Shown here: positions 1 to 32,000 of the stretch, piece after piece
Position numbering within the stretch: the first letter of the stretch is position 1
Layout of the letters: each line of letters opens with the position of its first letter
Assembly: GCF_004365815.1 (NCBI RefSeq)
Contig: NZ_SODD01000025.1
Coordinates: 1-32,000, forward strand
Direction of reading: 5' to 3'
Length of the DNA: 32,000 bases
Source: Breznakia blatticola
GTDB lineage: Bacteria; Bacillota_I; Bacilli_A; Erysipelotrichales; Erysipelotrichaceae
Notes under the pieces: generated by a model
Seen by the model: only the letters and a program-made list of their open reading frames with translations
Databases searched by the model: none
What the model was told of the DNA's origin: nothing
Made by a program: the position numbers and the translations under genes

Positions 1-186
1 CCATCACAAGAAATGCTTTAAAGACACATAAATTATTCAGTACTTATCAGTGATTTATCGAGACTTGGTATGCACTGGTTGAATTAAGCCTTTATAATTT
101 TGTTATCGTATTTCGAAATAAATAAACTCAAAATAAGTAACAATCGTGCATTTCTTGAAACGTATGGGTGCCTACTTTTTACACCT

Positions 187-2433
187 TTACTTAGTTTTTA
201 CTTGTCGTCTGCGTGATAGTAACATAGCCACAGCAACTAAACTCAATCCACCAATTAGAAGTAGTGTTGATGCTTTTGTTCTATCTCCGGCAGCTACACT
301 AGGTAATACAGTTGTACTTGTTGTATCTTTTGATGGTAATTGAATAATTGGATCTTTTGGTTCTTCTGGATCTTTTGGATCTTTTGGATCTACTGGAATT
401 TCTGGTTCCGTTACTTTTGGCTTCACTGGAAGTTTTGGTGTACCAATCGTATAAATACGGTCATCTCCTGCAGGATCTTTGTAGTATAATTTTGCTCCTG
501 TATCGCCATCATCCACACCACGATCTGGTGTATATAAATCTGGTTCAGGATTATCTGCATTGGTTGGATAGTACGTTACCTTTTCTACATCGCGGTATTC
601 TTCACGTAACACTAAAGGTACAGTAATCGTTGGTTGTTCAGCTTCTGTATATTCAAAGATATTTCCAATCGTCCAAACGATTGTTTGTCCAGTTTCTTTA
701 GTTCCTTCGATTTCAACATTTGGAATATTGACACCTTCTGGAATATAGTAATACTTACTAATCGTATCGCGTAAAACTGCTTGTCTACCTCCAGCAGTTA
801 AAAATCCTTCAAATACTTTATCTGCTAATACACCAGATGTCGAATCTTGTGCATTTGCATCTAGCTGGATGTGGTCCAATACTGGATCTGTTGCAATCTC
901 TCTTAATTGATCATTATACAATTCATTTTCCATCATATAACCAACTGTAAGAATTCTTGAATTAGTACCATATACACCAACATAAACAGAGTTTCCATTT
1001 TCATCTAATTCACTTACAAGATGTTCATCTAGTACATCATGACGTGGGCGTGCTGTTGTTTTTGAGTTCCAAAAGTTTGCGAATAATGGATCACCTTCAT
1101 ATTTAATAACTTCATCAGTTGAACCCTTAATCGCATTTGCAAGTGGTCGAATTGTATCCATACGATTTGCAAACGCTGTTAAACCAGCTAAAGTTTGATT
1201 ACCTGATGGATCTGGTTTTCCATCGGATAATAAAATTACAGTAACATCTTTTTCTTCTTTTGCTTTATCGGTACGCGATTGAATCATGTTATAGGCTTCA
1301 CTTAATCCATAAACATAATCGGTATTTGCCGTTGTAAATAGTTTATCAACCGCATTACTTACCGTCGTAGCATCATCTGTCCAATTGACTTTCGAATCAT
1401 ATGGTAAAATATTTCCACTTGCATCAATATCTAATCCATAATCATATGTACCTGATTGTTGACTATTTACAAGGTACTCTTTTTGTAAGGTCTTAGCCTT
1501 GTTTAAGAAGTTATATAAAGTTGCATCTCTTCCTGAAAATGGTACAACAGAAATCTTGTTATCTAATCCATATGTTTCATTTTGTTTAAGTAATTCAGCA
1601 GCAAATTTCTTTACCGCTGCTTTTGCTTCTAACCAGCGGTCATAGCAACCTTTTGCTTCATCTGCATGGTCCCATAACCCCTCACTTGCACCACTACGTG
1701 TATCTGTTGTATCCCATGTACTAATTCGTTCATAAGAATCACCAACTTTTTTGAAGTGATATGCTGCATCATTGTATGTTCCATCAACTGCAGCAATAAC
1801 TTTTCCACCAGATAAACGTTCTGGTTGGTTGTGCGCAAATAAATGATAGTGATTGACTGGTTTTGTCATATCTAATACAACCCATTTCGCTTCTACTGAA
1901 GCGTAATCTTCCGTATCCGTAGTAGAATTCGCTTTAAGTCGTGCTTTAATTGTAACTTCTTGATTGTTGTATACAATCATTTCTGTGTTATCCGCATTTG
2001 GATAAATTTTTGTTGTATCTGGATCTGTTGGAATTTCATTAGGCTCAGCATCTCTTTTCTTTTGGAAGTAGAAATGATCTGGATTTAGACATGGTGATGA
2101 TGCAACATGTGAACCAACATAACGTTGTGTCTTGTTTCCACTAGCATCAAGCTCAACCATATTTCCTTCTTGAATGTATTCCATATCCATACTACCTGAA
2201 CGGTCGAGTACGAATACAACATCTTGTGATTTAGCAAATTGTGAACCATTTACTTTTAATGTTAAATCCGCTTCGTAATTTGCTTCATTTGACCACTCTG
2301 CACTTTTTTCTGTGATCATTGCTGTATGCTTATTTGCATTTGCTTGTACACTGTTACTAGCAAACACAAAGACAGTGCACAATAAAACTGCTACTATTGC
2401 GCACTGCAAAAAAATCTTTTTCGTTTTGAACAT
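187..2433 (-). CDS. Secreted/cell-surface von Willebrand factor A (vWA) domain adhesin-like protein with a C-terminal anchor
   Basis: 748-aa ORF. SD AAGGAGG lies 7 nt upstream of the ATG. N-terminal signal peptide (KKIFLQCAIVAVLLCTVFVFA). MIDAS-type motif VVFVLDRSGSMD, followed later by the vWA core (ISVVPFSGRD ... VILLSDGKPD). Pro/Asp/Lys-rich stalk (PVDPKDPKDPEEPKDP). C-terminus has AAGDRT, a hydrophobic helix and an RRRQVKTK tail. Confidence 0.75.
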   Translation of the reverse strand: MFKTKKIFLQCAIVAVLLCTVFVFASNSVQANANKHTAMITEKSAEWSNEANYEADLTLKVNGSQFAKSQDVVFVLDRSGSMDMEYIQEGNMVELDASGNKTQRYVGSHVASSPCLNPDHFYFQKKRDAEPNEIPTDPDTTKIYPNADNTEMIVYNNQEVTIKARLKANSTTDTEDYASVEAKWVVLDMTKPVNHYHLFAHNQPERLSGGKVIAAVDGTYNDAAYHFKKVGDSYERISTWDTTDTRSGASEGLWDHADEAKGCYDRWLEAKAAVKKFAAELLKQNETYGLDNKISVVPFSGRDATLYNFLNKAKTLQKEYLVNSQQSGTYDYGLDIDASGNILPYDSKVNWTDDATTVSNAVDKLFTTANTDYVYGLSEAYNMIQSRTDKAKEEKDVTVILLSDGKPDPSGNQTLAGLTAFANRMDTIRPLANAIKGSTDEVIKYEGDPLFANFWNSKTTARPRHDVLDEHLVSELDENGNSVYVGVYGTNSRILTVGYMMENELYNDQLREIATDPVLDHIQLDANAQDSTSGVLADKVFEGFLTAGGRQAVLRDTISKYYYIPEGVNIPNVEIEGTKETGQTIVWTIGNIFEYTEAEQPTITVPLVLREEYRDVEKVTYYPTNADNPEPDLYTPDRGVDDGDTGAKLYYKDPAGDDRIYTIGTPKLPVKPKVTEPEIPVDPKDPKDPEEPKDPIIQLPSKDTTSTTVLPSVAAGDRTKASTLLLIGGLSLVAVAMLLSRRRQVKTK

Positions 2434-2485
2434 AAGAGTTCCTCCTTATTAACACACTACACATTTCTTTTTTTGCACTGTTTAT

Positions 2486-2494
2486 ATTATAGCA
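2486..2494 (-). promoter_or_regulatory. Candidate extended -10 promoter (TGcTATAAT) for the vWA gene
   Basis: The minus strand reads TGCTATAAT about 50 nt upstream of the SD/ATG at 2433. No good -35 was seen. Confidence 0.35.
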
Positions 2495-2529
2495 ATAATC
2501 TGGCTATAAATAATAGTAGAAGATTTATT

Positions 2530-2560
2530 TTTTTATACATTGTAAACGAATGTATAAAAA
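2530..2560. repeat. Perfect 12-bp inverted repeat (TTTTTATACATT-N7-AATGTATAAAAA), function unknown
   Basis: Read directly from the sequence. It lies between the ClbS-like stop (2616) and the vWA promoter region. No flanking T-run fits a clean intrinsic terminator on the minus strand. Confidence 0.5.
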
Positions 2561-2615
2561 TTAGAAGTTCTTATGCTCTCGATTTTAATATAGAATGGTG
2601 ATACATATTGCGTAT

Positions 2616-3146
2616 TTATAACGATTTTTTGTACTTGCGTAACTTCTTTAATGCCCAATCGTAATGACTTGATGTAACAGAAACAAAATAACTGCCAAGT
2701 ACGCTACCTCCTACCCAACTATACGTATTTTTTGTAAACAGTTCATCATTTGATAATGAATCAGCAAGTTGCATTACTTGCTGATGACTTTCTTGAAACA
2801 ACTGCAACGCTTCTTCATACGTTGTTTCTTGGTGGATTTCCCAAAAGTAAATATTCATATTCCCATAGGTTTTCCAATTGTATCCTTCTTTTAAGAACTG
2901 TGTTTGCACTCCATGTAAATTTGTATCTACCCAACGTAATAGTAATTGATGCCATTCGTATAGATGAATTAGCACATCGCGGATATTTTTATCTCGTTTC
3001 CAGTGTGCTTGCTTTTCTTTCTCTACATCAAAAGCAAACGATTCATATAATGCCTCATCTGTAAATGAATCCAATAGTGTTATTAGTTTTTCATACATTT
3101 CATTTCCTGTAAGTAATAAATCTTTTTTCGTTGCTGGTCTTGCCAT
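2616..3146 (-). CDS. ClbS/DfsB (DUF1706) family four-helix-bundle protein
   Basis: 176 aa with SD AAGGAGG 8 nt upstream. The N-terminus MARPATKKDLL, the length, and Trp/His-rich helices (HWKRDKNIRDVLIHLYEWHQLLLRW) are typical of the ClbS/DfsB family. Confidence 0.75.
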   Translation of the reverse strand: MARPATKKDLLLTGNEMYEKLITLLDSFTDEALYESFAFDVEKEKQAHWKRDKNIRDVLIHLYEWHQLLLRWVDTNLHGVQTQFLKEGYNWKTYGNMNIYFWEIHQETTYEEALQLFQESHQQVMQLADSLSNDELFTKNTYSWVGGSVLGSYFVSVTSSHYDWALKKLRKYKKSL

Positions 3147-3179
3147 GAATATATCCTCCTTATATTACTTTATATACAT

Positions 3180-3210
3180 ACTATGAACCCATACGTAACG
3201 TACGAGTCAA
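3180..3210 (-). promoter_or_regulatory. MerR-type promoter candidate for the ClbS-like gene: TTGACT - 19 nt - CATAGT, with palindrome TACGT-A-ACGTA in the spacer
   Basis: The minus strand reads TTGACTcgtacgttacgtatgggttCATAGT. The spacer is 19 nt, the over-long spacing characteristic of MerR-activated promoters. An 11-nt palindrome sits inside the spacer. The merR-family gene is divergent and adjacent. Confidence 0.5.
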
Positions 3211-3289
3211 TATCTTTTTTAAAAAATATCGTTTTTCTTTAGATTGCTATATACTAAATGTAAGAAAACATAAAATGGAGGATATCATT

Positions 3290-4114
3290 ATGTTTAAAAT
3301 TGGTGATTTTTCTAAGTTATCCAACCTGACAATTCGTGCTTTACACCATTATGAAGAACTGGGTATTCTAATACCTGATAAAATTGATACAATGAGTAAT
3401 TATCGTTACTACTCATCTAGTCAACTAGCAACTGCAAATCAAATCAAGATGTTGCAGCGAATTGGGTTATCTTTAAAATCTATAAAAGAGATTATCGATG
3501 GTGATAATCCTGAAATACTAGAGAGTGGTTTGTTAGCAAGAGAGATGGAAATTCAAAATGAAATTGCAGAACTTAAAATCAAACAGAATCTCATTGACAT
3601 GTATAAAAAGACAATTCATGAAGGACGCTCTATTGCATCGTATCATGTGGAAATAAAAACAGTTCCAAAGCGTAATGTTATGTCGATAAGAAAATGTATT
3701 CCTTCCTATCAAGATGAAGCAGTTCTTTGGAATGCATTATATGAAAAATCGATCCAACAAAATGTGAAAATGGCAACTCCCTACCAAGGTATGAGTATTT
3801 ATCATGACAAAGAATACAAAGAAGAAAATGTTGATATTGAAGTTCAAAGCAATGTGGTTGGTATCTATGAAAACATAGATGATGTAACATTCTATGAAAC
3901 AAAGCCATTTGTGATGGCTTCCATTATCTTTCATGGTAGTTTTCAACAAATGGAAGAAGTCACGCAAGCACTTGCATCATGGATTGAAGCAAATCATTAT
4001 GTAATTGATGGACCAATGATTCAGATTCCTCACGTATCTCCAGCACAGGATGATAATCCAGAAAACTGGATAACCGAAGCAGGCTATGCAGTACGTTTAC
4101 TAAATATAGAATAA
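3290..4114 (+). CDS. MerR family transcriptional regulator with C-terminal GyrI-like (BmrR/AraC-E type) effector-binding domain
   Basis: N-terminal MerR HTH (MFKIGDFSKLSNLTIRALHHYEELGIL), a coiled-coil linker and a GyrI-like C-terminal half of about 150 aa. I place the start at ATG 3290 because GGAGGA lies 7 nt upstream. The ORF-track start at 3275 overlaps that SD. Confidence 0.85.
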   Translation: MFKIGDFSKLSNLTIRALHHYEELGILIPDKIDTMSNYRYYSSSQLATANQIKMLQRIGLSLKSIKEIIDGDNPEILESGLLAREMEIQNEIAELKIKQNLIDMYKKTIHEGRSIASYHVEIKTVPKRNVMSIRKCIPSYQDEAVLWNALYEKSIQQNVKMATPYQGMSIYHDKEYKEENVDIEVQSNVVGIYENIDDVTFYETKPFVMASIIFHGSFQQMEEVTQALASWIEANHYVIDGPMIQIPHVSPAQDDNPENWITEAGYAVRLLNIE

Positions 4115-4124
4115 TTGTTAGATG

Positions 4125-4148
4125 GACACTCTATGTAGTGTCTTTTTT
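4125..4148 (+). terminator. Rho-independent terminator after the merR-like gene
   Basis: GACACT-ctatgt-AGTGTC followed by TTTTTT. Confidence 0.6.
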
Positions 4149-4152
4149 CAAA

Positions 4153-4186
4153 GAAAAAACGCCTACTTGTATGTAGACGTCTTTTT
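4153..4186 (-). terminator. Rho-independent terminator after the pfl operon
   Basis: The minus strand reads ACGTCTAC-atacaa-GTAGGCGT (8 bp including one G-U) followed by TTTTTT. It lies 15 nt after the grcA-like stop. Confidence 0.55.
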
Positions 4187-4201
4187 AATAAATCTTTTGA
4201 A

Positions 4202-4435
4202 TTACATCCCTTCGTGCATTGTACGGTGGATAACATCATCTTGTTGTTCTTTTGACAACTTGTTGAAGTTTACCGCATATCCAGATACACGAATTGTAAG
4301 TTGTGGATATTTTTCTGGGTGTGCTTGTGCATCTAATAATGTTTCACGATCAAATACGTTTACATTTAAATGGTGTCCACCACTTTGTGCATATCCATCA
4401 ATCATTGTTACTAAGTTTTCTGCTTTATTGTTCAT
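4202..4435 (-). CDS. grcA: Stand-alone glycyl-radical domain (GrcA/YfiD-like), equivalent to the C-terminal approx 75 aa of pyruvate formate-lyase
   Basis: [54 protein letters not shown] matches the PflB/GrcA glycyl-radical signature (RVSGYAV). Start taken at ATG 4435 (MNNKAENL), with AGGAAG 8 nt upstream. The ORF-track GTG at 4444 overlaps that SD. Confidence 0.85.
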
Positions 4436-4458
4436 TTTCGCCACTTCCTATCTATTTT

Positions 4459-6465
4459 TTAGTCTTCGTCTTTTCCTAGCGCGTCAGGTACAATTGAGAA
4501 CGTGTTAGAAATTCCATCACGTGAATATTCATATGGTAATTTTGCAACTGATTCAAGTGAAGCTACCGCACCATGTGTATCACGTCCGTGCATTGGGTTA
4601 GCCCCTGGTGCAAAAGGTTCTCCAGCTTTACGTCCATCAGGCGTATTTCCTGTTTTCTTACCATAAACAACGTTTGAAGTAATCGTTAAGATACTCATTG
4701 AAGGTACACCATGACGGTATGTACGGTGTTCTTTAATCATATTCATAAACGTTTTTACTAAGTCAGCTGCAATGCGGTCAACACGGTCATCGTTGTTTCC
4801 ATATTTAGGGAAATCACCTTCGATTTCGTAGTCTACTGCAATACCATCTTCATCACGAATTGGTTTAACTTTTGCATATTTAATTGCTGATAATGAGTCA
4901 GCAACAACTGATAATCCTGCAATACCTGTCGCAAAGAAACGACGAACATCATGATCATGTAATGACATTTCTAATGCTTCGTATGAGTATTTATCGTGCA
5001 TGTAGTGAATTACGTTTAATGTATTTACGTAAAGTCCAGCTAACCATGACATCATTTGTTGGTATTTTTGCATAACTTCTTCATAGTCTAAGTATTCTGA
5101 AGTAATTGGTTCCATTCTTGGTGAAACTTGGATTTTTTTCTTTTCATCAACCCCACCGTTAATTGCGTAAAGTAGACATTTTGCAAGGTTTGCTCTTGCT
5201 CCAAAGAATTGCATATCTTTACCAACACGCATACAAGATACACAACATGCAATTGCATAGTCATCACCCATTTCAATGCGCATCAAGTCATCATTTTCAT
5301 ATTGAATTGAACTTGTTTCAATTGAGATTTTCGCACAGAAACGTTTGAAGTTGTGTGGTAATCTTGTTGACCAAAGAACGGTTAAGTTTGGTTCTGGTGC
5401 TGGTCCTAAGTTTACAAGTGTATGTAAGAATCTAAATGAGTTCTTTGTTACTAAAGAACGACCATCAAGAGACATCCCACCAATACTTTCTGTTACCCAA
5501 GTTGGGTCTCCAGAGAATAATTCATTGTATTCAGGAGTACGCATGAATTTAACTAAACGTAACTTCATAATGAAGTGGTCAATCATTTCTTGCGCTTCTT
5601 CTTCTGTAATTTTTCCAACTTCTAGATCTCTTTGAATGTAGATATCTAAGAATGTAGAAGTACGTCCTAATGACATTGCAGCACCATTTTGGTCTTTAAC
5701 AGCTGCTAAGTATCCAAAGTAAACTGCTTGAATCGCTTCTTGTGCAGTTACTGATGGTTGTGAAATATCGATTCCGTAAATTAATGCCATTTCTTTAAGT
5801 GCGATCAATGCACGAATTTGTTCACTTACTTCTTCACGATCACGAATTCTTTCTTCAGTCATTGAACCAAGAAGAACTGTGTTTAATAAGTTTTGTTTGT
5901 CTTCAATTAAGAAGTCTACACCGTATAGGGCAATACGACGGTAGTCACCAATGATACGACCACGTCCATATGCATCAGGAAGACCTGTGATGATTCCACA
6001 AGTACGTGCACGACGCATTTCTGGAGTATATGCATCAAAAACACCTTGGTTGTGTGTTTTACGGTATTTTGAAAATACTTCTTTAATTTCTGGATCTAAT
6101 TCATATCCATATGCTTGTAAAGCTGTTTCACTCATACGAATACCACCAAATGGTTGTAATGAACGTTTGAATGGTTTATCTGTTTGGAACCCAACGATTT
6201 TTTCTAAATCTTTGTTTAGGTATCCAGCACCATGACTTGTTAATGAAGATACGATTTTTGTATCTGCATCTAACACACCACCAGCAGCAGCTTCTTGTTT
6301 ATTTAATTCTGTAACTTGATCCCATAATGCTTTTGTTCCATCTGTAGGATCTGCTAAGAAACTTTCGTCTCCTTCGTATTCTGTATAGTTACGTTGAATG
6401 AAATCACGAACGTTAATTTCGTCTGTCCAGTTTCCTAAATTAAAACCTTCCCAACCTTTGTACAT
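4459..6465 (-). CDS. pflB: Formate C-acetyltransferase (pyruvate formate-lyase) catalytic body, ending just before the glycyl-radical domain
   Basis: 668 aa, colinear with E. coli PflB from the N-terminus ([23 protein letters not shown]) through the active-site IACCVS to ..[13 protein letters not shown]-stop. SD GGTGAGG lies upstream. Confidence 0.9.
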
Positions 6466-6517
6466 TTGTTTACCTCACCTTCTTAAGGGACAATTCCCTT
6501 ATCATTTCGATGTTTGC

Positions 6518-6546
6518 AGTATAGCATAATCGTATATACTTGTCAC
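6518..6546 (-). promoter_or_regulatory. Candidate sigma-A promoter for pflB (GTGACA - 17 nt - TGcTATACT)
   Basis: The minus strand reads GTGACAagtatatacgattaTGcTATACT, about 50 nt upstream of the pflB ATG. A 7-bp hairpin (6484-6501, TAAGGGA-caat-TCCCTTA) lies between it and the SD. Confidence 0.45.
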
Positions 6547-6644
6547 ACTTTATATAACATCCTATATATTAACATTCCACCAAATATAATATTTTAAACC
6601 ATATATAAAACTTTGTAATTTATATACCCTAATATAAGTATTAT

Positions 6645-6977
6645 TTAGTGCATGGCTTTTGCTTTATATTCTTCCATTTTTGATTCAATATAAATCTCTA
6701 AGATTTCCTCAGGTTGGTACCCTTGTACTTTACTAATTAATTCATCTCTAAATAAAAATAGAATCGTTGGTACTTGTTGTACCTTATAGTATGTATTTAT
6801 ATCTTTGTTTTGTTCGCTTGCATCTACAATATATACTTGTAGATTCTCAAACTTCTTACCGACATTTTGAATAATGGGTGACATTGTTGTACAGTTTGCA
6901 CAACCACCTCCACCAATTAACACCAAAGAAAATTCATTCTTTGCAAATTCATTTCTAAAATTCTCATTTGTTAGCAT
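6645..6977 (-). CDS. Thioredoxin-fold protein with atypical CANC active-site motif
   Basis: 110 aa. GGGGCANCTTMSP sits at the expected CxxC position and a cis-Pro-like QVPT lies downstream. The ATG overlaps the pflA 3' end by 14 nt, and AGGAGT lies 8 nt upstream, suggesting translational coupling. Confidence 0.7.
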   Translation of the reverse strand: MLTNENFRNEFAKNEFSLVLIGGGGCANCTTMSPIIQNVGKKFENLQVYIVDASEQNKDINTYYKVQQVPTILFLFRDELISKVQGYQPEEILEIYIESKMEEYKAKAMH

Positions 6978-7719
6978 GTGATTTTACTCCTAAGATTTCT
7001 TTTGTTCTATCAATAACTTCTTTACTTGGTTTTTGTACACCTTCAAGAGGATATGGAATATTTAAGTTCTGATATTTTGCAATTCCCATTGTGTGGTATG
7101 GTAATACTTCAATTTTTTCAATATTACGATACCTACTTAAATATGTATGGAGTGCTTCTATATCGTGTTCATCATCACTGTATCCTGGAACGAGTACATA
7201 ACGAATCCATACAGACTTGTTATGATCTGCAAGATATTGCATGAAATCTTGAGGATTTTTATTTTCTTTTCCAGTTAATGCTTTATGTTTCACTGGATCA
7301 ATGTGTTTAACATCAAGTAAAAATAAATCCGTTACTTCCAACAATGCATCAAATTTAGCAAGTGTAGCAGCACTGTTTTTTACAAATGTAATTCCACTCG
7401 TATCAACGGCTGTATGTAATCCTTGAGCTTTTAAACGTTTCAACAATTCAGTTACAAACTCGATTTGCACTAGTGGTTCTCCACCACTGATAGTAACTCC
7501 ACCCTTCTTGATGTAGTTTTTATATTTCATGATTTGATTGAATACATCATCTACGCTGTATACATCACCACCACTGCCTATTTTCCATGTATCTGGATTA
7601 TGACAATACAAGCAACGCATTGGACAACCTTGCATAAATACAACAAAGCGAATGCCTGGTCCATCTACAGTTCCAAAGCTTTCAAATGAATGAATTCTCC
7701 CTAATAATTGCTCACTCAA
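6964..7719 (-). CDS. pflA: Pyruvate formate-lyase activating enzyme (radical SAM)
   Basis: 251 aa. Carries the N-terminal GRIHS.ES.GTVDGPGIRFVVFMQGCPMRCLYCHNPDTW (CxxxCxxC) motif typical of PflA. TTG start with AGAGGTGA upstream. Confidence 0.9.
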   Translation of the reverse strand: MSEQLLGRIHSFESFGTVDGPGIRFVVFMQGCPMRCLYCHNPDTWKIGSGGDVYSVDDVFNQIMKYKNYIKKGGVTISGGEPLVQIEFVTELLKRLKAQGLHTAVDTSGITFVKNSAATLAKFDALLEVTDLFLLDVKHIDPVKHKALTGKENKNPQDFMQYLADHNKSVWIRYVLVPGYSDDEHDIEALHTYLSRYRNIEKIEVLPYHTMGIAKYQNLNIPYPLEGVQKPSKEVIDRTKEILGVKSHANK

Positions 7720-7742
7720 CTACATCACCTCTTTACACATGC

Positions 7743-7751
7743 ATTATAGCA
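7743..7751 (-). promoter_or_regulatory. Candidate extended -10 promoter (TGcTATAAT) for pflA
   Basis: The minus strand reads TGCTATAAT about 25 nt upstream of the pflA start. No convincing -35. Confidence 0.35.
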
Positions 7752-7885
7752 CAATAAAAAATTAGCTTAATCAATTTGCCCCTATATACTATAACGAAAT
7801 TTTCTTCTCCTTATGCGGAAATCTATATAGTGTTATTGTACTTGAAATTTACAATAAAGAAAGTGCTATTTTCACAATTAGAGGT

Positions 7886-7914
7886 TTGCCTTTTTTGGTA
7901 TTGCAATTTATACT
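7886..7914 (+). promoter_or_regulatory. Candidate promoter for pyrR (TTGCCT - 17 nt - TATACT) ending 6 nt before the ATG, possibly a leaderless mRNA
   Basis: TTGCCTtttttggtattgcaattTATACTtgatatATG. No SD is visible upstream of pyrR. Confidence 0.35.
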
Positions 7915-7920
7915 TGATAT

Positions 7921-8430
7921 ATGATGAAACAAGTACTTGACGCAAATGGTATGCGTCGCTCACTTATACGAATCACACATGAAATTCTTGAACACAATAA
8001 AGGTGTAGATCAAATCGTTTTAGTTGGTATTGAAACACGCGGTATCGACTTAGCTAAGCGAATCCAAACAAACCTTGAAACCTTCGAAAACAAAAAGGTA
8101 GAGTGTTATGGAATTAACGTCTATCCTTGGCGTGATGATGTAAAAGATGAAGCAAAGCCAGAAATTAATTTACCCATCAATGATAAGAAGGTAATTCTTG
8201 TTGATGATGTACTATTTAAAGGTCGAACAGTTCGTGCCGCAATGGATGCTTTAATGGCTAATGCACGCCCAAAAGAAATCCAACTTGCTGTACTTATCGA
8301 TCGAGGACATCGTGAGCTTCCCATTCGTGCAGATTATGTTGGGAAAAATATTCCAAGTTCTATCGATGAAATTATCCGCGTAAAAGTAGAAGAACAAGAT
8401 GGTAACGATGAAGTCGTTATCGAAAAATAA
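7921..8430 (+). CDS. pyrR: Bifunctional pyrimidine operon regulator / uracil phosphoribosyltransferase PyrR
   Basis: Colinear with B. subtilis PyrR (ILD...RRSL.RI.HEI.E.NKG ... VILVDDVLF.GRTVRAAMDAL ... LAVLIDRGHRELPIRADYVGKNIP). Confidence 0.9.
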   Translation: MMKQVLDANGMRRSLIRITHEILEHNKGVDQIVLVGIETRGIDLAKRIQTNLETFENKKVECYGINVYPWRDDVKDEAKPEINLPINDKKVILVDDVLFKGRTVRAAMDALMANARPKEIQLAVLIDRGHRELPIRADYVGKNIPSSIDEIIRVKVEEQDGNDEVVIEK

Positions 8431-8438
8431 GGAGAATT

Positions 8439-9479
8439 ATGAAATTTAACAAAGATTATGTCTTGCGTATTGCAAAAGAATTACTAAGTATTGATAGTCC
8501 GACAGGATACACAAACAAAGCAATCGAATACTTAGAAAAAGAAGTGAATGCCCTTGGATACACATATTCAAGAAATGCAAAAGGAAACTTAATTGTATCT
8601 TTAAAAGGAACTAGTGATTACACGATTGGATTATGTGCACACACTGACACACTTGGTTTAATGGTTCGTTCTATTTCAAGTGATGGAACCCTTGCACTTA
8701 CCAATCTAGGAGGACCATTGATTCCAACTCTTGATGCAGAGTACTGTCGTATTCACACAAGAGAAGGAAATATATACACTGGTACAATTCTTGCCAATGT
8801 ACCAGCAAGTCATGTATATCCTGATGCGGCAACAAAAGAACGCAAAATAGAAAACATGCTTGTACGCATTGATGAAGTTGTAAAAACAAAAGAAGATACA
8901 GAAAAACTTGGTATCCAAAATGGTGACTTTGTGGCTATTGACCCAAAAGTTGAGATTACAAAAAGTGACTTTATTAAATCACGCTTCTTGGATGATAAAA
9001 TTTCAGTTTCTATATTAATGGGAGTATTGGAAGCAATCAAAACCAATAACATAGAACTTCCATACAATGTAGAAATTATCTTCTCAACATATGAAGAAGT
9101 TGGACATGGTTCAAGTAGTATTCCTAGTAATATCAATGAACTTCTCGCAGTTGATATGGGATGTATTGGTTTAGATTTAGCTTGTACAGAGTACGACGTA
9201 AGTATTTGTGCAAAAGATTCAAGTGGACCTTATGATTACAACATGACAACAAAATTGGTGAACCTAGCTAAAGCAAATAAGTTATCCTACGCAGTTGATA
9301 TTTATCCTTACTACGGAAGTGATGTTAGTGCTGCTTTGAGTGGTGGAAACAACATTCGTGGTGCACTGATTGGACCTGGTGTTCATGCAAGCCATGGAAT
9401 GGAACGTACACACTACCAAGCAGTTGAACAAACGATGCAACTTGTATATGCCTATATTACAGACAAAGACCTCGCGTAG
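8439..9479 (+). CDS. M42 family metallopeptidase (glutamyl aminopeptidase / FrvX-YsdC-like)
   Basis: 346 aa with SD AAGGAG. Motifs LLSIDSPTGYT, CAHTDTLGLMV, RFLDDK and YEEVGHGS are typical of M42 peptidases. Starts 8 nt after the pyrR stop. Confidence 0.8.
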   Translation: MKFNKDYVLRIAKELLSIDSPTGYTNKAIEYLEKEVNALGYTYSRNAKGNLIVSLKGTSDYTIGLCAHTDTLGLMVRSISSDGTLALTNLGGPLIPTLDAEYCRIHTREGNIYTGTILANVPASHVYPDAATKERKIENMLVRIDEVVKTKEDTEKLGIQNGDFVAIDPKVEITKSDFIKSRFLDDKISVSILMGVLEAIKTNNIELPYNVEIIFSTYEEVGHGSSSIPSNINELLAVDMGCIGLDLACTEYDVSICAKDSSGPYDYNMTTKLVNLAKANKLSYAVDIYPYYGSDVSAALSGGNNIRGALIGPGVHASHGMERTHYQAVEQTMQLVYAYITDKDLA

Positions 9480-9488
9480 GTCTTTTTT
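9466..9488 (+). terminator. Rho-independent terminator after the M42 gene
   Basis: AAGACCT-cgcgt-AGGTCTT followed by a T-run. The stop codon lies inside the stem. Confidence 0.6.
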
Positions 9489-9513
9489 CTTTGACTAAAG
9501 AAAAAACCAACGA

Positions 9514-9702
9514 TTATCTCGCTGGTTCCCATTTGCATCGTACTGGTGATACGATTGCTTCTTCTTTTTTTAGTTCTTTGAAAGCTTTATCGATTTCTTT
9601 ACGGTCAAGTCCTGATAGCTTTTCAACTTCTCCAGCACTCATAGGTTGACCATGATCTCTCATAACTTCCAATACTTTTTCTTTTACATCCATTGTATCC
9701 AC
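9514..9702 (-). CDS. Small (62 aa) winged-helix DNA-binding-like protein
   Basis: KEKVLEVMRDHGQPMSAGEVEKLSGLDRKEIDKAFKELKKEEAIVSPVRCKWEP resembles small MarR/wHTH-like proteins. AGAGGTGGATAC lies before the ATG. Confidence 0.55.
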   Translation of the reverse strand: MDTMDVKEKVLEVMRDHGQPMSAGEVEKLSGLDRKEIDKAFKELKKEEAIVSPVRCKWEPAR

Positions 9703-9765
9703 CTCTTTCTATTATCTAAACTATAGCAAAAGTAACAATAGAAATTAAAGCGAATTGACCTAAAA

Positions 9766-10581
9766 TTATAGTCCTTGTTCTTTCACGAATGCATAGAAGG
9801 CTTGTTCTGCTTTTTCATCACTTCCAATTGTGCCTACAGGAGCACAATATACAACAAATTCTTCATCACCATCTAGATCAAGTAAAGTGTTACATTTTTC
9901 ATTATCAAATGCTGCAATTCCACAAGTACCTAAGCCAAGTGCGCTACATGCAAGATATAAGTTTTGTCCGACATGACCTGCATCAATCAATGCAACTCTT
10001 TGTGCTTCAGGACCATAACGCCACTCTGCACGATATGCTACAAAACTCCAATACAACATAACATTTGCTTTACTTGCCCATACCTGTCCACATACACTTT
10101 CACTCACTACTTGTTGCATATCATCAAGTTCTTTTAAAAATGCAAGTTGATGAGTCAGTGGCAAATACATGTACACTCCTGGGTTTAATCCCTCACAGTT
10201 ACGCACAACAATATACGTTTCGAAAGGATGACGTGCCCCACCTGAGGCAACTGTGCGAATTGTCGCATATGATTTTCCGCGAATTTCTTTAACCCCTTGA
10301 CTAGCCCACAAGACATACGATACTTGTGCTAAAGACATCACTTCATCTGTATACACACGATGACTTCTTCTTTCATAAAACACCTTAGTTATATCTGAGT
10401 TTACAATTTTGGCATCACTGATTTTAGGTAAGTCAATAATCAAATTAGCTGTAATTGGTTTTGTAAGTGGTGGTTGTTGTAATTTCAGTTCTTGATCACT
10501 TTCAAAATCAATATCTTGATATTTCATAAATGCACGATGTGCTTTAATCATATTTGTTAGTTCTTCTTTTTTCATGTTCAC
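9766..10581 (-). CDS. SagB/ThcOx-family nitroreductase-fold dehydrogenase (orphan)
   Basis: 271 aa. ERRSHRVYTDE, LWASQG, RTVASGGARHPFETYIVV, PGVYMY and DAGHVGQNLYL are typical of the SagB-type nitroreductase family. Confidence 0.75.
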   Translation of the reverse strand: MNMKKEELTNMIKAHRAFMKYQDIDFESDQELKLQQPPLTKPITANLIIDLPKISDAKIVNSDITKVFYERRSHRVYTDEVMSLAQVSYVLWASQGVKEIRGKSYATIRTVASGGARHPFETYIVVRNCEGLNPGVYMYLPLTHQLAFLKELDDMQQVVSESVCGQVWASKANVMLYWSFVAYRAEWRYGPEAQRVALIDAGHVGQNLYLACSALGLGTCGIAAFDNEKCNTLLDLDGDEEFVVYCAPVGTIGSDEKAEQAFYAFVKEQGL

Positions 10582-10810
10582 CTCTTTTCTAAAAGTATAT
10601 CAAACTTTCCTTACAATCTTATGAATATTTGTTTTTTCTTGTATTTCTTTCGATATTAAAATTCATGTTTTTACTTTTTTATGAATCTTTAGCAATATTT
10701 TATGATGTTGCATGTCACTTATTGAGTCTATGGATATGCAATGTTATGATATACATGTTTTTCATACAAATCCTCTGTTAGGAAAACAAATCAATCAAAA
10801 TCTCTATAAG

Positions 10811-10848
10811 ACGCAAAAAGTTTCCCGATTTCAGGAAACTTTTTGCGT
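10811..10848 (-). terminator. Strong hairpin terminator downstream of ptsI (15-bp perfect stem)
   Basis: ACGCAAAAAGTTTCC-cgatttca-GGAAACTTTTTGCGT. Begins 8 nt after the ptsI stop and has T-rich flanks on both strands. Confidence 0.7.
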
Positions 10849-10855
10849 TTTATGC

Positions 10856-12562
10856 TTATTTATTAATTACTGATTCAACGTAAGCTTCAACTTCAGCAGC
10901 AGTTTCAAATGATAAACATTTTTCAGCTACAGCTTCCATTTCTTTCTTATCTAATGATGTAACCATTTTACGAGCACGTAAGATTGAAGTTGCTGACATA
11001 GAGAATTCATCAAGTCCAAGACCTAGAAGAATTGCAACTGCATTTGGTTCTCCAGCCATTTCTCCACACATACCAGCCCATTTTCCTTCTTTGTGAGCTC
11101 CATCAATTGTCATTTTAATTAGACGTAAGATTGCTGGGTTGTATGGTTGGTATAAGTAACTTACTTTTTCACTCATACGGTCAGCAGCCATTGAGTATTG
11201 GATAAGGTCATTTGTTCCAATTGAGAAGAAGTCAGCGTGTTTAGCAAATTGGTCAGCAAGTACTGCAGCAGCAGGAATTTCAACCATCATACCGACTTCG
11301 ATGTTGTCACTAACTTCAACACCTTCAGCAATTAATTCAGCTTTACATTCTTCGAAGAATGCTTTTGCTTCTACGAATTCATTAACTGTCGCAATCATTG
11401 GGAACATAATACATAATCTTCCGTAGATTGATGCACGACATAATGCACGTAATTGTGTTCTGAAGATATCTTTTCTGTCTAAGCATAGACGAATTGCACG
11501 ATATCCTAAGAATGGGTTCATTTCTTCTGGGAATTCAAAGTAAGGAAGTTTTTTATCTCCACCGATGTCTAATGTACGAACAACGACACGTTTTCCTTTC
11601 ATTCCTTCAAGAACCATCTTGTATGCGATGAATTGCTCATCTTCTGTTGGGAATTCTTGAGAGTTCATGTATAAGAACTCTGTACGGTAAAGTCCAACAC
11701 CTTCTCCACCATTTTCTAATACACCTTCAACATCTTTTGGTGTTCCGATGTTTCCAGCTAATTCTACATGGTGACCATCTTTAGAAATTGATGGTTTATC
11801 TACTAATACTTTAAGTGCTTCTTTTTCTTCTTCGTGTGCAACACGTTTTGCTTCGTATTCCACTTTTTGTTCAGCAGTAGGATCTAAAATTACATCCCCT
11901 TTAATTGCATCAAGAATTACTTCTTGACCGTGTTTTGCTGTTTCAAGGATTCCAGCACATCCAACAACTGCAGGAATTTCTAAACTTCTTGCCATAATTG
12001 CTGAGTGACTTGTTCTACCACCAATTTCAGTAGCAAATCCTTTTGTATACGCTTTGTTTAATTGTGCTGTATCAGATGGAGTTAAATCGTAAGCAACGAT
12101 TACAACTTCTTCGTTAATTGCTGTTAAATCAGGAATTTCTACTCCTAATAAGTTAGCTTTTAAACGAACTGTAACATCTTTAATATCTGCTGCACGTTCA
12201 CGCATATATGCATCTTCCATTGCTTCGAACATAGAAACATACATATTTGCTACACTGTCAGCAGCATATTCTGCATTACAATTGTCTGAATTGATTTGTC
12301 CTTCAACAGCACCAATGAATTCTGGATCTTGTGCAACCATTAAGTGTGCATCGAAAACTGCTAATTCTTCAGCAGATAAGTTTTGTGAAGCTCTTTCCTT
12401 AATTGCTTCAATGTCCTTAACTGTTTTTTCAACTGCAGCCTTTAATTTTGCAACTTCTTCTTCTGGGTTTGCCGTTTTTTTCTCGATTTTCATTTCTGGC
12501 ATTTCAAGTTTGTATACTTTAGCAATAGCTACACCACTTGACGCCGCAATACCTTTTAACAT
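10856..12562 (-). CDS. ptsI: Phosphoenolpyruvate-protein phosphotransferase (PTS Enzyme I)
   Basis: [15 protein letters not shown] start, [13 protein letters not shown] phospho-His region and GTNDLIQY. Start set at ATG 12562 because GGAGGA lies 6 nt upstream. The ORF-track start at 12601 would overlap the -10 box. Confidence 0.92.
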
Positions 12563-12600
12563 ATTACATCCTCCGAATCTCTTATTAATCTCTACTGTCA

Positions 12601-12628
12601 ATTATAACAAACTCATAGTCAAAATCAA
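12601..12628 (-). promoter_or_regulatory. Candidate sigma-A promoter for ptsI (TTGATT - 16 nt - TGtTATAAT)
   Basis: The minus strand reads TTGATTttgactatgagttTGtTATAAT, about 35 nt upstream of the ptsI ATG. Confidence 0.5.
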
Positions 12629-12667
12629 ATAAGTTATGCATCTTTTGAAAACGGTCTCATTATTTAT

Positions 12668-12709
12668 AAAAACATAAGAAAACAAAAGAGCATAACCCTT
12701 TTGTTCTCT
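12668..12709 (-). terminator. Terminator after the LRR surface protein gene
   Basis: AACAAAAG/CTTTTGTT stem, extended by AGA/TCT with one mismatch. A T-rich tract follows on the minus strand. Confidence 0.5.
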
Positions 12710-12738
12710 TACATATAATACTTTGTAGTTTAGAATTG

Positions 12739-15480
12739 TTATTTTGATTTTCTTTTATTACGTAAAACAACCATTCCACCTGTCAATGCGATCAATCCAA
12801 GGTAAATAAACCATTCAACACTTGTCGAATCACCTGTATCTACGACTTTATTTGCATCTTTTACTTGCCCATTGAAATCTGGTGCAATGGATGGATTTGA
12901 AGGATTGCTTGGCGAATCTGTATTTGTCTCATTATTAACTGGTGGAAGTACAATTTTTTCCCACTTCGCAACTAATGTTACATCATTATAAATTAAGGTA
13001 TCAAAATCCCAGCTTTGTCCATCAGAAAGTTCCCATCCTTTAAAAATATATCCATCTCTTTCTGGGTCTAACGGTTTTGTTGATGTATTTCCATATTCAA
13101 CTTTTTGTGAATCAATTGGATCACTAGTTCCACCATTCAAATCAAAGATGATGTCAAACTTCGCTATTTCCCAAATATATGTATCTGGAATACTTCCATC
13201 GTAGCTATCCATAAATGTTGTACTATCTGCATATGTATTTCCAGTATGAATACCAATCCAACGACCTGTGTATTTTCCACTTGTCGTATCAATTAATGGC
13301 AATGCAGCACTCTGATCAAGTATGGCATTAGGTCCCAATTGTATAGAACTAAGAAGTGTACAATTGTAAAACATTTGCACAAAATCCGTTACATTTGATG
13401 TATCCCAATTTTCTAAATTAATTTTCTCTAAACTTTGATTTTCATAGAACATACGTTGCATATTTACTACATTACTTGTATCCCAATTGGATAAGTCTAA
13501 TTCCGTAATTGAAGGGCATAGATCAAACATATTTGACATATTAGTCACATTTGCTGTATTCCAATTCGCAATTTCTAAACCATCCAATACGGCGCAGTCA
13601 TGGAACATAAATGACATATCCATAACACTTGATGTATCCCAGTCTTTCATATCTAGTGTTTCAAGTGCACTACATCCTAAGAACATACTTCCCATGGTTG
13701 TAACATTTTCTACATTCCAATCGCTAACATCTAGGTTATTGATATTCTTACTTCTAAAAAACATTAAGTCCATTGCTGTAACACTTCCAGTATCCCAATT
13801 ACTTACATCAAGTGATTCCAAGCTTTCGCAAGCATAAAACATACTCGACATATCTGTAACATTTTCTACGTTCCAATCTGAAACATTAAGATCTGTTAAT
13901 ACTTTACAATTAACAAACATCCCACTCATATCTGTTACAACACCAACATTCCAATCATCGACTGATAATCCAGTGAGTTTGTTGCAACCATAGAACATTT
14001 GTTTCATGCTTTCCACTTTTTCTGTATTCCATGTACTTACATCAAGGTTGTCTAAAATCGTACATCCATAAAACATGCTACGCATATTTTCTACAAGTCC
14101 GACATTCCATTCTTCAACATCTAACACCTCAAGATTCGCACATCCTGAAAACATACTACTCATGTCTTTTACTGCAGCTACATTCCAAGTACTAACATCA
14201 ACATCTGAAAGTTTCGTACATCCCGAGAACATAAATGCCATCGTATTTACATTCCCTACATTCCAATCACTTACAGCAATTTCTTCCAATTTCTTACAGT
14301 TCCAAAACATGTAACTCATATCTTGAATATTATGCACATCCCAATTATCAATTGTTAATGTTGTTAGTGCTTCACAATCTGTAAACATGCTTTTTGTTGA
14401 TAATGTTTTTGATAAATCCCAACCTGAAAGATCAATGCTTGTTAATTTTGTACTACTTCTAAACATATTCTCTAGTGTTTTAACACTTGATGTTTCCCAA
14501 TCAGATAAATCTAAATTTTCTAATTTCGTACAATATCTAAACATGTTTTCCATTGTTTCAACTTTACGCACATCAAAAGATTCAACGTTAATTTCTTCCA
14601 GTGCAAAACATTGGTCAAACATGAATTTCATATCTTTAACTTCACCAGTATCCCAAGTATCTACCTTTAATTCAGTGATTATTTTACATCCTTTAAACAT
14701 TGATGACATATTTGTCACAGCACTTGTGTCCCAATCTTCTACATCAATTTCTGCAAGTACTGAACAACCATCAAACATTCCCATCATTAAGGTTACATTT
14801 TCTGTATCCCATAATGATACATCGACATTTGTTAATGCAGAACATCCTTTAAACATGTATGACATATCTGTAAAAGTTGATGTGTTCCATGATGATACAT
14901 CAATACTTGTTAGTGAACTACATCCCTCAAACATACTTTGCGCGTTAACTGGTCCTGAAAACGTAATCTTCTCTGCACCAACCACAGTTTCTAAACTTGT
15001 GAATTTTTCAAACATACTTGCTGCATTTGTAATTGTCACTGGTTGTGCAAATGTAATCTTCTTAATTTGATTTTTGTGTTGAACAAAGTTATTAGGATTT
15101 GCCCAATGTTCTCCAGTCAATACACCTTGTTGGTAACTTTTGTTTCCACATGTATTCGTTAGTGTACCACCTTCTAGCACGAGTTCTCCATCTGCATACA
15201 ACGTCCAAGTTACACCCCACGTGTTTGTATCAACAACTACACGATCTGCTTGTGGCAAAATCTCTACAGTTTTTGCACTTGGTTTTGTCTCATCCTTAAT
15301 TTCTGTTTGCTCATCTACACGCTTAACAACTTCATCTTCCTTATTAGCTGTTTCTTCGTTTACCTCATCAGTAGTTTGCTCATTTGCATGTATTTCTTCT
15401 TTTGCTAGTACAATACCGTTTGATGAAACTACAATAATTCCAATCAACATCAAAATTACTATCTTTTTTAATTTATCCAT
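12739..15480 (-). CDS. BspA-type / DUF285 leucine-rich-repeat cell-surface protein with a Listeria-Bacteroides repeat and a C-terminal anchor
   Basis: 913 aa with a signal peptide. About 22 tandem 25-aa units fit MFxxCxxLxxLDVSxW(N/D)TxxVTxM. A Flg_new-like unit is present (FDLNGGTS...GYIFKGWEL...DVTLVAKW). The C-terminus has VVDTGDST, a hydrophobic helix and an RNKRKSK tail. Confidence 0.85.
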   Translation of the reverse strand: MDKLKKIVILMLIGIIVVSSNGIVLAKEEIHANEQTTDEVNEETANKEDEVVKRVDEQTEIKDETKPSAKTVEILPQADRVVVDTNTWGVTWTLYADGELVLEGGTLTNTCGNKSYQQGVLTGEHWANPNNFVQHKNQIKKITFAQPVTITNAASMFEKFTSLETVVGAEKITFSGPVNAQSMFEGCSSLTSIDVSSWNTSTFTDMSYMFKGCSALTNVDVSLWDTENVTLMMGMFDGCSVLAEIDVEDWDTSAVTNMSSMFKGCKIITELKVDTWDTGEVKDMKFMFDQCFALEEINVESFDVRKVETMENMFRYCTKLENLDLSDWETSSVKTLENMFRSSTKLTSIDLSGWDLSKTLSTKSMFTDCEALTTLTIDNWDVHNIQDMSYMFWNCKKLEEIAVSDWNVGNVNTMAFMFSGCTKLSDVDVSTWNVAAVKDMSSMFSGCANLEVLDVEEWNVGLVENMRSMFYGCTILDNLDVSTWNTEKVESMKQMFYGCNKLTGLSVDDWNVGVVTDMSGMFVNCKVLTDLNVSDWNVENVTDMSSMFYACESLESLDVSNWDTGSVTAMDLMFFRSKNINNLDVSDWNVENVTTMGSMFLGCSALETLDMKDWDTSSVMDMSFMFHDCAVLDGLEIANWNTANVTNMSNMFDLCPSITELDLSNWDTSNVVNMQRMFYENQSLEKINLENWDTSNVTDFVQMFYNCTLLSSIQLGPNAILDQSAALPLIDTTSGKYTGRWIGIHTGNTYADSTTFMDSYDGSIPDTYIWEIAKFDIIFDLNGGTSDPIDSQKVEYGNTSTKPLDPERDGYIFKGWELSDGQSWDFDTLIYNDVTLVAKWEKIVLPPVNNETNTDSPSNPSNPSIAPDFNGQVKDANKVVDTGDSTSVEWFIYLGLIALTGGMVVLRNKRKSK
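13320..15033 (-). repeat. About 22 tandem 75-nt coding repeats (25-aa LRR units) inside the surface protein gene
   Basis: The motif W(D/N)(T/V)xxVxxMxxMF recurs with a 25-aa period about 20 times, plus two degenerate units at the N-terminal side. Confidence 0.8.
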
Positions 15481-15510
15481 ACTTTTTCCTCTCTATAACA
15501 CTTGCTATTT

Positions 15511-15542
15511 GTTAGATATTCAAAATACAAAATAGTTTGAAC
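15511..15542 (-). promoter_or_regulatory. ECF-type promoter candidate for the LRR gene: GTTCAAAC-N15-ATATCTAAC
   Basis: The minus strand reads GTTCAAACtattttgtattttgaATATCTAAC, ending about 30 nt upstream of the LRR gene ATG. The 8-mer, 9-mer and spacing are identical to the element at 16895..16926. Confidence 0.6.
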
Positions 15543-16855
15543 TAAATTGTAAAACTGAATTCATTACAATGTTTTTTCATATCACACAACATCACTTCAA
15601 TTTTCTTGTCCTGATTTAGTGATACATACAACTCTTTTGTTAGTGGAACTTTGCTTCCATTTACAATCACATATGACAAATCATAGTTAATGTCATATTC
15701 CGCTTCTTGAACGATGAAATATCCAACATCATCTTTTACTTTGATTCCCTTTATAACAGGAATTTTTTGATCAATATTATCTACTTCAAAATATTGCTCA
15801 TCATTTCCTACTTTCACATAATACCTTCCATTATCATTCGCATACATTTGAATATATTCATCAAATATTGTGTATGCACAGTTTTCATCTTGAAATGTAA
15901 TTTGAACTGCATCAGTTACCTTTTCTTTTGTATAAATACGTATTTCAATTGGTCCGGCAATTGGTGACTGATCATACGCAATCGATGCAATCGTATCCTC
16001 TCGATTTGAAACTTTGTATACTGGATGACTCGTAATTGACGGATATACATCATAAAGCAAATCATGATCTTGTAATATTCCAAAGGCTTGTGGAAATATC
16101 ATCACTGCTGCAAGGAAAACCGTGAATAATACTCCACTTTTCTCACTTCTTATCATCGCATTCACAAAATCACGTATACTTCCATGTCGAATCGATTGCT
16201 CATTACTACCAATCGATGGATGTGTTTGCTCTTTTGCTTGATACCTATTTGTCATTTCTTGATACAACAATGGAATCCCTGTCACACTGAAGTATTTTCT
16301 AGGATGATATCCTTGATCTTTCAAATCCTTCGATACCTTCTTACGAATTTCATACAATCTACTTTTTACCTTTTTTGTGTCTACATCCATTTCACTCGCA
16401 ATTTCATCCATTGAAAATCCACCTAAGAATCGCAATTCTGCAGTTCTTTTATTGTTTTGATTCAACTTTGAAAATGACTGAATGATTGCATCCATTAAGG
16501 AAGAACGCGTTAATTCATCAATTTGATTATCTTTTGCTTCTACTACCTCTTCGATTGCATTTTCATCATCTAACTGAATATACTTATTTTGCTTATTTAA
16601 TCTTGCATTACACTCATTTGTTGCAATCGTGAACATCCATGAATGAAATGCATCAAGTTTCTTTAATTGATGAATCTTCATTTGTACTTTAAGCATCACT
16701 TCCTGAACGACTTCCTCTGCTTCATGTGCATTTTTCAAAATTGAAAATGCATAATAATAAAGAGGTCCACGATAAAACTTATAAATTTCATTTAATGCAT
16801 TTGCATTTCCTTCTTGTAGTTCCTTTACATATGCATTAGATATTCGGCTTGCCAC
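15542..16855 (-). CDS. Sigma-70 family (ECF-like) sigma factor fused to a transmembrane helix and a C-terminal extracytoplasmic domain of about 175 aa
   Basis: 437 aa. Region-2-like segment: EAEEVVQEVMLKVQMKIHQL..FHSWMFTIATNECNARL. Region-4 HTH: ELRFLGGFSMDEIASEMDVDTKKVKSRLYEIRKKV. A single hydrophobic span follows (GVLFTVFLAAVMIFPQAFGIL), then an unassigned domain. GTG start. Confidence 0.8.
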   Translation of the reverse strand: MASRISNAYVKELQEGNANALNEIYKFYRGPLYYYAFSILKNAHEAEEVVQEVMLKVQMKIHQLKKLDAFHSWMFTIATNECNARLNKQNKYIQLDDENAIEEVVEAKDNQIDELTRSSLMDAIIQSFSKLNQNNKRTAELRFLGGFSMDEIASEMDVDTKKVKSRLYEIRKKVSKDLKDQGYHPRKYFSVTGIPLLYQEMTNRYQAKEQTHPSIGSNEQSIRHGSIRDFVNAMIRSEKSGVLFTVFLAAVMIFPQAFGILQDHDLLYDVYPSITSHPVYKVSNREDTIASIAYDQSPIAGPIEIRIYTKEKVTDAVQITFQDENCAYTIFDEYIQMYANDNGRYYVKVGNDEQYFEVDNIDQKIPVIKGIKVKDDVGYFIVQEAEYDINYDLSYVIVNGSKVPLTKELYVSLNQDKKIEVMLCDMKKHCNEFSFTI

Positions 16856-16894
16856 TACACACCACCACTCCTCTCACATTCACACATCCCATTA

Positions 16895-16926
16895 GTTAGA
16901 TATGTCATTTTTTAAAAAGTTTGAAC
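16895..16926 (-). promoter_or_regulatory. ECF-type promoter candidate for the sigma gene (autoregulatory): GTTCAAAC-N15-ATATCTAAC
   Basis: The minus strand reads GTTCAAACtttttaaaaaatgacATATCTAAC, about 40 nt upstream of the sigma-gene start. It has the same flanks and spacing as 15511..15542. Confidence 0.6.
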
Positions 16927-16949
16927 TTTTTTCTCATTTTTTTAAAATT

Positions 16950-16996
16950 TTAAAAAAGAAAAAAGGTTACTTCTCCCAACTGGAAAATGTAACCTT
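16950..16996 (-). terminator. Rho-independent terminator just upstream of the sigma promoter
   Basis: The minus strand reads AAGGTTAC-(18-nt loop with inner GGA/TCC pairing)-GTAACCTT followed by TTTTTTCTTTTTT. Confidence 0.55.
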
Positions 16997-17161
16997 ATAT
17001 GGTATATTTAGGTTTTTTACATTGTAAAAAAAGACGCACTTGTTGTGCTTTTCACTTGATTACCCACACTGATTGCATCATATAGTATCTATCAATTAGA
17101 AACTATATATATATCCCCTACAAATCACTTTACACACATAAGGAAAGAATTTCCTAGGTTA

Positions 17162-17190
17162 ATAATATTTTTTCAGAAGATTTCTGTCAA
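17162..17190 (-). promoter_or_regulatory. Orphan sigma-A promoter candidate (TTGACA - 17 nt - TATTAT) with no ORF downstream
   Basis: The minus strand reads TTGACAgaaatcttctgaaaaaaTATTAT. The following approx 120-200 nt contain no ORF longer than 9 codons and end at T-run hairpins (about 17035 and 16950-16996). Confidence 0.45.
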
Positions 17191-17212
17191 CAATTTTGCT
17201 TCTTTATCGATT

Positions 17213-17251
17213 AAAAAACTTCGTTAGTTTTATGTCTCTAACGAAGTTTTT
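17213..17251. terminator. Bidirectional hairpin terminator (13-bp stem) after the ribokinase remnant
   Basis: AAAACTTCGTTAG-(10-nt loop)-CTAACGAAGTTTT, flanked by an A-run and a T-run. Confidence 0.6.
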
Positions 17252-17254
17252 ATG

Positions 17255-17430
17255 TTATGTATTATTTAAAAATGCTTCGATTTTTTCCTGCGTCGGAATT
17301 CCTGTTTGTGCACCCAAGTGCTCTGTTGATATCGATGCTCCTGCACTTGCAAATTGAATTGCTTCCTTCAACTTGATTCCTTTTGCTAATTGCATTGCAA
17401 GAATCCCATTAAATGTATCTCCAACAGCAA
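17255..17430 (-). pseudogene. 3' remnant of a ribokinase/PfkB-family carbohydrate kinase gene (last approx 55 codons only)
   Basis: ..GDTFNGILAMQLAKGIKLKEAIQFASAGASISTEHLGAQTGIPTQEKIEAFL matches the C-terminal (G)AGDTF..A......G......A...A.AAAA..V...GA....P part of ribokinases. The first approx 250 codons are absent, and upstream sequence is non-coding. Confidence 0.65.
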
Positions 17431-17490
17431 TCAAAAATATTATAACAACCAACAAAAAAGTGTAAAATACACTACAAAAAAGTGCGAAAG

Positions 17491-17534
17491 TAAAAATTGC
17501 TAAAACCTTATGAATAAAGGGCTTAGCAATTTTT
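17491..17534 (-). terminator. Long hairpin (12-bp outer stem AAAAATTGCTAA/TTAGCAATTTTT plus inner CCTT/AAGG) downstream of the HAD gene
   Basis: Read directly from the sequence. Flanks are T-rich on both strands. It lies 80 nt after the HAD stop codon. Confidence 0.45.
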
Positions 17535-17615
17535 TATGCTTTTTTACTTCTAAAGTCTAGATACCAATGGATATAGAAAGAACATAAGAAATGTATCAAA
17601 TTTATGTCTGTTAAT

Positions 17616-18278
17616 TCAATCGGATTCATTCATCTTTAAAACTATACGCACTGCATCAAACATTGTGTCCACAATAATATCTGCATCACTTTGATCAATA
17701 TCAAAATTATAGTCCTTGATTGCAATAACATACATTCCTGCTCGTTTTCCTGCTTGTATTCCATAATAAGAATCCTCAATTACAACACATTCATCTGGAT
17801 TTATCCCAAAGTGTTTAGCACATGTGATGTATATTTCAGGATCCGGTTTACTGTTTTCAAACATTTCACCAGAAATTATGTAATCTAATTTTGGTATTAA
17901 CCCACAGTTCTTCAAGTTATACTTTAGTGGTTCTAATCGTGATGAACTTGCTACAGCTACATGAATATTATGATCTTTAAGCATTTGAAACGATCTTGGC
18001 ACATCTTCAAACATAATCTCTTTGTAATCTAATCGACGTACAACTTCACGAAAATCCCATAGTTTTTGTTGGAATTCTTCATATGTGTATGGTGGGTTTG
18101 CTTTATCATATATAACTCTCCACAAATCCATTTGCACACTTGAGCCAATTAGATTACGTAAATCTTGAGGATCATACGATAACCCTAATTGCTTTACAAA
18201 TTCTTCATTTAATCCGTTCACTAAGACTTCTGAGTTGACAATTACACCATCAAAGTCACTAAATACCGCTTTTATCAT
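17616..18278 (-). CDS. HAD-IA family hydrolase (sugar phosphatase / beta-phosphoglucomutase-like)
   Basis: Motif I is AVFSDFDGVIVNSE (DxDG). Later motifs are VASSS, K..PDPEIY and VIEDSYYGIQAGKRAG. Start placed at MIKAVF (18278) with AGGAAGGAAG upstream; the ORF-track start is at 18302. Confidence 0.8.
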   Translation of the reverse strand: MIKAVFSDFDGVIVNSEVLVNGLNEEFVKQLGLSYDPQDLRNLIGSSVQMDLWRVIYDKANPPYTYEEFQQKLWDFREVVRRLDYKEIMFEDVPRSFQMLKDHNIHVAVASSSRLEPLKYNLKNCGLIPKLDYIISGEMFENSKPDPEIYITCAKHFGINPDECVVIEDSYYGIQAGKRAGMYVIAIKDYNFDIDQSDADIIVDTMFDAVRIVLKMNESD

Positions 18279-18312
18279 AGTTATATTATCTTCCTTCCTC
18301 ATATATAAAGCA

Positions 18313-18334
18313 AGGTAGAGATTGCTCTCTACCT
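18313..18334 (-). other. Stable intercistronic hairpin (9-bp stem, 4-nt loop) between murQ copy 1 and the HAD gene
   Basis: AGGTAGAGA-ttgc-TCTCTACCT. Only a weak T-tract follows on the minus strand. Confidence 0.5.
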
Positions 18335-18339
18335 AATGT

Positions 18340-19230
18340 TTATTTTATATTTCGAATGTGTCCTTTACTTGTTTCTAGTAAAGCTTCTGCTTTAGCTACA
18401 TCACAGTTATGTAAGATCATCACTATTGCAACTTTCACTCTGTTCCCACTTGCTTCTATTGCTTGTTCGATTACTTCATCACTTGCATCTGTAACTTCTT
18501 TAATGATATTTTTCCCTCTTTGTACAAGTTTTTTATTTGATAGCTTTACATCCACCATCAGGTTTTCATAAGCTTTTCCTACTCCAACCATCGCTCCTGT
18601 TGAAATCATATTCAAGACTAGTTTTTGAGTTGTTCCTGCTTTTAAGCGTGTGGATCCAGTCAATACTTCTGGTCCAGGAACTGCTTCAATTGCCAGTTTT
18701 GCAACTGCTCCAATTTCACTATTTTTGTTGCATGCAATTGCTACTGTATGACATCCAATTTCATTTGCATATTCTAATGCTTCAATTACATATGGTGTTC
18801 TTCCACTTGCTGCCAATCCAACAACTAAATCATTTTCATTTGCATCAATACGCTTTAAATCTTCAACACCTTCACTTAGTGAATCTTCACTTCCTTCTTT
18901 TGCTTTTACGAATGCACTATCTCCTCCGGCAATCAAACCGACAACTGTATCATATGATACCCCGAAGGTTGGTGGACATTCTACTGCATCTAGTACACCT
19001 AAACGACCTGAAGTACCTGCACCCATATAAATGATTCGTCCACCATTACTTAATGCTTCAATTCCCCAAGTAATTGCTTGTGCAATTTCAGGAAGTACTT
19101 TTTCAATAGCTTCAGGAACTTTTTTATCTTCATCATTCATTTTCTTGGCAAATTCAAGAGGTGATAAAATATCTAAATCCATTGTATTTGGATTTCTTTG
19201 TTCCGTTGTTAATTTCGTTAAATCTATCAT
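18340..19230 (-). CDS. murQ: N-acetylmuramic acid 6-phosphate etherase (copy 1)
   Basis: 296 aa, colinear with E. coli MurQ (TEQRNPNT.DLD, GGRIIYMGAGTSGRLGVLDA.ECPPTFGV, AASGRTPYVI, TGSTRLKAGTTQKLVLNM, GNLMVDV). Confidence 0.9.
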   Translation of the reverse strand: MIDLTKLTTEQRNPNTMDLDILSPLEFAKKMNDEDKKVPEAIEKVLPEIAQAITWGIEALSNGGRIIYMGAGTSGRLGVLDAVECPPTFGVSYDTVVGLIAGGDSAFVKAKEGSEDSLSEGVEDLKRIDANENDLVVGLAASGRTPYVIEALEYANEIGCHTVAIACNKNSEIGAVAKLAIEAVPGPEVLTGSTRLKAGTTQKLVLNMISTGAMVGVGKAYENLMVDVKLSNKKLVQRGKNIIKEVTDASDEVIEQAIEASGNRVKVAIVMILHNCDVAKAEALLETSKGHIRNIK

Positions 19231-19243
19231 GTTTTCTCCTTGT
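18340..19243 (-). repeat. Dispersed duplicate A of the murQ gene plus its SD (partner 23085..23988)
   Basis: Same length and no indels in the CDS. There are 4 aa differences in 296. By eye, nucleotide mismatches cluster in the 3' two-thirds. Confidence 0.85.
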
Positions 19244-19262
19244 TCAAAGTAGTACTCTTTTA

Positions 19263-19961
19263 TTACTTATTAGAATACTTTGCTACTTCATTGGCGAAAC
19301 GTTTTGTCAGTATTTCTGGTCGTGTAATACTTGTTCCAACAACGACTGCGTATGCACCATTTTCTAATGCCAATCGTGCTTCATTAGGTGTCTCGATTTT
19401 ACCTTCTGCAATGACTGGTGTATCTGTAAACTCGGAAATCTCCTTAATCAATTTCAAATTAACGGATGTGATTTCTGAACTCTCATCAGTATATCCCGAT
19501 AGCGTTGTGGATAAAAAATCAAAGCCTAATGTATCTGCATATTTTGCTTCTTCAAGCGTTGATATTTCTCCCATAATTAGTACTTCTGGATAATTTTCTT
19601 TAATCTTTTGTACAATACTCTCAATGTTCTCCCCATTCGGTCTAGCCCTTTTTGTTGCATCTAAAGCAATAATATCAATGCCAATCTCTAAGATTTCTTT
19701 CGCACTTTCATAGGTTGGTGTGATATAGACATCACAATCATCACGAAACTGTTTATTTATTCCAATCAAAGGTAAATCAACTTTTTCTTTGATTGCTAGT
19801 AAATTGTCTTTACCAGTAGCACGAATTCCAACAGCTCCACCTTCTTTTGCAGCACTAGCAAATGCTGCCATAATTGATGAACCATACATTGCCCATCCAA
19901 CGCGAGCTTGACATGAAACAATCAACCCACCTTTGATTTCTTCCATTACCTGCTTTTTCAT
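19263..19961 (-). CDS. nanE: N-acetylmannosamine-6-phosphate 2-epimerase
   Basis: GGLIVSCQA, GAVGIR, DIIALDAT.R.RP, STTLSGYT, VIAEGK..TP and VVVGTSITRP match NanE. Confidence 0.88.
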   Translation of the reverse strand: MKKQVMEEIKGGLIVSCQARVGWAMYGSSIMAAFASAAKEGGAVGIRATGKDNLLAIKEKVDLPLIGINKQFRDDCDVYITPTYESAKEILEIGIDIIALDATKRARPNGENIESIVQKIKENYPEVLIMGEISTLEEAKYADTLGFDFLSTTLSGYTDESSEITSVNLKLIKEISEFTDTPVIAEGKIETPNEARLALENGAYAVVVGTSITRPEILTKRFANEVAKYSNK

Positions 19962-21554
19962 TTAGAACATCCCAATCATCTTTCCAACAATACCAAGAAT
20001 AAAACTTACGATAACACAAATATACATTCCTTTTTTGTTTTTCATTAATAATTGATAGAATCCTAAAGTTATTAACAATGGAATTAGACAAGGTAAAATT
20101 GAATCTAGCAATTCTTGAACGATAATTTCTTTTTCACCGAATGTCCAAACATAAGCGACTGGTGCTTTAACAAATCCAACGATCATTGCACCAACAACCA
20201 TCATTCCGACAATTGTTGCTCCTTGTACAAACTTGTCAATAAGGTTTCCTTCTTTCATACGAGCAACGATGCTTGTTCCTAGAGCATATCCGTGCTTGAT
20301 AAATAACCATCTTGATCCAACATTTAAGATTAAGTTTGGAACAATAAAGATGATTGGTCCAAGAATACTTCCATCCAATGCTAATCCAGCTCCAATTGCA
20401 GCAAATACTGTCATGAATGTTGCCTTAAATACAGAATCTCCAATTCCTGATAAAGGTCCCATTAGTGCAGCTTTTGTTGATGAAATAGCTTCACCTGTAA
20501 TTGGCTTACCTAAAGCTCTTTGTTCTTCAAGAGCAAGAGATACTCCCATTACCGCATTTCCAGTATATGGATGACAGTTAAAGAATTCATTGTGACGAGT
20601 TAGTGCTTCTGTTAAATCTTCTTTATTTGGATATAGTTTTTTCAGTGCTGGAATCATTGCAAATGCAAACCCTAAACTACAGTAACGTTCGTAGTTGATA
20701 CTAGTCATTGAGAAGAATGAACGGAAGAATGTTGAACGTAATTCTTTTTTAGTAAGAATGTGTTCAAGTTCTTCTGGTGCACTTGAGTCACCATCATCAT
20801 CTAAGTCAAATTCATCTTTTGGTTCGTTTTTCTTTTCAAAGATAAACATCGCAGCTGCAATACCAAACCCAAGTAAAGATACAGGAAGAACCGCTAAATT
20901 CACATATGTTGCTAAAACAAATCCAATTAAGAAGAATGGCCAGTATTTTTTCATATCCATCATTTTAAGTAACATTGCCATTCCTACTGCTGGCAAGATA
21001 CCAGAAGCAACTTTCATACCATCAGTGACAATTGCTGGCAAACTAGCAACTATGTTGTTTACAAAGTCACTACCGAAATACACCGCTAAAAATGATGGAA
21101 TAAAGAATACGATAAAGAATATTGGTATCCCTGCTAAATGAGCTAATTCTACTTTACGAATTTCACCGTTTGCTAAGTATTTATCTGCACGGTGCATAAT
21201 AATAATATTTATATTCCATGCAAACATAATCAATAATTGTGCTAGCATCCCAATTGGTAATGCTAGTGTAATCCCAACTTCTGGATTTCCTCCATTTTGA
21301 ATTGCGAATACAGTTGATAGCATACCGGCAATTTGTGCATTTGGTGGTACACTTCCTCCAATTGGTAGGATTCCCATATACATAAGTTCTACACTACCAC
21401 CTACAATAAGTCCGGTTTGAACATCTCCTAAAATCAAACCAATCACTGGTCCTGCAAAGATTGGACGTGAGATCATCCAATATCCATAACCATAGTTTTC
21501 AGTTATTACAATTGCGATAAAAACACTCAGTAATAACGCGCTTACTAATGACAT
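19962..21554 (-). CDS. PTS mannose/fructose/sorbose-family fused IIC-IID membrane component
   Basis: 530 aa. The N-terminal approx 240 aa are IIC-like (multi-TM, GPVIGLILGD). An acidic linker follows (KKNEPKDEFDLDDDGDSSAPEELE). The C-terminal half is IID-like (LTKKELRSTFFRSFFSMTSINYERYCSLGFAFAMIP). Confidence 0.85.
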   Translation of the reverse strand: MSLVSALLLSVFIAIVITENYGYGYWMISRPIFAGPVIGLILGDVQTGLIVGGSVELMYMGILPIGGSVPPNAQIAGMLSTVFAIQNGGNPEVGITLALPIGMLAQLLIMFAWNINIIIMHRADKYLANGEIRKVELAHLAGIPIFFIVFFIPSFLAVYFGSDFVNNIVASLPAIVTDGMKVASGILPAVGMAMLLKMMDMKKYWPFFLIGFVLATYVNLAVLPVSLLGFGIAAAMFIFEKKNEPKDEFDLDDDGDSSAPEELEHILTKKELRSTFFRSFFSMTSINYERYCSLGFAFAMIPALKKLYPNKEDLTEALTRHNEFFNCHPYTGNAVMGVSLALEEQRALGKPITGEAISSTKAALMGPLSGIGDSVFKATFMTVFAAIGAGLALDGSILGPIIFIVPNLILNVGSRWLFIKHGYALGTSIVARMKEGNLIDKFVQGATIVGMMVVGAMIVGFVKAPVAYVWTFGEKEIIVQELLDSILPCLIPLLITLGFYQLLMKNKKGMYICVIVSFILGIVGKMIGMF

Positions 21555-21572
21555 ATATTTCCCTCAATCTTT

Positions 21573-22037
21573 CTAAATTAATTTCATTAAATCTTCACTT
21601 GTGTCTGAAGGTGTAGTTCGTACATCAAGTGCAACACCATTTGCATCTAACTTTTTGAAGTCTTCAATCATTGCATCATCCACATAAACAGTCTTTGATA
21701 GTTGACGACGACCTTCTTTAAAGTAGATACCTCCAACATTAATAGAGTCAAATGTAACTCCATTGTTCATCATTTTTACAAGAACTCCTGGTTCTTTTAC
21801 AACGATGAAGAAACGTTTATTTCCGTTTCGTTCTAAAAATTTTACTGCTTTTTCATCATCAACAACTAAGCATTTCAAACCTGCGGGGCAAGCCATTTCC
21901 AATAATGATTTTTGAAAATCATCTTTAGACACTTCGTTATCAACGACCATTACTACGTCTACTTTATACGCAGTTGTCCAAGCAAAAGCAACTTGGCCAT
22001 GAATTAATCTTTCATCAATTCTGGTAATTGTAATCAT
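21573..22037 (-). CDS. PTS mannose-family IIB component
   Basis: MITITRIDERLIHGQV is the phospho-His signature. 154 aa with SD GGAGGA upstream. Confidence 0.85.
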   Translation of the reverse strand: MITITRIDERLIHGQVAFAWTTAYKVDVVMVVDNEVSKDDFQKSLLEMACPAGLKCLVVDDEKAVKFLERNGNKRFFIVVKEPGVLVKMMNNGVTFDSINVGGIYFKEGRRQLSKTVYVDDAMIEDFKKLDANGVALDVRTTPSDTSEDLMKLI

Positions 22038-22067
22038 TTGGTATCCTCCATTTTCTTTTACACCTTC

Positions 22068-22095
22068 ATCATAGACTAATGAAACTATATGTCAA
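22068..22095 (-). promoter_or_regulatory. Candidate sigma-A promoter of the Man-PTS operon (TTGACA - 16 nt - TATGAT) with an AGTTTCAT box in the spacer
   Basis: The minus strand reads TTGACAtatAGTTTCATtagtcTATGAT, about 30 nt upstream of the IIB ATG. Confidence 0.5.
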
Positions 22096-22114
22096 TAAAG
22101 TAAGCGTATAACGA

Positions 22115-22143
22115 AACAAAGTTTCATATAATGAAACTTTGTT
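22115..22143. promoter_or_regulatory. Perfect 13-bp inverted repeat AACAAAGTTTCAT-ata-ATGAAACTTTGTT (operator and/or terminator of the RpiR gene)
   Basis: Read directly from the sequence. It overlaps the RpiR-family gene stop codon and sits 20 nt upstream of the -35. It shares the octamer ATGAAACT with the promoter spacer box. Confidence 0.5.
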
Positions 22144-22978
22144 AATTGGTGATTCGCGTTTTATTTACTTTCTCAATTGCTTGATCATAATCTAATTGTG
22201 ATACTAATGCATATAAAATATCAACGATATACAATTGCGTAATACGTGATGCCATCGCTCCACTTCTAAACAGTGTTTCTCTACTACTCACAGCAATCGA
22301 TACATCTGCAATTGAAGCTAATGTATTCGAAGTACTGCTCGTAATACATATAACATAACATCCGTTTTTTTGACACTCATTTGCAATGTCAATCATCTCC
22401 TTTGTTTCTCCACTATAAGAAAAGACCATTGCAACATGTTTCGAAGAAGAGTTTAAAGCTTGTACCCACTGTCTATCATTTAGTTGATAACAAGCAACAT
22501 TTTTTCCAATTCTCATAAATTTATACGTTGCATCAAGTGCAACTACATTGGATGCTCCAATGCCATAAAAATCTACTACTTGTGCTTTATGAATCCGATT
22601 AGCAGCCTCCACAAGACTATCTTCATTTAGGATTATTCTTGTTTCCTCAATAGAGTGCACATCAATATTCGTAATCTTATCAATGACTGTTTTTGGACTA
22701 TCATCTCGACTTACAGTTGTTGTATCCAATACATTTAAATGTACATTCTCAAACCCCTGTAGTTCAGAAGCAATCATTATCTTAAACTGATTAAAGCCTT
22801 TTGCACCAACTCGTTTACATAAACGAACAACCGTTGCAGTTGATGTAAATGTTTCTTTTGCAACTTCATAAATTGTCATATCAACAATTCGCTTTGGATC
22901 CTTTAAAATAAAATCTCTAATTTGTTTTTCTGCTTCTGGAAGGTTTCGATAATCTCTTAATTTTATTAGCACGCTCAT
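22142..22978 (-). CDS. MurR/RpiR family transcriptional regulator (HTH_6 + SIS domain)
   Basis: The N-terminal RpiR HTH is EKQIRDFILKDPKRIVDMTIYEVAKETFTSTATVVRLCKRVGAKGFNQFK. The SIS domain is VDFYGIGASNVVA..., FSYSGETKE. Start placed at ATG 22978 (TGAGG 6 nt upstream). The ORF-track GTG at 22999 overlaps the putative -10. Confidence 0.85.
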   Translation of the reverse strand: MSVLIKLRDYRNLPEAEKQIRDFILKDPKRIVDMTIYEVAKETFTSTATVVRLCKRVGAKGFNQFKIMIASELQGFENVHLNVLDTTTVSRDDSPKTVIDKITNIDVHSIEETRIILNEDSLVEAANRIHKAQVVDFYGIGASNVVALDATYKFMRIGKNVACYQLNDRQWVQALNSSSKHVAMVFSYSGETKEMIDIANECQKNGCYVICITSSTSNTLASIADVSIAVSSRETLFRSGAMASRITQLYIVDILYALVSQLDYDQAIEKVNKTRITN

Positions 22979-22997
22979 GTTATACCTCATTTGTTTC

Positions 22998-23026
22998 ACT
23001 ATAGCAAAGTGCTAAAAATTAAGCAA
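22998..23026 (-). promoter_or_regulatory. Candidate promoter of the RpiR-family gene (TTGCTT - 17 nt - TATAGT)
   Basis: The minus strand reads TTGCTTaatttttagcactttgcTATAGT, immediately after the murQ copy-2 terminator. Confidence 0.4.
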
Positions 23027-23029
23027 ACA

Positions 23030-23072
23030 CAAAAAAACTTGGTATAAAAGCGACTCTCTTCTACCAAGTTTT
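23030..23072 (-). terminator. Terminator of the MurNAc operon (after murQ copy 2)
   Basis: ACTTGGTA/TACCAAGT stem with a loop of about 17 nt, followed by TTTTTTT on the minus strand. Confidence 0.55.
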
Positions 23073-23084
23073 ACTTTACTATTA

Positions 23085-23975
23085 CTATTTAATGTTTCGA
23101 ATGTGTCCTTTACTTGTTTCTAATAAAGCTTCTGCTTTAGCTACATCGCAGTTATGTAAAATCATCACTATTGCAACTTTCACTCTATTTCCACTTGCTT
23201 CTATTGCTTGTTCGATTACTTCATCACTTGCATCTGTAACTTCTTTAATGATATTTTTTCCTCTTTGTACAAGTTTTTTATTTGATAGTTTTACATCCAC
23301 CATCAGATTTTCATAAGCTTTTCCTACTCCAACCATCGCTCCTGTTGATAGCATATTTAGGATTAGTTTTTGGGTCGTCCCTGCTTTTAAGCGTGTGGAT
23401 CCAGTTAATACTTCTGGTCCAGGAACTGCTTCGATTGCCAGTTTTGCGACTGCTCCAATTTCACTATTCTTGTTACATGCAATTGCTACTGTATGACATC
23501 CAATTTCATTTGCATATCCTAATGCTTCTATTACATATGGTGTTCTTCCGCTTGCTGCCAATCCAACAATTAAATCATTTTCATTTGCATCAATACGCTT
23601 TAAATCTTCAACACCTTCACTTAATGAATCTTCACTTCCTTCTTTTGCTTTTACGAATGCACTATCTCCTCCAGCAATCAAACCGACAACTGTATCATAT
23701 GACACACCAAATGTTGGTGGACATTCTACTGCATCTAGTACACCTAGACGTCCAGAAGTTCCTGCACCCATATAAATGATTCGTCCACCATTACTTAATG
23801 CTTCAATTCCCCAAGTAATTGCTTGTGCAATTTCAGGAAGTACTTTTTCAATAGCTTCGGGAACTTTTTTATCTTCATCATTCATTTTCTTGGCAAATTC
23901 AAGAGGTGATAAAATATCTAAATCCATTGTATTTGGATTTCTTTGTTCCGTTGTTAATTTCGTTAAATCTATCAT
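23085..23975 (-). CDS. murQ: N-acetylmuramic acid 6-phosphate etherase (copy 2)
   Basis: The protein is identical to copy 1 except V/I, E/G, V/L-type changes (4 of 296). Start placed at MIDLTKL (23975) with AGGAG upstream. The ORF-track 17-aa N-terminal extension overlaps the preceding gene. Confidence 0.9.
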   Translation of the reverse strand: MIDLTKLTTEQRNPNTMDLDILSPLEFAKKMNDEDKKVPEAIEKVLPEIAQAITWGIEALSNGGRIIYMGAGTSGRLGVLDAVECPPTFGVSYDTVVGLIAGGDSAFVKAKEGSEDSLSEGVEDLKRIDANENDLIVGLAASGRTPYVIEALGYANEIGCHTVAIACNKNSEIGAVAKLAIEAVPGPEVLTGSTRLKAGTTQKLILNMLSTGAMVGVGKAYENLMVDVKLSNKKLVQRGKNIIKEVTDASDEVIEQAIEASGNRVKVAIVMILHNCDVAKAEALLETSKGHIRNIK

Positions 23976-23988
23976 GTTTTCTCCTATT
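23085..23988 (-). repeat. Dispersed duplicate B of murQ plus its SD (partner 18340..19243)
   Basis: See the partner entry. Identity extends through GGAGAAAACATG but not further upstream or downstream. Confidence 0.85.
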
Positions 23989-25024
23989 TTTCTACGAACA
24001 TCAGTTTTGTTCCAGGTGTAATACACTCTAATATACTAAGGTAATCTGGATGAACATTACCAATAACATTCACTCTTTCATCAGCAGTGAAATCCTTTTT
24101 TGTTATTTGAATTTCTCCACTGTATCGCAAGTATTTCTTGTTATCTATAGTAATACTTCCATAATCGCGAGATATCGTATTTACTGCTTCTATAATCGCT
24201 CCTTGGCTAGCAAATTCACGACTTTCTTGAAGGCGAATCAGTTTACTAGGAGAATCAATCCGATTGGTAAATACTTGATTTATAAATGGCTTTAATAGCT
24301 CATGAACATTCACTACAGGAATTCGAATTACTTGATCATCTAAGGTATCTGACAGCAATTGATAATCCATAAAGTTCATACCTATATCACCAACGAATAC
24401 GTATTCTGCATAATGATTCCACAAAATTTCTAATGCAGCTACATAACCATTCATATCACGATGTTTTTCTAGTGTTGGTAACCCTTCAAATATAGGTCCT
24501 CTATATTTCTCACCTGGTATAAATGCAATGCTTTTTACTTCGTGTTTTACTAATGTTTCATGCATATCTTTCAGTTGTTTTACATCCAATCCTGTATCTT
24601 TACGGGGATAGAAATTATGCATTGCATATACGCGTCCTTTTGGAAGTTTTTCGATTAATTTCACATCTATCGTTGATGCATTAACTACTAACGGTACTTC
24701 TTTGGCAATTGCAATTGTTTCCTCATCACTAAACCCATAATCCAAACGAACAAGATCAATATCTAATAATTGAATTAAACTATGTACATTTGATAAGCCA
24801 AACTTCGTTAACGTTCTTTTTGAAATATCTGCAATAATTTTTGTATCCTGTTTTTTTAGTAATCGAAACATTTCCTTTACATCTTCAACATATGCATCAT
24901 CATATTCTTCAGCTATATGTAATGATGTAAAAACCATATTACCTTGTAAGGGCAACGTTTGAAGTTGCCCTTTTTGTTCTCTAAATGTTGTTACGTAGTA
25001 TGCAAAACCAATGGTCTTAAGCAC
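23984..25024 (-). CDS. DUF871 family protein, likely MupG-type 6-phospho-N-acetylmuramidase
   Basis: 346 aa. It has an N-terminal TIM-barrel-like segment with the FTSLHIAEE motif. It sits between murP and murQ, as in the S. aureus mupG-murP-murQ context recalled from the literature. It overlaps the murP end by 8 nt. Confidence 0.7.
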   Translation of the reverse strand: MLKTIGFAYYVTTFREQKGQLQTLPLQGNMVFTSLHIAEEYDDAYVEDVKEMFRLLKKQDTKIIADISKRTLTKFGLSNVHSLIQLLDIDLVRLDYGFSDEETIAIAKEVPLVVNASTIDVKLIEKLPKGRVYAMHNFYPRKDTGLDVKQLKDMHETLVKHEVKSIAFIPGEKYRGPIFEGLPTLEKHRDMNGYVAALEILWNHYAEYVFVGDIGMNFMDYQLLSDTLDDQVIRIPVVNVHELLKPFINQVFTNRIDSPSKLIRLQESREFASQGAIIEAVNTISRDYGSITIDNKKYLRYSGEIQITKKDFTADERVNVIGNVHPDYLSILECITPGTKLMFVEK

Positions 25025-26456
25025 GTTCTACTTCTTCCTTCGAAACAAAGAACCAAGTTACAATAAACCCACCGATGTATGCAACAATTAGTCCAATGAA
25101 GTAGTAAAGCATTCCCATTGCACCATTGCTTCCACCTGTCATTAATGGAATTGCTACCATTCCTGAAGGTCCCCATGCAGTTGCCATTACTTTGGTTAAC
25201 ATTACAAATGCTCCACCAAATCCAGCTCCAATTCCAGCTGTAATAAATGGTTTACCCATTGGAAGAGTTACCCCATAGATTAATGGTTCACCAACTCCAA
25301 GGATACCTGCTGGTAATGCACCTACAATAACTTCACGTAGACGTTGATTGTTTGCTTGTTTTGCTTTAATGTAAATCGCGATTGCTGCTCCAACTTGACC
25401 AGCTCCTGCCATTGCTAATACTGGGAATAATGTAACTCCACCTAACTTTTCTAATTGAATTGCATAGATTGGAATTAATCCATGGTGAAGTCCTAATAAC
25501 ACCATTGGTAAGAACAATGCAGATAATACAAATCCTGAGATTACTTGTACTACTGGGTTACTTGAGTTAATAAGGATATTTAATGCACTAATCAAGAGAT
25601 CAGATAAGAAACCTGCGACTGGCATAATCGCAAATACAAAGATCACTCCTGTAATTACGATTGCACAAATTGGTGTTACGATTAAATCTAAGATTTCTGG
25701 TACGACTTTACGTAATCCTTTTTCTACTTTTGCTAAAATCCAAACACCGAAGATAACTCCGATAATTCCACCTTTACCTGTTGTCAGAATTGATTCTAAA
25801 GGTACATCTACATTATACCAACCAAAGAATGTTGATAATGTGATGATTCCAGGTGCAATTGAGATTGCCCCAATCATTCCTCCTAACGCTTCTGTTGCTC
25901 CAAATTGTTTTGCAGCATTTACACCAGTGAAAATAGCAAAGTATGATAGGAATCCAGATCCTAACAATGAAAGTGTTTGTTGGATTAAGAACCATACACT
26001 TGTTTCATTAACAGTAATTACTCCTGATGTTCCAAGTTGTCCAATTAAACTTGCAATACCATTTAATAATCCAGCAGCAATAATTGCTGGAATTAGTGGA
26101 ATAAAGATATTTCCAATTGTACGTAATCCTTGTTTTAATGGTGAGTCTTTTTGATTTGCTTTTACATCCGCTTTGTTTTCTTCCCAACTTGGGTCGATTT
26201 CTCCAGCGTGTACTCCCATTTCATTGATCAGAATATCAGCAACTCTTTTTGCTTTTCCTGGTCCTAGTACAATTTGCATCGTTGCATCTTCAACAACACC
26301 CATTACACCTGATGTTGTCTTCAACTCTTCTAATTGTACTTTACTCATGTCTTTAATTTTCACACGTAAACGTGTCATACAGTTTGCAGCAGTAAGAATA
26401 TTTTCTTTACCACCTAACAGCTCTAATAATTTTGCTGCTAATTCTTGATTATTCAT
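25017..26456 (-). CDS. murP: PTS glucose-superfamily IIBC component, MurNAc(-GlcNAc)-type
   Basis: The IIB domain carries LLGGKENILTAANCMTRLRV (phospho-Cys), followed by a IIC domain of about 10 TM helices. It has no IIA domain. Gene context is murQ/DUF871. Confidence 0.8.
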   Translation of the reverse strand: MNNQELAAKLLELLGGKENILTAANCMTRLRVKIKDMSKVQLEELKTTSGVMGVVEDATMQIVLGPGKAKRVADILINEMGVHAGEIDPSWEENKADVKANQKDSPLKQGLRTIGNIFIPLIPAIIAAGLLNGIASLIGQLGTSGVITVNETSVWFLIQQTLSLLGSGFLSYFAIFTGVNAAKQFGATEALGGMIGAISIAPGIITLSTFFGWYNVDVPLESILTTGKGGIIGVIFGVWILAKVEKGLRKVVPEILDLIVTPICAIVITGVIFVFAIMPVAGFLSDLLISALNILINSSNPVVQVISGFVLSALFLPMVLLGLHHGLIPIYAIQLEKLGGVTLFPVLAMAGAGQVGAAIAIYIKAKQANNQRLREVIVGALPAGILGVGEPLIYGVTLPMGKPFITAGIGAGFGGAFVMLTKVMATAWGPSGMVAIPLMTGGSNGAMGMLYYFIGLIVAYIGGFIVTWFFVSKEEVERA

Positions 26457-26508
26457 TTTGTGTTCTCCTTTTTGTTTCTATTACAATAAATTGCTTTTAA
26501 ACAATTTA

Positions 26509-28860
26509 TTAATAACCCTTGTTATTCAATTTTCTTTTGTTCAAAATATACAACCCTGCACTCAATCCAACAATTAGTAATCCGGCAAAGAACATAATGT
26601 TTGTTTGATCTCCTGTTCCAATTGATGGATCGTTTTTATTTGTATTTGATGACCCTGGTTTTGATGGTTGATCCGTATTCGGTTTGTTTGATGAACCATC
26701 TTTAACAATGTTAGTTACACGTACATTAACTGATCCTTTGTGTCCGTTTTTGTAAACTAGGTTCACAGTTTCTTCAGCGTTTTCTGTGTAAACTTTTTCA
26801 TATTGTTCAACAACACTACGTCCTGTTGACTCCACTTTTGTCCAACCTTCAATATCATTTACTTTTTTACTAACAGAGATAGTTGCTTTTACAGGTCCTT
26901 TAGTTTCTCCGTTTGTATCGTACGCTACTGTAGCAGTTGGTTCTTTTGCATCAACAACTGTAATGTATTTTTTCATTTTCACGTCATGTAAGCCACTATT
27001 ATCATTGTAAAGAGATACATAGTAATCACCCTCTTCACTCGCATTGAAATAGTATGATGCCCCTTTTGCATGCCAGTCAGCAGGTTCTAATAAATCACTT
27101 GATCCTTCTGGACCATCATAATCAGTAGGTACTTCTGGAGCTGGATCCCCACAATCTACTCTTGTGACCTTAAGACTACGATAATCAACTTTTGTAATTT
27201 TCTTATTTGATAGTGGACTTAATAAGTCAACATCAACTTTCACTGTTGGATTTGCTTCAAAATCATTGACGATAACTTCTTTTTCTTCACCAATATTTGG
27301 TAATGAAGATACATATGTGTCAAAGCCAAATGCATCGCGGTAGATTCTTTCAGCAACCATACGGTATGTACTTGCTCCTGTTCCAGAATTCACAAATGAA
27401 TTTGGATATTCAGGACCTACAACTGGGTTGTGTGGTCTATTTCTCATGTATACAACAACAATGTTGTTTTCTGGATCTGCGAATGCGACTGGACCAGACC
27501 ATCCTTGATGTCCAAATGTTGAATAGTCTGCATAGTATGAGAAATATGTTGGCCAGTTTGTTGATCCCCATTGGTAATCTACATCATTTGTATACCATCC
27601 AAGTGCATATGTAGAATTCGTGTATCCACCATCATTAATAATGTCGTTAGGTTCTAAGAACATATCTACTGTTTCTTTATCAAATAATGTAACACCATTG
27701 TAAGTTCCGTTATTTAGCATCAATTGATACAAGATAGCAACATCATGTGGTGTTGAGAAAATTCCAGCATGACCAGCAACTCCTGCTAGTGTGTAGTATG
27801 CTTTTTCATCATGTACTTCTCCACGTAAAGTATATGTTCTCATTCCAGTAAATGCATATTCATTTGCATTATGCCCATCTACTGTACGATATCCATCTCT
27901 TGAGTTTCCGTTGATTTCAGTAGCTGCAATATCTTCTTGAGTGAACCCTTTTTGTAGTGGATTATACATTGTATGCGTCAAACCTAATGGTGCATAAATT
28001 TCATTTTCAACATATTGATCTTGTGGCATTCCAGTAATCGATTCAATAATCAATCCAAGTAACATGTAATCTACATCACTGTAAGCAATTGCCGTTCCAG
28101 GCATGGTAGTAATTGGTGTCTTACATATTGCTTCAAGTGCTTTTGTTCGATCACTTGGATCTGTTTGTGGTTCGATATAGAGCGTATCATACGCTGAACC
28201 AGCAGTTGCAAATCCCATATAGTCTGCAGCAGCCTGACTCTTTAAATAATTATCATTGTGATATTGTGGATCTGGCGCTTGACCTGCTTCATGATGTAGT
28301 AACATCTTTACCGTAATCAAATCCTTATGTTGAAGTGATTGTGCTTCAGGTTTTAACAAGCTTGTAACCTCATCATAATCACGGTATTCAGGAATATATG
28401 TACTTACAGTTGCATCCAAGTCTAACTTACCTTCATACACTAGTTTTTGTAGTGCCAAATTAGTAGATAGCATTTTTGAAACAGATGCCATATCCCACAT
28501 AGTGTTTTCATCAACTGCATCCCAATCACTTTCATCTAGTAAAACAGATTGGTGATCATTAAATATATCGGTTCCTTCTTTGTACTTTGCTTCATAACCA
28601 AAGTAATCTTCATATTGAACCTTACCATCTTTTAAAACCATTACAGCAGATCCAGTATGACCATTGTCAATTAAGTTTTGTACTCCCTCTTTAACTGAAC
28701 TGAAATCATAGTCACTTGCTTCATCAGTGATGATGTTTGGTACAACATCATGACCTTTCATACCCTCTCCAACTCTACTAGCCAATACTGGTGCACTTGC
28801 TATTGTCCCTACATATGCAATTGATAGTGCTCCTAATATCACTTTACGAAAAACATTCAC
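26509..28860 (-). CDS. Surface-anchored beta-lactamase-fold serine hydrolase (AmiE/YbbE-like candidate) with C-terminal Ig-like region and anchor
   Basis: Has a signal peptide. SxxK is present (MASVSKM), along with YSDVDY and a HQGWSG-type third motif. The C-terminus has SIGTGDQT, a hydrophobic helix and a NKRKLNNKGY tail. Start placed at GTG 28860 (GGAGGG 7 nt upstream) rather than the ORF-track TTG at 28896. Confidence 0.8.
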   Translation of the reverse strand: MNVFRKVILGALSIAYVGTIASAPVLASRVGEGMKGHDVVPNIITDEASDYDFSSVKEGVQNLIDNGHTGSAVMVLKDGKVQYEDYFGYEAKYKEGTDIFNDHQSVLLDESDWDAVDENTMWDMASVSKMLSTNLALQKLVYEGKLDLDATVSTYIPEYRDYDEVTSLLKPEAQSLQHKDLITVKMLLHHEAGQAPDPQYHNDNYLKSQAAADYMGFATAGSAYDTLYIEPQTDPSDRTKALEAICKTPITTMPGTAIAYSDVDYMLLGLIIESITGMPQDQYVENEIYAPLGLTHTMYNPLQKGFTQEDIAATEINGNSRDGYRTVDGHNANEYAFTGMRTYTLRGEVHDEKAYYTLAGVAGHAGIFSTPHDVAILYQLMLNNGTYNGVTLFDKETVDMFLEPNDIINDGGYTNSTYALGWYTNDVDYQWGSTNWPTYFSYYADYSTFGHQGWSGPVAFADPENNIVVVYMRNRPHNPVVGPEYPNSFVNSGTGASTYRMVAERIYRDAFGFDTYVSSLPNIGEEKEVIVNDFEANPTVKVDVDLLSPLSNKKITKVDYRSLKVTRVDCGDPAPEVPTDYDGPEGSSDLLEPADWHAKGASYYFNASEEGDYYVSLYNDNSGLHDVKMKKYITVVDAKEPTATVAYDTNGETKGPVKATISVSKKVNDIEGWTKVESTGRSVVEQYEKVYTENAEETVNLVYKNGHKGSVNVRVTNIVKDGSSNKPNTDQPSKPGSSNTNKNDPSIGTGDQTNIMFFAGLLIVGLSAGLYILNKRKLNNKGY

Positions 28861-28994
28861 GTTATTACCCTCCTCGTTAAGTAATCTGTGTTTCAATGTA
28901 GCGCTAATTTTTGATACCTTTGCGTATCATTCAAATTCTGATTTAATTTTTCACATTTCATTGGCCAAATATTCATGTGGAAAAGCGTGGTTTT

Positions 28995-29037
28995 AACAAA
29001 AAAAGAGCCAAAAAACAATAATTGTTTTTTAGCTCTT
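28995..29037 (-). terminator. Leader (attenuator) terminator between the promoter and the hydrolase-murP operon
   Basis: The minus strand reads AGAGCTAAAAAACAA-tta-TTGTTTTTTGGCTCT (14 of 15 pairs) followed by TTTTTTTG. It lies about 25 nt downstream of the predicted TSS and about 135 nt upstream of the first CDS. Confidence 0.65.
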
Positions 29038-29065
29038 GCTCTTTCGATGCACGCCTTACACTTAG

Positions 29066-29094
29066 AATATAGCATAGGTCATTTTTGTTGTCAA
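29066..29094 (-). promoter_or_regulatory. Sigma-A promoter of the MurNAc operon (TTGACA - 17 nt - TATATT)
   Basis: The minus strand reads TTGACAacaaaaatgacctatgcTATATT, 49 nt after the antiterminator stop codon. Confidence 0.6.
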
Positions 29095-29097
29095 ACT

Positions 29098-29112
29098 ACT
29101 TTTTCAAAAAGT
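29098..29112. promoter_or_regulatory. 15-nt palindrome ACTTTTT-C-AAAAAGT abutting the -35 box
   Basis: Read directly from the sequence. The loop is too short for an RNA hairpin, so a protein-binding site is more plausible. Confidence 0.35.
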
Positions 29113-29142
29113 TTTTATCCGTTTGCAATGAATGAAATGCTG

Positions 29143-29997
29143 TTACTGTCTTGCTTTACCCTCTAACATATTCACTAAATGAATCAAGATATATACTCTT
29201 TCTTGCTTCGCTAATTTCACTCCGGTTAAGTCCTCAATGATTTGTAAAATATCATCGCAAATCCCAGTATATTCAGGGTAACTCTTTACCAATGCATCAT
29301 TTACATGTTCGTTCAATTGGCGTTTTTCTTGTTCTGTACCTTCAACTAAAAACCGCAAATGGGTAATAAATCTTAGGTAATTTAAGTCGTCATTTTTAAT
29401 ATCAAACTTATATGTAATCGTAAGTAAATCGTACACTTCACTAATAATGGCATTTAATAAATCTATTGATTTTTCACCACTTTGGATATTTTGGATATGC
29501 AAAGCGATATAACTTACTTCCGCATCTGGAATCATTAGTTCATGTTTTCGATAAATCGCTTGTGATATTTTTTGTGCCTTATCATATGATTCTGGGTAAA
29601 GTGCTTTAATCTCATAAGAGAAAAATTGTTTAATTGCTTCCCCATTTAATATTCTAGTATATGTTGCTGCTAAGTGGTTTGCCAATGTAACGAATGTTGT
29701 ATGATTCACTCCATTTTCTTCATACGCTACAATCAGTTGCACTGTGTCCATGACAATCGAGATGATTTCATCATTAAAACCATTTACTACATTTGAGAAT
29801 TGATTACTCCCTAATGGACTGGAATACATTCTTTCATAAGGTGTCCCTTTTTTTATTTGCATATCTGCCTTTATTCCAAATCCGATTCCCTTTTGGATAA
29901 TTACATATTCTCTAAAACGATCATGTACAATTAGCGAACTATTATTTAAAACTTTTTTCACTTTATAGTTTTTTGTTGTTTGTTGCATGTATATCAT
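29143..29997 (-). CDS. BglG/LicT-family PRD-domain transcription antiterminator
   Basis: The N-terminal CAT-like segment is YKVKKVLNNSSLIVHD..EYVIIQKGIGFG, followed by two PRD-like halves with conserved His (YIALHIQN, YILIHLVN). 284 aa. The exact start is uncertain (29997 or 29988). Confidence 0.85.
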   Translation of the reverse strand: MIYMQQTTKNYKVKKVLNNSSLIVHDRFREYVIIQKGIGFGIKADMQIKKGTPYERMYSSPLGSNQFSNVVNGFNDEIISIVMDTVQLIVAYEENGVNHTTFVTLANHLAATYTRILNGEAIKQFFSYEIKALYPESYDKAQKISQAIYRKHELMIPDAEVSYIALHIQNIQSGEKSIDLLNAIISEVYDLLTITYKFDIKNDDLNYLRFITHLRFLVEGTEQEKRQLNEHVNDALVKSYPEYTGICDDILQIIEDLTGVKLAKQERVYILIHLVNMLEGKARQ

Positions 29998-30075
29998 TTA
30001 TTTCATAAAGGTTGCCTCATTACAAAGACGACCTTTCATTCTCCTTTCATCCCTAACGTAGTACTTCACTCATAC

Positions 30076-30104
30076 ATTATGGACCTTTCATGACAATGTT
30101 TCAA
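30076..30104 (-). promoter_or_regulatory. Candidate promoter of the antiterminator gene (TTGAAA - 17 nt - CATAAT) with an ATGAAAGG box in the spacer
   Basis: The minus strand reads TTGAAAcattgtcATGAAAGGtcCATAAT, about 75 nt upstream of the CDS. Confidence 0.4.
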
Positions 30105-30196
30105 TATTTATATTTATAAAAACAAAAGAATCAATAAGGGTTAAGAAAAGGATTCACCATAATTGGCAAACCCTTTTCATTAATTTTTTTCTTAGA

Positions 30197-30676
30197 TTAC
30201 GCGATTGTTACGCGTCCTTCTTCAGCTAGTTCGCATGCTCCAGCATTAGCTGTAACTGCTTGTCCATCAAGGTTTAAGAAGATAACCATAATGTCAGTTG
30301 CAGGTACTTTAGGTCCAATTGTTTGTAAATCCATTTCTGCAATTGGTTCCCCAGCTACAACTTTTTGACCATCTTTAACTTTGATTGTAAATCCTTCACC
30401 CTTTAGGTTTACTGTGTCAATTCCCATGTGCACCATTACTTCTTTGCCATCATCAGCAACAAGCGTAATCGCGTGTTTTGTTGGGAAAATTGATCCAATC
30501 GTTCCACTTACTGGTGAACAAACTGTTCCTTCACTTGGACGTACTGCAAATCCATCACCCATCGCTTTACTTGCAAACACTTGATCCTCTACTTCTGTAA
30601 TTGGCATCAAAGTTCCTTTTGCTACAGTAACAATTCCTTTTTTTGCTTCAAATTTTGGTTTTCTTTTAAAAAACAT
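30197..30676 (-). CDS. PTS glucose-family IIA component (Crr-like)
   Basis: DQVFASKAMGDGFAV.P, FPTKHAI and VHMGIDTVNLKGEGF are the IIA-Glc His signatures. Start placed at ATG 30676 (GAGGAG 6 nt upstream) rather than the ORF-track GTG at 30694. Confidence 0.85.
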   Translation of the reverse strand: MFFKRKPKFEAKKGIVTVAKGTLMPITEVEDQVFASKAMGDGFAVRPSEGTVCSPVSGTIGSIFPTKHAITLVADDGKEVMVHMGIDTVNLKGEGFTIKVKDGQKVVAGEPIAEMDLQTIGPKVPATDIMVIFLNLDGQAVTANAGACELAEEGRVTIA

Positions 30677-30887
30677 GTCTTTCTCCTCTATCACATCTGT
30701 GTGTTGTCATTTTTTCATCCACTTTTATCATATAGCAAATTGCTAGATTTCTCTAAAATCATGCACGAAAGTATAACTATACATCGATATTTCATTATTT
30801 TTATGCTTATAGAATACCAATAAATTAAAAATGTTTCCACTATTTTAGCAATCTTCACACAAGATTCCAAAATTCATCACTTTTCAT

Positions 30888-30920
30888 TAAAAAAAGATGT
30901 CACACATTTGCATGACATCT
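30888..30920 (-). terminator. Rho-independent terminator after the phosphofructokinase gene
   Basis: The minus strand reads AGATGTCA-(10-nt loop)-TGACATCT followed by TTTTTTT. Confidence 0.6.
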
Positions 30921-30928
30921 AAGTTACA

Positions 30929-32000
30929 TTATTTTACTTGCATGTAGTAAGGAACTACGTAAGCAGGTACTCCATTTTCCATAATTAAATCTGGTTCTCC
31001 CATGATTAATGGTTGGATGTAGTCGTGACCTTCTTGTGTAAGACCAGCGTAGTTAGGTAAAATCCATTCAGCAGGAATGTTTTTTACGTGGTTAGCAAAT
31101 TCGTTTGCAGGTCCAGCAATGTATTCAACATCGTATTCTTTACCTGGTTTACGAACAACACCAACAACTTGTCCAGTGTATTCTGGGTTCATTGAACGCA
31201 TGTGTGCACTTTGTCCAAGTTTGAAACTTTCTTCAACATCAACTTTAGATTGGATGTAGTTAGCACAACGTTGTGCAGTACTTAAGTCTTGTACTTTTGC
31301 ACGTGGTGCAACACCAGCTTCTAAAATCATGTTTTTAAGAGCGTTACCAGCTCCACCTAATACAGCATGTCCAAATCCATCGTTGCTTGCTTTAGCAGCT
31401 GCTAAGTAAGAACCATCAGCGTAGTGAGCACCTTCACTAACTACAACATAACATTTTCCTTTTTCGTCCATTACTTTTTTAACTTGTGCCAAGAATAAGT
31501 CTTTATCGAAGTCTACTTCTGGTAATACTAAGATATCAACTTTTCCAGATACAACAGAAGATCCTGCTAACCATCCAGCATCTCTACCCATTGTTTCAAG
31601 AATGAAAACTTCTGGACGAGTTTCTGGAGCGTAAACATTTAAGTCTAACCATGTAGATACAACAACTGCGTTAACGAATTTTGCAGCTGAAGCGAATCCT
31701 GGACAGTGATCAGTAACCATAAGGTCATTATCTACAGTTTTTGGACATCCAACGAAACGTTTGCTGATTCCGTTTTTCTTTGCCCATGCACTTAATGCAT
31801 CAACTGTATCCATTGAGTCGTTTCCACCGATGTAGAAAAGAATTTCAATGTCATATTTTTCCATAATATCAACTAAACGTTGGTAATCTTTATCGTCATC
31901 TCTTTTTAATTTGTAACGACATGATCCTAACGCACTTGATGGAGTTTGACAAAGAATTTGGTTTTCTCTATCACTCATGTTTGTTAAGTCGTAGAATCTT
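30929..32000 (-). CDS. Phosphofructokinase family protein, likely PPi-dependent (Pfp-type); 5' end lies beyond the window
   Basis: YIGGNDSMDT and GCPKTVDNDL are present. Asp at the E. coli G104 position and Lys at the G124 position are the residues associated with PPi-PFKs. The reading frame stays open upstream of the first Met (..RFYDLTNMSDRE) to the window edge. Confidence 0.8.
   Translation of the reverse strand, partial: RFYDLTNMSDRENQILCQTPSSALGSCRYKLKRDDDKDYQRLVDIMEKYDIEILFYIGGNDSMDTVDALSAWAKKNGISKRFVGCPKTVDNDLMVTDHCPGFASAAKFVNAVVVSTWLDLNVYAPETRPEVFILETMGRDAGWLAGSSVVSGKVDILVLPEVDFDKDLFLAQVKKVMDEKGKCYVVVSEGAHYADGSYLAAAKASNDGFGHAVLGGAGNALKNMILEAGVAPRAKVQDLSTAQRCANYIQSKVDVEESFKLGQSAHMRSMNPEYTGQVVGVVRKPGKEYDVEYIAGPANEFANHVKNIPAEWILPNYAGLTQEGHDYIQPLIMGEPDLIMENGVPAYVVPYYMQVK

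Follow-up and report, generated by a model that had tools for sequence, protein, structure and literature searches.

We report a locus of the gut bacterium Breznakia blatticola that very probably encodes a pyruvate formate-lyase (PFL) built from two polypeptides. PFL is the founding member of the glycyl radical enzymes; here, the radical glycine is absent from the polypeptide bearing the catalytic cysteines and lies, in an RVSGY motif, on a separate 77-aa ORF. The locus belongs to the first 32,000 nucleotides of contig NZ_SODD01000025.1, the whole stretch of DNA that was analysed and that we call the window, and its features are collected in Table 1. The large ORF, or body, matched the formate C-acetyltransferase model TIGR01255 with 1141.7 bits (cut-off 994.2) over model positions 2-664 of 744, and the small ORF took up the model at positions 665-744, leaving a junction with neither loss nor duplication. 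Aligned with E. coli PflB, the body spanned residues 10-678 and the small ORF residues 683-758, in agreement with the original prediction that the split precedes the glycyl-radical domain and that the parent enzyme, which stops at GKDED, lacks this domain. The Pfam Gly_radical domain (PF01228) is divided, with positions 1-50 in the body (43.3 bits) and 52-106 in the small ORF (83.5 bits, E=1.8e-23), a match above the gathering score. Judged from these scores, the match of both ORFs to PFL is far beyond chance.

As read from its sequence, the body comprises the barrel together with Cys407-Cys408, the catalytic pair, within IACCVS (codons TGTTGT at 5247..5242; E. coli equivalents C418/C419), and this pair is invariant among the 22 homologues aligned. 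By homology, the 77-aa protein would contribute the final strand of the barrel, the glycine loop with Gly52 (codon GGA at 4282..4280) and the C-terminal helix, the segment that it supplies being equivalent to E. coli PflB residues 679-759. The small protein, which has an exact match among the proteins of Breznakia blatticola (100% identity), narrowly missed the cut-off of 158 bits of the NF038360 GrcA3 model (153.7 bits from the ATG, 153.8 from an upstream GTG), with which it aligned at positions 3-78 of 78, the RVSGY glycine included. Against TIGR04365 (spare_glycyl) it reached 95.8 bits for a cut-off of 170, at model positions 64-125 of 126 only. An AlphaFold2 model of the body, computed with 22 close homologues, had a mean pLDDT of 50.5 and was too poor for use.

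Table 1. Coordinates of the features of the split PFL locus within the window
Feature	Position	Strand	Evidence
pflA, PFL-activating radical SAM enzyme, first gene of the operon	6964..7719	-	TIGR02493 PFLA, 323.5 bits (cut-off 231.75)
Thioredoxin-fold protein, 110 aa, GCANC motif	6645..6977	-	Pfam Thioredoxin, E=1.5e-11
Promoter-like -35/-10 pair (GTGACA, 17 nt, TG-TATACT)	6518..6546	-	Consensus scan, 10/12 matches
PFL catalytic body, 668 aa, 75.3 kDa	4459..6465	-	TIGR01255; ends GKDED, then TAA 4461..4459
Spacer, 23 nt	4436..4458	-	Read from sequence; exactly AAAATAGATAGGAAGTGGCGAAA
Small glycyl-radical subunit (predicted), 77 aa, 8.8 kDa, Gly52	4202..4435	-	Pfam Gly_radical, TIGR01255, near-NF038360
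Intrinsic terminator, 12-bp hairpin and U-run	4149..4184	-	RNA fold; about 18 nt past the small-ORF stop codon

The arrangement of the genes and of their start signals predicts that the body and the small protein are translated separately from one pflA-thioredoxin-body-small operon. The body thus shares its operon with the gene of its activase (7719..6964), whose product was also matched by Pfam Radical_SAM and Fer4_12, and the thioredoxin-fold gene shares 14 nt with the 3' end of pflA. The 179-nt gap upstream of the body gene contains the promoter-like pair, which is a pattern match only, such matches being fewer in the whole region than in shuffled sequence. At the junction, every sequence statement of the original prediction holds, namely the end of the 668-aa ORF, the length of the spacer, the AGGAAG ribosome-binding site (4449..4444) 8 nt upstream of the small-ORF ATG at 4435, and the change of frame. 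The block to read-through attributed to an in-frame TAG was also borne out and goes beyond the frame of the small ORF, all three frames being closed between the two ORFs (TAA 4461-4459, TAG 4454-4452 and TAG 4450-4448). The GTG at 4444 would be an alternative upstream start giving an 80-aa product; it overlaps the ribosome-binding site, and homologues begin at the ATG position. The terminator (fold of 4204..4125, -22.8 kcal/mol, z=-6.0 against shuffles) follows the small gene, so that the operon ends with this gene. No further copy of the small gene was found within the window.

We then considered how far the split is conserved. Of the 120 best-matching homologues of the body (identity of 79% or more), nearly all measure 665-670 aa, truncated bodies being found, among others, in Breznakia, Traorella, Anaeroplasmataceae and Amygdalobacter. 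More than 100 related protein clusters have bodies ending at the same residue, and an alignment of 22 body sequences (79-100% identity) contains more than 300 invariant columns, the Cys-Cys pair among them. Homologues of the small protein, about 77 aa in length, number in the hundreds. In a sample of 80 species-level genomes, 57 carry the split, always at one and the same point whatever the genus or family, and 23 carry a fused gene. The small gene lies directly after the body in 56 of the 57 split genomes; in the remaining one, the contig ends too soon. The 71 small genes recovered, through a motif filter requiring a start methionine, all encode 76-83 aa and have a start codon, and an AGGAGG-like ribosome-binding site is visible in nearly all of them. 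Compared with its relatives, the small gene has a dN/dS of 0.09-0.18 (about 0.1), or synonymous sites are saturated; from these sequence comparisons, the small genes are under purifying selection.

Two classes of split PFL can be distinguished, the window belonging to the rarer one. In this tail-less class, the body has no C-terminal tail and the operon is pflA-thioredoxin-body-small. In the tailed class, the body carries a C-terminal tail of 13-39 aa that is acidic or Cys-rich, pflA lies downstream, there is no thioredoxin gene and the spacer is often 200-390 nt long. All nine tail-less split loci, as well as L095, have a thioredoxin homologue placed between pflA and the body, which none of the tailed or ordinary fused loci has; these homologues conserve a G-C-x-x-C motif and a C-terminal GYQPEEILE motif. 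NF038360 scores also differ: relatives in the window's class reach 154.1-159.4 and the window itself 153.7, a range that straddles the cut-off, and the tailed class reaches 161-171. The inserted stop, ribosome-binding site and start noted in the original prediction are conserved in part: spacers in related tail-less loci range from 1 to about 85 nt, and each retains a ribosome-binding site and an ATG, but their sequence is not conserved. Overall, spacers extend from overlapping genes to about 390 nt and differ from lineage to lineage. A Rfam search of the window and ten related loci gave no match in the spacers, and promoter and terminator scans of two long tailed-class spacers gave nothing convincing.

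Can these observations be explained without a two-subunit enzyme? That the sequencing or the assembly is at fault, or that one strain carries a pseudogene of a normally fused gene, is already refuted by the comparative data, and we give this reading practically no credence. Identical body proteins occur on nine independent contigs and identical small proteins on five, and the related clusters are cut at the same residue. One close relative is fused (P0190, 743 aa), but it comes from a 5.6-kb contig of 3.8x coverage with pflA-like genes on either side, and may be chimeric. The original prediction had envisaged a private lesion in a gene that all close relatives carry fused, or a contiguous ORF of about 750 aa upon resequencing; the comparative data dispose of both. 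It is scarcely conceivable that a fused product is made after all by ribosomal frameshifting, bypassing or protein splicing. Indeed, stops stand in all three frames at the junction, the spacers have no conserved element, the small genes recovered bring their own start codon and, with few exceptions, a visible ribosome-binding site, and neither an intein-sized insert nor a conserved junction nucleophile is present. It also appears improbable that the small ORF is a GrcA-type spare for a separate full-length PFL, the truncated body being an inactive remnant or having another role, although the NCBIfam label of the small family, "autonomous glycyl radical cofactor GrcA3", designates a repair factor. 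A remnant would decay, yet the body is strongly conserved both in length and in sequence, it is in an operon with pflA, and the small gene comes immediately after it. A genuine two-piece enzyme, as originally predicted, is thus strongly supported by the conserved split, the start codons, the ribosome-binding sites, the purifying selection and the variable spacers, and on this comparative basis an obligate two-subunit PFL is the most likely reading.

In such an enzyme, the small protein would dock into the body and PflA would abstract a hydrogen from Gly52. The glycyl radical would then generate a thiyl radical on the body cysteines, leading to pyruvate cleavage, which with CoA would yield acetyl-CoA and formate. 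Glycyl-radical proteins are cut by oxygen at the radical glycine; the damage would here hit the 8.8-kDa piece, which might be swapped without remaking the 75-kDa body, and orphan small-gene copies in related genomes could act as spares. The same pflA-thioredoxin-body-small operon is present in Amygdalobacter, whose PFL peptides are abundant in vivo; moreover, A. nucleatus secretes formate, and hypophosphite, an inhibitor of PFL, impairs its growth (PMC12208373). In the supplementary tables of the bacterial vaginosis metaproteome, GrcA entries concern Gardnerella only and none was found for Amygdalobacter. Efficient assembly in trans should not be assumed, because in E. coli the binding and activation of YfiD fell about 30-fold with an oxygen-cleaved PFL lacking residues 696-733 (PMC8683613).

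As to the biological significance of the split, it is plausible, although conjectural, that the enzyme uses the small subunit as a sacrificial part, cheap to replace. Orphan second copies of the small gene exist in B. pachnodae and in Erysipelotrichaceae MTC7, beside Fur-family and rubrerythrin genes, and they favour the replaceable-cofactor idea in a circumstantial way. We tentatively put forward, as something quite possible, that much of the anaerobic Bacillota and some other gut lineages rely on an obligate two-subunit PFL, that its small subunit is a consumable, the one part lost to oxygen damage and replaced from operon or orphan copies, and that the tail-less class recruited a dedicated thioredoxin-fold partner to serve this cycle. 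Possible too, if somewhat doubtful, is that the two-piece enzyme works but that its split is a near-neutral gene fission, kept and sometimes reversed, with no adaptation to oxygen repair. A neighbour-joining tree of 85 bodies requires at least six changes from split to fused, and this recurrence of fission and fusion keeps near-neutrality a live alternative. Fused forms are nested within split clades (Roseburia L079, L086 and L090; Treponemataceae L073; and L080), which suggests that the two states are roughly equivalent; the fused linker of L073 still looks like a split-body tail, and small proteins show no additional docking element when compared with fused sequences. On the other hand, the split state prevails in the gut Clostridia sampled (57 of 80) and outlasts the saturation of synonymous sites, the orphan copies adjoin genes seemingly linked to oxidative stress, and each class has its own acquisition, a dedicated thioredoxin in one and a conserved tail in the other. 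Together, these features suggest co-adaptation.

If the consumable-subunit proposal is correct, the "spare part" principle would be normal operation and not an emergency repair, as it is with E. coli GrcA. The route by which the buried glycine loop of PFL reaches the activase is still debated. The locus would let the action of PflA on a free radical domain be studied in a natural system, and would allow a direct test of whether activation takes place on the free subunit or on the complex. A natural split PFL would also provide a standard against which engineered spare parts of other oxygen-sensitive radical enzymes could be measured, and it would bear on how well abundant anaerobes of the gut and vagina, for example Ruminococcus, Blautia, Lachnospiraceae and Amygdalobacter, tolerate oxygen. 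There is a practical side as well. Current annotation calls the bodies "formate C-acetyltransferase" and leaves their incompleteness unmarked, and the small genes are labelled repair factors or generic domain proteins. Cloning the annotated PFL gene alone would therefore yield a protein unable to carry the radical. Clustering at 50% identity places split and fused PFLs in the same cluster, and most of the matches listed are fragments.

The original prediction knew of no described obligately split PFL. Indeed, our literature search on GrcA3, on PFLs that are split or have two subunits, and on radical domains acting in trans returned no description of one. A 2026 review covers free-standing radical domains only as the repair parts of E. 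coli and T4 (PMC13450708), the two that alone had been validated in a 2021 study (PMC8683613). However, the split PFL is partly known already, since NCBIfam names the small family GrcA3 and the PDB holds a truncated body. The GrcA3 proteins of NF038360 (Ruminococcus, Blautia, Lachnospiraceae), which are of the tailed class, share the small family and the split point with the window. The PDB entry, 38la ("Formate acetyltransferase"), is by sequence the Amygdalobacter nucleatus body; it is 79% identical to ours, has the same end point and was deposited as the body alone, giving the structure of a natural truncated body. It was absent from the PDB copy up to 8 April 2026 and was thus released later. 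We found no paper associated with it, and no PDB chain is closer to the small subunit than E. coli PFL.

Among the nearest systems already described are E. coli GrcA/YfiD and phage T4 Y06I, which are likewise small free-standing proteins with homology to the glycine-radical region at the C-terminus of PFL; PflA activates them, and they can give a radical glycine to a PFL body in trans. The small ORF aligned with GrcA residues 68-126 (E=4e-22). In GrcA, a protein of 127 aa, about 60 disordered residues at the N-terminus are important for activation, and this region is missing from the 77-aa small ORF. Moreover, GrcA rescues a full-length PFL only after oxygen cleavage, whereas the neighbouring PFL gene in the window lacks the domain altogether. 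The same pairing of a body without radical domain and a minimal domain in trans has been made artificially with E. coli tPFL(1-695) and truncYfiD(61-127), which still gains a glycyl radical, although inefficiently (2.7 uM radical, where cleaved PFL plus YfiD reached 15.9 uM; Andorfer et al. 2021, PMC8683613). The natural split falls at E. coli residues 679-682, about 15 residues before this engineered cut, so that the NLxxMxDGY segment, too, is on the small subunit. The glycyl radical enzymes benzylsuccinate synthase (alpha-beta-gamma) and 4-hydroxyphenylacetate decarboxylase likewise consist of large catalytic and small subunits. Both of these enzymes keep the radical glycine on the large subunit, with the small ones in an accessory role; in the PFL of the window, by contrast, the glycine is on the small subunit.

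The pieces of the window's pyruvate formate-lyase (PFL) lie in one compact operon on the minus strand (4149..7719). On re-reading of the sequence, the junction proved exactly as originally predicted, with a stop codon, a spacer, an AGGAAG motif and an ATG. The catalytic ORF, or body, ends in GKDED followed by TAA, and the spacer, AAAATAGATAGGAAGTGGCGAAA, places AGGAAG 8 nt 5' of the ATG of the small glycyl-radical ORF. The spacer and the body stop codon close all three reading frames; the two ORFs cannot be joined by any single frameshift. Together they tile model TIGR01255 with nothing lost or duplicated (body, 2-664; small ORF, 665-744), cover residues 10-678 and 683-758 of E. coli PflB, respectively, and share the Pfam Gly_radical domain, which is cut at its midpoint. 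The body retains the catalytic Cys-Cys pair (Cys407/Cys408) and the radical glycine is Gly52 of the small ORF, within RVSGY; for the two products we calculate 75.3 and 8.8 kDa, respectively. At 4125-4184, two back-to-back hairpins, each with a T-run on its own strand, form a facing terminator pair that separates the small ORF from a convergent MerR/GyrI-like regulator gene (3275-4114, +). Elsewhere in the window, 12739-15480 (-) encodes 913 aa in which seven DUF285 repeats occur together with BspA-type leucine-rich repeats and one Listeria-Bacteroides repeat; the product, a probable surface protein, has no connection with the split PFL.

Features of the window's PFL operon and of homologous loci (L-numbers)
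Feature	Position or length	Strand	Basis or loci
pflA (PFL activase)	7719..6964	-	TIGR02493, 323.5 bits
Thioredoxin-fold gene, 110 aa, GCANC motif	6977..6645	-	14-nt overlap with pflA end
Gap before body, promoter-like site	179 nt	-	consensus match only
PFL body, 668 aa	6465..4459	-	TIGR01255 and E. coli PflB alignment
Spacer between body and small ORF	23 nt	-	read from sequence
Small ORF, 77 aa	4435..4202	-	TIGR01255, Gly_radical and E. coli PflB alignment
Hairpin and U-run	about 4184..4149	-	z=-6.0 vs shuffles
Orphan small gene, as in B. pachnodae	5001-5234		L091, L092
Orphan small gene, MTC7	5001-5237		L093, L094
Orphan small gene, P0107	5001-5234		L001-L006
Tails of tailed-class bodies (C-terminal ends)	about 5480-5620 in most loci		L011, L015-L026, L028-L030, L035-L037, L039-L043, L045, L046, L048-L058, L060-L062, L064-L066, L068, L069, L071, L077, L078, L084, L085, L087, L089
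Non-coding body/small spacers, tailed class	200-390 nt		L017-L019, L021-L024, L030, L036, L037, L039, L040, L043, L046, L051, L069, L085, L087, L089

A sequencing error or a lesion private to this strain is ruled out, since both proteins are 100% identical to proteins of Breznakia blatticola (annotated as Erysipelotrichaceae) found on several independent contigs and the same split occurs across relatives. Almost all of the best 120 body homologues (79-100% identity; Breznakia, Traorella, Erysipelotrichaceae, Anaeroplasmataceae, Amygdalobacter and "Clostridiaceae" DONG20-135 among them) are 665-670 aa long, and nearly all of the best 120 small-ORF homologues 76-83 aa. We also scanned a one-genome-per-species collection, which gave 80 loci with bodies 70-76% identical to that of the window; scripted classification placed the split at this same position in 57 of them and found the other 23 fused. 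These proportions are not to be read as global frequencies, as the sampling favours relatives of the query. The small gene lies directly 3' of the body in 56 of the 57 split genomes, and the remaining contig ends 234 nt past the body. Split loci of this sample belong to Ruminococcus albus, R. callidus, Blautia, many Lachnospiraceae, Oscillospiraceae and Christensenellaceae, as well as to Gastranaerophilales and Sphaerochaetaceae assemblies; fused ones belong to Bacillus, Paenibacillus, Clostridioides difficile, Romboutsia, Macrococcus, Roseburia and Calothrix. A motif filter requiring a start methionine recovered 71 small ORFs, all of 76-83 aa; in nearly all of them an AGGAGG-like ribosome-binding site can be seen 5-10 nt before the start. 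The dN/dS of the small gene against the window copy was 0.09-0.18 where measurable; in other pairs synonymous sites were saturated, yet amino-acid identity was 77-87%. Spacers are not conserved, ranging overall from overlapping genes to about 390 nt, and Rfam searches of the window and related loci matched nothing within them, a pattern that does not fit a recoding signal at the junction. Judged from their starts and ribosome-binding sites, the purifying dN/dS and the unconserved spacers, the small ORFs are real genes, and the pattern fits two genes kept separately over a long time. The original prediction is thus confirmed as an observation, and its main interpretation, a genuine two-piece enzyme, is supported by the shared split point and the conserved small genes; across orthologous loci it is the split that recurs, the inserted sequence itself being variable. 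Three metagenomic homologues with internal tandem duplications (P0001, 111 aa; P0088, 89 aa; P0189, 805 aa) are probably assembly artefacts of single short or unique contigs.

The split loci fall into two classes according to the body C-terminus. In the tail-less class, with nine loci in our set (the window, L007, L010, L012-L014, L033, L074 and L096), the body stops directly after LGK(D/E)(D/E), the gene order is pflA-thioredoxin-body-small and the spacer measures 1 to about 85 nt. In the tailed class (52 loci), the order is body-small-pflA, the spacer is often much longer, and the body carries 13-39 extra residues past the split point. These include an acidic segment, VFxGDLD(I/V)E, and in many bodies also motifs rich in Cys (CACCEPN, GACxSPTLFEGLD). 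This tail might help to recruit the small subunit, and the long spacers might permit its separate expression; Rfam found no family in the seven long-spacer loci scanned, and promoter and terminator pattern scans of two of these spacers (L024 and L046) gave nothing clear. Every tail-less split operon contains the thioredoxin-fold gene between pflA and the body, and it is absent from all tailed and ordinary fused loci of the set. Its product conserves G-C-x-x-C, a VPT(I/V)LL loop and a C-terminal GYQPEEILE(L)W, and scores well below the cut-offs of ordinary thioredoxin models. Possible roles are the reduction of PflA or of the Cys pair, or the handling of the small subunit.

On a neighbour-joining tree of 85 bodies, a rough distance tree, parsimony requires at least six split/fused changes. 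Fused Roseburia and one fused Treponemataceae gene nest within the tailed clade, and the locus L080 nests among tail-less loci. In the Treponemataceae locus L073 (3435-5816), a fused PFL with a 794-aa open frame has a Cys-containing, tail-like linker followed by the N-terminal sequence of the small protein, and looks like the secondary re-fusion of a split gene. The fused 743-aa PFL of L095 (1608-3839; P0190), 81% identical to the window body, has a pflA fragment and a thioredoxin-fold homologue upstream and a second, complete pflA downstream. It lies on a 5.6-kb contig of 3.8x coverage, and is the product either of chimeric assembly or of a recent recombination that re-fused the gene. From the tree topology, the two states clearly interconvert, which argues for their functional equivalence.

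How might the two-piece enzyme work? Two separately translated, conserved proteins together make up one complete PFL sequence and share an operon with the activase. By homology and from work on E. coli, the small protein would dock into the body and supply barrel strand 10, the glycine loop and the C-terminal helix; PflA would then generate the Gly52 radical, to be passed to Cys408/Cys407 for catalysis. A radical does form, though poorly, on an engineered E. coli pair, tPFL(1-695) and truncYfiD(61-127), and none forms on its components apart (PMC8683613). This pair has the same architecture as the natural enzyme, whose split point lies about 15 residues further upstream. Amygdalobacter indicium has the same operon, pflA-thioredoxin-body(666)-small(77). 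Vaginal samples contain abundant PFL peptides of Amygdalobacter, and A. nucleatus secretes formate and grows less with 1 mM hypophosphite, a PFL inhibitor (PMC12208373). Provided that Amygdalobacter has no second, fused PFL, this is indirect evidence that a tail-less split operon may yield a working enzyme.

The radical piece had also been proposed to be a replaceable, sacrificial part. Glycyl radical enzymes are cleaved by oxygen at the glycine (PMC8683613; PMC13450708), and such cleavage would destroy the small piece only. Moreover, in Breznakia pachnodae and Erysipelotrichaceae MTC7 the small gene occurs a second time, as an orphan well away from any PFL body. The locus is conserved: three DegV genes precede the orphan, and Fur-family and rubrerythrin genes lie no more than 1-2 kb off, separated from it in one lineage by an ECF sigma factor. 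In a further orphan lineage, P0107 (82% identical, on 67 contigs) directly follows two ABC exporter genes and precedes a large helicase-like gene, with no PFL gene within 5 kb. Both the expected site of oxygen damage and the orphan copies favour this adaptive reading; that related anaerobes thrive with fused enzymes and that the split has been reversed several times is neutral or speaks against it, and we hold it as a tentative one, somewhat short of an even chance.

The original prediction knew of no obligately split PFL. This holds for the literature, where our search found no description and a 2026 review of glycyl radical enzymes presents YfiD-type spare parts only (PMC13450708), but databases already hold both pieces. 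The NCBI model NF038360, "autonomous glycyl radical cofactor GrcA3" (cut-off 158 bits), is passed by tailed-class small proteins (161-171 bits) and straddled by those of the window's class (153.7-159.4 bits); the window protein fails narrowly at 153.7, which probably accounts for its NCBI name, "glycine radical domain-containing protein". PDB entry 38la is a His-tagged chain of 667 aa, named "formate acetyltransferase", whose end coincides with the split point; it shares 99-100% identity with the body of Amygdalobacter nucleatus and 79% with that of the window, and no PDB chain corresponding to the small subunit was found. Its sister entry 38lb_A (739 aa, same name) runs on for about 53 residues beyond the split point without matching the small ORF, and is probably a tailed-class body; both entries are later than 8 April 2026. 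The pieces are thus familiar to curators and to one structural group or more, and in the NCBI model, the PDB entries and the literature we found no statement that PFL is naturally bipartite. Among such loci that of the window is unexceptional; the gene arrangement is widespread, and we found no published description of it. This arrangement is no new kind of system; it is a variant of the known theme of PFL and GrcA, the autonomous glycyl radical cofactor of E. coli.

Follow-up and report, generated by a model that had tools for sequence, protein, structure and literature searches.

A two-gene locus of the cockroach gut bacterium Breznakia blatticola probably forms a self-contained signalling-to-surface module, in which a membrane-anchored sigma factor, once freed by proteolysis, would transcribe its own gene and that of an adjacent adhesin. 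This proposal draws on an exact pair of predicted promoters in the window (the whole 32 kb stretch of DNA analysed), on the domain architecture of the sigma protein, on a similar arrangement at homologous loci, and on analogy with fused sigma factors that have been described elsewhere.

Organization of the locus

The module occupies 4.3 kb of the minus strand, from 16996 to 12672, and is bounded by a terminator at each end. Its elements follow one another in this order:

16950..16996, minus strand: intrinsic terminator 5' of the module (RNA fold and sequence)
16895..16926, minus strand: P_sig, predicted ECF-type promoter of the sigma gene (exact motif match)
15542..16855, minus strand: gene for a 437-aa membrane-anchored ECF sigma factor (open reading frame, Pfam and NCBIfam)
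15511..15542, minus strand: P_lrr, predicted ECF-type promoter of the adhesin gene, its motif identical to that of P_sig (exact motif match)
12739..15480, minus strand: gene for a 913-aa surface protein (Pfam, NCBIfam and sequence)
12672..12714, minus strand: intrinsic terminator at the module end (terminator scan, 20-pair stem and T-run)

The first terminator, which the first-pass annotation had already recognized, has a stem of 8+6 bp followed by the U-run UUUUUUCUUUUUU (-19.6 kcal/mol, z = -3.45), and is predicted to shield the module from an upstream HAD-hydrolase gene and a pseudogene remnant. The second lies upstream of ptsI, a gene named from its translation. Rfam and tRNA scans, run on the window and on the 620-nt gap 5' of the module, gave no credible match. 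Both reading frames have the lengths originally given (437 and 913 aa), and the sigma protein matches, at 100% identity, a Breznakia blatticola protein annotated as 'RNA polymerase sigma factor (sigma-70 family)'.

A pair of identical predicted promoters

The first-pass annotation described a bipartite element, GTTCAAAC-N15-ATATCTAAC, upstream of both genes, and this description agrees closely with our measurements. The element is present in two minus-strand copies with 0 mismatches, bearing in mind that matching a pattern to its own source sequence is partly circular, and the 32 kb window holds no third copy even when up to 3 mismatches are tolerated. One further 5' base (A) is common to both copies, which extends the repeat to AGTTCAAAC...ATATCTAAC. 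The P_sig copy ends 39 nt 5' of the sigma GTG start at 16855 and the P_lrr copy ends 30 nt 5' of the adhesin ATG at 15480, close to the 40 and 30 nt first estimated, and the first G of P_lrr is also the last base of the TAG stop codon of the sigma gene (a 1-base overlap). The two spacers, which had been called unrelated, agree at 6 of 15 positions, roughly the level of chance at 34.6% GC, and the pair is therefore not a duplicated block.

We predict from the sequence that GTTCAAAC acts as the -35 element (core AAC) and ATATCTAAC as the -10 element (core TATC-TAA). An RpoE/ECF promoter layout had been suggested earlier; the ECF type stands, but the strict RpoE TCTAA does not, as the -10 aligns better as (T/C)(A/G)TC-TAA, a variant of the common ECF 'CGTC' that reads TATC in the window, with no CG. 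There is no terminator between the sigma gene and the adhesin gene, so the latter could also be co-transcribed from P_sig.

Base composition predicts about 1.5e-5 second exact copies of the 17-base bipartite sequence per 32 kb window. When the 400 nt 5' of the sigma gene were compared with 16 kb by an unbiased bipartite scan, this pair was the top same-strand match (17/17). The exact pattern was found only 50 times in 241 million metagenome records, always singly, which gives the background rate, and none of these 50 matches came from a relative of the B. blatticola locus. Moreover, the 13-base motif core is absent from 94 other loci that together cover roughly 1 Mb.

A sigma factor, membrane anchor and putative sensor in one polypeptide

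The sigma protein combines an ECF core, a TM helix and an extracytoplasmic domain in a single chain:

16586..16783, minus strand: sigma-70 region 2, residues 25-90 (PF04542, 45.4 bits, cut-off 24; AF2 pLDDT >90)
16334..16471, minus strand: sigma-70 region 4, residues 129-174 (PF08281, 27.6 bits, cut-off 25.7; AF2 helices 120-180)
16265..16312, minus strand: juxta-sigma4 motif G-Y-x-P-x-K-Y-F-S-x4-P-x-L, residues 182-197 (family alignments)
16070..16135, minus strand: single TM helix, residues ~241-262, N-in/C-out (hydropathy peak 2.18)
15545..15991, minus strand: extracytoplasmic C-terminal domain, residues 289-437 (AF2 pLDDT 93.9)

The sigma regions named in the first-pass annotation are well supported, given that Sigma70_r2, Sigma70_ECF and r4_2 all exceed their Pfam cut-offs and that the protein clears the threshold of the NCBIfam ECF superfamily model; the scores include PF07638 (39.1 bits, cut-off 21.1) and TIGR02937 (76.6, cut-off 42.9). 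With sigma2 and sigma4 above curated thresholds and Foldseek matches that are themselves ECF sigmas, the protein belongs to the ECF (group 4) sigma-70 factors. Pfam and NCBIfam give no match to sigma region 3, and no named ECF equivalog in NCBIfam is reached, the best being SigW (NF007223), whose 83.6 bits compare with a cut-off of 209, while all others lie far below theirs. Solved structures of ECF sigmas superpose on the sigma part of the AF2 model, whose sigma2/sigma4 arrangement resembles the compact form of anti-sigma-bound factors (TM 0.75 for CnrH/CnrY, 0.72 for SigW/RsiW) and fits RNAP-bound open forms poorly (TM 0.3-0.4), although AF2 can also produce such a compact conformation by default.

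Between sigma4 and the TM helix lies a linker of roughly 60 aa. It begins with the juxta-sigma4 motif, in which G182, P185, Y188 and P195 show little or no variation across 12-69 family sequences, continues with a helix at 193-211, and is disordered at residues 213-240 (pLDDT <50). The motif may be an in-cis inhibitory or docking element. No anti-sigma domain (zf-HC2, FecR, RskA or similar) was matched by Pfam in the full protein or in 24 linker sequences, a linker profile found no match among PDB sequences, and the zinc-binding ZAS motif H-x3-C-x2-C is absent from residues 176-240. The idea of the linker as an anti-sigma domain thus lacks support from Pfam and the PDB-sequence profile, and we retain it only as a functional possibility. 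The window also has no separate anti-sigma gene, as had been stated.

Hydropathy and charge topology both bear out the single TM helix that was originally proposed. Mean net charge is +1.4 before the helix and -1.3 after it, and the former exceeds the latter in 91% of 69 family members. A disordered juxtamembrane stretch (residues 254-285) leads into the ectodomain, which the AF2 model resolves into two tandem Ig/FN3-like beta-sandwiches. The earlier description of a domain with no nameable family also holds, in that neither Pfam nor PDB sequences contain one. Foldseek with the predicted structure returned generic tandem Ig/FN3 matches only (TM 0.3-0.4), and more specific fold assignments, such as a carbohydrate-binding module or PepSY, were rejected on this result. 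In a profile search of 1.84 billion cluster representatives, this ectodomain type occurred only within the sigma-TM-ectodomain architecture, and we regard it as a family-specific, putative sensor.

The neighbouring adhesin

The 913-aa protein comprises a signal peptide (N-terminus MDKLKKIVILMLIGIIVVSSNGIVLAKEE), about 20 DUF285/PARCEL (BspA-type LRR) repeats, a Listeria-Bacteroides repeat, a Pro-rich stalk and an LPXTG-type anchor. Matches to the protein are PF03382 (1.9e-135, 7 stretches), LRR_5 (6e-38), Flg_new (1.6e-14) and TIGR02167 (1.9e-150, 20 stretches), and the tandem DUF285/PARCEL repeats together with the signal peptide make it a BspA-type LRR/PARCEL (DUF285) surface protein. The C-terminal tail, ...VVDTGDSTSVEWFIYLGLIALTGGMVVLRNKRKSK, has a variant LPXTG motif, and the sorting signal is recognized by TIGR01167 (19.7 bits against a cut-off of 15.9), whereas Pfam Gram_pos_anchor remains under its cut-off (15.5 against 20). 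No sortase gene lies within the window; one is found near the homologous locus L092. The first-pass annotation had called the target giant, but at this length it is a mid-sized adhesin.

A lineage-restricted family with predicted locus-specific promoters

The search that revealed the family used a profile of residues 176-437 and returned 89 clusters, 69 of them represented by full-length proteins (405-480 aa). All 69 carry the C-terminal domain at about residues 270-430, and all but one (68) also match the N-terminal ECF profile. An exhaustive profile search was needed to see this family, given that word-indexed homologue searches recovered merely 3 and 8 proteins. When a generic ECF peptide pattern (12 sequences) was run against genome contigs, three true family loci (L009-L011) stood among the 80 matches listed, and B. 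blatticola did not. Because 69 full-length representatives share the layout, the fusion is real, and the concern that a frameshift had artificially joined two genes can be dismissed. Named members come from Breznakia and Coprobacillaceae.

The exact promoter motif is not conserved at homologous loci, but the arrangement is, an outcome that favours the first-pass annotation. A locus-specific AAC-N16-19-(C/T)(G/A)TC-like element 5' of the sigma gene recurs 5' of a neighbouring gene at 11 of 14 loci, with strand and spacing preserved, while its sequence varies from locus to locus. A predicted promoter of conserved layout precedes the sigma gene at 13 of the 14, and the distance to most start codons is 20-130 nt. 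Besides the B. blatticola window, 10 loci have a second copy of the element 5' of a neighbouring gene:

L001: CCAACATT..CCGTCATATAG, four copies
L005: cAACmTT..CTTATCTAwG
L009: TGAAC-N17-CGACTAAT (shared motif), second copy before glgCDA, not a surface gene
L010: TGAAC-N17-GCGTCwTAC
L011: ATCAAACTT..GwwACTA
L091: cAAC-N17-CTCCTT
L092: AACC..TTGTCCAACTAA
L093: TCGAACGAA..AGGTCTAAT
L094: CAAACT..TTGTCA
L095: CCAGAAAA-N14-CGTCTTA, second copy before a 94-aa ORF

The second copy precedes a secreted-protein gene in 9 of the 11 loci. Three of the 14 show no clear pair; two are short contigs (L089 and L090) and one is a tight operon (L096). Downstream genes encode a signal peptide and/or LRR, DUF285, Flg_new or Ig domains at 12 of 14 loci, with L089 and L090 outside the comparison. 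This co-variation of promoter and locus supports the predicted autoregulation and dedicated adhesin target. A shared ECF-like motif, TGAAC-N17-CGwCTAA, is also found 5' of sigma genes in six distant loci and 5' of glgCDA, and another sigma may therefore contribute.

Relation to known systems

The first-pass annotation presented the one-polypeptide sigma/sensor as an unusual design, but it has precedents: in IutY and the ECF48, ECF52 and ECF53 groups, a sigma is fused to an anti-sigma-like part and a TM segment is present. IutY, a sigma/anti-sigma hybrid of Pseudomonas putida (ECF243), has been demonstrated to be released by Prc and RseP (PMC5411451). Like IutY, the B. blatticola protein is a single chain that starts with an ECF sigma domain, crosses the membrane once and ends in an extracytoplasmic domain (PMC5411451, PMC8999054), and it has a dedicated neighbouring surface gene as its likely target, a position held by iutA in the IutY system. 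However, IutY is a Gram-negative FecI/FecR-type fusion with a FecR-like periplasmic domain and serves a TonB-dependent receptor, whereas B. blatticola belongs to the Gram-positive Erysipelotrichales, its tandem Ig-like ectodomain matches neither FecR nor any other family, and the output is an LPXTG adhesin.

The actinobacterial ECF48, ECF52 and ECF53 proteins (e.g. SCO4117 of Streptomyces coelicolor) likewise join an ECF core to a long C-terminal extension with a TM segment and an extracellular domain, and their activation by proteolysis has been proposed (PMC8999054, PMC5826349). Their extensions have one or two TM helices and also include an anti-sigma domain of the zinc-finger (ZAS-like) type, a carbohydrate-binding domain and a region rich in proline; the B. 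blatticola sigma has no detectable counterpart of these three. These groups also belong to a different phylum and have no paired adhesin gene.

In its sigma domain, the protein is most similar to SigW/RsiW and SigV/RsiV, classical Bacillota systems that pair an ECF sigma with a single-pass anti-sigma (SigW in NCBIfam, and SigW/RsiW as the top Foldseek match). The order of sigma domain, cytoplasmic segment, TM helix and ectodomain is as would arise from in-frame fusion of a sigma gene to a downstream anti-sigma gene, and the autoregulated AAC...CGT-type promoters of these systems resemble the promoters predicted for the module. In contrast, SigW/RsiW and SigV/RsiV are two proteins each and control envelope-stress regulons, whereas B. 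blatticola has one protein with a single adhesin gene as its likely target, and the equivalog cut-offs are missed. More broadly, the SigI/RsgI sets of Clostridium thermocellum are paralogous pairs of sigma and membrane sensor with distinct extracellular modules, their own promoter specificity, and surface or extracellular targets. SigI is not an ECF factor and RsgI, which bears carbohydrate-binding modules, is a protein of its own. The resemblance to the Breznakia family is a functional analogy only.

Proposed mechanism and alternatives

ECF factors usually autoregulate and are encoded beside their targets (PMC7826278). We propose that the sigma domain recognises (A)GTTCAAAC-N15-ATATCTAAC, with AAC as the -35 and TATC-TAA as the -10, and that it would transcribe its own gene from P_sig (positive autoregulation) and the adjacent sortase-anchored DUF285/PARCEL-LRR adhesin gene from P_lrr, with read-through from P_sig adding to the latter. 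By analogy, the full-length protein would be held inactive at the membrane through tethering and/or the conserved post-sigma4 segment, until a cue from outside the cell reaches the Ig-like ectodomain. Site-1 cleavage in the disordered residues 254-285, followed by intramembrane cleavage of the RasP/RseP type, might then free the sigma domain to join RNA polymerase. We infer proteolytic release to be the favoured mode of activation, as in IutY and ECF52; no gene for a site-1 or site-2 protease lies within the window, so this part of the scheme is put forward by analogy only. The regulon may be larger than one gene.

An alternative that we consider unlikely is that the sigma factor works while anchored, is never released, and brings RNA polymerase to both predicted promoters from its place in the membrane. 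The ectodomain might then act allosterically or by oligomerisation, like one-component regulators of the ToxR/CadC type, or anchoring might simply place adhesin transcription and translation beside the secretion and sortase machinery. A linker without a recognisable anti-sigma domain, long and disordered enough to allow reach, would suit such a protein, as would the observations that the targets examined are all secreted or anchored proteins and that, in a distant subfamily, translational coupling links the sigma gene to the gene for a membrane-anchored partner of roughly 400 aa. However, IutY, which alone among TM-containing sigma fusions has been characterised, needs cleavage, the disordered stretch that separates the TM helix from the Ig domains looks accessible to proteases, and the conserved post-sigma4 motif and compact modelled sigma better fit an inhibited resting state. 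We would entertain only as a rather improbable extension the notion that the whole family consists of membrane-resident, orthogonal sigmas, each ectodomain reading its own adhesin or a host ligand, with a master-sigma layer acting through the shared TGAAC-N17-CGACTAA promoter predicted 5' of many family members. If true, this would amount to surface-occupancy feedback for each adhesin, with transcription spatially coupled to secretion and sortase anchoring.

Proteolytic release and anchored action both assume that the fused sigma reads the paired motifs. The link from sigma to motif is predicted from sequence, and the motifs might instead be sites of another alternative sigma or of a DNA-binding regulator that co-controls both genes, with the fused sigma having its targets elsewhere; the TGAAC-N17-CGwCTAA motif of the six distant loci shows that these genomes also have other sigma-type inputs. 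Yet from one locus to the next the paired motif varies together with the sigma protein, whereas its position, strand and spacing are constant. A shared regulator would not be expected to leave this pattern, but a sigma and its own promoter would, and the AAC core, the 16-19 nt spacing, the pyrimidine-purine-TC element and the distances to most start codons fit promoters better than operators. We therefore see little chance that another factor accounts for the pair. There is a negligible probability that the pair has no regulatory role and either arose by chance or was left behind by a small duplicated or mobile sequence. The genome and the motif are both AT-rich and the partial circularity noted above applies, but the small calculated expectation, the first rank in the unbiased scan, the sparse single matches in metagenomes and the like arrangement with different sequences at 10 other loci effectively rule this out.

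Implications of the family

Although one-polypeptide sigma/sensor ECFs are already known as a mechanism class, the small, lineage-restricted Erysipelotrichales form is new, and the literature searched yielded no publication on it. It represents a previously undescribed Bacillota ECF lineage in which sigma, membrane anchor and putative sensor are one protein, with an extension that has a tandem Ig-like ectodomain and no known anti-sigma domain. The B. blatticola fusion is the clearest Gram-positive counterpart of IutY that we have found, and its module should be tractable, being compact and terminator-bounded, with two identical predicted promoters and one output gene. The pairing of a putative extracellular sensing domain with single BspA/PARCEL-type adhesin genes in insect-gut bacteria suggests that surface remodelling is switched adhesin by adhesin.

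Genomes with this family carry at least 2-4 paralogues. As each has a surface-protein gene and a promoter sequence to itself, the sequences suggest that the sigma-promoter pairs form orthogonal channels for remodelling the cell surface, and natural paralogues with visibly different promoters offer a ready set of potentially orthogonal sigma-promoter pairs. The B. blatticola paralogue is P0005.

A sigma factor fused to a transmembrane helix and an Ig-like ectodomain

The 437-aa protein is 100% identical to a protein of Breznakia blatticola (classified in the Erysipelotrichaceae) that is annotated only as a sigma-70-family factor. The sigma domains proposed in the first-pass annotation are present: Sigma70_r2, Sigma70_ECF, Sigma70_r4_2 and the NCBIfam ECF superfamily model all score above their curated cut-offs, and an ECF sigma membership test likewise places the protein in this group. 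It falls far below the cut-off of every named ECF equivalog, the best being SigW (83.6 bits versus 209). As had been claimed, there is a single transmembrane (TM) segment, a hydrophobic helix at about residues 241-262. Among 69 family members, mean net charge is +1.4 in the 15 residues before this helix and -1.3 in the 15 after it, and the charge before exceeds the charge after in 91%. From this difference, the sigma domain is predicted to lie inside the cell and the C-terminus outside.

An AlphaFold2 model based on a 69-sequence alignment predicts sigma2 and sigma4 with confidence, along with a helix at 193-211 (pLDDT ~78), disorder at residues 254-285 and an all-beta domain at residues 289-437, which reaches pLDDT 93.9 when the C-terminal domain is modelled on its own. 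Foldseek searches of the PDB with this domain return only generic tandem Ig/FN3-like modules (c-MET IPT, CbhA Fn3, SiiE BIg; best E = 9e-4, TM 0.3-0.4), and neither Pfam nor a PDB sequence-profile search yields a family, which agrees with the earlier failure to name one. Thus, as modelled, the ectodomain is a pair of Ig-like beta-sandwiches of an unnamed family. The segment directly after sigma4, G-Y-x-P-x-K-Y-F-S-x4-P-x-L (residues 182-197), ranks with the most strongly conserved parts of the entire protein, and it matches no known anti-sigma domain in Pfam or PDB sequences.

By function, the fused sigma resembles IutY and the actinobacterial ECF48/52/53 groups. It lacks the FecR-type or zinc-finger anti-sigma domain that is typical of those fusions. 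The literature searched yielded no paper dealing with this family or with gene regulation in Breznakia.

Distribution of the fusion

A profile built from the three closest proteins (residues 176-437), searched against 1.84 billion cluster representatives, matched 89 clusters, 69 of them 405-480 aa long. All 69 carry a hydrophobic segment near residue 240 and the C-terminal domain consistently at about residues 270-430, and 68 also match the N-terminal ECF domain profile. The possibility that the fusion is a frameshift artefact joining two genes, raised at first pass, is excluded by these 69 full-length members of the same architecture. The shorter matches have no N-terminus and look like fragments, and the C-terminal domain was seen in no other architecture among the 89 clusters. 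Named members comprise a second B. blatticola paralogue (WP_134169508), at least four paralogues in B. pachnodae and proteins from Coprobacillaceae MAGs; one related locus (L010) is from Breznakia sp. PF5-3, and most of the remaining members were found in Logan assemblies of sequencing runs. On this distribution, the family is small, lineage-restricted and expanded within genomes.

A paired promoter-like motif in the window

Features of the module (all minus strand)
16950-16996: terminator upstream of the sigma gene (-19.6 kcal/mol, z = -3.45, U-run)
16895-16926: motif copy 1, GTTCAAAC-N15-ATATCTAAC, exact match (P_sig, predicted promoter)
15542-16855: 437-aa sigma ORF; GTG start 39 nt after the end of copy 1
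15511-15542: motif copy 2, GTTCAAAC-N15-ATATCTAAC, exact match (P_lrr, predicted promoter); overlaps the TAG of the sigma ORF by one base
12739-15480: 913-aa adhesin ORF; ATG 30 nt after the end of copy 2
12672-12714: second terminator, closing the module before ptsI

The two motif copies and the upstream terminator are as first described. Both copies match with 0 mismatches and have one further upstream base (A) in common, their spacers are indeed unrelated (6 of 15 positions alike, which is chance level), and the window holds no third copy even at <=3 mismatches. From base composition (window GC, 34.6%), a second exact copy is expected about 1.5e-5 times per 32 kb. Because a shuffle test of the motif in the window is partly circular, we also ran a scan that assumes no motif, in which each 32-nt frame of the 400 nt preceding the sigma gene was compared, under an 8+9 bipartite mask, with both strands of 16 kb; its best same-strand match is the motif pair (17/17). 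The exact pattern occurs 50 times in 241 million metagenome records, each time singly, and none of these 50 contigs is related to the window or to the fused-sigma family. The 13-base motif core was not found in 94 other loci. Within the first codons of the sigma gene (R-I-S-N), ATATCTAAT at 16835-16843 (minus strand) is one base off the -10 nonamer, and it is probably coincidental since no -35 element lies at the right distance.

In the 913-aa protein, about 20 DUF285/PARCEL (BspA-type LRR) repeats are accompanied by a signal peptide, a Listeria-Bacteroides repeat, a stalk rich in Pro and a sorting signal of LPXTG type. No sortase gene is present in the window. At a related locus, a sortase gene (L092:5788-6621) precedes a family sigma gene by about 1.4 kb, which fits the LPXTG-type anchors of the target proteins.

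Predicted promoter pairs that vary with the sigma factor

Promoter-like copies in related loci encoding fused sigma factors
L001: CCAACATT...CCGTCATATAG, variant CAAACATT...GTCTTATATA; four copies: one about 300 nt upstream of sigma, one in the interval from sigma to gene 2 and two ahead of gene 3
L005: cAACmTT...CTTATCTAwG; copies precede sigma and an LRR_5 gene
L091: cAAC-N17-CTCCTT; copies precede sigma and a DUF285+Flg_new gene
L010: TGAAC-N17-GCGTCwTAC; copies precede sigma and a gene whose secreted product is at least 996 aa long
L011: ATCAAACTT...GwwACTA; copies precede sigma and a gene whose secreted product is at least 1216 aa long
L092: AACC-N15-TTGTCCAACTAA; two copies
L093: TCGAACGAA-N13-AGGTCTAAT; two copies
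L094: CAAACT-N15-TTGTCA; two copies
L095: CCAGAAAA-N14-CGTCTTAyTwGTAGAG; copies precede sigma and a 94-aa ORF
L009: TGAAC-N17-CGACTAAT; copies precede sigma and, at a distance of 5.6 kb, glgCDA

Across the 13 further loci that we read, the exact motif of the window is not kept, but its arrangement is. All promoter-like copies are intergenic and share the strand of the sigma gene; for most of them the distance from their end to a start codon is 20-130 nt (two L001 copies are about 300 nt away). Two short contigs (L089, L090) and a tight three-gene operon (L096) have a candidate promoter upstream of the sigma gene only. When the copies are aligned on AAC, the -10 parts read (C/T)(G/A)TC followed by A/T-rich bases, 16-19 nt downstream; AAC-N16-19-(C/T)(G/A)TC is the general ECF layout, with TATC-TAA of the window as one variant. 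In all 12 loci where the genes following the sigma gene were examined (the 14 without L089 and L090), these genes encode LRR/DUF285/Flg_new/Ig-like domains, a signal peptide, or both.

Promoter sequence varies together with the sigma protein across loci while position, strand and spacing stay constant. This is the pattern expected of sigma factors and their cognate promoters, and it is our main argument that the regulatory reading of the first-pass annotation is right. ECF factors commonly autoregulate and are encoded beside their targets (PMC7826278).

Proposed mechanism

We infer that the fused sigma would recognise the motif, autoregulate and drive the adhesin gene. The adhesin gene could also be reached by read-through from P_sig, because no terminator was found in the 61-nt gap between the two genes. 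By analogy with IutY, the membrane-anchored sigma would be inactive until a cue at the ectodomain triggered site-1 and then site-2 proteolysis, which would free the sigma domain. IutY activation requires Prc and RseP (PMC5411451), and a proteolytic mechanism has been proposed for ECF48/52/53 (PMC8999054).

The main rival to release by proteolysis is that the sigma is active while still anchored, as no anti-sigma domain is recognisable in the linker, whose length would allow the anchored sigma to reach. Two weak hints point instead to an inhibited resting state. One is the conserved post-sigma4 motif. The other is the modelled sigma2/sigma4 arrangement, which might be a modelling default: it superposes on anti-sigma-bound ECFs (CnrH/CnrY, TM 0.75, rmsd 4.6; SigW/RsiW, TM 0.72) and fits RNAP-bound forms poorly (TM 0.3-0.4, rmsd ~26).

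Additional elements and partner genes

Six distant family loci share a second ECF-like motif, TGAAC-N17-CG(A/T)CTAA, 100-190 nt upstream of their fused-sigma genes, and in B. pachnodae it also precedes glgC-glgD-glgA.

Copies of TGAAC-N17-CG(A/T)CTAA
L009:1257-1285 and 6899-6927
L089:7831-7859
L092:7810-7838
L093:6779-6807
L094:1147-1175
L096: about 7860-7890

A scan returned six matches in five family loci, whereas the other 89 loci had none and the motif is absent from the window; the seventh copy was read in L096. The motif is distal to a more proximal ECF-like element, which is locus-specific and paired in L092-L094. It may point to a master sigma that acts above these modules, or to paralogues that cross-activate one another.

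An (A)TGTGTG(T)GG element follows the -10 at a distance of 10-40 nt in the predicted 5' leaders of the window sigma gene and of the three closest loci (seven leaders).

Copies of (A)TGTGTG(T)GG
Window: 16876-16886 (minus)
L001:7976-7991, 9376 and 11511-11530
L005:611 and 2021
L091:2729-2736 and 4145-4152

The element accounts for most plus-strand TGTGTG in the closest loci (2/3 in L005, 4/7 in L091, 6/8 in L001), and in the adhesin leader of the window it is present only in degenerate form (AAGTGTTATAG).

Sigma genes of the distant subfamily overlap or abut a gene whose product, ~380-420 aa long, combines a signal peptide and Flg_new-like repeats with a C-terminal TM anchor.

Partner genes
L010:4592-5800
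L011:3503-4684
L092:9256-10389
L093:8158-9357
L096:9297-10568

The four compared (all but that of L096) are mutually homologous at 25-36% identity. A gene for a giant secreted protein follows in L010, L011, L092 and L096, and the L093 contig ends too soon. The window has no counterpart of this middle gene, whose product might act with the sigma ectodomain as a co-sensor or partner.

Genomic surroundings

Flanking genes are of housekeeping sugar and peptidoglycan-recycling types, among them an HAD hydrolase, two MurQ-like genes, NanE, mannose-type PTS components, MupG and ptsI. The paralogous MurQ-like SIS-domain genes (18340-19230 and 23085-24026, both minus), with MupG, PTS EIIBC, NanE, mannose-type PTS components and an RpiR regulator, form an extended amino-sugar/MurNAc recycling cluster around the module (further coordinates, 23984-26456). 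The ORF-poor gap at 16997-17615 has no Rfam family match. It contains a 66-aa ORF (17255-17455, minus; C-terminus ...AGASISTEHLGAQTGIPTQEKIEAFLNNT) that, judged by eye, resembles what is left of the C-terminus of a PfkB/ribokinase-type sugar kinase; this would indicate gene decay immediately upstream of the module. The gap also holds two sigma-70-like promoters, at 17466-17439 and 17190-17162.
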